From the NCBI RefSeq assembly GCF_018350175.1, contig NC_058368.1, positions 53,818,001-53,882,000 on the forward strand: DNA of 64,000 nucleotides, written 5' to 3'. The translations under genes and the position numbers were made by a program. This document shows, piece by piece, positions 1-64,000 of this stretch. The first letter of the stretch is position 1, and the number at the start of each line of letters is the position of its first letter. The stretch is from Felis catus. Lineage: Eukaryota. The notes beneath the pieces were generated by a model, which worked only from the letters and a program-made list of their open reading frames with translations, ran no database searches and was not told the DNA's origin.

Positions 1-224
1 GGGGTGCCTGGGTGGCTCAGTCAGTTAAGCAACTAACTCTTGGTTTCAGCTCTAGTCATAAGGTCACAATTCATGGGTTTGAACTAACCCACATTGGGCT
101 CTGCACAGACAGTGCAGGACCTGCTTGGGATTCTCTCTTCCCATCTCGCTGCCTCTCTCTCACTCATGGGCACACGCATGCTCGCTCTCTCTCTCTCTCT
201 CTCTCTCAAATAAACTTAAAAAAA
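1..224 (+). mobile_element. CAN-SINE (SINEC, tRNA-derived)
   Basis: GGGGTGCCTGGGTGGCTCAGTCAGTTAAGC head, (CT)n tract, AAATAAACTTAAAA tail. Confidence 0.95.
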
Positions 225-384
225 CCCCAAAAACTTACACATGAACCCTAAGAGGAATACACAAGAATTGTCCTAAATATTGTTCTTAATAAACAGTTTG
301 ACACATAGTATTTTCAATATCATTTAAAATATTTTTAATTTACGTTATTTTAACAGGGTTAACAACAGGATTTTGTTGTTTATT

Positions 385-655
385 TTTTTCAGCTTTATTG
401 AGATATAACTGACATATTACATTGTATAAGTTTAAGGTGTGCTGTGTGATGATTTGATACACCTATATATGACAACAAAAAAGAGTTAGTTAAAACATCC
501 ATCACCTCATGTAACACAATTTGTGTGTGTGTGTGTGTATGCGCATGCGCATGTAGTGAGAACACTTAAGATCTACTCTCATATCAACTTTCAAATATAT
601 AATACAGTAGAGTTAACTAGTCCCCATGCTGAATATCAGACCCCCAGAACCTATC
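385..655 (-). mobile_element. L1MA/L1MB-type LINE-1 3' end
   Basis: AGCTTTATTGAGATATAACTGACAT...GTGAGAACACTTAAGATCTACTCT motifs typical of an antisense old L1 3' UTR; internal (TG)n at 523-539. Confidence 0.85.
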
Positions 656-1193
656 CTGGGGGCTGGAACTGGTCCCTGGGGCAGTTTCTACAGGCTGATA
701 CCTAGCTCTGGAGGCGTGGCTGGGGGTATTTCCCACCAGGTCTCTGGGTTGTCTAGTCCACTCCCTGACATGGCTGGAGCTGAGTACAGACCCCTTTAGG
801 ATCTTCTGAGGCATAGAGGAGTCTCTCACCTGGTCCCCGAGCTGGACTGCTTTTACATTGCTGTTGGGAGATGAGTGGAACCCTTTTCTGGATCTTTAGG
901 GGTGCAGAAGGAAGTGTCTGCTTTTGGCTCTCTGGGCTAGAAGTACAGCTCTTGGACTGTGGCTGGGGCATCTGGAGCCACGTGTAAGTCCTTTTCAGGA
1001 TCTCTAGGATAGCGGATGGGAGTGTCTCCTCCTCAGTCTCTGGGTTGGCAGGTCTGCTGGTGGACTTTGGCTGTGGGGTTGGTGTCCCTTTAGGATCTCT
1101 AGAGGTGCAGCTGGGAGTGTGTCGTGCTTGGGTCCCTGTGCTAACAGGACTGTTCACGGACTATGGCTGGAGCCAGTATGGGGACCTTTCAGG
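656..1193 (-). mobile_element. Old L1 (L1M2/L1M3-like) 5' region with degenerate ~100-bp tandem units
   Basis: GC-rich; recurring CTTT(C/T)AGGATCT-like motif (GG at 799, 890, 998, 1093, 1192) and GGCTGGAGC motifs. Confidence 0.6.
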
Positions 1194-1200
1194 TAAGCTC

Positions 1201-1262
1201 ATATATTATTATTATTACTTTTATTATTATTATCACAGTTATCACTATTATTATGTCTATTC
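1201..1262. repeat. (TAT)n-like low-complexity tract
   Basis: direct reading. Confidence 0.85.
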
Positions 1263-1284
1263 TTAGATGATTATTGATATTTCT

Positions 1285-2030
1285 GTATGACCTGGCCCAT
1301 GGTAAATGTTCGTAAACATTCCACATGTTCTTGATAATAAGAATGTTTATTCTCGTTGGGTGCAGAGTTCTATATACATCTATTTATATCAAACTTTTTG
1401 TATTTTTCGAGTATCTAAAATATGTGCTGCTCATTCATTTAGCTGTATTTTCCTTCTCTGTGACAGAAAGCCTCTCTCTCTTCAATTCTCTCTCATCCTG
1501 TAACTGATAATTTCAGTATCTAATGTCTTAATTAGAGAGGGCCTAATTCTGTTTTGGCGGCTCTTGCCAACTCTCTCTCAAATTGGCTTGATTGGGCATG
1601 TGTTTTCATAATTGTGGATTGTAAGCTCATCTTTCCCTGGCTCTATACCTGGCAATTATGTGAAGCCTAGGTGGAAATCATACGTCTTCCTCTAAAGAGT
1701 TTTATTCTTTTTTAGGCAATCCAATTTAGGCAACCTCAAATTGGGTACAATTTTGAGTTTATTTCTCAGCTTGGGGTTTCTTAGACCATGTGAGTTGTAT
1801 AAATTTGAATCCCAAGCCCTTGTGAGAGCAGACTTTGGTTACAGATTCTCAAGGGACACTTTTTCCGACCCAGCTTTTAGCTGGAACCAAGATGTTACCT
1901 TATAGTTCTCTTTGCTTTTAGGTGGATTTTTCTAATCGACCTTTTTACTGGCCGTGTAACTCTTCAGATGCTGAATTTATGCAGAGGGGATTCTTAGTTC
2001 TGACTCTGGTATTTCATCAGCCCCATGTCT
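1285..2030 (-). mobile_element. Ancient L1 (L1ME/L1M5-like) fragments
   Basis: AAGAATGTTTATTCT..GTTGGGTGCAGAGTTCTATATA antisense ORF2-like motif, followed by more degenerate T-rich sequence. Confidence 0.5.
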
Positions 2031-2066
2031 TTAGTACTTTACCTTAAAACCTAAACCTCCATGTGC

Positions 2067-2130
2067 CTGAAACTAATATAATGCTACATGTTAACTATAC
2101 AGGAATTCAAATAAAATAAGATTTAAAAAG
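2067..2130 (+). mobile_element. Carnivore L1 extreme 3' tail
   Basis: CTGAAACTAATATAATGCTACATGTTAACTATAC...AATAAA then an A-rich end. Confidence 0.75.
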
Positions 2131-2299
2131 AACAGCTTAAACCTGCAGAGTTCAGGGGTTTACAAGAATTTCATTGTCCATGGCATCACTGGTCTCAGTT
2201 TGCCTCTCACTTCCTAGCCACTTCGTGGCCTTGGGTCCACGGGTATTTTATATACTATTTTGCAAGCTTTGTCATGCATTGAAAGGATCTGTACTAACA

Positions 2300-2375
2300 T
2301 GCTTGTTCATAGCATTGATGTGAAGTTCAATGAGAATCTGTATACAGCATTTAGCTCACTGCCTGAAATATATGC
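2300..2375 (+). mobile_element. MIR fragment
   Basis: GTGAAGTTCAATGAGA...AGCATTTAGCTCACTGCCTG resembles the MIR core/3' part. Confidence 0.5.
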
Positions 2376-3070
2376 AGATCCATGGGCTTGGGTTTGAAGA
2401 GTACTGCACACAAAGAAGAAAAAGCTGTTGACATATCCTATTGGTGACAAGACATTGTCTAAGCTTTCTCTTTCCTAAATAACCATCTCACACCATACTG
2501 CAGATTGAGTGCACAATAAACATTCAATTTTGCTAACAATTTAGATGAGAAGAATGTGTCCCTGATTTTTCTGTCTGTCCAGGGCAGAAGTAGCTGTGAA
2601 TCGGATGCAGAAATACCAGGTCAAGGGGTTCATTTCCTGACCGCCCATGGACTAAGGCAACCAGAGAGGAAGAGTCTTCCACAAACAATAGGAATGTTTT
2701 TTTGCCACTTTTCCTTTCAATCTAATTTTCTTTCCATTGAAAGCAGCTGTGCTTTTTCTCATTCTGACAACTCAGAAATCAGCGTAACTCATTCTTCATA
2801 AATGCTTTAGAATATGCTGGCAGAAGCTGCTTCTGACAGTAGGCTGCTGACTGTTCAATAGTGCTTGATTATGTGGAAGGTTAAAAGACTACTGTGATTA
2901 TTTCCTTCTTTGTAAAACTGTCCTTGTTTTATTACAAAACTGCTAATTCTTCCAGAAGCCAGAGATTATCTCAATAGCAATAAGCAAGAGCAGAAAAGCA
3001 GTGCTATGTCACAAGGATGGGTTCTTTCCTTTCCTTTTCTTTTTTATTTCCCCCTGGGGGAGTAGGTGAT

Positions 3071-4160
3071 TTTTTAAAAAATAGCTTTATTGAGATATAA
3101 TTCCCATACTATCCAAGACACATGTTAAAATGTACAATACCATGGTTTTCAGTCTATTCAATTAAGTTTAGTTTTAGTTTTAGATACCACTGTCACCACA
3201 GTTTTTAAAAATGTTTTCACCACCCGAAAAATAAACCTTGTGTCCTTTAGCCATCACTTCCTACCTCCAACCCCATTCATCCCAGCCCTAAACAACCACC
3301 AATCTACTTTCTACCTCCATAGCTTTCTCTCTTCTGGACTTTCATATAAATAGAGTATGTGGTCTTTTGTGACTGGCTTCTTTCACTTAGCATAATGTTG
3401 CTTTTTTTTTTTCATTTTTAAAGCTTATTTATTTATTTTGAGAGACAGCGTGAGTGTGTGCATGAGACGGAGACAGACAGAGAGAGAAAATCCCAAGCAG
3501 GCTCCATGCTGTCAGCACAGAACCCAACCTGGGGCTCAAACCCATGAACCACAGATCATGACCTGAGCTGAAATCAAGAGTTGGACACTTAACTGACTGA
3601 GCCACTCAGGTGCCCTAGCATAATGTTTTTAATGTTCATCCATGTTGTAACATGTTTTAGTATTTCATTCCTGTTTATGGCCAAATAATATCCCAGTGTA
3701 TGGTTATATCACCTTTTGTTTATCCATTCATTATTTGACAGACATTGGGTTATTTCCACATTTTGATTATTATGAATGGTGCTGCTGTAAACATCCATGC
3801 ATAGGTTTTTGTGTGGATATGCTTTTTCATTTTTCTTGGGTATATACCTAGGAGTGAAATTGCAGGATCTTATTGTAACTATGTGCTTAATCATTTGAGA
3901 AACTGCCAGACTATTTTCCAAAGTAGCTACACCATTTCATATTCTCATCAGCAGCACATGACAGTTCCTATTTCTCCATATGCTTGCCAACTCTTGTTAC
4001 TATCAAACTATTTATTCCAACCATTCTACTGAAATCGTTTCTCATTGTAGATGTGAATTATATTTCTCTGATGATTAATGACATCAAGTATGTTTTCATG
4101 GGCTTATTGACAATTTGTGTATCTTACTTGAAGAAATGTCTATTCAGATCATTTGTCTTT
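3071..4160 (-). mobile_element. L1MB-type 3' end/ORF2 C-terminus, interrupted by a SINE
   Basis: AGCTTTATTGAGATATAATTC, GACTGGCTTCTTTCACTTAGCATAATGTT, TATATACCTAGGAGTGAAATTGC motifs. Confidence 0.9.
3400..3615 (-). mobile_element. CAN-SINE
   Basis: antisense SINEC; TSD TAGCATAATGTT at 3388-3399 and 3616-3627. Confidence 0.95.
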
Positions 4161-4209
4161 ACTTAGGATAAGGGCAGATTTTTAAAAATTGATTTCTAAT
4201 TTTTGAATT

Positions 4210-4391
4210 TTTATTTATTTTAGAGAGACAGAATGTGGTAGGGGCAGATGAAGAGAGAGAGAGAGAATCCTAAGCAGGTTCCATGCTCAGCACAGAACTG
4301 GATGTGGGGCTCGATCCCACAATCCTGGGATCATGACTTGAGCCAAAATCAAGAGTCGGATGCTTAAATGACTGAGCCTCCTAGGTGCCCC
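4210..4391 (-). mobile_element. CAN-SINE
   Basis: antisense SINEC; TSD TAATTT(T/A)TGAATT at 4197-4209 and 4392-4404. Confidence 0.93.
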
Positions 4392-4430
4392 TAATTTATG
4401 AATTAAAAAAAAATAAAATAAAACCTAACA

Positions 4431-4635
4431 GGGGCACCTGGGTGGATCAGTCAGTTAAGTGTCCAATTTTGGCCCAGATCATGATCTCCTGGTCCGTGGG
4501 TTCGACCCCTTCATTGGGCTCTTGTGCTGCTAGCTCAGACCCTGGAGCCTGCCTTGGATTCTGTATCTCTCTCTGCCCCTCCTCCACTCACTCTCTGTCT
4601 CTCTGTCTCAAAAATAAACATTAAAAATTTTTTTC
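4431..4635 (+). mobile_element. CAN-SINE (felid type)
   Basis: GGGGCACCTGGGTGG head, CT tract, AAAATAAACATTAAAAA tail; flanking AATAAAACCTAA repeat. Confidence 0.95.
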
Positions 4636-5599
4636 AATAAATAAAACCTAAGAACTTAATGTGCTTATTGTATTTAATAATATTCATAAGAAACTTAATT
4701 AAGAAGAATAAAAATACCTGAAATTGGAACTCTTAAATAAATAATAATAATAATAAACCCAACAGGTTGTTACTTAGATCATTGAACAAAAAGAACTTTA
4801 ATAATGATTAAATTTTTTCTGGTCACCTATGTCCTTCATTACAGTGTTCTCCAAGGTCTCTTACATGATGTCTTCAATCCATATGGCCCAATGAGGATTA
4901 TTTCCAAAAATATTCTATCTGTCGTGCTCTTGCCTTGCAAATTATCACTCCAATCGAGGGAGATCTCAGATTTTCACCTGCCATTCCCCTGGAAGCCCTG
5001 TGCAACTCAGAGTTAATGAGAAAGATGTTTTGATTTTTTTCTCAAACAGTATCTCATCCCCTCTGTCAGGAAATATTCTTACCTTACTATTGACAGAAGC
5101 CCATTGACTTATGGAAACTAGAAGTCGTTGATGTCAGATACTGGGTCTCTGTCATTTTGACCCTGCCTGCCTATGGATGGAGTGGAGCATGATTTCCCAT
5201 GCCTTACCGCACTAATGCTGTTACTGATCTTACCCAATTCATATCTTTATGGATGGTAGCCATAAGCCATGGAATTTCCAGTAGAGAGTTCCAATGTCAA
5301 GAAACTGATCATTTTTGAAATATTATAAGTAAATAAGACTCAATTTTCCTAGCATTTCAAAACTCTTCATATAAATAAATTCAGAAATCTTTTTAAAAGA
5401 TCCCACCCCCCCCCCTTTTTTTTTCCCAACGTGTCAAGTCAATCTTGACTTGTGTATCAGGTACATGTGAACCATCTTGGAATACTAAAGTCCCCAAGAC
5501 AAGATTAGAGCATGTGAGGACCCTTACTAGATTAACTGCTCACATCTCCCTTCCAATTGATATTTTATAAATATTGCCTTGATACTTACTTGGAGTCTA

Positions 5600-6070
5600 A
5601 AAAGAAATTGCTTTCCAATTAACAAAAATTATATGTAATAAGTAATTTCCCAAAGGTATTACAAAATAGATGTGAAATTATATATGATAGAGATTACTTG
5701 GAGCATCAGGTATAATAGCCAAAGTTTATAAGAAACTAACTGTCCCTTAGTAAGGGTTTACATAATAATTATGGATCAACCACATAATAAAATAATAGAT
5801 AAACCATTTTAAAAATGTGAACTTCTGTAGTTACAATATGGAAAATTCTCCAAATGTTTTAGTTGAAAAAAAAATACAAAATGTATGACATGTGTAACAT
5901 GTTGCCATATATAAAGTATTTCTGTGGATAAGTTAACAAACAGGAGAAATATCTCTTGAAGTTTATGCAAGGAACTGGAAACTGGTTGTTTTTGAAGAAT
6001 GAGCTGGTAGCTGGGGGGCAGGGAAAAGGGGAGGCATCATACAGTGTCTTTCCATCTTATATCATGTGTA
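5600..6070 (+). mobile_element. Ancient L1ME-like 3' region
   Basis: TATAATAGCCAAAG...AACTGTCCCTTAGTAAGGG...AAACCATTTTAAAAATG degenerate L1 3' motifs. Confidence 0.55.
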
Positions 6071-6099
6071 TTAATCCTAGTGAATAATTCACAAATCTT

Positions 6100-6309
6100 G
6101 GGGCGCCTGGGTGGCTCAGTTGGTTAAGCATCTGACTCTTGATTTTGGCTCAGGTCATGATCCCATGGTTTGTGGGTTCAAGCCCCATGTTGGACTCTGA
6201 ACTAAGAGTGCAGAGCCTGCTTGGGATGCTCTCCCTCTTTCTCTCTGTGTCCCATTCCCACTTGTGTGCAGGCATTTTCTCGTTCTCTCTTTCAAATAAG
6301 CCTTAAAAA
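6100..6309 (+). mobile_element. CAN-SINE
   Basis: GGGGCGCCTGGGTGGCTCAGTTGGTTAAGC head; imperfect TSD TAATTC..AAATCTT. Confidence 0.95.
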
Positions 6310-6959
6310 GTAATTCCCTAATCTTATAAATTAATCAACCAAAATAAGGAATTTGTCACATATTCTTTTTACGTGCTTATTTCTCACATCATACAAACTT
6401 CTTAGGAGGCATTGTAACTCCCAAAATTTAGGTTATCAAATACTCCTCCTTAGTAAAATGAACTTGAGTTACATTATTAGCTTTCAGGAATTCAGCTGAG
6501 ACAGCTAACTTCATATGACTATGTGCCAGGTGACTTCAGAGATTATGGTGCTCTTTATAGAGGCCATATAGGTGAGAACTTAAAAAAAAAACTATTTTCA
6601 TTCAAGGTACTTTCATTTCTCTGGTTATTTAAGAATTTGAATGAGGAAACTTGAATCAACTGGCACCATATTTCTGATTTATTCCAGTAAGTTTTATTGA
6701 CCTTTCAGACTAGAGCTCTGGGAACCTGCCCGTCTAAGTTGCTTCTTAATCCTACTGTGGTTTCACACCAATGTAAGAGTTTTGCTAATGTTACATTAGT
6801 TAAAACTTAAGTAGAAAATAAAATAACAGAGAGTCTAAAAGCTTATTTCAATTTTAACCTAACAGAAGTTTGAATTTTTGGGTCCCCTAATAAAGGTACC
6901 ATCTCTTTTTAAATCCATTATAAGATGTGACCATTTAAAATGTCTTATTAAAAGATGTG

Positions 6960-7190
6960 TGTAGGCGGCTTAGTCATTTGAGCATCTGACTTGATTTCAC
7001 CACGTCCAACTCTTGATTTCAGCTCAGGTTGTGATCCCAGGGTCGTGGGACTGAGCCCCACACTGGGCTCCATGCTGAGCTTGGAGCCTGCTTGAGATTT
7101 GTCTCCTTCTCCCTAGCTCCCCCTCCCCCCCCCCCAGACCATCTTTCTCTAAAATAAAAAAATAAAAATAATAATAATAATAGTAAATGA
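6960..7190 (+). mobile_element. CAN-SINE with rearranged head
   Basis: SINEC body; TSD ATGTCTTATTAAA(A)GATG on both sides. Confidence 0.9.
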
Positions 7191-7274
7191 CATGTCTTAT
7201 TAAAGATGACATTTAAAGAAGAAAGAAACAAACTCAAGGAATATAAAAGATGTTAAGAGAATTTGTGAAAAGGG

Positions 7275-7484
7275 GACAAAACAGAAGAGACTCATAAATA
7301 TGGGGAACAAACTGGGGGTTTACTGGAGGGGTTATGGGAGGGGGGATGGGCTAAATGGGTAAGGGGCATTAAGGAATCTACTCCTGAAATCATTGTTTCA
7401 TTATATGCTAACTAATTTGGATGTAAATTTTAAAAAATAAAAAATAAAATTAAAAAAATAAAAATAAAATAAAGTGGAAAAAAA
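7275..7484 (+). mobile_element. 5'-truncated carnivore/felid L1 3' end
   Basis: G-rich tract, GAATCTACTCCTGAAATCATTG, A-rich tail; 17-bp TSD AGAATT(T/G)GTGAAAAGGG at 7258-7274 and 7485-7501. Confidence 0.92.
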
Positions 7485-8084
7485 AGAATTGGTGAAAAGG
7501 GTGATTTAGAGTTATTTCTTCATACCTTCATGGTTTTGGTTTAATTTCATTTAGTTAAATGATGCCTGTTGTAAGTATTGTTTCTGAAACTGATGATGAA
7601 AAATCATCTTGCTATAGATAAAACACCTTTATCTAGTTGCTATGACCAGGGATCTTCCATTCAGTTTTAGACAGATTCTTTCTCCTTTTCTTTGTGCACT
7701 TTGTGTATATGTATGTATATGTTAAATACAGTCCTTTTGCTTTATTACAAATGGAATCTGACTTCTAGTTACCAAATAGTTTATATACAAATTAACTAAT
7801 GCACTTTACTAAAATGACTTGACCTTACTTGAGAATGACTGTATACCATTTTCTCTAGAAAATGGAGCCAAAAATGGGCATACCCCTAAAAGTTTAGAAA
7901 GCAAACTCAAGTTTAATTGGGAAAAAATATGCCAGTTCCCTGTTACTTAACATTTTACTTGGGGATTTTTTTCAGTAATATCAACAAATCTTACACTCTG
8001 AAACTTGCAATATGATCTATGTTTGCACTCAGGAAAATCTGGTCCAAAAAGTTCACCTGTAGAAAGTGGGGGAGGGGAAAGGAA

Positions 8085-8572
8085 CTCATAGTGGAGAAAC
8101 CTTACAAGCAGTACCTCAGCCAAGTGGTCAGGATCAGCATTAACATGGTAAGCAATGTTGGTAATATGTATTTTTTAAAGTTTATTTATTTTGAGAGAGA
8201 ATGTGGGTGCACATGGGGGAGGTGCAGAGAATCACCAGAGAACCCCAAGCAGTCTCCACAATATCTGTGCAGAGCCCACATGGGGCCTAATCTCATGAGC
8301 CGTGAGATCTTGACCTGAGCCAAGATCAAGAGTCAGATGTTTAACTGACTAAGCCACCCAGGAGCCCCAATAAACAGTATGTTGTTGATATGAAAGTGAC
8401 ACTTTACTTCTGTGTTCCTTGTCTCCCAAACATAAAGGAAAACATTAAATCCCAACTGAAGGGAATTATACAAAATACCTGACCAATCCTTCTTGAAAGT
8501 GTCAAGATAATCAAAAACAAGGAAGTCTGAGAAACTCAGAGCCAAGAGGACTCTAGGGAGACCTAACAACTG
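8085..8572 (+). mobile_element. L1MC/L1MD-type 3' UTR fragment (interrupted by a SINE)
   Basis: GTGGAGAAACCT...TACCTCAGCCAAGTG; ATACAAAATACCTGACCA...CAAAAACAAGGAAGTCTGAGAAACT. Confidence 0.75.
8171..8368 (-). mobile_element. CAN-SINE
   Basis: antisense SINEC ending AGCCACCCAGGAGCCCC. Confidence 0.92.
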
Positions 8573-8865
8573 TGGTTGTGAATTCATTTCCTTCTCCTTG
8601 CTGTTTTGTCTATTTTTGCCTCATGTACTGGCACACTCTGTTGCTAGACACATACAAGTGAAGGATTGTTATGTCTTCTGGGAGTAATGGCCCCCTTATT
8701 ATATAATGCCCCTCACTATCTCTGATAACTTTCCTTACTCTGAAACCTGCTCTACTTGAATTAATATAGTTACTCCCTCTTTCTTCTGATAGTGTTGGCA
8801 TGGTATCTCTCTCCATCTCTTTATTTTTAATCTATACTAACATTTATATTTAAAGCAGCTTCACA

Positions 8866-9091
8866 GGGGTGCCTGGGTGGCTCAGTTGGTTAAGCATCCG
8901 ACTTCAGATCAGGTTGTGATCTCATGGTTTGTGGGTTCGAGCCCCATGTCAGACTCTGTGCTGACAGCTCAGAGCATGGAGCCTGCTTTGGATTCTGTGT
9001 CTCCCTCTCTCTCTGCCCCTCCCCTGCTTACACTCTGTCTCTGTCTCTCTCTCTCTCTTTCTTTCTCTGAGAAATAAACAAACATTAAAAA
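8866..9091 (+). mobile_element. CAN-SINE (felid type)
   Basis: full head, CT tract, AAATAAAC tail. Confidence 0.95.
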
Positions 9092-9452
9092 CATTTTAAG
9101 TGACTTTCTGCAAACAACATATAGTTGGGTCTTATTTTTTGATTCAAATTAACAATGTCTTTTTTTTTAATTGTTACACTTCGATCATTTGTGTTTAAAG
9201 TAATTATTGATATAGTTCAATTAATACTTATCATAACATTTATTACTGATTTCTATTTGTTGTCCTTATTCTTTGTTCCTATTTTGTTTTCTTTCATACT
9301 TTGTCTGTATTTTGTGGTTGTAATTGATCATTTTATATAGTTTTACTTTCTCTCGTTTCTTAGCCTATCAATTATACTTATTTTTTTCCTCCTTTTTTGG
9401 TGGTGGCAGTCCCAGGGTTGCTTATGTGTAGTTTTTGTGTGCAAGTCCATTT

Positions 9453-10780
9453 TTTTTTTAATATATGAAATTTATTGACAAATTGGTTTCCATACAACAC
9501 CCAGTGCTCATCCCAAAAGGTGCCCTCCTCAATACCCATCGCCCACCCTCTCCTCCCTCCCACCCCCCATCAACCCTCAGTTTGTTCTCAGTTTTTAAGA
9601 GTCTCCTGTGCTTTGGCTCTCTCCCACTCTAACCTTTTTTTTTTTCCTTCCCATCCCCCATGGGTTCCTGTTAAGTTTCTCAGGATCCACCTAAGAGTGA
9701 AACCATATGGTATCTGTCTTTCTCTGTATGGCTTATTTCACTTAGCATCACACTCTCCAGTTCCATCCACGTTGCTACAAAAGGCCATATTTCATTTTTT
9801 CTCATTGCCACATAATATTCCATTGTGTATATAAACCACAATTTCTTTATCCATTCATCAGTTGATGGACATTTAGGCTCTTTCCATAATTTGCTATTGT
9901 TGAGAGTGCTGCTATGAACATTGGGGTACAAGTGCCCCTATGCATCAGTACTCCTGTATCCCTTGGGTAAATTCCTAGCAGTGCTATTGCTGGGTCATAG
10001 GATAGGTCTATTTTTAATTTTCTGAGGAACCTCCACACTGCTTTCCAGAGCGGCTGCACCAATTTGCATTCCCACCAACAGTGCAAGAGGGTTCCCGTTT
10101 CTCCACATCCTCTCCAGCATCTAGAGTCTCCTGTTTGTTCATTTTGGCCACTCTGACTGGCGTGAGGTGATATCTGAGTGTGGTTTTGATTTGTATTTCC
10201 CTGATAAGGAGCGACGCTGAACATCTTTTCATGTGCCTGTTGGCCATCCGGATGTCTTCTTTAGAGAAGTGTCTATTCATGTTTTCTGCCCATTTCTTCA
10301 CTGGGTTATTTGTTTTTCGGGTGTGGAGTTTGGGGAGCTCTTTATAGATTTTGGATACTAGCCCTTTGTCCGATATGTCATTTGCGAATATCTTTTCCCA
10401 TTCCGTTGGTTGCCTTTTAGTTTTGTTGGTTGTTTCCTTTGCTGTGCAGAAGCTTTTTATCTTCATAAGGTCCCAGTAATTCACTTTTGCTTTTAATTCC
10501 CTTGCCTTTGGGGATGTGTCGAGTAAGAGATTGCTACGGCTGAGGTCAGAGAGGTCTTTTCCTGCTTTCTCCTCTAAGGTTTTGATGGTTTCCTGTCTCA
10601 CATTTAGGTCCTTTATCCATTTTGAGTTTATTTTTGTGAATGGTGTGAGAAAGTGGTCTAGTTTCAACCTTCTGCATGTTGCTGTCCAGTTCTCCCAGCA
10701 CCATTTGTTAAAGAGGCTGTCTTTTTTCCATTGGATGTTCTTTCCTGCTTTGTCAAAGATGAGTTGGCCATACATTTGTG
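9453..10780 (-). mobile_element. Young felid L1, 5'-truncated (~1.3 kb; ORF2 C-terminus plus 3'UTR, frameshifted)
   Basis: ORF 10014-10775 ([29 protein letters not shown]...), CCHC knuckle [18 protein letters not shown] in the next frame, poly(T) tail at left; TSD GTGCAA(G/A)TCCATTT at 9439-9452 and 10781-10794. Confidence 0.97.
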
Positions 10781-13700
10781 GTGCAAATCCATTTATGCAG
10801 CATGGGGTTCTCTGAGCTTCCTGGATCTATGGTTTGGTGTCTGACATTCATTTGGGATAATTCTCAATCATTATTGCCTCACACAGTGCTTCTCCTCTGT
10901 TTCATCGTCTTCTGGTATATCCATTACATGCATGTGACACATTTTGCAGTTGTCCCACATGTCTTGGATACTCTGTTCTATTTTTCTTTTTTTTTTTTCA
11001 CTTTGTTCATTTTTGGCAGTTTCTATGCTCATATCCTCCAACTTAGAGATTCTTTCCTCAGCTATGTCTGGTCTACTAATGAGCCCATCAAAGGCATTCT
11101 TCATTTCTGCTACAGTGTTTTTGAGCTCTAGCCTTTCTTTTTGATTCTTGGAATTTCCATCTCTCTGCTTACATTAACCATCTGTTCTTCCATGTTGCCT
11201 ATTTTTCCATTAAAGCCTTTAGCATATTAATTATAGTTAAAAAAAAAAAAAACAACTCCTGGTCTGACAATTCTAGCATTCCTACCATATCTGACTCTGG
11301 TTCTGATGCTTGTTCAGATTGTGTTCAAATTGTGTTGTTTCCTTTTTAGCGTAACTTGTAATTTTGTTGTGGCGGTGGTTGAAAAGTGAACATGATACAC
11401 TGAGTAAAAGAAACTTCTGTAAGTCGGGCTTTAGTAGTGGTATTGTGTTGGGGGAGGGAAGCGTTCTGTAGTCCTAGGATTAGGTCTCAGTCTTTTGGTG
11501 AACGTGTGCCCATGGAACTTTGCCAGTTCTTCTTGGTGCCCCCAACCTGCCCTGAGGTGGGGCAGAATGGGTTCAGGGAACTGGATTTGGATGTTTCTCT
11601 TCCCCAGGAAAGTCAGCTCTGCTAAAACCCCATCTGGTTAGACTCTGGTAAAAACGCTGTCTTCTCAGGGTAGGCCTTATTAAGAAGAACAGAATACTCT
11701 AGTATATTTGAAAATAGTTCCACTTATCCTCTCCCTGTTGGAAGTATCAGGGGATTTTTTTCCAGTTTTCACTCTGAGGTCTTGACAGAACTCCTGGAGG
11801 TAAAATGGTGTTTGATTAGTTGTTGTAGTTTGAAAATGTTAGGTGTCTATGTGGAATTTTGGGGGCACTTACCTGCTTGGTATTCTCACAAAAGTGTGGG
11901 GGTTCCCCTATGAGTGGGTCCCTTGGAGTTTTTAACCCCCAGATTTGTCCCCTCCGAGCCACCAGCATTTCATCAATTATAGTTCAGGCATTTTTAGTCC
12001 TGAGCTGGTTCCAGGGAGGTCTCTGCTTGTGGCTTTTAGCTCTAATAAGTTGTGATTTTCTGTATTTGTCTGTCTGTCACTCCAGTTTGGGGGGTGGGCA
12101 GTGGTTCACTCTGTGACCTCACTTTTCTGACAGATCTAAGAAGAGTTGATTTTTCAGTTTGTTCAGCTTACTTGTTGTTAGGATGGAGTGGTAACTCTTT
12201 ACCTATATTTATATGCAACATCTGTGGAGTCCTATCAATTTTCATTATAAGTGGCTTACAATAGGCTAGGCTTGGATTTCCCCATTGTGCAAAACTTGGG
12301 TCTTTAGGGACATTTTTGTTAAGCTCTGGTATATCTGGTTCTCACTTTGTTTGATCTACTAAAAAAGCAAAATCCTGATTGCCAGCCTCTGAGGCAGAGA
12401 CGTTTCACTGTAGAGCATGACTCTGCCTTGCCTGTCCCTCCCAACAAACAATTGCTGACTATGGGCCTGGGGTCCCCACCCAAGGTATATGACTAAGTTG
12501 CAATTGCAAAAATATCATAAGCAAGCACAGAATATTTGTTCAAGGAAACAGGACAATAAAGCTTACTTTCACCAAGCTATGTCTAGTTTAATCAGTATTG
12601 AGTGGCATGAGTAGAATCCTAAGAGCAATAAAAATAAGTATTGTCATAACCATTAGAAATAGTGTTCAGTGTTAAACTCTTGCCTTTATCACCTCTTCTT
12701 ATTCTCCTACAGATTTTGCCCCAGCACTGGTTAGCCTGGGTGATTATCTATTCCATAGATACTTATTGATTTCTGTAGTGCTGTTTTGTCCCTTTGTGAG
12801 CTATATGAGCTCTGATAAGCACTTTTTTTTTTAAATTTGGATTTCAGTGTTCAACACTTGATTTCTGAATCGTAGACTCCCTGAAAGTTTCAACTTCCAA
12901 AAGCATTTAATAAATTATGGATTATTGAGCAAAGGACTCATTTAGAGTGACGTTAATCAGAGAAAACCTCTTTGGAGAAGGCTGTAAACTAGAGGGCTTA
13001 TCTCCTTCCTTCCCTCCAGTCCCCTTAGCAACTTTCTGTAATGCCTCCCAGACCTGGTTCCAATTTCATGTCCCTTGAGAGGATGTCCCTAACTTCTCCT
13101 GTGAGTGACTCCTCTCTTCCCTACAAGCCTCTGAGATGACTTTTGGAAGGCTTCTATGGTTCATCTTTATATGTGCTATGTCCCCCTATCCCTTACACCG
13201 TGAGCTATACTAGAACAAGAACCACATTTCACCCTTTGAACAGAGCTCATTCCTCCTATAATACATGCCATTCATTTAGCTGAGATGATTTTGGTAGTTG
13301 ATGAAATATCATGTTTTATGAAAGTTCAATATATGTTATATATGTTCTAAACTGGCCTACAAGTGTGCTCAGTAGAAATGTGTGTGTGCCTTCTTTTTGT
13401 GTTTTCTTCAGTTCTGTGTACTTGGCAGGTGGTCGCTTGATGCTAGAATTCTCTGAACTGGAAGGAAACAGATGATATTCTTGATGGGCCCTTTCTTAAG
13501 AATCTCCTTGTTTATCATCATTTAAAAGCACTTATTAATTTACTTGCACATTGCTCATAGCAAGTAGAAGTTTAAACTAAGTGGTTTAATCTGTTCTTTT
13601 GGGCAGCTAAAATTATGCACACAAGTATTCACTCATGGAGAGCAAGAAAGGTGCCAGCTTATCTTGCATTACAGAGTACATTACACAGTATAAGGTACTG

Positions 13701-14107
13701 CAGCTGTTTTGAAAAATACCCTTTTATGGCAGGACCGAATCATGGGGTTGGGAGCTCATGCAAGCAAGCAGTTCCTTTGCAGCTCAGAGGGCACACTGCA
13801 GCGTTGGGGCAGGGATACTTCTCATGTCATTGCATATGCTCTAATCCAGATTCTCTTCACCACAAAACTGTTTTATGTGACTGAACTAACGGAAGAACGT
13901 TGCCCACATTTTCTTGTATACTTTCACTGGCAACAGGTCCAGCGCTAATCCATCCTCAAGCCTGACAGCCCGATGCGAGAAGAGGTAGCCCATGAGTTGG
14001 TGACTCTTCAGACAGAAGAAATGATTTAGGGTATTGCAGGTTGTCAGGCAGGTTCATTTAGGCTTATGCAGACAAAGTCTCCTTTTCCTAAGAAGTCACA
14101 AGAAGAA

Positions 14108-14330
14108 TTTTTTTTTTAATTTTTTTTTCAACGTTTATTTATTTTTGGGACAGAGAGAGACAGAGCATGAACGGGGGAGGGGCAGAGAGAGAGGGAGACA
14201 CAGAATCAGAAACAGGCTCCAGGCTCTGAGCCATCAGCCCAGAGCCCGACGCGGGGCTCGAACTCACGGACCGCGAGATCGTGACCTGGCTGAAGTCGGA
14301 CGCTTAACCGACTGCGCCACCCAGGCGCCC
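14108..14330 (-). mobile_element. Very young CAN-SINE (SINEC_Fc-type)
   Basis: CpG-rich, ends CCGACTGCGCCACCCAGGCGCCCC; flanks CACAAGAA(GAA)TTTTT. Confidence 0.97.
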
Positions 14331-14671
14331 CACAAGAATTTTTAATTGAATTATTCAGGTAATTGCTAAAATGTATTTTGCCTTGTGAGCAGCTTTGGAG
14401 TTTTCTTGCCTCTTTATTGATGATACGTTCAATAAATCCTATTGGAAGACCTCGACACCTGCCAACAGTCATCTTCTCCACTCTCAGGCCTGACATCATT
14501 CTGGGTGACTCAATATGACAATGTCTCCTCATGGTTCCGTACCCACCTCAAATTTAAGGACCTTCCCCAAGGCAGGCACCACTCCATGGCCACACTCTAA
14601 ACCACGTCAGATCCAGTTGGCCCACCTCTCAGATAGTCTTTTACTCATTCTTAGCCACTTGTTCCCAATCA

Positions 14672-14757
14672 TCTCTCTCTCTCCCTCTCTCTCTCTCTCT
14701 CCCTCTCTCCCTCTCTCCCTCTCTCCCTCTCCTTCCTTCCCTTTCTCCTCTCTTCTC
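14672..14757. repeat. (CT)n/CT-rich simple repeat
   Basis: direct reading. Confidence 0.9.
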
Positions 14758-15079
14758 CATAGAGAAGATTGGTCCATCTCTCAAATAAAGCCTTCACACT
14801 CATTCTTAACCATGTGTTCCCAAACATTTCTCTTTCTTTCCCTCCTTCCCTTCCTCCCCTCTTCTTTCCCTCATGTTACTGTTCTCAACATACCGATTCT
14901 TTGACTTCTTTAGTATCTGTATTTTAGAGCCCTTTGTCCCTCTCTCCACCAGATCCCTCCTGTCTCATTTAGCTTCCCACCCATGCTAGCGCTTTATCCC
15001 TTAGTTTACCAGTATTCTAAAATCTCTTAGTCTATTGTCTTCCCACCACACTGCTACAGAAAGAAGACCCACAAATCTT

Positions 15080-15311
15080 TTCTTTTTTTTTTTTTAATTT
15101 TTTTTTCAACGTTTATTTATTTTTGGGACAGAGAGAGACAGAGCATGAACGGGGGAGGGGCAGAGAGAGAGAGGGAGACACAGAATCGGAAACAGGCTCC
15201 AGGCTCCGAGCCATCAGCCCAGAGCCTGACGCAGGGCTCAAACTCACGGACCGTGAGATCGTGACCTGGCTGAAGTCGGACGCTTAACCGACTGCGCCAC
15301 CCAGGCGCCCC
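15080..15311 (-). mobile_element. Very young CAN-SINE (SINEC_Fc-type)
   Basis: perfect 16-bp TSD AAGACCCACAAATCTT at 15064-15079 and 15312-15327. Confidence 0.97.
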
Positions 15312-15366
15312 AAGACCCACAAATCTTAATGTAATTGCTACTTTCTCTGCTTTGATATTCATTGAT

Positions 15367-15609
15367 TTTTTTTCAAAAGTTTTTAATATTTATTTATTTT
15401 TGAGAGAGAGAGCACGAGAGAGGCAGGTGGGGGGGGGCGGGGCAGAGGAGGGGGTTGGTGCAGAGAGAGAGGGAGACATAGAATCTGAAGCAGGCTCCAG
15501 GCTCTGAGCTGTCAGCACAGAGCCCCATGCAGGGCTTGAACTCGTGAACTGCAAGATCATGATCTGAGCTGAAGTTGGACGCTCCACTGACTGAGCCACC
15601 CAGGTGCCC
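15367..15609 (-). mobile_element. CAN-SINE (felid type)
   Basis: TSD TGATAT(T/A)CATTGAT at 15353-15366 and 15610-15623. Confidence 0.95.
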
Positions 15610-16319
15610 TGATATACATTGATATTTTAAGAGAGAAATCATACGGTATTGAAGGTTGGTCCATGATAGATTTCTGCTCTGATCTCAGGGAAGCATGTGT
15701 GGCTCGCTGTTACAGCACTATCATGTTTTTCCTGGTCGGCATTCTCTCCTTCCACAGGGTATTTCAGATAATACTTACGCCTGTCAAAAGTACAACCTGG
15801 ATCGCTCTCTCTGATCTTGTCTTTGCTTCACAGAGAAACCAAGTAATTAGACAGTAATTCTTTCAATTTACTTACATACTTCTCAACCCTTTTCTCTCCT
15901 CCCCTGTTAAAAAGAGATTTGTTCTCCATAGGAGTTTAAATCTGGTTATTCCATCTCTTTGTATTTAATATCTCCCTCTCCTCTGGCCCACCTAAATATT
16001 ACATATGTATTTCCAGTGGGGGTGGGGCATCCCTCGTTTCTAATTCCAGTCCCTGCCCACTGTTCTCTTCCTAGCTTTCGTTTTTCATTTAGAGCCTGTC
16101 TTTTTTAAACATTTGTCTTTACTGCTATCTCCACAGTGCCACCTCCCAATCACGACGCAACTTAGCTCTTCATTCTTACTGCTCTGCTTAAACAGATCTT
16201 TAAAAGACTGATAATGGTTTCCTTATAGCTAAGTTTAAAGAACATTTGTAAGTCTTTACAAATCTTACTGGATCTCTCACTGATAAAACACAACTGATGC
16301 TTCCTCCTTTTTGAAATTC

Positions 16320-16542
16320 TTTTTTTTTTAATTTTTTTAATGTTTTATTTATTTTTGAGAAAGAGAGAGACAGAGCATGAACGGGGGAGGGTCAGAGAGA
16401 GAGGGAGACACAGAATCTGAAGCAGGCTCCAGGCTCTGAGCTGTCAGCACAGAGCCCAAGGCGGGACTCGAACTCACGGACCGTAAGATCATGACCTGAG
16501 CCGAAGTCGGATGCTTAACCGACTGAGCCACCCAGGTGCCCC
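16320..16542 (-). mobile_element. CAN-SINE (felid type)
   Basis: antisense SINEC; flanks TGAAAT(T/A)CTTT. Confidence 0.95.
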
Positions 16543-16694
16543 GTGAAATACTTTCATTCATGCTTTCTATGTCACAGCACTCCCTCTTGTCTTTACATGT
16601 TTGTTCATAGTTACTTTGTCTCCTCTTCCTCGGCCCATGCTTTTTAAATTGGTGCCACTCAAAGTGTTGTCTTTGATGCTTTGTCTCTACACCT

Positions 16695-17144
16695 TGTAGT
16701 AGGAGCAAAATAGTAGTCCCTTCCCAGAGATGTCCATGTCCTAAGTACCAGAACTGTGACTATGTTACCTTACATGGCTAAAGGGACTGTGTGGGCATGA
16801 TTAGATTAATGATGTTCCCATGAAAGATTATCCCGGATTATCCAGGTAAACTCAGTGTAATCACAAGAGTCCTTATAAGGGGAAAAGGAAGGCAAGAAAG
16901 TTCTTGAAGAAGATGTAGTAATGGAAACAGAGGTTGGAGGCATGCAGGCAGCCTCTAGAAGCTGGAAAAGGTAAGGACATCAATTCTCCCCCTGGAGCCT
17001 CCAGAAGGAATGCAGCTTTGATGACACCTTGATACTATAAGACCCACTTTAAACTTCTGACCTCTGAAAGTATAATACATGTATGTTGTTACAAGCCACT
17101 AAGTTTCTGATAATTTGTTACAGCAGCAACTGGAAACTAAGACA
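16695..17144 (+). mobile_element. MaLR solo LTR (MLT1D-like)
   Basis: TG...CA ends; AGATGTCCATGTCCTAA, GATTATCC.GGATTATCC, GCCTCTAGAAGCTGGAAAAGG, AAGCCACTAAGTTT...TTTGTTACAGCAGCAA. Confidence 0.88.
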
Positions 17145-17219
17145 ACCCTCTCCCTGGACAGTCTCATCTGACACTTCAGGTCTTTATCCTTTTACACATC
17201 AGAAGGCTCCTGAAGTACT

Positions 17220-17570
17220 TATGGTAACCTTGTTGCCATAACAAACTCACTGCCTAAACATAAAATTTCTTGGTCATAATTCGGTTCAGATATTGCTCCT
17301 GTAGTAGGATTGAGTAAGCGAAAAGGTCTTCCGCTGTTCAGTAACAGGCTGACAGAGGTCCTGCCATCTTCAACATTTGCTAAAAAGAAAAAGAGCATAG
17401 ATGAGTGCACCTGGGAGGTTATTAAAGGTCTGGTCTACAAGTGGTGTCATTTTCTTCTCAGTTCCACTGGCCAGATTTCAGTCACATTGCAACATCTAAT
17501 TGCAAAGGATACAGGGAAATGTAGCTTACTTGTGTGCCCATGATGAAAGAGAAAACATGGATTTCATTCA
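17220..17570 (-). mobile_element. Old MaLR LTR fragment (MLT1I-L-like)
   Basis: CAGGCTGACAGAGG..CTGCCATCTT; TTCCACTGGCCAGA..TCAGTCACAT; GGGAAATGTAG. Confidence 0.65.
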
Positions 17571-18666
17571 GCAGGTTTTTGAAATATCTCCCAAATCTGT
17601 ATTTCTAAGTCTGGTCTATTTTCAGACAACTGGAGCTACATAGCCAACTTCTTATTGGATAGCTCTGTTCAGAAGCATCTAAGAACCTTGAACTCAACAT
17701 TTCAAAAATGTAACCCATCATTTTCTCAATGTTGTGTCCTCCAGTGTTTCTAAGTCAGTGAATGGTAGCTCTGTTACCTAAGCCAGAAACCCAGGGGCCA
17801 TCTATGACTTCTCTCTTACTGCTTAGTCAATCACCAGGTCAATAAATAGTGAATAAAAGAATTCTGTTTCAGTTCTGTTAATCTTTCCAGCGTTATGCCA
17901 TCACCCTGATCTGTGCCATCACCATCGCTAACCTGGACCACTGAAAATGCCTCATAGTTTGTATCTATTCATAATTCTCACACGTCCATTTTTCACATGG
18001 TAGCTCAAATGATCTTCTGTGAATGTCAGTTCCCCAAATCCAAACTCACTGTAAATTCTTCCAATATTCTTAAGACAAGCATGGCTTCCGAGATTATCCA
18101 TGACCCATCTCTCCTGTGACAGATGCTTTTTGCTTTCTTTAAGGCTCCATGCTGTCGCTTGCGTCTGGATCTTTGCACATCCGTGCCCCTTGCCTGACTC
18201 TTATCCCTCACCTTCACACGTTTCCTGCGTGAAACTTGCCCTGATATCCCTCAAGAACATAGAACCCATATTATACTCTATTGTGTAAACGTCTGTCTTT
18301 CCTGAGAAAATGCCAGTTACGTGAGGGCAGGAAAAGAGTCTTATTCTTCCTCAGCACCTAGCATAGTGCCCAGTATGTAATAGTGCCAAGTAAATATTTG
18401 GTTAAAGGATGAACAGATCCTCATTTGTGTGTATCTAAGGCTTGTGAAGGTAGGTAAAGACTAAGGCATTGGTATTCTCATCACTCAGGTCCAAGTTCCA
18501 CTTTTACTCCTAATTTCTTTACTCATTAAAATGAACATTAAAAACAGTGATAACTGCTGTCATGGCATGATCCTCAATCACAAACAGCAGCCCTGTTTCC
18601 TGTACACATATATGATTGTTACATTAACTCATGGTGCTTCAAAGGGACACAAAAATAGCAAAAGCT

Positions 18667-19058
18667 TATTTCACTTAGCTAACACTCTCCAGTTCCATCC
18701 AAACTGAGGGCTGATGGGGGGTGGGAGGGAGGAGAGGGTGGGTGATGGGCATTGAGGGGGGCACCTGTTGGGATGAGCACCGGGTGTTGTATGGAAACCA
18801 ATTTGATAATAAATTTCATATATTTAAAAAATTTTTTTAAAAATGTAAAGGATATACACCTGCTCCCAAAATATCCTTGTCAGAAAGCCAAAAATCCATA
18901 ATGATAGTTCAATACTTAAGTTAGTCTAAAGAACTGCGAAGCTGCTTTACTAACAAATTTTTGAGCGTTTCTCTTACCTCTGTCTCTGTACAATGGGAGT
19001 GTCGCAATTTACCTGTAATAAAAATACAAAAAGTTACTTTCAAAAAAACCCCAACAAA
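18667..19058 (+). mobile_element. Young felid L1 insertion with 5' inversion and 3' transduction
   Basis: antisense L1 piece 18664-18701, sense L1 3' end 18700-18831, unique ~200 bp with AATAAA (19017-19022) and an A-rich tail; perfect 18-bp TSD at 18649-18666 and 19059-19076. Confidence 0.88.
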
Positions 19059-19171
19059 ACAAAAATAGCAAAAGCTACTATTAAGAATAGGCCAAGAATG
19101 GGTTACAAATAACCCAAAAACAGAGCAAAAGTTGCTTTCCAATTCAAGAAAATGTGCATTTTATGTATAGA

Positions 19172-19295
19172 CTATATACACACACGCACACACACACACA
19201 CATACACACATACACACATATTCTATATATACACATGTATAGACATATATTACATCTCTGTATATGTATGTATATGTATACACACATTTATATAC
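19172..19295. repeat. (CA)/(TA) compound microsatellite
   Basis: direct reading. Confidence 0.9.
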
Positions 19296-20332
19296 AATTT
19301 CTTTTTATTCCAACTTCCTGAGTTTATAGCAGGAGAAAAAAACTATAAATTTTATGGTTATTAAACTAGCTAAACTCAAGCCATGTTTTTAATTCAGAAA
19401 GGGCCAAACATAATTCCAAGTGATTTGGTCTAGCACTTTCTTAAATGACAAAAGAAGAGTTCCTTGTGAAATCATTATGGTCAATATGCTCTACATTTAT
19501 CTAAATTAAATGAAGACAATCTCTAATTATGAGAGATAAGGTGCATTTACCTAACTTCAAGCTTGCAAATATTTGGTTAAAAAATCATTTTGTATAGAAA
19601 TTTTTAAAAGAATGCTTAACCAATAATAAAAAATATTTTAATGCCCTAAACTATGTTACTATTATGTTAAGACAAAGATTTCAATTACACCAAAGTCTGA
19701 AAATTCAGAATGACTATTCCCAAGGAAATTGTAATCCATCCCCTGAGTGTACAATTCTGTTTTTGAAAGAAGTTCTTTTAACACAAGACAATGCAACCTT
19801 TTATTTGGTACATCAGGCAATTCAATAAAATACTATGGGAAAGGATGGATCTATGTAAGGTTTAAGGGCTTTGATTTGCATTTAAATGGCATCATTTTTA
19901 AAAAAAAATGTCTGTGCCTTTTTCAGTGGAGAGTTTAATAAAAGATGGAAAATATTACTGACTGTAAAAGTATGCATACAATTGGTCTTCAGTGAAAAAC
20001 GTAGAGAATTTTTTTATTAGAAGATAAATAGCAAAGCTTTTCCTGATGAGACTGAGTCAGTGCCCCCAAGCCAATGCTCGATCCAAGTAATTTGGTGACT
20101 AGTTTTATGTTTTTGTCTGTAGTAACATCCTCACAATTTTGAGTTTGGGGAAGCAAATTGTTTGATAATAATAATAAAGTTAAAAAAAGACCTGTTTCGA
20201 TACTTTGTGACTCTGAACTGTTGAGGGCAGCCACAGAAAGATCTACTTACAAAAAGGAGAGAGTTTAGGAGCTGAAACTTAAAAAGAGAAAAAAGTAGCT
20301 CCCAGAAAATAAATGGGAAGAATGAATGATGT

Positions 20333-20337
<5 letters not shown>

Positions 20338-20364
<27 letters not shown>
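20338..20364. repeat. (CA)n microsatellite
   Basis: direct reading. Confidence 0.95.
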
Positions 20365-20739
20365 GGAAAGGGTTCACAAAAGTGAGGTAAAAACCACCTG
20401 CCTGCTTTTGATTTTTCTCCATGGCAAGAGTTTTAGAGAGGATCTACTTTGGGTCTGGAGTCTCAAATGCAGCTTTGCGAGATTCTTGCATCTGTTGGAC
20501 TCACTGTGGGGATTGAGGAATGACTGTTTGCACCCCCAGTGCAGTTCTAGTCCAGTTGTAACCCTAGTCTGAACTAATTAGCTCTGTCTCATCATGGGGA
20601 GGCACAACGTTGATTCTGCCACATTGTAGTTGAATTTCAGTTGAAGAATTATCCTGGGAGTTGTGATAAAAGTATTTATTTAATCAATGATTTTTGAATT
20701 TCCAACATGTGCCAGGAGTGTACTAGATTTTTGTAATTC

Positions 20740-20890
20740 AAATAATAACTGATGTGTATATAGCATCCACAAGTGCTAGGAATTCTTCTGAACACTTAAT
20801 ATAACTCATTTAATCCTGGCAACAACATAAAAAAGCAGCTATTGTTATTATTCCTATTTTACAATAAAGAAACTGAGGCTAGAATAGCTT
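20740..20890 (-). mobile_element. MIR
   Basis: AACTCATTTAATCCT...ATTATTCCTATTTTACAATAAAGAAACTGAGGCT core. Confidence 0.85.
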
Positions 20891-21617
20891 CATGACAGCC
20901 CTTGACAAGCGAGACCAACAGGGGAGACATGTAACCCAACATTTGCATTGTGATGAGACATATAATAGCAATATATGCAGGGTGTGACACAGAGGCAGCA
21001 ATGGTGCCCCTAACACAGACTGGGGGTGTCAGAGAAGGCTTCGCAGGAAGCTGGTTCTTGAACTAAGTCCTAAAGAGTGGATAGGATTTAGACAAGAACA
21101 AAGAGAATGCTTTCCAGGTAGAAGAGGAGCATGAGGAAAATCCCAGAAACTAGAACAAACATGGGTGTCAAACACAGTAAAGGCACAAAGGGCAATAGAA
21201 TAGGAGTATAGGGCAGGAAATGGAAGTAGAGGGGAAAGGTGGAGGTGGACGGGTGACCAAGCATCAAACCCTGAAAAGCCTGGTTCACCATGCAGGCCGT
21301 GAGGAGCCATCAAATGAGTTTAATATGAGGGAAAAAAAATAATTCTTAGTATTAGAATAACAACCTAGAGAATATTGCTTATTGGATAAAAGCACAGGTT
21401 TTTTGTTTATTTTGAATACCGGCTCTACTTATTCTGCCTATTGGCTAATCACTCCACTAGTCATCCACTGATTTGTTTATAAAATAGGATGAGGGGATCG
21501 TGCTTAGAAATGGCTGAGTAAATGGAAGTACCCATAATGTGTATGCCATATTGGAGGAAAAGATAGGAAGAAAGGATACTAGTAAAGAGTTCATTTTAGT
21601 AACTTAGCAGTGAGATG

Positions 21618-21847
21618 ATGATGGTTCTTAATGGAATAGGAGTGAGGATTGATTTTGTCCTTCCCCCGGGATATTGGCAATGTCTGGAAGTATTTTGGTT
21701 GTCACAACTGGGGGTGGGTAATACTGGCATCCAGTGGGTACAGTCCAGAGATGTGGCTAAACATTCTACAATACACAGGACAGCCACCCACAAAAAAAGA
21801 ATTATCCAACCCAATATAGCAACAGTGCCAATGTTGATAAACCCTGT
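21618..21847. mobile_element. MER20 (hAT-Charlie MITE)
   Basis: TTGGCAATGTCTGGA..TTTTGGTTGTCACAACTGGG...CTGGCATCCAGTGGGTA...GCTAAACATTCTACAAT. Confidence 0.88.
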
Positions 21848-24800
21848 TCTAAGCTAAGGTGTGGGAGTGAAGATGGAATGAAGGGGGCAGATTGAAGCAA
21901 TGCTAATGAAGCTAAATCAAAAGGTCTTGGTGACTGACTTGATTGTGGAAGGTGCCATAGTTACAGGGCTGTGCTCTGAGTTGTTTATCTAGTCACTAAT
22001 TAGAGTACCCTGCACATACATGGTATTCCAAAATATTTATTGGATGAAAAAAGGATTACATGAATGAATGAATAAATGAATGAAAGGAGAAACAGGAATC
22101 AAGACTGTCTACTTTGTTTGCTTGGGCCATCTAGGTAATTGTGGTGATAGCCTCTGCAGTGTAGGGCATAGGAAGAGGAGATGGTCTTGAGGGAAAGATG
22201 GAGATAATGGACTTGAGATGCCTAAGGTGAACATTTACAACATAGATAGACCCAAGTGTTTACTTGTTCAATGCCTTGATTGTTGATTAGACCAAATGGG
22301 ATACATTTTTTAAACAAAATGGAACCCCTTCTTGAGTCTGAAAAACACATTAGAGATTTATAAATTATAGCCAAAGATAAATTCAGATTTTTATGATAGC
22401 TAGAGAAATCTACATTTTTGCATTAATTTTCTGAGGAAACCATATTTTAAAACTTCCAGTGGTGTGGTTTTAGGATGCTAACTATTTCCTTCCCATGTCT
22501 TTCTTGCCAAACTTCACTACTTTGACTCTGAAATGAAGTAAAAAAATCTACTCAAGTCATTTAAGCACCAGAGGCAGTGGGATTACTTCTACCCTCAGAT
22601 GTGGTTACTTGTCCTTCTTCATACTCATCCCTTCTTCAGAGCCGTTCTGTTCCCAAGGACCATCTGCTATTGATCTATTATCCAATGGTCCCTAGAACTA
22701 CACTGGAGATATTTGTCCCCAGGGTTCCTTTTGCCTACCCTCAGTGCCACTCAGGGGCCTTATTGGGTGGTTTCTACACCGCTGGTAAAGCACAGGAGTG
22801 GCACAGATACCAGGGACATTGAGGTCACTGCCATTGCTGTTGGTACCCTTGTCACTCCACTCTGGGCACAGCATTTCTCTTTACAAATTCTCTTCTTTGC
22901 CATGACGAGAATACTGCTCTTTCTAAGCCTTTTCTTATGCCAAAGCCACGGTGTTCTTACCATTTATGAACCATTACCCAGAACCATTTGGGGCAGATTC
23001 CCTAAGGGCCTGGGACAGAGTGTATTTGTAGAGTGCTACACCATCAGGCCCAGGAACAAACTCAGGAAACTTAACTCTTCTTATCTCAAGGATGAGATCC
23101 TTGCCAGCCAGGGCATCTGTTGGTGAACAGACCTTACTTCAACCTTCTGTTCGAGGGTATTCACCTTAGTGGCCCTCATGTTCTCAGAGATCACAGCAGT
23201 TATCAGCTCCATGAATTTTCATTATGTTTTCCAGAAACTTCTTGTGTCTTAATGCAAATGGCACATGTGAGGGACTGACCTGATATCTCAGTCTAATCAC
23301 GGTGGACTCCCAGACTATGTTCCGTGCCTGTTCTTTCCTACATAAATCGTTAAGGAATTAAGTTTTATTTTCATATCGGTACTGAATAGAATTTTATTCT
23401 TGGTCTGTCTGCATTTACTGACTTAAACTCAACAGAATTAGCTATTCCAAACCTATCCCTAAGACTTTGTGCCTCCTGTTCTCTGTAGGTCTTGTTATGC
23501 ACCTTTAGGATACTACGTGCTGCCTAACTAGGATCTTAGCCAGCACCTTTGAAAGGGAGTTTTGATTGGCCTGAGTCCTTTCAGCATGACCTAAAATTAT
23601 TTTGGGTCAGACTTTTAAATCCCAAGTCCATCCTGTGATTTCTGTGGTCAGGGCATTTGGCAATCATGCTTTCCAAAAATATTGAGACATCGGGAAGAAG
23701 GCTCCAAAACCAGTGTAGATGTCAGCACCTTCATTTATAAGAACTCACACTGCCGTCATGGAAAACATGCTAATGCCAGAAGGAGGGAGGAGAGATTAAA
23801 AGAGTTCTAGAAGCAACAAGTCGGAGCTCGATTTCCTGGTGGTGGTGCATGCATGCACACATAGAAAGATGTCAGAAACAGTTTTAAAGCTTTTTTTTAA
23901 TCTAGCAAAGGAACATTTTATCCATTTGTCAGCCCTGTGAACTCTGGTGCCTCAACTGCATTAGCTTTTTGTTCAGTTTTAGGTGACTGAAATGCTGAAA
24001 ACAGGTTCCTTGTGAAGTCTCGCCAAAAATCGTCAGGGGAAACGGTATCTGTTCATGTATTGGACCAGAGTTCGCATTCTGACGGAGTATTTTCATGTCA
24101 AAACTAGTATCTCTGTGGTCATGAAGCCCTCTTCTTGTCAGCTATTAAATTGCTACCAAGGGCTACAGGTGGGGCTTTTTCTTTTCTTCTTTTTTCATTT
24201 TAAGTTTCTTCCATCTAAAAAAAGGAAGACAAAAGAAGACATTGATTTATACAGAAATCCTAATGTGCTACTAAGAAAATGATGTTTTGTGTGGTCACAT
24301 GATCGAAGTGTCTCCCATGAAGGATTAATCTGGTTCTGGGAATAGTTCTGAGAGTTTTTATATCCATTTTTGTGAAGCTTCAAGAGGCTTCAGTGTAACA
24401 CGACACCCCAAGAGGTCTGTAAAGTTGTTAAAATATTAAGAAAGACATAATTGTTAAAAGACTAGTTCTTAAATAAAATCCCTTGTGGAATATGAAAAAT
24501 CCCCTAAAGCTATAAGGCGACAGTGTTGCATTGAGGACTGATGTAACTCAGTTCATTTAGAAAATACCATAAACAGCTTTATTATGGGAATTTGGTAAAG
24601 AAATCTTTCATTAATAGGAAATATTTGGCTCTACACTGCAAATAAATTGATGTTTACATAATTTGCTAAGATCTTTCAGAGATTCAATATCCTCTGCTCA
24701 GCCTTAACATGAGTACTATATTAAATATATGATTTTGAAAAAAAAACTTATAAAATTCAGTTGTGGGTAATGTGATTTCTCATCTTAAGTTGTACCCTTC

Positions 24801-25549
24801 TGTTGTTCACTGAATTCATTTGGTATAATTAGGGGAAATGGTTCAAATCCCCTACTACAGGCTGATGTGATATAGACAGTCCTTGCTAGTGGACCTTGTT
24901 ATAAAGAGATATGCACAGATTCTGAATGTCCAAATTCATCAACGGGAATCTGTGCTGGATTCCCAGTGGTATATGCAGAAGGAACACTTCAGTCAAACAC
25001 ACAGTTGACTTTTATGGGCTTTAACTACAAATCCCAGCGAAATCCTGAACCTGCTGGTCTGGTCTGGACCACATGTGAACCTTTGCACTTCTGTTTTGCC
25101 CCTTGGTTTATACCTAGAATTTGAACTAGTCCAAGTAGTCTGTTTTATCTCGTTTCCCTGAGGACCACCCTGGTATTCATCTTAAAACTCCCTGGAAGTG
25201 TGTCCTTGGCTCAGCTTAGAATCTTTTTTTCCTGGGAAGTGTGTTCCCTTGGAATAGAACATGGGTGGTCGTGAGCCAGGTATGATCAAGAAACACTGAG
25301 CAATCTCTAAAGGTTAGAGTGTATAGCCAAAAGCCTCTAAATCTAAGGCAAGACAATATAATTTTGAGTATCAGTGAGCACTGAGGTTAGCCTTTGGTGC
25401 ACCAGGGTTGCATAGGGAATTAAATGTACATGGACTTGGCTAAGACTTCCTCCCCCACTGTGGCTCCTTGGACTCTGAATCTATAGGGGAGTCAAGATTT
25501 TATCCTGTAAGCCAAGAGAGAGTGGCATGATGAAATATGTATTTTGAAA

Positions 25550-25764
25550 AAAAACATTAAATGTTTATTTATTTTAGAGAGAGAGAGAGAGACAGAGTGT
25601 GAGTAGGGGAGGGACAGAGAGCGAGGGAGACCCAGAATCTGAAGCAGGCTCCAGGCTCTGAGCCACCAGCAGAGAGCCTGACACGGGGCTTGAACTCACA
25701 GACTATGAGACCGTGACCTGAGCCGAAGTCAGACGCTTAACCGATTGAGCCACCCAGGTGCCCC
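25550..25764 (-). mobile_element. CAN-SINE (felid type) inside an L2 relic
   Basis: TSD GAAATATG(T/C)ATTTTGAAA on both sides. Confidence 0.95.
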
Positions 25765-26014
25765 GAAATATGCATTTTGAAATGAGAAATTAGAAGTTTT
25801 TTGAGTGATGTATCAGAAGGAAAGAAGGCTGGAGCCAGAGCAGTCAAATCATTAACATGTTCCAGATGAAAGACCAAGAAGATGGGCACAAGGGAAGAGT
25901 CGGTTAAAGAAACAGTAATCGAAAATGACTCTTAAGATGCAGTAGAAGGTCCCCAAACATGTAGAGATAAGCTTTTATTTTCTGAACTCAAATTGCATGG
26001 AAGAAAAGTGTGTA

Positions 26015-26338
26015 ACCTGTCAGAACGGCTAAAATTAACAACTCAGGAAACAACAGATGTTGGTAAGGATGCAGAGAAAGGGAACCCTCTTGCACTGTTG
26101 TTGGGAATGCAAACTGGTGCAGCCACTCTGGAAAGCCGTATAGAGCTTCCTCAGAAAGCTAAAAGTATAACTACCCTATGACCCAGCAACAGTACTACTA
26201 GGTATCTATCCAAAGTATACAAAAATACTGATTCGAAGGGCATGTGCACCCCAATATTTGTAACAACATTATCAACAATAGCCAAATTATGGAAAAAGCC
26301 CAAATGTCCATCAACTGATGAATGGATAAAGACGCTCT

Positions 26339-26373
<35 letters not shown>

Positions 26374-26880
26374 ACACACATACATACATATACACATATA
26401 CATATACACACATCCATATACATATACACATGCATACGTACAATGGAATATTACTCAGCCATTAAAAAGAATGAAATATTGCCATTTGTAATGACATAAC
26501 TGGAACTAGAATGTATTATGCTAAGCAAAATAAGTCAGTCAGAGAAAGACAAATACCATATGATTTCACTCATTTGTGAAATTTAAGAAACAAAACAGAT
26601 GAACATGGAGGAAGGGAAGGAAAAATAAGATAAAAACAGAGAGGGAGGCCAACCATAAGAGACTCCCAACTGTAGAGAACAAATTGAGGGTTGCTGGAAG
26701 GGAGGTGGGTGGGGCATGGGCTATCTAGGTGATGTGTATTAAGGAGGGCACTTGTTGTGATGAGCACTGGGTGTTATATGTAAGCACAAATTCTACTCCT
26801 GAAACCAAATACTATACTATACGTTAGCTAATTTGAACTTAAATAAAATCTTGAGGAAAACAAAAACCAACAACAACAAC
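26015..26880 (+). mobile_element. Carnivore L1 3' portion (ORF2 end plus 3'UTR) with internal (TG)/(CA) microsatellite
   Basis: IAKLWKKPKCPSTDEWIK and MEYYSAIKKNEILPF motifs; 3'UTR and A-rich tail. Confidence 0.95.
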
Positions 26881-27675
26881 AAAAGGTATGTAAGATAGGA
26901 ATATCCAATGTGAAAACAATTTCAAAGATGGCAATAAGAGATAGAATCATCCAAACTGTAAGGAGTTTGCTAAATGCCTCTCTCTGCTCTCTTTGAAACC
27001 CCAACTAAGGCAGATACTAATTTTACATTACATAGCACTAACTCTTCACCTTGTACACATTTGCTAAAGTTCCTCTTGTAACAAGCTATCCTTAAATTAT
27101 GCATTAGGGTGCTCTGCTTCTGTCAGCTGCTGTCAGCACTCTTCTTTAGTGGTTTCTACCATCTGAGATGGTGGTTCCCTAACTCATAAAAGCATGTGAT
27201 TGTTATCATCAGTCCCCTGGCTTCATTCTTATTTCACAGGATGGACTACAGAAGATAAAGTATAAATATCCCTTTCTTACTGTTCATTACCAGTCACATT
27301 TTCTCATATTCAATTTCATTCTTCCCTTCCAAGAAACCTAAATAGGAGTAGATATTGATTTTGGAAATGTGTTTCTTAATGGTAAGAAATAGCAAACTAT
27401 ACCCTGAGTTGTAACTTTAAATGTATATTTTATGTCCTTTGGATGAAACAAAGATGTGTACTTGGTCCTATTTTTAGTGCTCCTGCCATATATCAGGAGA
27501 CACATATTCTGTATTTAGCAGGAAAAAATATTTTTACCATTTTTCAGTGCCTAGAATGAATAAAAGATCTAAGATTTCTTGCCTTGTGAGCCCTTTTACA
27601 GTTTAGCAGAATCAAGAGGTGAAAATTCACCTGCAGTTTTGATACACAACCTGACAGGACATGGGCTATAACTCA

Positions 27676-27676
<1 letters not shown>

Positions 27677-27708
<32 letters not shown>

Positions 27709-27722
27709 AAAGAAAAAAAAAA
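27677..27722. repeat. Poly(A) tract (~46 bp, two G interruptions)
   Basis: direct reading. Confidence 0.95.
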
Positions 27723-28263
27723 GTCCTGTTTGAAAGATTTATCTCTTGGAAGGAATCCATGCAGATAAAGTGGCTGGATAAAGCAGAATGGAATAGCACA
27801 CAATTGAAACTGGTTCTTACACTTTTCATGTAATGGCATTCTTTTGTTCTTTGTATTAAATATTCTAAATAGTCTCTCTATATTAATTGATAGATTAAAG
27901 CAAGCTAGATATTATGTGTGCATGTATCATTTCTGATTGGCCCAATTTGAAAGCTTACTGGGGCATGAAAAAAACCACCACACACACAATGCTTTCTTTC
28001 TGGGCAGTGTAAGGAACACAGGCTGGAGACAGAAATGGGGATGTATTCTGATGATCACAGCCTTGAATGGGCAAACTATCTGTTTCAGAATAAAAGCACG
28101 GAAGACTCAGCATGAGGATACTATCCCCTGTTTAACCTAAGACAAGCACATCAAATCCAAAACTTCACACTTTGTCACAGACAACACTGCTGATGGTGTG
28201 GTTTTCCTTGTAGGAAAATGTGGACGAAAACCTAGATTTCTGTGGCCAGTCTTTGCTGGCTGA

Positions 28264-28431
28264 CAGGGTCAGCTGCATGGGGCAGTCACTCGGGGCCCAG
28301 TGCCCAGCAGGGCCCTGTACTTGGTTTAAAGCTTTGCTGTTGCTGAGTGTTAAAAATTTTAAGAATTTTTGAACTAGGAATGCTGCATTTTCATTTTGCA
28401 ATGGGCATCACAAGTTATGTAGCCAGTCCTG
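28264..28431. mobile_element. MER91A-like hAT MITE
   Basis: CAGGG...CCTG termini, CATTTTCATTTTGCA.TGGGC..CACAA.TTATGTAGCC; 8-bp TSD CTGGCTGA/CTGGCCGG. Confidence 0.85.
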
Positions 28432-29224
28432 CTGGCCGGACCCAACATTTTGGAGCTCAGTCTTGTTACTTTATAATGGTAGGACATGAAGCCTTTGGAG
28501 AGTTTTTGGTATTTTGTTTGTTTTTTGGTTGTTTTCTTTTTAAAAATTAAGCAGTATTACTTTTGAAGCTAATTTATTTATATTTATGGACTTGAATCTC
28601 ATACCTCTGGATGGCAGGGTATTATTCTTAATCTATTCTTATTCTTGAATTAGGTCTCCCCACTCCCAACAGGTTTAATAACATAATCTATTAGCTATAG
28701 GTCATGATAGGAGATTGAGCTCTAAGTCAAACTTCTATTATAACTACTGAATACATCCTTCCAGCCTTAGTTCTCTGAGGTGGAACCTCTGTGCATGTCT
28801 CATACACTCACTTGCTTTCTCCCTGATGGTCTTTCATTTCCACTTTTATGATGCTGTCAAAACTGTGCTTCAGAAAAGCCTAACTAAAAAGAAGGAAGCC
28901 AGGTGTTCACAGACATTTTGATTAACTTTACCCTTTTAAACCACCTTTGAATTTTAAAATGCATTCTGTGGAACACACTTAATTCTTTGCCTACTACTAC
29001 ATCATGTGATTCAGTATTAACTGACTTATAGCCAAGTAATTATGTCTTGCATCTCTATTGAGGGAATACATGTTATTGAAATGGTTAAGGTTTTAATTTT
29101 TTTTAGACAAGATTTTTGCTAATTAGATATCGTTAATTTACCCATATGTTGGTTTCTTAAATTTTTTTAATGTTATGATTTTTAAAAGTTGGATATTCTA
29201 CCTTCTTCTAAAACATGGGAGGGG

Positions 29225-31100
29225 CTGTTTCAGTTAGTAATTTAATGAAGTCCAACTTATCTATCATTTTCTTTTGGGTAGCATTTTTGTGTCCTGTTTA
29301 AAAGGTCTTTGCCTATTCTAAGCTCATGTATATTTTCTCTTCCATTATTTTCCAGAAAATGTATTGTTTGACTTTTCCTATTGAAATCTATTCCATCTGG
29401 AATTCATTTTTATTTATGATATAAGATAGTGAGGTGGGATTCAAGGTTTATTTTTATTTGTTTTCCAGTTCACACAGTATCACTTATTGGGAAGAAGAAA
29501 AGCAAAAGAAACTATCATTTGACAACCCTTACTCATCAGTGCAGTATTTGTGTATATGGGTTTGTTTCCGGACTATTTCTGGAATGTTTTTTTCAATACA
29601 TTTATTGTCTATCCTTTAATGAATAATAAATCTAATTACAATAGCTATAAATTTTAATTTCTTTATTTGATGTTGTAGGTCTTCCAACTTACCTTTTCTT
29701 CAAGGTCATCATGGCTATTCTTGGTCTTTAACATTTCCACATTGATTTAAATCAACTTCTCAAACTCCACAAAAATACCTGTTGAGATTTTAACTAGGAG
29801 TGCAGGAGATCAAACTCAGAAATGACTTTTCTGATACTATTGTCTAATTCATGGACATAGTATGTATGACATAGATCTAGATCTTTTTAAATTTCTTTCA
29901 ATAATATTTTATACTTTTCTCTCTTACACACTATTGTTAGATATAATCCTATTTGTTTAATTTTTTGATATATTATAAATAACAGTGTATCATTTTTAAT
30001 TTTATTTTCTAATTTATTGGTATTTTATGAGTATAATTTATTTTTGTGTATTTTGTATGTACTGCGATAAATTCACTTATTGATTCTAAATGTTTATCTT
30101 TTGGATTTTCTATGTACATTCTCATGTCTTGTCTTCAATGCATATATACTTTATTTATTTTTCTTGCCTTATTGCATTGGCAAGACTTCCAAAAAACTCT
30201 TAAGTTGCAATGGCAATGGGGTTTTCCTTATTTCTTAAGATAACTTTATCTCAGAAAGAAATTTTTCAGAGTTTCATCAAGCTTAATATTTACTATAAGT
30301 TTTCTTTGAAGATACTCTCTATCATATAAAGAAATTTCCTCCTACTTCTGTTTTGCTAAGAGGCATTTATTTTGTTTTGTCTCAGTAATGAATGGTTGTA
30401 AATGTTTTTATTTATTCATTTGAATTTATTAAAAGGGCTACATGATTACTCTCTTATTTCTGTCAGTGTAGTGGATGACAATGATTGATTGTTGAGTGAT
30501 AAATCAACTTCCCGCTCTTAGTTCAATTCCAATTATATTATGTTTTCCCATACTGTTAGGTTTAATTTGATATTCTTTAGTATGTTTGTGTCTCTATTCA
30601 CAAGAAAGATGGGTAATTTTCCTTTTTTTATGTCTTTGCCAGGTTTTGCTGTCAGGATTACAATGGTCTTATAACATGAGATGGGAAATATACTCCCTCT
30701 ATCTAGACTATTAAAAAGCCTGTGCAGGATTGAAATAATGTTTTCCTTAAGTATTTAGAATAATTCTCTTTTGAAGCATCTGGGCCCAAAATTTTCTTTG
30801 TGTGAAGGTTTTTAATTTTGAAATCAATCTCTTTCATAGATAATGGCATCATTCAGATTTTTTATTTATTTGTATCAATTTTGGTAAGTAATGCTTTTTT
30901 CAAGGAATTTAATGTATGAAGTTAATTAATATAAAGTTGTTCATGATCTCCTTTTACTATATTTTAACATGTGTGATTTTTAGCTTTTTTCTCCCTCTTC
31001 TAGTGGATGTATTTAAGGCTTTAAAATTTCCTCTTTAAGCACTACTCTTCCTACATTGCACACATGTCACTCATTTCCAAAGATTTTCCAATTTCCTCAA
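29225..31100 (-). mobile_element. Ancient L1ME-like ORF2 fragment
   Basis: T-rich; TAATGAAGTCCAACTTATC, CCATCTGGAATT.ATTTTT, GAAGCATCTGGGCC antisense L1 motifs. Confidence 0.8.
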
Positions 31101-33073
31101 TTAAAACTTTGATTTTTATCTCTACAGTGCAGTGAGAGCACTATAAACCCTATGCCACTGTTTTCTGTTTTGCTTCCATGCTCTGTGCCAAAACCCAGCC
31201 TACTCCCCGAGGGCTTGTGGGGCTCACCTCAAAGTATTTCCCTTCTCTCTGCAATCAAGACTCAATCTTCAAGGATTCAGGATCTAGAAACTTCAAGTCC
31301 TGGCTTCACTGGTTTCCATTTGTAACGTTTAGTATTTTTGTTTTTGTTTTTGTTTTTTTCTCTTTTTTTCTTTTAGATAGAGATTTTGTAGTTATCCTTT
31401 ATGGCAGATGAGACACAAGATACTTCCTCTTAGACACATCAGTTTACTCCCCCCACCTCACCCCAGGTAAAATTTTACTGGTAAAATGCATTTCACTTCT
31501 GCTGCTGTCATACCACGTATTTGTTCAGTTTATTATTACCTAGAGAATGACAATCTAGAGATATTGAGAATCTTTTTGAAAATATTTAGTTTAAAAATTA
31601 GTCATAATATTTCCCTTTTTTTTGTGTGTCTTGATACAATAGGTTGTATGTATGTGTGTGTGTGCTATTTCAATATCTGATTTTATCTCTAACGCAATTG
31701 TAATTCTTTTTTTAAAGGATTGCCATGGCAAAACTGGCTTTTTTTTTTAAAGATGGGAGAGGAAGCATCGAACACTAGTTATTTTTGAGTTTCATCAAAC
31801 CTGTGTGTTCCTTCTTGTGTGTAACAGTATGGGAATTGCTGTGATAGAGATGAGGATTGAAAACCCCTACTAGTGAAGCTAAAACTCCCCTGGGATGTTC
31901 TCTGATTCATAAATATAGATCAGCACATACAAATAGTTCTCATCTGTTATGTTGCAAATCTTTTCTCACTGCTGAAAACATTGAGCATTGTTGGTGGCTC
32001 AGTAGCATCATCTTTCTCTAGAAAGAACAATCCCTAACAATTTTCGGTACTTTAATGTCACAATGGGGAATGGCTCAGTCATAAAACAGGTAATTTACTC
32101 ATCATGGACAAATGAGTGAATCATGATGTGGTCACTTGGATCTATATCCCATTTGTGATTATTTCTTTAATTCATTAACGAGAAAACAAGACTTTTCATG
32201 CCAGTGTTTTTTGCCGTCCATGAGAAGCAGCATGCTTGCATTTTCACTTTCTATTCAGGCCACTGTGAATTCTGTCTCTTAAATTATTTATATCAGATGA
32301 GTCTTTCCTCATTAAGCTTTGCCGCCTGGCCCTGTCCTGGAAGCTCTGGACCCAGGGCACTGTTTCTCCGAGTACCGTCTCCTAAACCATGCCTTTATCC
32401 AGGTGAGCTCAGGTTATGCTGAGCATCAAGGGCAGCCTTCAAAAAAGAAAAGATACACAAAATAGTATCTTGCAGTTTGAAGAGTAGAAGGAGGGATAGA
32501 GAGTTAGACAGTCCCACCCACTTGTCCTGGTACTGGGAGAGGAATTATGTTCCAGCTCTATATATTGAGACTACAGAGTAATAAGACTGGTTCAACAGGT
32601 CACTCAGGAAAATCATATTCTTCTGGCCATACCAAACAGCTTTAGATCTTTCTTAGGTAGTGCTCTCAGAACCACTTTCTTTTTCTTCACTCTGGAAGAG
32701 TCACTCCCTGGACCTGCAATGTCCCCTCCCATCATCTTTCATCCAGTTGGAGCTGTGAGTGGAAGACCACTGTGGGAGCAGCGTGCATCCAGGGTGATCA
32801 AGTGTAGCTGGGCAGGGAAGGCTTCTGAGCTGGAGATAGAAAAGCCTCCACTGCATAACTCTGATGATTGTGCCATTTTGTTCTCTAAGACAATTGCTAT
32901 TCTGTCTTTGAAACAGATCCAATAGAGAATATATTAATTGTCCCAAAAGCCCTTGCACTCTTGCCATTATTTAAGTCAAAAGCAGCCTGGTGATAGTGAC
33001 ACAGGGCAACTGAGAAAGATGTACTGTCAGGGTGGAAAGAGGGGAGAAAACATTATCAGAAAAACCTGGATAG

Positions 33074-33414
33074 TGTCTTAGTCCACTCAGGTTGCTATAA
33101 CAAATTCCATAGAGCCTGTGGCTTACACAGCAGAAATTTATTCCTCACAGTTCTGGAGGCTGGCAAGTCCAAAATCAAGGCACCTGCAGATTTGGTGTCT
33201 GGTGAGAGCCCACTTCCTTGCTCATATAGATGGCCGTCTTCTCTCTTTGTGCTCACATGGCAGAAGGGGTGAGGGAGCTCTCGGGGTTCTCTTCTGTTAG
33301 GGAGCTAATTCCATTCATTAGGGCTTCATTCTTACCTCCCCAAAGCCCCACCTCCTGATATCATCACATTGGGGAGTAGGATTTCAGCATGTGAATTATA
33401 CACGGACTACAGCA
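33074..33414 (-). mobile_element. MaLR solo LTR (MLT1A/MLT1A0-like)
   Basis: TGTCTTAGTCC..GCTATAACAAA, TCACAGTTCTGGAGGCTGG.AAGTCCAA; 5-bp TSD GATAG/GGTAG. Confidence 0.9.
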
Positions 33415-34409
33415 GGTAGGCTGTGAGTTGCTTTGTTGACTTTTTTTGGAAGGTCATAGTCAATTATGACAGTGTGAAGACTGTATCAGAGAAGTACCTG
33501 ATGCAGACATAGTGAGAGGAAGAAAGGAAAGGAGGAGCTGCTACATTCTGTTACTTCTCTATTGGTTTTCAACATTTCTAAGTTGGAATACTTGCTTATG
33601 AAGCAATACCAAAATAGTCTGGATTTATATGGAGGAACACCAACATATTTAGAAAATGCATGATGTCTCTCATATAGTTGGTGTCTGTCCAGCATCCGTT
33701 TAACTTCTATGGTTCCCAGAACAAATTAGCCAGTGAAGACTGTAGCTCCAATCCCTTTTTTCTTTGCCCAGACAAATGGTGACAGATTTCTTCATTTATA
33801 AAATATAGTGGTTAATTTGGATGATTCCCCAATTCTAGCCAGCTTTGATAATTGAAACTCTGCTTTTGTGAAACCTGAGGTTTTGGGACTTCTCACCTAG
33901 TTTCGACATTGAGTAGCATTACAGAGTACTCAGTGGTATTCCGGGTGACTTAAGGACCCTCTGTTCATTCCAGCTACGATAAAAACTGCCAGGCGCTTAA
34001 CATCAAACTGCATTTTCTCCAAGTGGATTGCCAACGCGTTGATGCCAGAGATCACAATTGCCTTTTGGAATATCACGTGATAACTGATATCACAGCAGTG
34101 CCAGCCAATTCAAGAGAAAGATGGCACTAGTCACTTGTTTCAAGAGGGAAATTCAGGTACAGGCGGGGTGGACTTCAGTGTTTTGAAGTGAAGCTTGCTG
34201 ATGAAAGGCAACTCACAAAGTCTGGTGCCAACTGTTTCTTTTGGCAGGTCACCAGTGTCACTCAGATCTCAGCTTAGCAACTATAGATGCTAATTACCTT
34301 GAAGTTTATCAATCTACCTAAAAGCAAAAACAATCATCTGATGAGTCAAATTATCACTCATATCAAGCATCATTATGGTTTCTTTGCCTATCAGAATAAA
34401 TATGTAGTT

Positions 34410-35290
34410 CAATGGAGTAGAAAGGGACTTACATCAGGAGTCAAAATCCCAGGTCCTAGGACTTCATAATTTATTTGTTGAACATTCTTAGGGGAAATCA
34501 TTGATCTTCTCTGAGCTTTTTCTACATCTAAACTTAGGAATAATCCATATGCAACATCATTTTATAAGAATGTTAAAAGACCCCAAGAGAATTCACCTCT
34601 AGTTTTATAAGTGAAAAAACTGACCCTCAAAGAATTGTATTCCCTTAGTGAAACTGGAAATTCCATGTGCTTTCTGTTAGTTTTTAGTAGCTCTGTTTTG
34701 AAACCAAATGAGATAATGTATGTGGATGCTACAATATAGAAACTGTAATATACTATCCTGCATAGTGTATTGATAAAGAAGGGCAATAATGACATCTCTC
34801 ATTTCCAAATGAGAACATTAGGGCACAGGTAAGTTGAAAGATTGTTTGAAATCAGCTCTCAAGGGTTAGAAGTCAAGTTTTTTTCATCTACCAACTTCAG
34901 GGGTATCTCTGTGAGAATAGACTATAAGGGAGTATTATTTTCAATAGGGACTAAATGTACTTGTCACTAAGTGGCAGTATAGAATAATGGAAAAGGCATA
35001 AGTTCTGGAGGCCAGGAAACCTGGCTTCCAAATCAGAACCCATCCCTTACTAGCTATATCACTTTGGATAAATATTTAACCTCCCTGAGTATGAGGTTCC
35101 TCAGGTAAAAAATGGAGATCTAATTAGTAATAATACTATCAAATACTTATGGAACATTTATCATGTCATAATTACTCCTGAATAGTTTTGTATTATTGTT
35201 TCAATGGTCTTAAATTTATTAGCTCTGTGTATTCGTAGAACAGATTTACTTGAAAACTTTGAGAAGATTAAATATGCCAAGCCCCTGTTT
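34410..35290. mobile_element. Cluster of MIR fragments
   Basis: e.g. CTTACTAGCTATATCACTTTGGATAAATATTTAACCTCCCTGAG at ~35046-35090. Confidence 0.7.
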
Positions 35291-36229
35291 AGTTTCCTTC
35301 CTTTCTCTCAAACACTACAGAGAGGTTTGATATTCACGCTGGTGACAAAACATATACTGTGACAAATGAATCCCTTCCTCTTCCCACTGTGACCCAACTA
35401 GGAAGTATGGGGATGGGAAAGGAAAAACAATGGGATTGATTGTTTCATATCTATCACAATTAGGAGACGAATTATTGATTATTAGTGTTTTTCCAAGCAT
35501 TAATAACAATAATGCTCTGGCCTTACATTATGGTCATTTCTATCCAACCTGAAAGAAATAACAGTTTTCATTGGGTTTTCAATTGATGTTGTCGGTGTTT
35601 GCCCATAACTGAGCAAAAATATTTTCCCTCCAGGAACTGTTTTCTCATTAAAGCATAGGCAAACTGCATTCATTACATAGCACATATCATTTAATTCTTG
35701 TAATTTTATCTGGTTAAAAAAAACATAATGAGAAGGAACTAACTTCACAGGAGATTTTTCTAAAGGAATTATACCCTACAATCAAAATCAAAATTGACTT
35801 TCCAATTAGAAAAGGAATTCAGGTCAGGAATGTGAACTAGCAATTTCAAAATTTAACCACATATATTGTTTAGAACAAATATTACAAACAAACTCTTTTT
35901 GCTGCTCTATTTACCAGAAGATCTTTTCAGCAGTTTCTGTAAATTCTTACCTTGTTGCCAAAGAGTGATTTGAGGTTCAAAAGCAACTGGAGAATAGAGC
36001 TATTATTTCTGTGACTTTTCATTAATTCTGAGCCTTATGGTGACTGAACATCTTTCTTTCCAGAAGCTCAGAGACATTGTTTACTGAGCTGCTATGCTAA
36101 TTTGTACTTTGGAACAAAGCTTGAGCTAGTACCTCCTTCAGAGATGGTGCAAATGAATTGGGTAGAAGCAATGGTACCCAGATCTTGTAGCTTTGGAGAT
36201 TGTCAAAACTTCAACAACAGAGTATTTCA

Positions 36230-37180
36230 CAATTACTCTTAAATCTTTAGATATAATCTCTCTTCTGAAATCTAAATATATTAACCACATATGGTATATT
36301 CACCTGGGAGTCCCAGAGGCACCTCAAATTCAGCTCATTCCATATGTACGCATAATATTCTGCAAATCTGCTACTTCTTTAGTATGCTACATCTTGATTA
36401 ATGATTTACTATTCACCTAGATGTCCAAGCCAGAAGTCTGACCGTCATTCTTGATTGTTCCTTTTGTTCAGTGTTTGTATCCAGTGAATCTCTCCTGACC
36501 ATCAGTTCTGCTTCCAAAACGTCTTTGAATCTGCTCATTCCTCCAACTACTATCCTCATTTTCTCTCTCCTGGATGATTGTCACAGCTTCCTAATGGGTC
36601 TGCTCGTCCCCAGGGTAACCACTTTCCATTCCACCCACTGAACTGCTGCCGGAGTGTGCTTTTTGAATAACAAATCCGATCTTGTCGCTCACACAATTAA
36701 AACCCTCCAGTGGATCCTAGCCATTTACAGCATGAAAATTCACACCCCTGAGCATAGACTTGCAAAGACTGTTTTTGATCTGGCTCCTCTGTCTTTCATC
36801 TGCAACCTAAGGCAATCCTCCCTGAACGTTTCCTGGTTTGGTTTCATGTAATCCTCTCTAGGGTTCCTGTGTCTTTGCACATGCAGTTCCCATGCCTGGA
36901 ACAGCCTTTATCTTTTCCACCCCCTACACACCTACTCAACAGCTCAGGAGGCAGCTGTTCCGGGCAGCTTCTTCTGTGCCCCTCTGTGCATATTCTGGGT
37001 AACAATCTCATGTGCATCCTTATAGTAATTTTTACTTCATTATATTTTAATTCATTGTTTATGTACTAGTTTCTCCCTTCTTTCTGTGTATTCATTTGAG
37101 CATTCTTTGTATTCCCAGCATCTATCAGAGCATTTGGCAGTAGAGTAGGAACTCAGTACATGTTTGCTGAATATGAATGA
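36230..37180 (+). mobile_element. L2 3' portion
   Basis: GGCACCTCAAATTCAGC, CCAAGCCAGAA, 3' end GTAGGAACTCAGTACATGTTTGCTGAATATGAATGAAT. Confidence 0.8.
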
Positions 37181-37189
37181 ATACCAAGG

Positions 37190-37365
37190 CAGCTGGTTTC
37201 AGTCAAAGCGCGGCAACCCCAGGCATACAACTTAATGTCCTTTGAGACTTTGTCCTCATTTGCAAAACCAAAGATGACAAAACCTATCTTCCTGTTCTGC
37301 TGTGAGAATTAAATGAGAAGGACATACTCTGTAAACAGTAAATTAACATATAAATATATATAAGA
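37190..37365 (+). mobile_element. MIR fragment
   Basis: CCTCATTTGCAAAA...GCTGTGAGAATTAAATGAGA. Confidence 0.65.
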
Positions 37366-37489
37366 TCATATAATTACTGGGACCTATTACACACCGAACA
37401 ATAAAAATCAATAAAAACTGATTTATTGATACACATGACACGTGGAAACACATCACGAAACTACCAAGGCTTTCCTTTCATTCCCATCT

Positions 37490-38070
37490 CCATTGCTTTC
37501 CTTCCCTTCACTATTGATCCATATACCCTTGATGTTATAACCACTACATCTGGTGTCCTAAAGTTGCCGTCCACTTTCAGATCTGCATGACTTTGTATGC
37601 TGTTCCCCTGCTCAGAATGTCCCTTCCCTCTGCTCTCCTGGTGAATTTATCCTCTGAAGTCTGACGCCAGTTTGACACTCTTTTTTAAGTTCATTTATTT
37701 ATTTTGTGAGAGTGTGAGAGCAGGGGGAGGGGCAGTGGAAGGAGAGAAAGGGAGAATCCCAAGCCTGCTCTGTGCTGTCAATGAGGAGCCCCATGTGGGG
37801 CTTATCTCAGGAACCAGGAGATCATGACCTGAGCCAAAATCAAGAGTTGGTCGCTTAACCAACTGAGCTGCCCAGGCGCCCCCAGAGTTTGATACTCTGG
37901 CAAGCCTTCCCTGTCTCCCCCAGACATAACTGATCATGCTCTTCCCTCAGACACTTGGTATATGCTTGTCTTATGGTTGGCTACACTGTAGATAGTTTTG
38001 TTTGCATGTTCATCTTTTCCACATTCTATTGTGAGCTCCTTGAGGTGAAATCTCATTTTCCTAGGACTGT
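37490..38070 (+). mobile_element. L2 fragment interrupted by a SINE
   Basis: CTTTGTATGCTGTTCCC.TGC.CAGAATGT; TGTGAGCTCCTTGAGG. Confidence 0.65.
37681..37883 (-). mobile_element. CAN-SINE
   Basis: TSD AGTTTGA(C/T)ACTC. Confidence 0.95.
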
Positions 38071-38639
38071 TATTACCATTTCCCTGTGATTGTTCCCTGC
38101 AAAGTGAGTCTCACTCGGATTCCCAAACCAAAGGGCAGAATACAGGCAAAATATTTAAGCATTCGCCATCCCTCAGGTTGCCTTTCTCTCGGTTGAAGAG
38201 TTTGTGCTCTAGGAGGCACCCTGGGTTTATGAGTTTCTCTCAAATTTCCCTTGATGACTATTTGGGATCTGCCTGGGGCTTCCAGGTGTGTTGAGGTTCT
38301 TCCAGGTACTGCTCTCCCTGGCATTTTGTAGCTGGATTCGTTTTAGAGCTTTAAGTGGATGCAGTCTTGGTTTCCCTCTTAGTATTAACTCAAGTCTCCA
38401 TATGAGAGGCTGGCACTCTCTTTCCCCCCGGTTTACTTTTCCCTGATGCCTGAAGCTTTGCTCAGGAAACTCAGCCCTGTGACTTACCATGAGCTATCTC
38501 TCATCCAGGACATATGCCCCAGAATATCCTTTCCCTCCCTTCCTCTTGTCCTGCCCTGTTTGCCTTCCTTCTCTTCTTCCTCTCCCTCTCCTTCTTCCTA
38601 TTCCCCCTATATTGACCATGTCTTCTAAAGGCAGCCAAT

Positions 38640-38850
38640 TGTCACTGAAGATTTTCTCAGTGCTAGGCACCTGTGTTAAGCACTACACATGCATTATATC
38701 ATTGTTCCTTGCAATAAATCCATCAGGAATTACTATTAAGGCTCCTATTTTAAAAGAAAAGGACACTGAGATATACAGAGATATTGACTTAGCAGACGTA
38801 GGATTTCAAACAGCCTGGGTCTACTTGAGTAGAAAGCTCATGCTCTTAAC
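38640..38850 (-). mobile_element. MIR
   Basis: GTGCTAGGCAC..GTTAAGCACT.CATGCATTAT; CCTATTTTA..GAAAAGGACACTGAG. Confidence 0.75.
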
Positions 38851-39922
38851 CCCAGTGATTTTTTGCCTCTGAGGCATCTCTGACCCCACCCCCCTTTCTC
38901 CTGTCTGCCTCTCCCCGCTTCCTCTGAGCCTCTGCACTGCCACCAGTGGCACACAGTTTGCCCACATTGTGACTTAAATGATCATGTTCAGCTGCACGTC
39001 CATGATCAACTTTTATTGCACAACCTGTCAACCTCCCTGCTCTGCCTTTCTTTACGTACAACATCTGGTAACCTTCACCTCTTGACATACAGCAGAGGGA
39101 AAGAGCTGCAACTTCTTTATCTTTACATTCCTAACTTCTACCACAAGTGGGTCCCAAACAGATCCACTAAACAAATACACAGATTTTATTGACAGTAGTA
39201 GAGAAAAGATGAATAGAAGCAATATCCAACATTCTTTTGACCTGGAATTATGTTAAGTACCGTTGATTTTATATAGAAACATTTGACATGTTAAATGTTC
39301 ACAAAGGAGATTGCCCAAAGCTGACTACTAGGCAAGCTTGTTGGTTTGGATTGAATTAATGCAACAAATTCAAACCTAAGTATAGAAAACTGGGTTTTTT
39401 AAAACAGAAAAGGGAAGTTGAGCCCTATAAAAACATTTACTTGTGCCTTTTTCTCAATCTTAACTTCAATATTTTATTATAATTAGAAGCAACCATATTT
39501 GTTATAATTAATTTCTCTTTGCAACATTCCTGGGAGATTAGAAAAAGAGTGGGTAATTATAAATTGAAGTGTAGAAGGGTGGGTTGGTCAGGATCCTATA
39601 ATGAACCCAAGGAACTGCTTCCCTGCTCATGATTTTGCTCACTGGCAAATCTTAATACAGTTTTTGGTTCTCAAGGAACCACTTATAAAATTAGACAATA
39701 AAGCAAAGCTAATTTGAAGTTAGTTATTTAACTTGTATAATCATGAATCACTCACTGTAGCTGTATGCTATAGACTAAGTGCATTTTGTTTTCTATAAGG
39801 TCACCTAAATGGGGAGTTTTCTTCTTTGAACTCTGAGCCTATGATGGGAAAAGGCCCATCCGTATATCTCTACTCCATGCTGTATTGCTTTTACCTTTTT
39901 GGGAATATGGTGTTTTGTCATG

Positions 39923-40409
39923 TGTTGTAGAAAGGATAATAGCCACCCCCACCCCCCACCAAGATGTCCACGATCTAATCCCCCAGAACCTATGAATATG
40001 TTATGTTGCATGGCAAAAAGGAATTTGGGTTACAGATTGAATTAAGGTTCCCAATCAAGTGACCTTAAAATAAGGAGATTATTCTGGATTATCCAGGGGG
40101 GCCTAATATAATCACAGGGGTCCTGAAGTGACCATGATGTGAGAAGGGCTTGACACATCATTGCTGGCTTTAGAAGGGGCCACCATCCAAGGCACATGGG
40201 TGGCCTCTAGAAGCTGGAAAAGTCAGAGTGACGGGTAATTTACTAGAGTCTTCAGCAAGGACACAGCACTGTTGACACCTTGATTTTAGCATGGTGAGAC
40301 TCATGTCAGACTTCTGGCCTATAGAACTGTAGGATCATAAATATGTGCTGTTTTAAGCCACCAAGTTTGTGGTAATTTGTTATGGCAGCTATTGAAACAT
40401 AGTGTAACA
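39923..40409 (+). mobile_element. MaLR solo LTR (MLT1D/E-like)
   Basis: AAGATGTCCACG..CTAATCCCCAGAACC, GGAGATTATTCTGGATTATCC, TTTTAAGCCACCAAGTTTGTGGTAATTTGTTATGGCAGC. Confidence 0.88.
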
Positions 40410-41829
40410 TCCCTGTGATGTCCTATCCATCCACAATCTTGAGAAATGGGATTCCCACACCCTCCTGGAACACTTAGGTATCTGACTTTGAATTTTGGTG
40501 ACACTCTTTCTCCCCAGGCTGAAGGCCATGTCTACTGTTCTCACGTCAGTACCTGTTAGAAGGGAGGGGTGAATCCCACAGAGAAATGCTCAGGCCCTGG
40601 TGATATCCTTATTTTATTTTTAAAACACCTTTCTTCTATCTAGTGTGTAGATATTCTGGAGTGGTTTGAAGAATGTTGAATGGGAAATTGGTCCTGAGCC
40701 ATCTCACTTGGACCTGGAACTACTGGCAAATGTAGGCCACACTGAGGGGCCAGGCCCTGCCCAACAGAACTAACATGGTGTTTTTACCGTTAAGGTCCCC
40801 ACAGCCTTTTAGTAAAGTCTGGCTCCTGCGCCCCACCTCCACCCCTTTACCATATATGTCTGCATATATCAAACACTAACTGTGAAAAAGCTCCATACCC
40901 TTGCACGTGACATTTTGGCACTCCAGGGAAATCAGGCATGTAATCAGACTAGTGTTTCTGTGAATCACCACATACTGTGTGACAGGTAAGGAGTTTTCCA
41001 AGCTTTTGCTGTCTTAATTTGGCTCCAGCACAGCCAATATGCACTATGACATAAAATTAAAAATCAGTAGCCTCAGTCCTCAAGGAGCGTGGGTACCTAT
41101 TGAAGAGATATACATAACGTGATCTTTGTGGCGATAGGTATTTAGCTGTTGTGCACTGGTATTCTTGCATAGCTGGATCTGTTTTGATTGGCCAAGGCCA
41201 TATTGGCTTGGCCATTTGATCTGCCATATTGGCTATTATGTGTTTTGGATGTGGGAGAGCAGCGAAATTGCCCTTATCTCATCTTCAGGATGGAAATGGA
41301 AGCCTGTTGGGAGAGAAGAGTCAGAACCTTGAAGAATTAACAAGCATTACTAAGCAGTGGAAAGAGAATTCCAGAGCATGGGCAAGGTCAAGATTCAAAT
41401 AATTTTAGCCCATGTATAGAGAGTGTTTGGTCTGAGTGGTGAGGGTGCTAAGTACATGCTGTTGGGAACCACAGGACTCTTGAAAATTTGTCTCTGGAGT
41501 TCTTTGGTTATAAATTTTTTAAAAAGCTGATTGGTGTAATAGCTTAAAATTCTTTTGTTGTTGAAATGAGTGTTTCTGGTCACTTTTTTTTTTCTCAAAG
41601 GTTGTTCATTTTGGCACACTATAAAGTGGTCCCTCACCTAGCTTTAAGGATTACTGATTTGTAAAATGGCTTTTTAATTTTAATTTTGCTTTTTAAAACA
41701 TTGAATTAATTGCCAGCTATTTATTTCTCCCCTGTGCTGTTTGTAATGGTTGAAAGCACAACCTAAATATCCATCAGTGGCAAGAAGTGTAATGACTCCT
41801 TAGGAATATGGTTGGTCTGCATGCAGTTC

Positions 41830-42010
41830 CCCTCTGGAAATAGCCATAGTATGGCCTTGAATTTGAGCTTAGCATCTCCAAGTTCCTATTTTTGCATTTA
41901 TGAGATGGATTCGTAACATCTACTTTACACAATTATTAAGAATTAAAACGGACAATAAAAAAAAATTGCCACAGTGCCTAGAATACACTAAGCTCACACT
42001 CATTCAAAGG
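41830..42010 (+). mobile_element. MIR fragment
   Basis: TAACATCTACTTTACA...AAGAATTAAA...CACAGTGCCTAG. Confidence 0.55.
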
Positions 42011-42474
42011 TAGCTTCTTTCATTATTGTATTTTTTCTTAATTTTTTTCTTATTAAAAAAAAGCAATGAATTATTATTGCAGAAAACAAAACAATAGCGT
42101 AAACACAAAGCATACAATAATCCCACCTATTCAAAGATAACTGCTATTAATATCTTGCAGAATATTTTCCATATCCTTTTATATGATTTCTATATATTAC
42201 ATACTACTATTTTTTGGTAAAATTGGATCATACAATGTGTGCTACATTAGAACCTACTATAATTAATTTCAGCAAACTACCATTTGACAGACATTTATGC
42301 TATTACAAATTTTTGCTGTATGCAGTGTAACACAAAATGAATTATACATTACAAAGCGCTAATGGTTCCAAGAATTGACACAAATACTTTGTACACACCA
42401 AGAATAGCAAAACAATACACAATTAGCCAATACCTTAAAAAGCCCATTTGTTCATCATTTAAACTTTATTTTCC

Positions 42475-42702
42475 TTTTCTTATTGTTTTTTTTAATGTTT
42501 TTATTTATTTTTGAGAGAGAGAGAGAGAGACAGAGTATGAGTCGGGGAGGGGCAGAGAAAGAGGAAGACACAGAATCCTAAGCAGGCCCCAGGCTCTGAG
42601 CTGTCAGCACAGAGCCTGACTAGGGGCCTGAACTCATGAACCACAAGATCATGACCTGAGCCGAAGTCAGACGCCAAACCGACTGAGCCACCCAGGCACC
42701 CC
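42475..42702 (-). mobile_element. CAN-SINE (felid type)
   Basis: antisense SINEC; flanks ACTTTATTTTC. Confidence 0.95.
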
Positions 42703-42901
42703 TACACTTTATTTTCACGTGGATGTGCTTTCTTTCCTTTAAAATGTCTTTCAAAGTAGTTTAATTAAATTGTGTCTGGCTAAGTCATATGCCATCTGGG
42801 CAAATGTGAAACTTTGGTGACAGAAAGAGGCGAGGGCCCAAAAGGGTTGTATGCCATGCTAAAGACCTTGACTGTGGATGCTGGAGAAACTTTGAAGAAT
42901 T

Positions 42902-43091
42902 TTTTTTTAATATTATTGTTATTTGGAAAGAGAGACAGAGAGCAAGTGGGGGAGAGGCAGAGAGAGAGGGAGACAGAATCCCAGGCAGGCTCCCCCTGTG
43001 CTGCCAGCACAGAGCCTGAAGCAGGGCTTGAACTCACAAACTCTGAGATCATGACCTGAGCCAAAATTAAGAATCTGACACTTAACTGAAC
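42902..43091 (-). mobile_element. 5'-truncated CAN-SINE
   Basis: lacks the first ~20 nt of the head; TSD CTTTGAAGAATT at 42890-42901 and 43092-43103. Confidence 0.9.
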
Positions 43092-43103
43092 CTTTGAAGA
43101 ATT

Positions 43104-43321
43104 TAAATTTTTTTTAAATCTTTATTTTTGAGAGAGAGAGAGAAAGAGACAGTGTGAGAGCAGAGGAGGAACAGAGAGAGAGGGAGACACAGAATCCGAA
43201 GCAGGCTCCAGGCTCCAAGCTGTCAGCACAGAGCCCGACGCAGGGCTCAATCCCATGAACCGTGAGATCATGACCTGAGCCGAAGTTGGACGCTTAACCG
43301 ACTGAGCCACCCAGTCGCCCC
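43104..43321 (-). mobile_element. CAN-SINE (felid type)
   Basis: TSD TGAACCTTTGAAGAATT at 43087-43103 and 43322-43338. Confidence 0.95.
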
Positions 43322-44844
43322 TGAACCTTTGAAGAATTGTAAAGCATAGGCTAAGGAGGTTTTATCCCAGTTTTAGACTTTGCAAAAATGAGACCTGGAA
43401 AAAGTTACTCAAATATCGAAGTCCCCTTAAGATGGGGGTAGGGGCTGTGAGTTAAACCAAAAGTTTAAGTAAATTGCCTTGAATCCTTTCTGGGCAAGGT
43501 TAAGTAGGACATAAATATCAAGCAGTCCAAATGGATCATGTCTCTTTTCTGCCCTGTGGGAACTTACAGGAATTCTTTTTTTGTTGTTGTAAAGTGTGTT
43601 ACACTGATAAACTCTGGATACCTGTTGCCCACATTAGAATTCTAAAGATGAAGGGGAAAAATAAAGTAGTTGTTACTCTATTTATGAACTGGATTGACTG
43701 CAAAAGGAAATGGTTAATGCCTCATGGCTTCAGGGAAGCATTTTATCTCCAGTGGCGTGTCTAAAATTTACTGTCCAAAGCAGATGCTTTCTCAGGCAGG
43801 AATTCTGCAGAATGTTTCAGAGTTGCTTAGTGGGCTTGTAAATTTTGTTTCAATTCCATCCCTGCAATATCCATGTTCTTTTAAATGTCCAGAATCTTTT
43901 AAAAAATATGCCTCTCTGGTGACATGTCTGATTGACCGACATTTGGACCACAATGGCACAAGAAAATTGTCAGTAATCAGTGCTGTGAATACACACGCCT
44001 ACCTGATTCATCCACTGGGCTCAGCTTGGTACCAGTGCTTTTGTTTTACATTCATTAAAATTCCTATCAGGACACAAAATGCTGAACATCACCCAAAACA
44101 AAACCAAACAAAACCAACCAACCAAAAAAGAAAGGAAGAAAAAAAAAAAAAAGCTTAGGCTCAGATACAGAAATGTTGGTTAATGAAGAAAGAAAAGCCA
44201 TTTATATATTGCTTATTTTTCTTTAGCTCATTGTCATTTTTTAAAAATTTGAAGTTTTGTGACAGTTATAAAACCCCAAGCATTGTTTTTTTGCTTATTC
44301 AATTATCTCTTTGCCTCATGAAGATAAACTGAAAAAGTAAACAAAAATTAATGGAAGATGTTCAGTCTTTCTCAGTCCCTCTAAATGCTCATATAGAGTA
44401 GGATATCCTGTCTTTCATTTCAACCCATATATTTTGGTCATTAAACCTTCTAAAATATAATTTTGCTGTATGCAAGTTTGGGAAACATATAGGGGCTAAA
44501 ATAGGTGTTTTATTTCTGTAAATAAAACCTCTACCAACCCTATGCTACACAAACATGCAAGTAGTTTGGTACTTATTTGCAAAAAATACAAATGCAAGTC
44601 AATTCCAATTTTAGGAAATGCAATTATCTCTTAAGGGAAAAGCATAAGCTATTCCAAGGTAGAATTGTCATTTGATACAAGCTATTGGGTTTTACTTTCT
44701 TATTGAATATGTAATTACCCACTGTTTTTACATTTTCTTATAGTAGGGAGTAAAGAGAAATTAAATGAACAGGTCACATTGCTGTGCGTTTTTTTTTTTT
44801 AAATAGACAATGTGTTAAGCTAGATAAACAAATTTTTTCAGTAA

Positions 44845-45295
44845 ATATGGCAGAGGCTTCTGTTTGTCTCCACAGGGTTTGTTCTCATTCTTTCCTGTGA
44901 TAATACAAACCCTGATTTGGGGCTTGACCTACTGACACTAGAGGCAACACCACGTGTTCCTATCTCCCTTGCTGGGTGTGGCCCTGTGACAAGTTCTGGA
45001 TATGTACATTCAGCTTCCAGAACATATCCTCCGTCTTCCCTTTTGCTGCTGGGAGATGGGTGTGAGGGCTGGCTACTCATCTTGAATGGTGAGGATAAGG
45101 AAGCACTGCAGCGATGGCGGCATGGAATGCAGGACGCAACAGGTGCTACAGATCTGACTGTGGAATCGCCATTCCATCCCTGAATCACGTCAATCCAGAC
45201 TTTAATGCAAAAAGAAATGAAGATTTCATGTGTTTATGCTTTAGGCATTTAAGATCTCTATGAGGGGCAGACAAATATAAATCCTAATGAAACCA
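44845..45295 (+). mobile_element. Old MaLR LTR (MLT1H-K-like)
   Basis: CTCCCTTGC..GGTGTGGCC.TGTGAC.AAGTTCTGG motif; LTR-like end before the internal sequence. Confidence 0.65.
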
Positions 45296-46500
45296 GGACT
45301 TGATGTCTCAAAGTAGAGTGTTGGCCACGACAAAACCTAAAATGTAGATACTAATGGCTGAGACAGCCAAAAAAGCTCTTGTTATGCTGTGGCAACACAT
45401 TTGGTGAAACAATTGCTATGACGTCTTGGAAACAGAGTGATTGCTATTGCTGTAGCATTAGGGGAAATTATAGGAAAGATTCAATACAGTATCTTATGTT
45501 TGCTACTGCTCACTTCTTCAGCAAAGTCTACAAAAGAAGTAAACTGAGGTGTGAGCTAGTCAGTCTGGTAGCCAACAGCATCCTGCAATACAAGTTGACC
45601 AAGCATCAACTAATTTAAGCAATCTTAAATTAGTAAGTAATACTACCCATACATGGTGCCTACGGTGTGCCAGGCACCATTCAAGTGCTTTATATATTCT
45701 AAGTGAATCAAGCCTCCAACAATGAAGTCCATAGTGGTTTTAGACCCATTTTACAAATGAGATCCGAAGAAGTTAAGTAACTTGCCAGTTGCACACCTTA
45801 CAAGTGAGGACCCTAATTGAAGTAGGCCATCTGGATTCAAAGTTTAAGTTCCTAACTGCTGCACTAAACAGTCAGCAGTTTGGGCTTTATGGGACTGAAA
45901 AAACTAATTGCTATTGTACCCCAGACTGAAGCAGTTCTAAGCTAAGGCTGCAAATAGGGCAGACTTGGCAGAAGATAAGATGGTGTCTCTGAGTCTTTCC
46001 CAAGCACCTGCAGTTAAGCGGTCTCTGCCAGACAATGAGAGCCAGCTCAATGGCAAAGATCAGATGAAGAGTGTTGTCTCCCACCCCAGTTCTTTGTTTC
46101 AAAAGGCTTTAAGAGAGCCAGGCTGAAACATGAGAGAAGGGGGATGGGCAGAGCCCAGAGTCGATAAGTAAAAGACCTGTGTGTCTTTGGTCTTAAAACT
46201 CTGACTCTACAGGACTTCTGTCTGTGGCTATTAACACATACAACTACATACAACTGACCAGAAGCAAATAAACTGGAAGCCCATTAGATTTTTGAAGAAA
46301 TTAGATTGCTAAAGACTCAAAATTCTGTTCAATCCCCAAAGCATTTGCTTGCCCTTAAACCAGTACCAGCAAGAGGCAGGCTACAAAAGCTGTGAAGGTC
46401 CAAAAAGGACACCCTCTCTAAATGCCCACCACTAATGGGGCCTGAAGGCTAGTGAACAAGGAAGTTCCATTCAGGGGATCTTTCTTATTCAATGACCCAG
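45296..46500 (+). mobile_element. MaLR internal region (MLT1-int-like), interrupted by a MIR
   Basis: AAGTAGAGTGTTGGCC..ACAAAACCTAAAATGT start motif; CTTGTTATGC.GTGGCAA..CATTTGGT; GCAAAGATCAGAT. Confidence 0.6.
45630..45870 (-). mobile_element. MIR
   Basis: GTGTGCCAGGCACC..AAGTGCTTTA; CCCATTTTACAAATGAG..; AAGTTAAGTAACTTGCC. Confidence 0.85.
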
Positions 46501-48783
46501 AAAAGTGTCAACTACCAAGAAGGGAGTCATCTTGAAACCTGTCAGAGAAGACATACCTCCCCAGATGGTTCTGTTTCCTATTCTTCCATGGCATCAAGCT
46601 GCCTACAATCTTTACTACAGTATTGTTTTCCCTTACTGATAAATTTGGCTTTCTCCCATCCCCCAGGTGTTTTCTTCATAGAAGAAGGATAATATAAGTG
46701 TCTTAATTGTAATAAACTTTCATAAACATGGAGATAATTGTGAAGCCTCTGTTGAACATATCTCTTCCTTTAAGCCATGGCATTTCTCCTGATCATCTAT
46801 TTAAGTCCCTCCTAAATTTGTCTTTCTTTACGAATGACATTTTACAATGATATCACTTTTATAAAATAATGGTGACTCCTGATTGGGTAGAAGATTTCAG
46901 TAAGGGTCAAGGGTAATGCTAGAGAAAGTTCTATGCAGATCTGGAATCACTTTAATCTCTTTCCCTTCTACATGTCAAAAATAGGAATGAGGTTCCAGAA
47001 TAAACAGTAAAGCAACTTCTAGATAACCCAATAGAGGAAGAAAAAATGGCATATTTCCAGTAATTCCGGATTGTGTAGGAAGACAAAATATAATCAGTGG
47101 AGAGGAGATTGACTTGTACATTAGAAATGCTTTTATGTAGCTTTGAGCTCTGACTGAACTTGTTATTTCTGGACTCCATGACATGACTTAATGTCAGGGT
47201 AATGTGTTTATTTATTCAATTTGTATAATGTGTCCCAGAGTCTCAAGAAGTAAATGGAGGCATTATCAACGTAAATGAAGAGTTTGCTCCAAGCGGTGAT
47301 GCTCTGGGGATGGATATCCAATCCAGATGTAGGTTTGTTGGAAGGAAAGTAGAGTGGGTGTCAGTGTCAGTTACCTCCAGGTCAACACGCTACCATGGCA
47401 GATGAATAGAATATTAAGGGTTGCCTAATAAATAACTGCTTTCCCTGAGGAAGAGAATTTCCAGGTTCTCTTTGTAACATCGAGTCTCTGATGAGAGATA
47501 AGGGCACCAAATGATCTGGAGAAAGCAAATAAATTGATTGGCCACTGGAAGGAGGAGAAGAGCAGCTTGCACCGGAGGGGACAATGTAGTGGATGTCCTT
47601 TAGGAACAGAGCCTTCCTCTGGCTTCGGGTCGGTATGCAAACATTAGATTGTTGCCGGGCTGGCAGCAGATGATGGTGAGTCCTCTGCCAAGACATGTCC
47701 TTTTCCTTTGATAATGGTGTCCAGAATTCTTGATGAATGGTTGGGTGAATTTTCTAGGTTTCTGGGTGGGGATTCAAATCAATAGAACTGTGATACATAA
47801 TTGTGTGTCTCTTTCCTTTTTTTTTTTTTTTTTTTTTTAAAGACGAGCCAGATCAAATACCCCAAAACTATCCATTTTGCACCAGATTTTTTTTTTTTTT
47901 TTTTAGAAACTAAATTCTCCTTAAGATTATAGCAACTGAACATTTGAGATGGGTTTGGACCACCAGCTAGTTTATTCTAAGTTAGTCCTGGTTTTAAACC
48001 TACCAAACTGTCCTCAGTTGTGTCACTGGGCCTGATACATAAACAAAGAGCAAAATTCTAAAGTACTCTTGGTGATAGAAGGGGTGGGAATTACAGAATC
48101 AAACACTGATATCATGTTGAAAGTTTAGTAATAACCTGTTCTAATTCAATGTAATCAAACAAAAAGGAGTATTGCTTTTAATTGAATTTGTTGAGATAGA
48201 CTTATGTAAATATATTTACAATCTATCTGAGTAATTCAGGATAGAACTTCTACGTACAGCACATACTAGCCCCAGGCCACAGTGTGTGATGTGCAAGTTT
48301 TACACTTACCAAAAAAAAAAAATTCAAATTTATTCCATTGTTCAGTCTCCCCTACCTGGCTGGTCAGTGTGAGCTGCCCCGTTTTTCCAGGGGTGTATCT
48401 ATGCTCCCGGGGCATGAAAAAAGTACGAAGTACAGGTGTCTCTGCTAAGATATCCATCATCTCTTCTGGTCTTCAGTCATCAGCCCGCACAGGATAGGAA
48501 TCATCATTTCTTTATAGTCCCATCTGCCTACACAGAATACATAGCCATCCCCTGTCTTCCTGAGGCCCCAACCTGGGAGGCACAGAATGAAGGTGGAGGG
48601 ACTACATTTCTCTTTGGGATCCCAAGGCTGCCTCTGTTCACCTTGCTTCTACCATCCATTCTTTCTCCTTTCCCACCCAAATGAATCATTTTCCAGACTG
48701 TGGCCGAGGAGAGGTCAGGTGTCTTACAGTTTTTCCTCCCACTTATTTTGTCCTCGCACAGAGTTGTCACTATCACTCAAGTG

Positions 48784-48976
48784 CTAGGTTTCTTACCTTC
48801 GGCGCTATTGTTACTTCATTGTTGGGGGGGCTGTCCTGCTCACTGTAGGATGTTTAGCAGCATCCCCGGCCTCCACTCGCCAGATGTCAGTACCACTTCC
48901 AGTTGTGAAAATTGAAAATTGTCTCCAGACCTTGCCAAATGGCCCTGGTGCCTTTGCCCTTGGTGGAGAACTACTT
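48784..48976. mobile_element. MER20 (hAT-Charlie MITE)
   Basis: GGGGCTGTCCTG..CACTGTAGGATGTTTAGCAGCATCCC.GGCCTC; TGTCTCCAGAC.TTGCCAAATG. Confidence 0.88.
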
Positions 48977-50369
48977 TGTGAAGTGTATGCACTTTTAGAA
49001 ACCAAAGCTGTTGAGATTTCCCCAGAGACAATAAACAGTGTACGGGAGAGCTGGCAGAAGGCGTGGCCAAAGGAGATATGAGAAAGTGGGAGTTTATCAC
49101 TTAAGTTATTTATAAACCCTCTATTTGACATTCAGGACAAGGAGACAGAAATGTTAGGATAGCTACACACACACTTTGACACTACACATAGAAACTGAAA
49201 TGTTAGAGGGGTTTTGACTTCGTATTTTTATGAATTGTTTTCTCCTTACCAACACTGCTGTCACTTTTCTAAGACAGTATCTACGTTAATACAAGTAAAT
49301 TGATGCAAATAAAATAGATTTCAGAAGCTGAACATTAAAGTTTTGTGTGCATGATGTGTTGTTTAAAATTGTATTTTTCTAAAATACATGAATTTCTTCT
49401 AATCTAAACCAAACAGGACATTATATAGAACATCATCATGGCATCTTATTAAACAGGAAAAAAAAAAAACCTCACGAAATATAGGCATGTATGGGTAGCA
49501 TTAACTATACCACACTTCTTGAGGAAGAATAACAAAAGTACCAACTTGTGAAAAATTCAATTTATGAGACATTTTGAGTTCCTGAACTTAAGGGAAAGGA
49601 AGTCACATATTTCCCTGTGACTGATCTATGATGGGCCAAATAGAAATGTCAAAGGCTGTTGACAGAACAAGAATAATGGGCATACGTTTATGGCCTTTGT
49701 CAATAGCCCCAGAGATCAATGGCTTCATTGACCAAAAACCCAGTACTTCGTCCAAAGGATGAATTTTGAAAAAAGGTTTCCAGATGCAGTTTATATCCAG
49801 GTGTTGTGTTGGCCTTTTTGACACCCTCTAGTCACCTCGCCCCAGGCAGAGGAAATTTGAAAACTTATGATCAACAAGCTTGCTTTCTTCCAGGCAATGT
49901 TTGATAAAGTGTGGACTGGTAGAGGTATTCATTCTCGTGGCTGGTAAAGAGTTTGGGAAATGATGGAGCAGTTATTTAGGATTTTTGTCACTGAATGCAT
50001 ACCCTTTTCCACCTGTACACAGAAAGAACCTAAACCATTTAGTGTCCAGCATATTTCTTCCTTTTGAGGATGACAGTTTTTAAAATTTCCACCTCTTTGA
50101 TGTTGTGCTTATGCTAAGAAAGATTTCAGTGCAGTGACGTTTAGTTATCCTAATGTGACAATTGTTTTACTTTGAAATTGTTTTTCTCAAACACTATACC
50201 GATCCGAGCTTCAAACACAAATTTAAAACTCTGAGTTATTCTGTATATAACACCAACTAAAGTGTTTTATGTTTTCAGGTTTTATTTTATTCTCAAAAAC
50301 CTATACCCATATTTTCTCATGAATAAATATGAATATCTTAATTGAAAGTGAACTATTAAATGTAAGCAG

Positions 50370-51035
50370 GAAATATATACAAGAGAAAATGTATCTCTTT
50401 AACAAACATGAAAAAGATACTTAATTCATTAGTAAACAACAAAATGCAAATTAAAACAAAACAAGATACAATTTTTTACTTATCAAATTGGCAATGATAA
50501 AAAATTTTAGGGTACCCAATACTGGACATAGTAGGAGAGAGAAATGTTATGGCCTCTTTGGAAAATAATTTGACCATATGTAGAAAGGGTTGCTTAAATT
50601 TCCAAGCCTGAGACAAGAAAATTATATTAAATACAGAAAAGTTTATGTACACAGGTACTCATTGTAGTAATATTTAGAATAGAGGGAGAAAGGAGAAACA
50701 GAATGTTTGACAATAAAAGAAATTTAAATAAAGTGTGACACATCTCCCCTATGAATATGTATGTAGACATTAAATATGCTAATTATTTACAATAATAGAA
50801 AAACATTCATGTTATATTTAGGAAACCGTGCACTTCAAATATTATATCAATTATGTATCAAAATTACATAAAAGTGTTGCTTAGAAAAAAGACTAAAATA
50901 TAGAAAAAATATTAATGCTTGTATTTATACTGAGACTATGGATAAATATTTTTAAATTTTAGTCAAATTTTCCAAAATTTTCCAAAAATTTTATATTTAT
51001 CTTTTGCATTTGGAATAAAAAATTTTACTTTAAAA
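50370..51035 (+). mobile_element. Ancient L1ME-like 3' fragment
   Basis: AAACATGAAAAAGAT..AATTCATTAGTA..AAAATGCAAATTAAAACA motifs. Confidence 0.75.
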
Positions 51036-51714
51036 AAGTATATATAGTTAAAAATGGTTACTCTGCAATTCTAATCCTCACATGTATAGTTTCTGAACTA
51101 CTGTTTTTTGTTTTTGGGGGTTTTTTTTCAAATAAAAAACATTACCAAATGACTATAACTTGTATGCTGGTCACCATTTTTTCACTTAGTCCAGCTTCAG
51201 CCATCTTTGGTAAAATTGAGCATCATTTTTAAAATAATGATAAACTTATGCCTCATGGCTTGTTCCAAATCTTGTATTTTATTGGTCAATTTAATTTACA
51301 GGACTTCATATATCCAGTCTTCTCTGTTAGAGTCACAATGCTATTTTCTAGAACTATCAACAAAGTCATTTCCAGTGAAGGGGCTTGTCTTTTCTTATTT
51401 GCTTCCTAGAATATTATCTGATTCTGGCTTGAATTTTAAGAAGCTCTCAGTCCTCAGGGAAACAGAATTGTCACACCTGTGGGTTTTCCTTCCCTGCTCT
51501 TCCAGGGTTGTGAGCGTACTGGGTGTTGGGCAAGAAGGGCACAGGCCCAGCGTTATAGCCTCTGCCTTTAGCCGCCAGTAATCTCAGGATTCCTGGGCTC
51601 TGAAGCAATTTCTAGTTCTTATGGTGTTTGAGGGAGGGAGGTAGGGGTGTTGTCAGGGGAAAAGTGGAAAATACCAAACAATAGTTTAACTTCAAAAATC
51701 TCACATAGTACTTA

Positions 51715-51867
51715 AGTGGTTTTCAATGTGTGGTCCTGAACCGACAGCATGTCTAACTTAGGAACACAAATTCTCAGGCCACTTAACAGACCTACTGAAT
51801 CAGAAGCTGTGCTTTTGTTCAAGCCCTCCAGGTGATTCTGATGCATACCACAATTTGAGAACACTGT
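51715..51867. mobile_element. MER5A (hAT-Charlie MITE)
   Basis: AGTGGTTTTCAA..., CAGACCTACTGAATCAGAA, CAAGCCCTCCAGGTGATTCTGATGCA, TTTGAGAAC.ACTG. Confidence 0.88.
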
Positions 51868-51909
51868 TTAAGAAGAGACCTAAAGAAAACAACAAAGTAA
51901 CATGCAGTC

Positions 51910-52162
51910 GGGGCCCCTGGGTGGCTCAGTTGCTTTAGCATTCACTCTTGATCTTGGCTTGAGTCACGATCTCATGGTTCCTGAGTTTCAAGCCCCACGC
52001 GGGGTTCTGCACTGGTAGTGTGGAGCCTGCTTGGGATTCTCTCTTTCTCTCTCTCTCTGCCTGTTCCCTTCTTGTGCTCTCTCTCTCTCTCTGTCTCTCT
52101 CAAAATAAATAAACTTAAAAAAATAAGTGCCCTCCTTAATCCACATCACCTATTTAAAAAAA
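51910..52162 (+). mobile_element. CAN-SINE with an extra 3' segment inside the TSD
   Basis: SINE body 51910-52123, unique 52124-52155, second A-tract; TSD AAAGTAA(C/A)ATGCAGT at 51894-51908 and 52163-52177. Confidence 0.9.
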
Positions 52163-52632
52163 AAAGTAAAATGCAGTTTTGTACAGTACGTTTTGAATAA
52201 GGTTGAAGCTAGCCAAGGCAATTTTTGGAAATAATTATTCTTACTGTGTAAAGCCTCGCCAGTTTTTCTCTTTTACCTCATAAGTATTAACAATCCCCTC
52301 GTGAACTGTCTTTCCCTCTGCCTCTGCTGTAAAGCTGGTCTTTCATTGCTAGATTCAGTGGCCGTGACGTTGTGATGTGCCAAGGCCACAGAAGTCCTTG
52401 GATTCCTTTTCTGGAGGACCAGCTTAGGATGGTGTTCATGACAGTAACTGTGTGCTATTATTTCCCACACTTCATATTTAAAAACCATGTGTGAGTATTC
52501 CTTTGAACATCTGTAGCAGGTAGGTGGCTCCCACATTTACTCCCAAAAATAAAGAAAATGCAAGAAAATGATCCCCTTCCCCACAATTCTGCTTCACAAA
52601 AGTATTTGCCATTTAGAATATATTTCTCTTTA

Positions 52633-52791
52633 GGAGTTCTGGGGTGGCTCAGTCGGTTGAGCGTCCGACTTCTGCTTAGGTCGTGGCTCATGGGTTGTGA
52701 GTTTGAGCCCTGCATTGGGCTCTGTGCTAGCAGCTCAGAGCCTGGAGCCTGCTTTGAATCCTGTGTCTCCCTCTCTTTCTGCCCCTCCCTA

Positions 52792-52823
<32 letters not shown>

Positions 52824-52827
52824 AAAA

Positions 52828-52862
<35 letters not shown>

Positions 52863-52864
52863 AA
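52633..52864 (+). mobile_element. CAN-SINE with (TAAA)n tail
   Basis: flanks TTAGAATAT(A/G)TTTCTCT. Confidence 0.93.
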
Positions 52865-53402
52865 CATTAGAATATGTTTCTCTATCGATTTATTTACTGA
52901 CTGTTTGTAACTGTATCAAGTGTTCTTCTCTGATCAGCTTTCTGGGAATGCCCAGAGAAAGAATCTATCATTGTTATTCTGGATCTATAAAATAGCATGT
53001 CTTCTAGGCATTGTATGTCTTTATTTCCATAGTTATGGTCCAGAATTCACTATCAATTTCAATTCTAAACTTAAACTCCTTCCTGCATGGACACTGTTCC
53101 CACTGCTTCTATTTATTAGGCTCTCCTCATACAGTTTTTGCAGGACACTTTGTTACCTTTACATGTTGTCTTATTCTGGCAGCCAGGATGCATTCTACTT
53201 CCTACTGGATAAGGAAGGTAATATGATTTAGATGATGGTCAATGGCTTCCTTGCAAACTGTCCCCATTGCTAGGCATGATACAAGGCCTGTGTTTTAATT
53301 GGTCTGTCCAATTTCCCAGGACTGGTTTCTCTCCCATAGCCCTGGCCCATATTTTCACTCCTTGGTGGCATTCAACCTTCTAGTATGTTCTCTAACTCTA
53401 AA

Positions 53403-53948
53403 ACCATGCTTCTCAAACTTTGCTGTGCATCCCAAACACCTGGTAAACTTTTTTATTTTATTTTATTTTATTTTATTTTATTTTATTTTATTTTATTTTA
53501 TTTTATTTTATTATTTTATTTTATTTTATTTTATTTTATGTTGTTTTATTTTGTTTTGTCTTGTTTTATTTTATTTTATTATTTTATCTTATCTTAAAGT
53601 GTATTTATTTATTTTGGGGAGAGGTAGAGAGCAGGGGAGGGGCAGAGAAAGAAGGACTGAGAGAGAGAATCCCAAGCGGGCTCTACACCAGCAGGATTGA
53701 GCCTGATGTGGGGCTTCAACCCATGAACCTTGGGATCATGACCTGAGCCCAAACCAAGAGTTGGACGCTTAACCGAGTGAGCCACCCAGGTGCCCACACC
53801 TGATTAACTTTTTAAAATGCATATTTCTGGGCCCACTGCCAGTCATTCTGATTCAGCAGATTCTGAAAAAAGCTGTAGAACTATCATTTCTAACATGCTC
53901 ACACGTGATGCTAATGCTGCAGGTCTGAAGACTAAACCTTGAGTAAAA
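53403..53948. mobile_element. MER5-family MITE interrupted by a SINE
   Basis: GCTTCTCAAACTTT..TGCATC..AA.CACCTGG; TTCTGATTCAG.AG; GTGATGCT.ATGCTGC. Confidence 0.75.
53454..53795 (-). mobile_element. CAN-SINE whose tail has expanded into (ATTTT)n
   Basis: TSD ACACCTG(GT/AT)(A/T)AACTTTTT at 53436-53453 and 53796-53813. Confidence 0.93.
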
Positions 53949-53981
53949 TTTAGTTTTGTAATTTACTTTTAATTTTTATAA

Positions 53982-54522
53982 GTGAGACAGACGCTATTAA
54001 TGTCTTAACCCTCCAGCAGCCAGTTCCCCTTTTTCCTGAATAACAGATCCTAATTGTACCTGGGGACTCACCGACGCCTCTTGCTTTGGGAAGGCCTACC
54101 TTCAATTCCAGTGCCAGGATGAGAATCTTAATAAGTTGAAGATAATTAAGCTAATAAATTGAAATTCAGAATAATTTCATTGCCCTGTGAATGATTTAGT
54201 CTGAGACACGATGAACGAAGTCAGCTGTGGGTGGGGTGGGGGAGCTTCTGAGAGAGATTTCTTATCTCTGGAAGAGATACATCTGGAAGAGATAAACCCT
54301 TTTTCTGGCTCTGGACCATAGGATGTTATTGTAAGAGTGCTAAGTTTGCTCATGGTCATCAGGAAAGCTTGCCAAATATTGAGGACAGCAAAGCGGAAAA
54401 AAGAAAATAATAGGGCCCTCAAATGACGATGAACCAACAAGTAACCAGCCTGGTGCCACCCTGCCTCAAGACTTCGTATGTGGGATTTCTGTTTCTTGCA
54501 GCTAAAAGTAAATTAATTGATA
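53982..54522 (+). mobile_element. Old MaLR LTR (MLT1K/L-like)
   Basis: GGGGAGCTTCTGAGAGAGATTTC; AACCAGCCTGG.GCCACCCTGCCTC..GACTTC; TTTCTGTT.CTTGCAGCTAAAAG. Confidence 0.65.
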
Positions 54523-55086
54523 TGATGTATCTATCTGGCATCTATTTATTTATCTTTAATCTGTTTCTATAATTAGATTATATTTGATATTCTGGTTTAT
54601 CTTCAGATAGTATAAATCTTTCGCCTTTTACTATAATTTGATTATCTCTCAATAAGTATGTGACAATCAGGGAAGATAGAGCACTGTTAGAATATAGCTA
54701 TGTTATGTGGGTTAGCTTACTGTCCATCATCATCATATCAAAAAGTCATCCCATTTCCTTGTTATACAGAGATTTGGAAGGAGTAGAGTATAGGAAAGTT
54801 AAGTCTGATGGTCTGTGTATAGTAGGACAAACATTTCACACTCTACTCCAGAGGGCAGGCCCAAAAAGTCACCAGAAAGGGAACCCTAGGCTCCTGTGGC
54901 ACAGCAAGAAGGAACCAGGGGTCTCTGTTTTCAAATATCCTTTCTGGTATCCCTTCATTAATGCTCGTACGACAGTATTGTCTTCTCCACTGCACATTTG
55001 CTGTAGTTAAAACAAAAACTGATCATGACATTCTCACAGAATCCTTTAAAGACTCTCCATTTTTCTTTTCTAAATTGTATGGTGGT

Positions 55087-55305
55087 GGGGTGCCTGGGTG
55101 GTTCAGTCAGTTAAGCGTCCAAATCCTGGTTTCGGCTCACGTCATGATCTCATGGTTCATGGTATCAAGCTCTGTGTTGGGCTGTGTGCTGACAGTGTGG
55201 AACCTGCTTGGGATTCTCTGTCTCCCTTGCGCTCTGCCCCTCCCCCACTTGCACTGTTTCTGTCTCAAAATAAATACACTTAAAATTTTTTTAAAAAATA
55301 CAAAA
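55087..55305 (+). mobile_element. CAN-SINE
   Basis: GGGGTGCCTGGGTGG head, CT tract, AAAATAAAT tail. Confidence 0.93.
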
Positions 55306-55387
55306 TAGGGGATTGTGGCAAGAACACTTAGCATCAGATCTACCCTCTTAACAAATTTGTAAGTGTACAATATAGTGCTGTTATCTA

Positions 55388-55869
55388 TAGATATTTCTTG
55401 GCTTTTGATGGAGTTACAGCTGATAAACCCATTGTAAGTTAAAAATACTGTATATTGAAAATGCAATTAATACACCTAATCTACAAGCATCATACCTTTG
55501 CCTAGCCTACCTTAAACATACTCAAAACATTTACTTAACAGTTGGGCAAAATTGTCTAACTCAAAGATGATTTGATAATAAAGTATTAAATATTTCAAGT
55601 AATTTATTGAAGACTCTCCTGAAGGTGAAACGCAGCATGGCTGTATGGGGGCAGAATGGTTTTAAGTATATGGGCTGTTTACCCTCTTGATCCCATAGCT
55701 GACTGGGAGCTTTGGCTCACTGCCACTGCCCAGTTTTGTGAGAGAGGACCATACCACATATGGTAGCCTGGGGAAAGATCCAAATTCAAAGAGTGTGTAT
55801 CACTTTCACACCATTGTAAAGTCGAAAACCGTAAGTCGAGCCATCCTAAGTTAGGGAACGGACCGTCTA
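55388..55869. mobile_element. Tigger5/MER47-family TcMar DNA transposon derivative
   Basis: GATAAACCCATTGTAAGTT.AAAATA, TAATACACCTAA, GCCTAGCCTACCTTAAAC, GTAAAGTCGAAAA.CGTAAGTCGA; TA flanks at 55386-87 and 55870-71. Confidence 0.85.
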
Positions 55870-56639
55870 TACAGGCCCTGTGTTGCACAGCAGAGGTCTA
55901 CCATGTATTCGCCTCGTGTAACTAAAATGTCATACCCATTGAAGATCAACTTCCATTTCCTCTTCCCCTTACCCCCTGGTAACCACCATTCTGTTCTCTA
56001 CTCCTATATCTTTCACCATTTTACATTCCTCATACAGGTGGAACCATGTAGTATTTGTCTTTCTACGACTGGCTTAGTTCACTCAGCATAATGTCATCAA
56101 GGCTTGTCCATGTGCCACATATTGAAGGACTTCCTTCTGTTATAAGGCTGGATAATATTCCCTTGTATTTATATACCACATTTTCTTCATTCATCTGTTG
56201 ATGAACAGTCAGGTTGTCTCCACACCTCGACTCTTAGGAATAGGGCTGCAGAGAGTGTGAGGGGGGCTACTATCTCTTCAGGATCCTAATTTCAATTCTT
56301 TTGGGGAAATGCCCAGGAATGGGATTGCTGGATCATATGGTAGTTTATTTATTTATTTTTATTTTTATTTTTTTGAGGGACCTCCATACTGTTTTCTATA
56401 GCGGCCGCACTACTTTATGTTCCTATCAACAGCGTACAAGAGCTAGCATTTCTCCACAGCATTGCCAACACTTGTTATCTTTTGCTTTTTTAGTAAAAGT
56501 CATCAGAACGGCTGTGAAGTGATATAGCTCATTGTGGTTTTGATTTGCATTTCCCTGATAATTAGGGGTATTGAGCATCTTTTCATGTGTCTATTGGCGA
56601 TTTGTACATCTTCTTTGGAGAAAGGTCTATTTAAGGTCT

Positions 56640-56849
56640 TTTTAAATTTTTATTAAAATTTAAGTTTATTTATTTTTGAGAGAGACAGCATGAGCTGGGG
56701 AGGAGCAGAGAGAGAGAGGGAGACACAGAATCCAAAGCAGGCTCCAGACTCTGAGCTGTCAGCCTAGAGCCCAATGTGGAGCTCTAACTCACATACTGTG
56801 ACCAGAGCCAAAGTCTGATGCTCAACCCAGTGAACCACCCAGATGCCCC
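56640..56849 (-). mobile_element. CAN-SINE (felid type)
   Basis: antisense SINEC ending CCACCCAGATGCCCC. Confidence 0.92.
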
Positions 56850-56989
56850 TAAAGTTTATTTTTTAATTGGATTATTAGTTTTCTTACTATTGAGTTAGAG
56901 GGATTCCTTATATATTTTGGAAATTAACCCCTTATCAGAAAAATGGTTTGCGACAATTTCTCTGATATGCTAGTTTGTAAAGGCTGCCC

Positions 56990-57520
56990 ATTTTTCTAAA
57001 GGTAAACATTCCAAATCCTTACCTTGGCCCACAAGGCCCACTAGGAGCTGGTTCCCACCTATCAGTCAGCCTTATCTAGAACCACACCTGCCCCCACCCT
57101 TTGCATTTCCTGTTTTTACTGTTATTCTAGCCCCAAAGGCCTAGATTCTAAGGCTTTCAATTCTAAATTCCTGCCTTGTGCTTCCTACCTCACAAACCTT
57201 TGAATACGGCATCTGGTCTCCTCTTGCTAAAAACCATCTCCCACATCTTTGCCACTTCACCCTTTGCCTTTCGTCTTTCCTAGTTCAACTGGAATGCCAC
57301 TCCCAGACAGAACACTTTTTTGAGACTGGACTAAATCTTCCTCTATTCTTGTATATTCTCTTAATGCCATAATTCTCTTTTGTGGGACTCATCACAATTT
57401 TAATTGTATAATTAAATGCACAATTAATTATTTAGTGTCTGTCTCCTAAATTACCATGTGAGTCCATGAGGGCAAGAACATTCTGTTTACTACCATATCC
57501 CTAGCACCAACACTAAACAT
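56990..57520 (+). mobile_element. L2 fragment
   Basis: CCAAATCCTTACCTTGGCC.ACAAGGCCC; TGTGAG.TCCATGAGGGCAAG; ATCCCTAGCACC. Confidence 0.7.
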
Positions 57521-57763
57521 GGGTTGAACAATCTTTTTCTTCAGACACCATCTCTAATTACTGTATTTTTACCCTTCCTTCACCAAACATTTAATAAATA
57601 ATGGTCAGCCTGATTTTGCCCATGATCTTTCCCACCACTATCATTAAATGGACAAAATGGACATTAATTTTTCTGCTTCACAGATTAGAAAATAAGCCCC
57701 AAAGAAGTTAAGTCACCTACCCATATTTGTTTCATCTATGTCGGCATTTAAAGTTAGAGAGCC

Positions 57764-57997
57764 GGGGGTGTCTGGGTGGCTCAGTCAGTTAAGCGTCCGA
57801 CTTCGGCTCAGGTCATGATCTCCCAGTTCATGGGTTCAAGTCCCACATCAGGCTCTGTGCTGACAGCTCAGAGCCTGGAGCCTGCTTCAGATTCTGTGTC
57901 TCCAGCTCTCTCTGCCCCTCCCCCACTCACGCTCTTTCTCCATCTCCCTCTCAAACAAATGAATAAACAATAAAAAATTTAAAAAAAATTAAAAAAG
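57764..57997 (+). mobile_element. CAN-SINE (felid type) inserted in a MIR relic
   Basis: perfect 15-bp TSD TAAAGTTAGAGAGCC at 57749-57763 and 57998-58012. Confidence 0.96.
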
Positions 57998-58949
57998 TAA
58001 AGTTAGAGAGCCTGACTTGTACTCCTTGGCTTCTTCTTGGACTAGTCACCTCCAGGAGATTACTCAGCCTGCTCAGAGAAAGTACACTCATGCTTAAGTA
58101 GACTGCAGCTTTCTTTCCTTCTCTGCACCAGAATTCTATGCAGCTTACCCTTGCCTGAGTCATTTGTGGAAAGCACATTCATGGAGAACACATTGTGTGA
58201 AATATACCAGCCCACCCAGGAATGTCCTACCATCATTCCAGGCACAAAGGGTCCATGGAACATTCTAGGAATATCTTTGAATGGAAATGAGAATTCAAGG
58301 CAGAGCATTTCTCCCAGTCGCTACTTCCCTCTAGACAACCTGGCATGTGCTTAAGTATAAGGACCTGGGAAATCTTGACAGTGAATATAAGATTTTCTGT
58401 TCCTTCTGGAAGAGAGTAATTCAAGAGATACATTAATGCAGACTTGGAAATTAGGATCCTGGCTGTGGCCTTGAATCTCTGAAAGCAGCACCGGGGCAAC
58501 CAGTCTGTAGAGAAAACTTGCAAAGTCATCGGTGGTATTTGTCTAAGAGATAAGTGGCTTTGGAGAAGTTCCTAGAGGGCTCTGGACTTGTCTTCTCCCC
58601 TTCCTCCCCTCCTGACACTCCTCTGACAGTGGCTCAGGAGTGAGATCATCAGCACTGGACACTATTGGCTACTTGCTCACACCAACAAGCGGTTTATAAA
58701 GCCCTCAGTGAGGAAGTATAAAGTAGGGAAAAGGCCAAATTGAAGATGGATAAAGACCGGGTTTTGAAGCCAAATGCTCCAATTAAAATTTTGCCATATT
58801 AAATTTTTGCCATCAAAGCTATAGCCCGTCTTTATCAATAAATAATTGTTGCTGACTGTCTTCTCTGAGTCCATTTTGTGATAGGAGCAGTCAGGAATTT
58901 CAGAAGAATGGGGAGGAAATAGGAGGACAGAGAGAAAGTCAGAAGGATG

Positions 58950-59095
58950 GTGTGGTTTCAGGTCTTCTGTTCACTGGATCAACTTCCTTGGGGCCTATAT
59001 TTTATTCATAAAATGTTAATAGCCTTATGCACTTCATAAGGCTGTTGTAAAAACTGGGAAAGACAAATGTGTCAAAAAAAATAAGTAGCTTAGCA
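58950..59095 (+). mobile_element. MIR fragment
   Basis: AACTTCCTTGGGCCT...ATAAAATG...ACTTCATAAGGCTGTTGT. Confidence 0.55.
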
Positions 59096-60146
59096 TTTAG
59101 TTACCTCTTTCATTTAACAAATATTTTTGAAGGTCTACAAATATACAGTAATAAACTTACCAGACAAAATTCAAATCTTTATGGTAGACTCCTACTTCTC
59201 CTTCAAGGTTACAATCAACTCTTACCTCTTTTGACTATGTTATTTCCTTAAATAAATATTTTCCTTAGTTAAATCTCAAATGCCCTTGCTGCTTTATGTT
59301 ATTTTACATATACGTTAGCATTCCAACCTACACTGTGAGTTCCTCAAAACAGAGATTGTGCCTTATTCACCTTTCTGCTCCCACAGTTTGTTAGAAGTCC
59401 TTTAGCAGAAACATGGTGTGATCAAACTATCATCCAGACAAGAAAAAAGTTTGTCTAATTGGAGAATTGTGTCCATATTAATATCTTCAGGCACACTTAG
59501 TAGAAAATTCCCTGGAGGTAAAGAGAGTCTTGCCATCTTGAGAGTTGTCCTTCTGCAAATTTATGACACAAAGTCACCAGAACACAGCAGTATATCTCTT
59601 CAGAAACAGGGTAGGTAATGAAAATGATTATATTCTTGGCCTTAGTGCCATCTTCTTGGAATCCTCAGTGGAGGAAGAAGTAAATGCACAGGCTGAAGCC
59701 CAAAAGAAGAAAGATGAGGCAGAGGTCCAAGTAAATCGCTAGCTTGTACACACTTGGAGCCACAGGAGCAGAAATAAGGAAAGCCAGAAGCCAGGGACTC
59801 TGGTACCAATTGTTGAACTGCATGCCTACTTTCTAGAGCTTGATTCAGTGGATCTAGAACATCCATCACCATCTGATCACAATGACCATCTTTGAGAAAC
59901 TTGGCTTACTCAAAACAGTCCTTTTTGTTCCTCTGCACCTGTGACTTTTGGGACTAATTCTGTTTTCATTTGTGGCTAAATGTAACACATGTACAATAAA
60001 TCCTCTCTTCTGCCGTCTTAGCTGAAGAAAAAATTGGAAAAAAAAAATTTTTACACACAATGTGTTGTTGAACAATGCTTTTATCAAAAGGGTTCAATAT
60101 AGGTTCATTTAAAAATGTAAACTTTATTTTTTCAATTTATTTATTT

Positions 60147-60368
60147 ATTTTTAAAATTTTTTTAACATTTATTTATTTTTGAGAGACAGAGAGAGACAGA
60201 GTATGAGCAGGGGAGGGGCAGAGAGAGAGGGAGACACAGAATTCGAAGCAGGCTCCGGGCTCCGAGCTGTCAGCACAGAGCCCGACGCGGGGCCTAAACC
60301 CACACACTGCGAGATCATGACCTGAGCTGAAGTCGGACACTTAACCGACTGAGCCACCCAGGCGCCCC
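60147..60368 (-). mobile_element. Young CAN-SINE (felid type)
   Basis: CpG-rich antisense SINEC ending GCCACCCAGGCGCCCC. Confidence 0.95.
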
Positions 60369-62372
60369 TCAGTTAGTTTATTTTTTAAGATTTCACTGGC
60401 AATAAGAAAATTTTCTTGAGCAAATAAATGACAAAAAGCAGTTTGGGTATGATTTGTTTTTAATGTCATGTTTATTCCTTGGAGATACGTATTTACAGAA
60501 GAAAAATATGACCTAAACAGTTTTAATCCGAATAATAAAGAGTATATTTTATTACCAAGAATTTTATTTACTTTTGTAACATTAAAGTATTTTCAGGGAC
60601 TCAAAGATCAATGAAGTTTCCAAAATTAACCAACATTTCAAGAAATAATTTCAATAGTGAGATAATTTCCTGAAATCTTTTGGCATATATCCAACTTTTG
60701 CCAAGTTAGGTAGAAATTCTTACCTTCCTCGATTTGGAGAATCTGAGTTCTCCCAATATTCATGTCAGATGGTTTTAGTTTGCATTACGTAAGTGTTGCT
60801 GGAAAATTTCAAGTTGAGCGTTTTTAAGGGAATCCTTTAAAGTGCAAGACAGAACTTAGAAACACAATCACCAATAAATTCCTTACGATATGAAATAGCT
60901 CTATGTCACGTTTTTTATAAGATCAGTATTTCTTGTGTCAGATTTTTGTAAAGAGGGATGTAAATGGTCACCAAGACTAGGTTTTTTTTTTTTTTCTTAA
61001 TATTATAAACAAGGTTACAAGATGCTGTTCTCAAGTACCATATGTCTTCCTTTCAATTGTTAAGAACCCTTTCTAAAGATCTAACACGAGAGCAGATGAA
61101 CCACACTGGCTGGATTTGGGGATAATTGGATTTTCTTTTCTCTGCACAAAAATTATGCATGCCTGGAAAGAACGGCAAGAATAAACTTCAACCGATGCCT
61201 ACTAATTACCATCAGCTAGTGCCTGGCTTTTGAAATCTGATTTAAGAGGAAAAAAATGAAATGAAACCACAGGCTTGGCTGATAGAAAACTGTATAATGT
61301 TTAAGCAACGATGGGGGAAGCCCAATCTTAAGCAGACTAGATTTTGGACCAAACCCAACTGATGTTTCTCATCCTTGTTTATTTTGTTACTTGACATGAT
61401 TCAACTCATTAAGGATTTCAAAGGTCTAAGGGAAAGTACTTCTACTTTGCCAAGGCATCCTTAGTTGGAATTCCATTATCTCCCATGATCCGAGACAGGG
61501 ATTTCCTCCTACTCAGTTCTGAGTAATTATGTGTAAGCAAACCCTTGGTGTTCTCGCAGAGTGACTGTACTGAGTTGATGGTTCACCATGAATCATTAAT
61601 GCGGCAGGCATCTTCAGTGAGAGGGTAAGGAGGGATAACATTGATTTGCAGTGTTTAGATGAAGTAGGGCTTGCTCATTCATTTCATTTGCTTCAGCAGG
61701 GTTGATGCTTACCCCTATAAACTATACCCTCTCCTAAAATGATTACAGAAAAAGAAGAGAGAACAAGCATATTCCAGCAGCCTTTCCTACTCTACGGAGT
61801 CTAATTCAGATTATGCCTTAGGAAATGCTGCTTCCTCCTTTCAGAAAATTGGAATTAGTCTTCTTGCTCTATTTTCTCCTCCTTCCTCCCTCAACCCCTC
61901 CTCACCCAGCCAGTGAAACAAAATAATTTTGAAGTGGGAGGTGGAATTTTTAAAAACTTTTGTGTTTTATGTCTCAAATTTTTAAAGCATTCTTCTTTTC
62001 GGGGAGAGGGATAAGGGGTGACACCAAATAGACTCCTCTGAGACCGTGATAAATATGCCTTCTCCAACAGTAATTCAACAAAGCACATATTGACAACTAA
62101 TATACAACTTCAGGACAGTTATAGTCTGATCATCTATGGATTTTCCCCCTTACGCCTTTCCTCTCCCTCCCATGCCCAAAGATTTCAGGTTAAACCCCTA
62201 CAACATTGCTGTAACATATCCTACCAAGATCTGAAAGGAATAGAACGTGAGGCCATTTTTTTTTCTTAATTTTTTGATAACATATCCTGCCTAGGAAGGT
62301 AATAATGTTCACGAGAGAACAGCTCAAAGGAGAACCTGGTGGGGTTCAGGATTCTGGAACATTCTGTTTTTG

Positions 62373-62628
62373 TTTTTTGTTTTTTGGTTTCTTTAAATTT
62401 TTGTTTTTGTTTTTGTTTTTATTATGTTTCTTTATTTTTGAGAGGCAGAGAGAGACAGAGCATGAGTGGAGGAGGGGCAGAGAGAGAGGGAGACACAGAA
62501 TCTGAAGCAGGCTCCAGGTTCTGAGCTGTCAGCCCAGAGCCTGAGATGGGGCTGGAACCCACGAACTGGTGAGATCATGACCTGAGCCGAAGTTGGACAC
62601 TCAACTGACTGAGCCACCCAGGCACCCC
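62373..62628 (-). mobile_element. CAN-SINE (felid type) with (GTTTTT)n tail
   Basis: diverged TSD TGGAACATTCTG/TGGCACATCCTG. Confidence 0.94.
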
Positions 62629-62744
62629 ATGGCACATCCTGGTTCTTATGTGATTCTAAAAGATTTTTAGGAGCTTCACTGGTAAAATAACAATGCATCA
62701 TAGAGACTACACTGGCAAGTCCTTCAGCTCTTCCCATTGTTTTT

Positions 62745-63165
62745 GTGTAATGGTTTTATTGAGATGCCATACATTTGTGCATTTAAAGCGTTCAGTGACA
62801 GGGGTGCCTGGGTGGCTCAGCTGGTTAAGCATACAACTTTGGCTCAGGTCATGATCTCACGGTCCGTGAGTTCGAGCCCTGCATCAGGCTCTGTGCTGAC
62901 AGCTCAGAGCCTGGAACCTGCTTCAGATTCTGTGTATCCCTCTCTCTGCCCCTCCCTTGCTCAGACTCTATTTCTTTCTCTCTCAAAAATAAACATTAAA
63001 AAAAAAAAAAAACAGCGTCCAGTGCTATTCACAGAGTTGTGCAACTTTCAAAATTTTCATCACTCCAAAAGAAACCTGTTCACTAAAACACTTCCCATTT
63101 CCCCTCAACTCCTTCCCTAGCCCTAGGCAATCACCAGTCTACCTTTGTCTGTTTGGACTTGCTGA
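62745..63165 (-). mobile_element. L1MB-type 3' end interrupted by a SINE
   Basis: TTTTATTGAGAT..; ATTCACAGAGTTGTGCAAC; TTTTCATCACTCCAAAAGAAAC; CCCTAGCCCTAGGCAA.CAC. Confidence 0.8.
62801..63012 (+). mobile_element. CAN-SINE (felid type)
   Basis: TSD AGCGT(T/C)CAGTG on both sides. Confidence 0.96.
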
Positions 63166-64000
63166 CTCCTCAAATGAAACTTCAAATGGGTTTTGCCCAC
63201 TATGTTACTCTTATGTAGACTGTTGTTCCAGATGAAGTGTCCATAGCACTACTTGCCTGAATTAAACAATTCACCATGTGACTGTCTAGTGGGAATAAAG
63301 CATCATGTTAGGCACACAGAAGTTTAATAGGGGAGTTTTCAGCCTAGTTGTGGGAATTATTTTAAAAAGTGATAAATACCAAGAAAGCAATACACAGTGC
63401 TATGTCATTTTAAAGTGTCTCCCTCACTCTTGCTCTCCAAAGCTGGCAGGCCCTCTAAAAGTCAATGCTCACCAGGAATTACCCCAGACATGGGTTCCCA
63501 TTTACGGTCAACATTCTGAACCATTTGCTAGAATCCCAAACAGTTTCTGATTTCCTCAGATTCTGATCCCTTTTTTTGGGATCTTTGGGATTCCTGAATT
63601 CTATTTTGTTTGTCCTTCACAATATTGTTTTGGATCTTGTGACAGAGATGGAGAGTTGCTTCCTGCTTCCTTCACTGCTTTCTGGTCATACTATCTACCT
63701 TTTGTTCTCTTATCATGTCAAATTCCTTTTTAGCTAGGTGCCTTTGCATCACTATTCTGCTTTCTTACTCTACTTGATTCCTATGATTTCCTGAGTTTTA
63801 ACCAACCATTTTTCAAGCCTAGGCTTAAAAATGGTACTTCCTAGTCAGACTAGGCCAGACTAGGCCAGGTGCAGCCTTTAGGGAAACTTTACGTTCATCC
63901 TTTAGTCTTCTACCAAGATTGTAATCTCAATTATTTCTACAATCATTTGTTAAATATCTATTTCCCTTACTAACTCATGATGCAAGTATTCACACAATTT

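What the first reader, a model, noticed from the sequence alone, without database searches (positions are those of the whole stretch)
18649..19076. One L1 insertion combining twin-priming 5' inversion and a ~200-bp 3' transduction
Seen: a perfect 18-bp direct repeat ACAAAAATAGCAAAAGCT (18649-18666 and 19059-19076) brackets three parts. (a) 38 bp of antisense L1 (18664-18701, matching 9731-9769 of the young L1 in this window). (b) The sense L1 3' end (18700-18831), with ~145 nt of L1 missing between a and b. (c) ~200 bp of non-L1 sequence with its own AATAAA (19017-19022) about 19 nt before a decayed A-tail. The last bases of the left TSD (GCT) overlap the start of the inverted piece. Known: this microhomology is the twin-priming signature, and read-through past the weak L1 polyA signal produces 3' transductions. 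Inference: the unique segment was copied from the flank of a source L1 elsewhere, so it tags a once-active feline source element. A repeat masker would leave it looking like ordinary unique DNA.
Basis: partly seen in the sequence, partly recalled or inferred. Interest (0 to 1): 0.7.

Follow-up and report, generated by a model that had tools for sequence, protein, structure and literature searches.

The report
L1 insertion carrying a stray exon
An old jumping-gene (LINE-1) copy in a cat-family genome brought along about 200 bases from another place in the genome, apparently including one whole small exon of the SPIRE1 gene turned backwards; this is a neat but textbook kind of accident with no sign that the exon copy is used.

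Summary
The anatomy is real: an 18-bp direct repeat encloses an inverted 38-nt L1 piece, the L1 3' end, about 205 nt of non-L1 DNA with its own AATAAA, and a decayed A-tail. Contigs of 4 of 4 public runs show exactly one second locus sharing the non-L1 segment, from just after the first tail (18841) to the poly(A) site (19044), about 5% diverged. So the segment was copied from elsewhere. No L1 was seen next to that second locus; 'parentless' transductions are the rule in dogs. Its translation matches the human SPIRE1 KIND domain at 8 of 12 residues (E 0.65, not significant alone), and an independently located difference at 19004 falls on the first mismatched codon. Most likely an L1 lying antisense in a SPIRE1 intron read through the exon and ended at an AATAAA formed by the acceptor's pyrimidine tract. 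No host gene or use is shown. Inversion plus transduction is textbook: new member of a known kind.

The parts
18649..18666 (+). Left target-site duplication (18 nt identical; endonuclease-compatible core 18651-18666)
18664..18701 (-). Inverted L1 piece (twin-priming second cDNA); 3-nt microhomology with the TSD, 2-nt with the next piece
   Evidence: 37/39 to window 9731-9769; junctions
18700..18825 (+). L1 3' end in sense orientation, with its own AATAAA at 18808-18813; 146 nt of L1 deleted between this and the inverted piece
   Evidence: 123/132 to reverse complement of 9453-9584
18826..18840 (+). First, decayed A/T tract (tail of the source L1)
   Evidence: sequence; the second-locus match starts at 18841
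18841..19044 (+). Transduced non-L1 segment, shared with exactly one other genomic locus
   Evidence: second-locus contig 18841-18931 (5 differences in 91); two-copy nodes 18902-18937 and 19005-19044; exit at 19044/19045
18841..18977 (-). 137 nt of the intron downstream of the captured exon, starting with a strong splice donor at 18977
   Evidence: donor rank 23 of 6411 GT sites in the window
18978..19012 (-). Captured 35-nt exon, probably SPIRE1 KIND-domain exon (exon 2 by recall)
   Evidence: rank 4 of 241 candidate exons; 8/12 identity to human SPIRE1 in this register, E 0.65-0.73; difference at 19004
19013..19044 (-). 32 nt of the upstream intron: pyrimidine tract and AG acceptor
   Evidence: acceptor rank 110 of 8885 AG sites
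19017..19022 (+). Poly(A) signal used by the read-through RNA; it is the reverse complement of part of the acceptor's pyrimidine tract
19042..19058 (+). Final poly(A) tail, decayed; only the first three A are shared with the second locus
19059..19076 (+). Right target-site duplication

Best explanation
One L1 retrotransposition event. A source L1 lay antisense in the intron just downstream of a 35-nt coding exon, most likely SPIRE1's, 137 nt from the donor (inferred). Its RNA ran past the L1 poly(A) signal and through the exon backwards. It was cleaved 19-22 nt after an AATAAA that is the mirror of the acceptor's pyrimidine tract (anatomy shown, transcription inferred). At this site ORF2p primed on the poly(A) tail and copied the transduced segment plus 126 nt of L1. 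The second target end annealed internally by 3 nt and copied 38 nt. The two cDNAs joined at a 2-nt overlap, losing 146 nt and leaving a 16-18-bp TSD (anatomy shown; mechanism from established twin-priming model). The source L1 is probably no longer at the donor locus ('parentless'; inferred). The exon copy is an orphan: 35 nt (not a multiple of three), drifting, with no partner exon found, so most likely inert.
For: TSD, junction microhomologies and deletion. A second locus in 4 of 4 runs whose likeness begins right after the first tail and ends at the poly(A) site. Shared nodes have about the summed depth of two single-copy contigs: X17 27/26 vs 26; X12 50/40 vs 47; X20 58/68 vs 67; X18 50/55 vs 58. 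Only 2 acceptor-donor pairs this strong and this close occur in 128 kb of both strands, and one is this one (thresholds set at the observed scores). The SPIRE1 match is in exact exon register, 8 of 12 identical. Three of the four mismatches need one base change and one needs two. The node boundary at 19005 was noted, before the PDB search. It puts a difference at 19004, the one base that separates the copy's Arg codon from Gly (likelihood ratio 11-30). 5' inversion is common in L1 copies but rare in trans-mobilised RNAs (PMC2912911 passages). Parentless transductions are the majority in dogs: 17 of 18 (PMC7980453) and 24 of 27 (PMC13141329).
Against: No L1 was seen at the second locus: 96 upstream letters of its contig did not lay on 18788-18840, and their sequence was not shown. 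The SPIRE1 hit is not significant by itself. E is 0.65-0.73, a chemokine scored as well, and about 1 chance hit of this score is expected in a PDB-size set. A 20-aa version of the query gave no PDB hit. Pfam gave 0 of 3, the protein database 0 of 7 candidates, the Atlas nothing. That SPIRE1 has a 35-nt exon at exactly these codons is recalled and could not be verified. The letter at 19004 in the second locus was not seen. No outgroup empty site could be examined.
Confidence: 0.72

Rival explanations
1. Chimera of two RNAs. Reverse transcription began on a polyadenylated antisense RNA from the donor locus, then switched (or was ligated) to the 3' end of an L1 RNA, which was twin-primed. A variant: a host antisense RNA holding an L1 3' end was mobilised in trans.
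For: No L1 end laid next to the second locus. RNA-L1 chimeras by template switch or ligation are documented (PMC13174262 passages and section 13).
Against: In the passages I read, the documented chimeras put the foreign RNA 5' of L1, not 3'. The two A-tracts and the L1-unique-tail order are the standard transduction layout (PMC4859970). Missing parents are common. Inversion is rare in trans-mobilised RNAs.
Confidence: 0.13
2. It is a true 3' transduction, but the exon-like look and the SPIRE1 match are chance; the donor is anonymous DNA.
For: E 0.65; about 1 chance hit expected. An A-rich poly(A) site on one strand tends to look like an acceptor on the other. A donor this strong follows a given acceptor by chance about 2.4% of the time.
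Against: The match fills the predicted exon in register. Mismatches are near-minimal codon changes. The 19004 difference coincides with the Arg/Gly codon.
Confidence: 0.11
3. The segment is native flank, or came by a separate DNA-level duplication, and a short inverted L1 landed beside it; the 18-mer repeat is chance or belongs to an earlier event.
For: The outgroup test was not possible. DNA-templated insertions next to L1 are known (bioRxiv 2024.08.27.596794 passages).
Against: 0 of 5000 simulations give such a repeat. The L1 piece has no TSD of its own. The shared segment ends exactly at a poly(A) signal-cleavage-tail arrangement.
Confidence: 0.04

Closest known systems
LRE2-derived L1 insertion in DMD (Holmes et al. 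1994; seen only as row 82 of Table 1 and text in PMC4859970; the name LRE2 is recalled)
   Same: One insertion that is 5'-truncated, 5'-inverted and carries a 3' transduction (489 bp), inside one TSD.
   Different: Human, de novo and disease-causing, about 1.4 kb. Here it is an old felid copy of about 390 nt between the TSDs, with only about 165 nt of L1.
'Parentless' canine LINE-1 3' transductions (PMC7980453; PMC13141329; passages)
   Same: Carnivore L1 with unique 3' sequence that maps to a second locus with no L1 seen beside it.
   Different: Those are dimorphic and near-identical to the source (95% or more required). This one is about 5% diverged and showed no empty allele in 4 of 4 runs. 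The dog study did not assess hallmarks in twin-primed loci.
Exon shuffling by L1 retrotransposition (Moran et al. 1999; seen as cited and summarised in PMC4859970)
   Same: L1 read-through moves a complete exon with its splice sites to a new place.
   Different: Here the exon is antisense to the L1, the poly(A) signal is supplied by the acceptor's pyrimidine tract, and no recipient gene or splicing is shown.
Twin-priming 5' inversion (Ostertag and Kazazian 2001, as cited; figures from PMC2912911 and PMC5668948 passages)
   Same: Inverted upstream piece, junction deletion, 2-5-nt microhomologies; 18-31% of human L1 insertions in those data sets.
   Different: Unusually short arms (38 nt inverted), with the inversion only about 130 nt from the L1 3' end.

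Membership tests
L1 target-primed insertion | Target-site duplication of 4-20 bp at both ends | tested here: met
   18/18 identical; 0 of 5000 simulations reach it
L1 target-primed insertion | Endonuclease-type cut site (5'-YYYY/RR, variants common) | tested here: inconclusive
   5'-TTTT/GT if the TSD is the inner 16 bp; poor fit for 18 bp (consensus)
L1 target-primed insertion | 3' poly(A) tail next to the right TSD | tested here: met
   decayed A-rich tract 19042-19058; only 3 A shared with the second locus
L1 target-primed insertion | Empty site in an outgroup or other allele | not testable with these tools
   no genome held; 19 of 20 holder runs carry one species label and one has none; contig 19015-19160 unbroken across the TSD in 4 of 4 runs
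Twin-priming 5' inversion | 5' piece inverted and derived from upstream of the non-inverted piece, with small deletion or duplication | tested here: met
   9731-9769 versus 9453-9584; 146 nt deleted
Twin-priming 5' inversion | Microhomology at the TSD junction and at the inversion junction | tested here: met
   3 nt and 2 nt; about 70% of human cases have 2-5 nt. Short overlaps also arise by chance (about 1 in 64 for 3 nt).
Partnered L1 3' transduction | Non-L1 DNA between two A-tracts, with its own poly(A) signal, inside one TSD | tested here: met
Partnered L1 3' transduction | The same sequence at a second locus, ending at the cleavage site | tested here: met
   4 of 4 runs; match 18841-19044; exit at 19044 fits exactly in 3 of 4 runs, while X12 has about 13 extra aligned letters unexplained
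Partnered L1 3' transduction | Source L1 directly upstream at the second locus (absent in 'parentless' cases) | tested here: inconclusive
   96 upstream letters did not lay on 18788-18840; letters not displayed
L1-mediated exon shuffling | Complete exon with acceptor and donor inside the transduced DNA | tested here: met
   (approximate, recalled splice-site matrices)
L1-mediated exon shuffling | Exon traceable to a donor gene | tested here: inconclusive
   SPIRE1 8/12, E 0.65, plus the 19004 coincidence; exon size not verified in print
L1-mediated exon shuffling | Exon spliced into a recipient transcript | not tested
   no RNA run was laid; no host coding gene found: 0 Pfam hits above cut-off in the 149 longest of 1017 stop-free non-repeat segments
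Processed pseudogene of SPIRE1 | Introns removed and poly(A) on the mRNA strand | tested here: not met
   intron flanks with both splice sites retained; the tail is on the opposite strand

The most novel reading that the evidence does not exclude
The captured SPIRE1 exon kept both strong splice sites because it is spliced into an unannotated minus-strand transcript crossing this locus. That would make it a natural, felid-specific case of L1 exon shuffling, produced by a bias in which antisense intronic L1s terminate at AATAAA motifs formed by pyrimidine tracts and so deliver splice-ready exons.
Probability: 0.06. Interest if true: 0.55.

Novelty: new member of a known kind. Interest (0 to 1): 0.27.

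Why it matters
As it stands it is a fossil. It marks where an active felid L1 probably once sat (a SPIRE1 intron), and it shows exon-shuffling raw material in a lineage for which my searches found no transduction catalogue. It also warns that a SPIRE1 exon probe or read can map twice in cats. It suggests one testable idea: antisense intronic L1s may end preferentially at poly(A) signals formed by acceptor pyrimidine tracts, which would enrich transductions for whole exons. Without evidence of splicing, none of this would surprise a specialist.

Tried and rejected
No whole genome is held, so BLAST of the segment and the outgroup alignment were impossible. The metagenome scan with a 22-mer from the shared node gave 1 locus, L001, an AT-rich phage-like contig matching over 26 nt only; rejected as chance. 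Rfam: 14 sub-threshold matches, 13 on the CA/TA microsatellite at 19154-19297 and none meaningful in the segment. This would fit the tool's silent removal of human-like contigs, but a part without cover is no finding and I do not count it. Depth at this locus looked lower than at other loci in run X20; too noisy to read. I recalled that inversions avoid the last 590 nt before the poly(A) tail and wanted to use that as support. The only passage found concerns the first 590 bp at the 5' end (PMC5668948) and PMC2912911 has no such figure, so the argument was dropped. The other open frame of the exon is 19 residues between stops, too short for the PDB search, and stays unsearched. Protein database 0 of 7 candidates, Pfam 0 of 3, Atlas no usable hit, 20-aa PDB query 0 hits. 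Attempts to verify SPIRE1's exon size in print failed: searches; passages of bioRxiv 2020.06.19.161109 and 591974; supplements of PMC4317164 (file 1 unreadable), PMC11231147 (one PDF too large), PMC10238271 and PMC8300399. The closed bioRxiv supplement (SPIRE alignment, Data S1 of 591974) and unseen figures could settle it. PMC5679753 was irrelevant; PMC156586 is not held. No SPIRE1 orthologue was obtained, so the cat residues at the four mismatched positions remain unknown.

Full report
Observation. The 18-mer repeat is exact and far beyond chance: 0 of 5000 simulated flanks gave a match of 18 nt anchored at the L1 edge, the longest being 13. Similar exact repeats elsewhere in the window lie at the edges of other interspersed repeats. 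The inverted piece matches window 9731-9769 at 37/39, and the sense piece matches the reverse complement of 9453-9584 at 123/132, so 146 nt are missing between them. The junctions share 3 nt and 2 nt. AATAAA lies 19 nt before the final tail. The true TSD may be the inner 16 bp, which gives a 5'-TTTT/GT cut.

Second locus. No genome is held. Twenty public DNA runs from 9 studies hold 83-88% of the words of the region; they are selected for holding it. I laid four contig sets, from four studies, on 18788-19160. In 4 of 4 runs, three exact contigs trace this locus, and a further 187-nt contig aligns over 18841-18931 with 5 differences in 91 and 96 unaligned letters upstream. Fitting the depth table gives the same hidden nodes in all runs: 18902-18937, and 19005-19044 (19045 in X12), each at about the summed depth of two single-copy contigs. 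A second exit contig leaves at 19044 in 3 of 4 runs; in X12 it runs on to about 19057, which I cannot explain. So exactly one other locus shares the segment, from just after the first A/T tract to three A into the final tail. This is the pattern of an RNA copy cleaved at a poly(A) site, and it makes a native flank very unlikely. Divergence is 5.5% (95% interval 1.8-12.8%), so the event is old; by recalled mammalian rates, some millions to tens of millions of years. The contig across the right TSD is unbroken in 4 of 4 runs, so no empty allele shows, though contigs drop rare variants. In dogs most transductions lack a visible parent: 17 of 18 (PMC7980453, passages) and 24 of 27 (PMC13141329, passages).

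What the segment is. Read on the minus strand it holds a pyrimidine tract and AG, 35 nt, and a strong donor. The pair ranks 4 of 241 candidate exons in the window; acceptor 110 of 8885, donor 23 of 6411 (approximate matrices from recall). A 46-residue translation searched against the PDB returned 3 sequences at E up to 10: a chemokine (E 0.63) and two human SPIRE1 KIND constructs (E 0.65, 0.73). The SPIRE1 alignment is ungapped, and 8 of the 12 exon-encoded residues are identical. By itself this is not significant: about one such score is expected by chance in a set of that size, and four other searches found nothing. Two things raise it. Three of the four mismatches are single-base changes and the fourth needs two. 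The contig graph had already placed a difference between the two loci at 19004 (noted), which is the one base separating the copy's Arg codon from SPIRE1's Gly; likelihood ratio 11-30. I also recall that SPIRE1 exon 2 is 35 nt and splits its first codon in this way, but I could not verify that in print (see Tried and rejected). I put the SPIRE1 assignment at about 0.85.

How it worked. Shown: one TSD, an inverted and deleted L1 end, two A-tracts, a duplicated segment bounded by them, and splice sites on the opposite strand. Inferred: a source L1 antisense in the intron, 137 nt downstream of the exon; read-through past the L1 signal at 18808; cleavage after an AATAAA that is the reverse complement of the acceptor's pyrimidine tract, so that the exon came whole with 32 nt of upstream intron; then twin priming at the target. 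5' inversion is frequent in L1 copies (31%) and rare in Alu and SVA (PMC2912911, passages), which favours one L1 RNA carried in cis over a two-RNA chimera. The chimera stays open because the parent was not seen (PMC13174262, passages and section 13).

Function. None shown. No host coding gene was found: none of the 149 longest of 1017 stop-free, non-repeat segments passes a Pfam cut-off, which is a weak test for short exons. The exon is not a multiple of three and appears to have changed at least one codon. No RNA run was examined.

Comparison and novelty. The first 3' transduction reported, in DMD, was already truncated, inverted and transduced (PMC4859970, passages and Table 1 row 82). In one tumour series 35% of somatic insertions were transductions, and partnered transductions with twin priming are described (bioRxiv 2024.08.27.596794, passages). 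Exon shuffling by this route is the classic proposal of Moran et al. 1999 (seen only as cited). I found no paper on this locus, or on felid L1 transductions, and no earlier scan note naming SPIRE1; the library lacks most subscription journals. Verdict: a real, well-formed new member of a known kind, with a captured exon as a modest extra. Interest 0.27.

Noticed in passing
window 9439-10794 (minus strand): The L1 used as reference is a 5'-truncated 1.33-kb copy with a 14-bp TSD carrying one mismatch. It sits against older L1 sequence: a sub-cut-off ORF1 trimerisation-domain hit at 10874-11173. The two merge into one 270-aa stop-free frame at 10014-10826, an apparent nested L1-in-L1.
   Followed up: partly
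window 18805-18807: In runs X17 and X18 the contig of this locus carries 3 letters before 18808 that do not fit the window, so 18807 may be polymorphic, or the contig end is joined to another L1.
   Followed up: no
window 19045-19057, run X12: Extra depth equal to the second-locus exit contig extends about 13 letters further than in the other three runs; allele difference or chance A-rich extension.
   Followed up: partly
window 14106-14347 and 15077-15315: Two near-identical SINE copies 980 nt apart with exact runs of 86 and 58 nt: very young copies or local gene conversion.
   Followed up: no
window 32259-32402 (+) and 44876-45088 (+): The two highest-scoring exon-like pairs in the window; no Pfam support in the overlapping frames tested, so possibly non-coding exons or chance.
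   Followed up: partly
L001:300-810: The chance-hit metagenome contig is a very AT-rich, gene-dense, phage-like fragment, unrelated to this finding.
   Followed up: no
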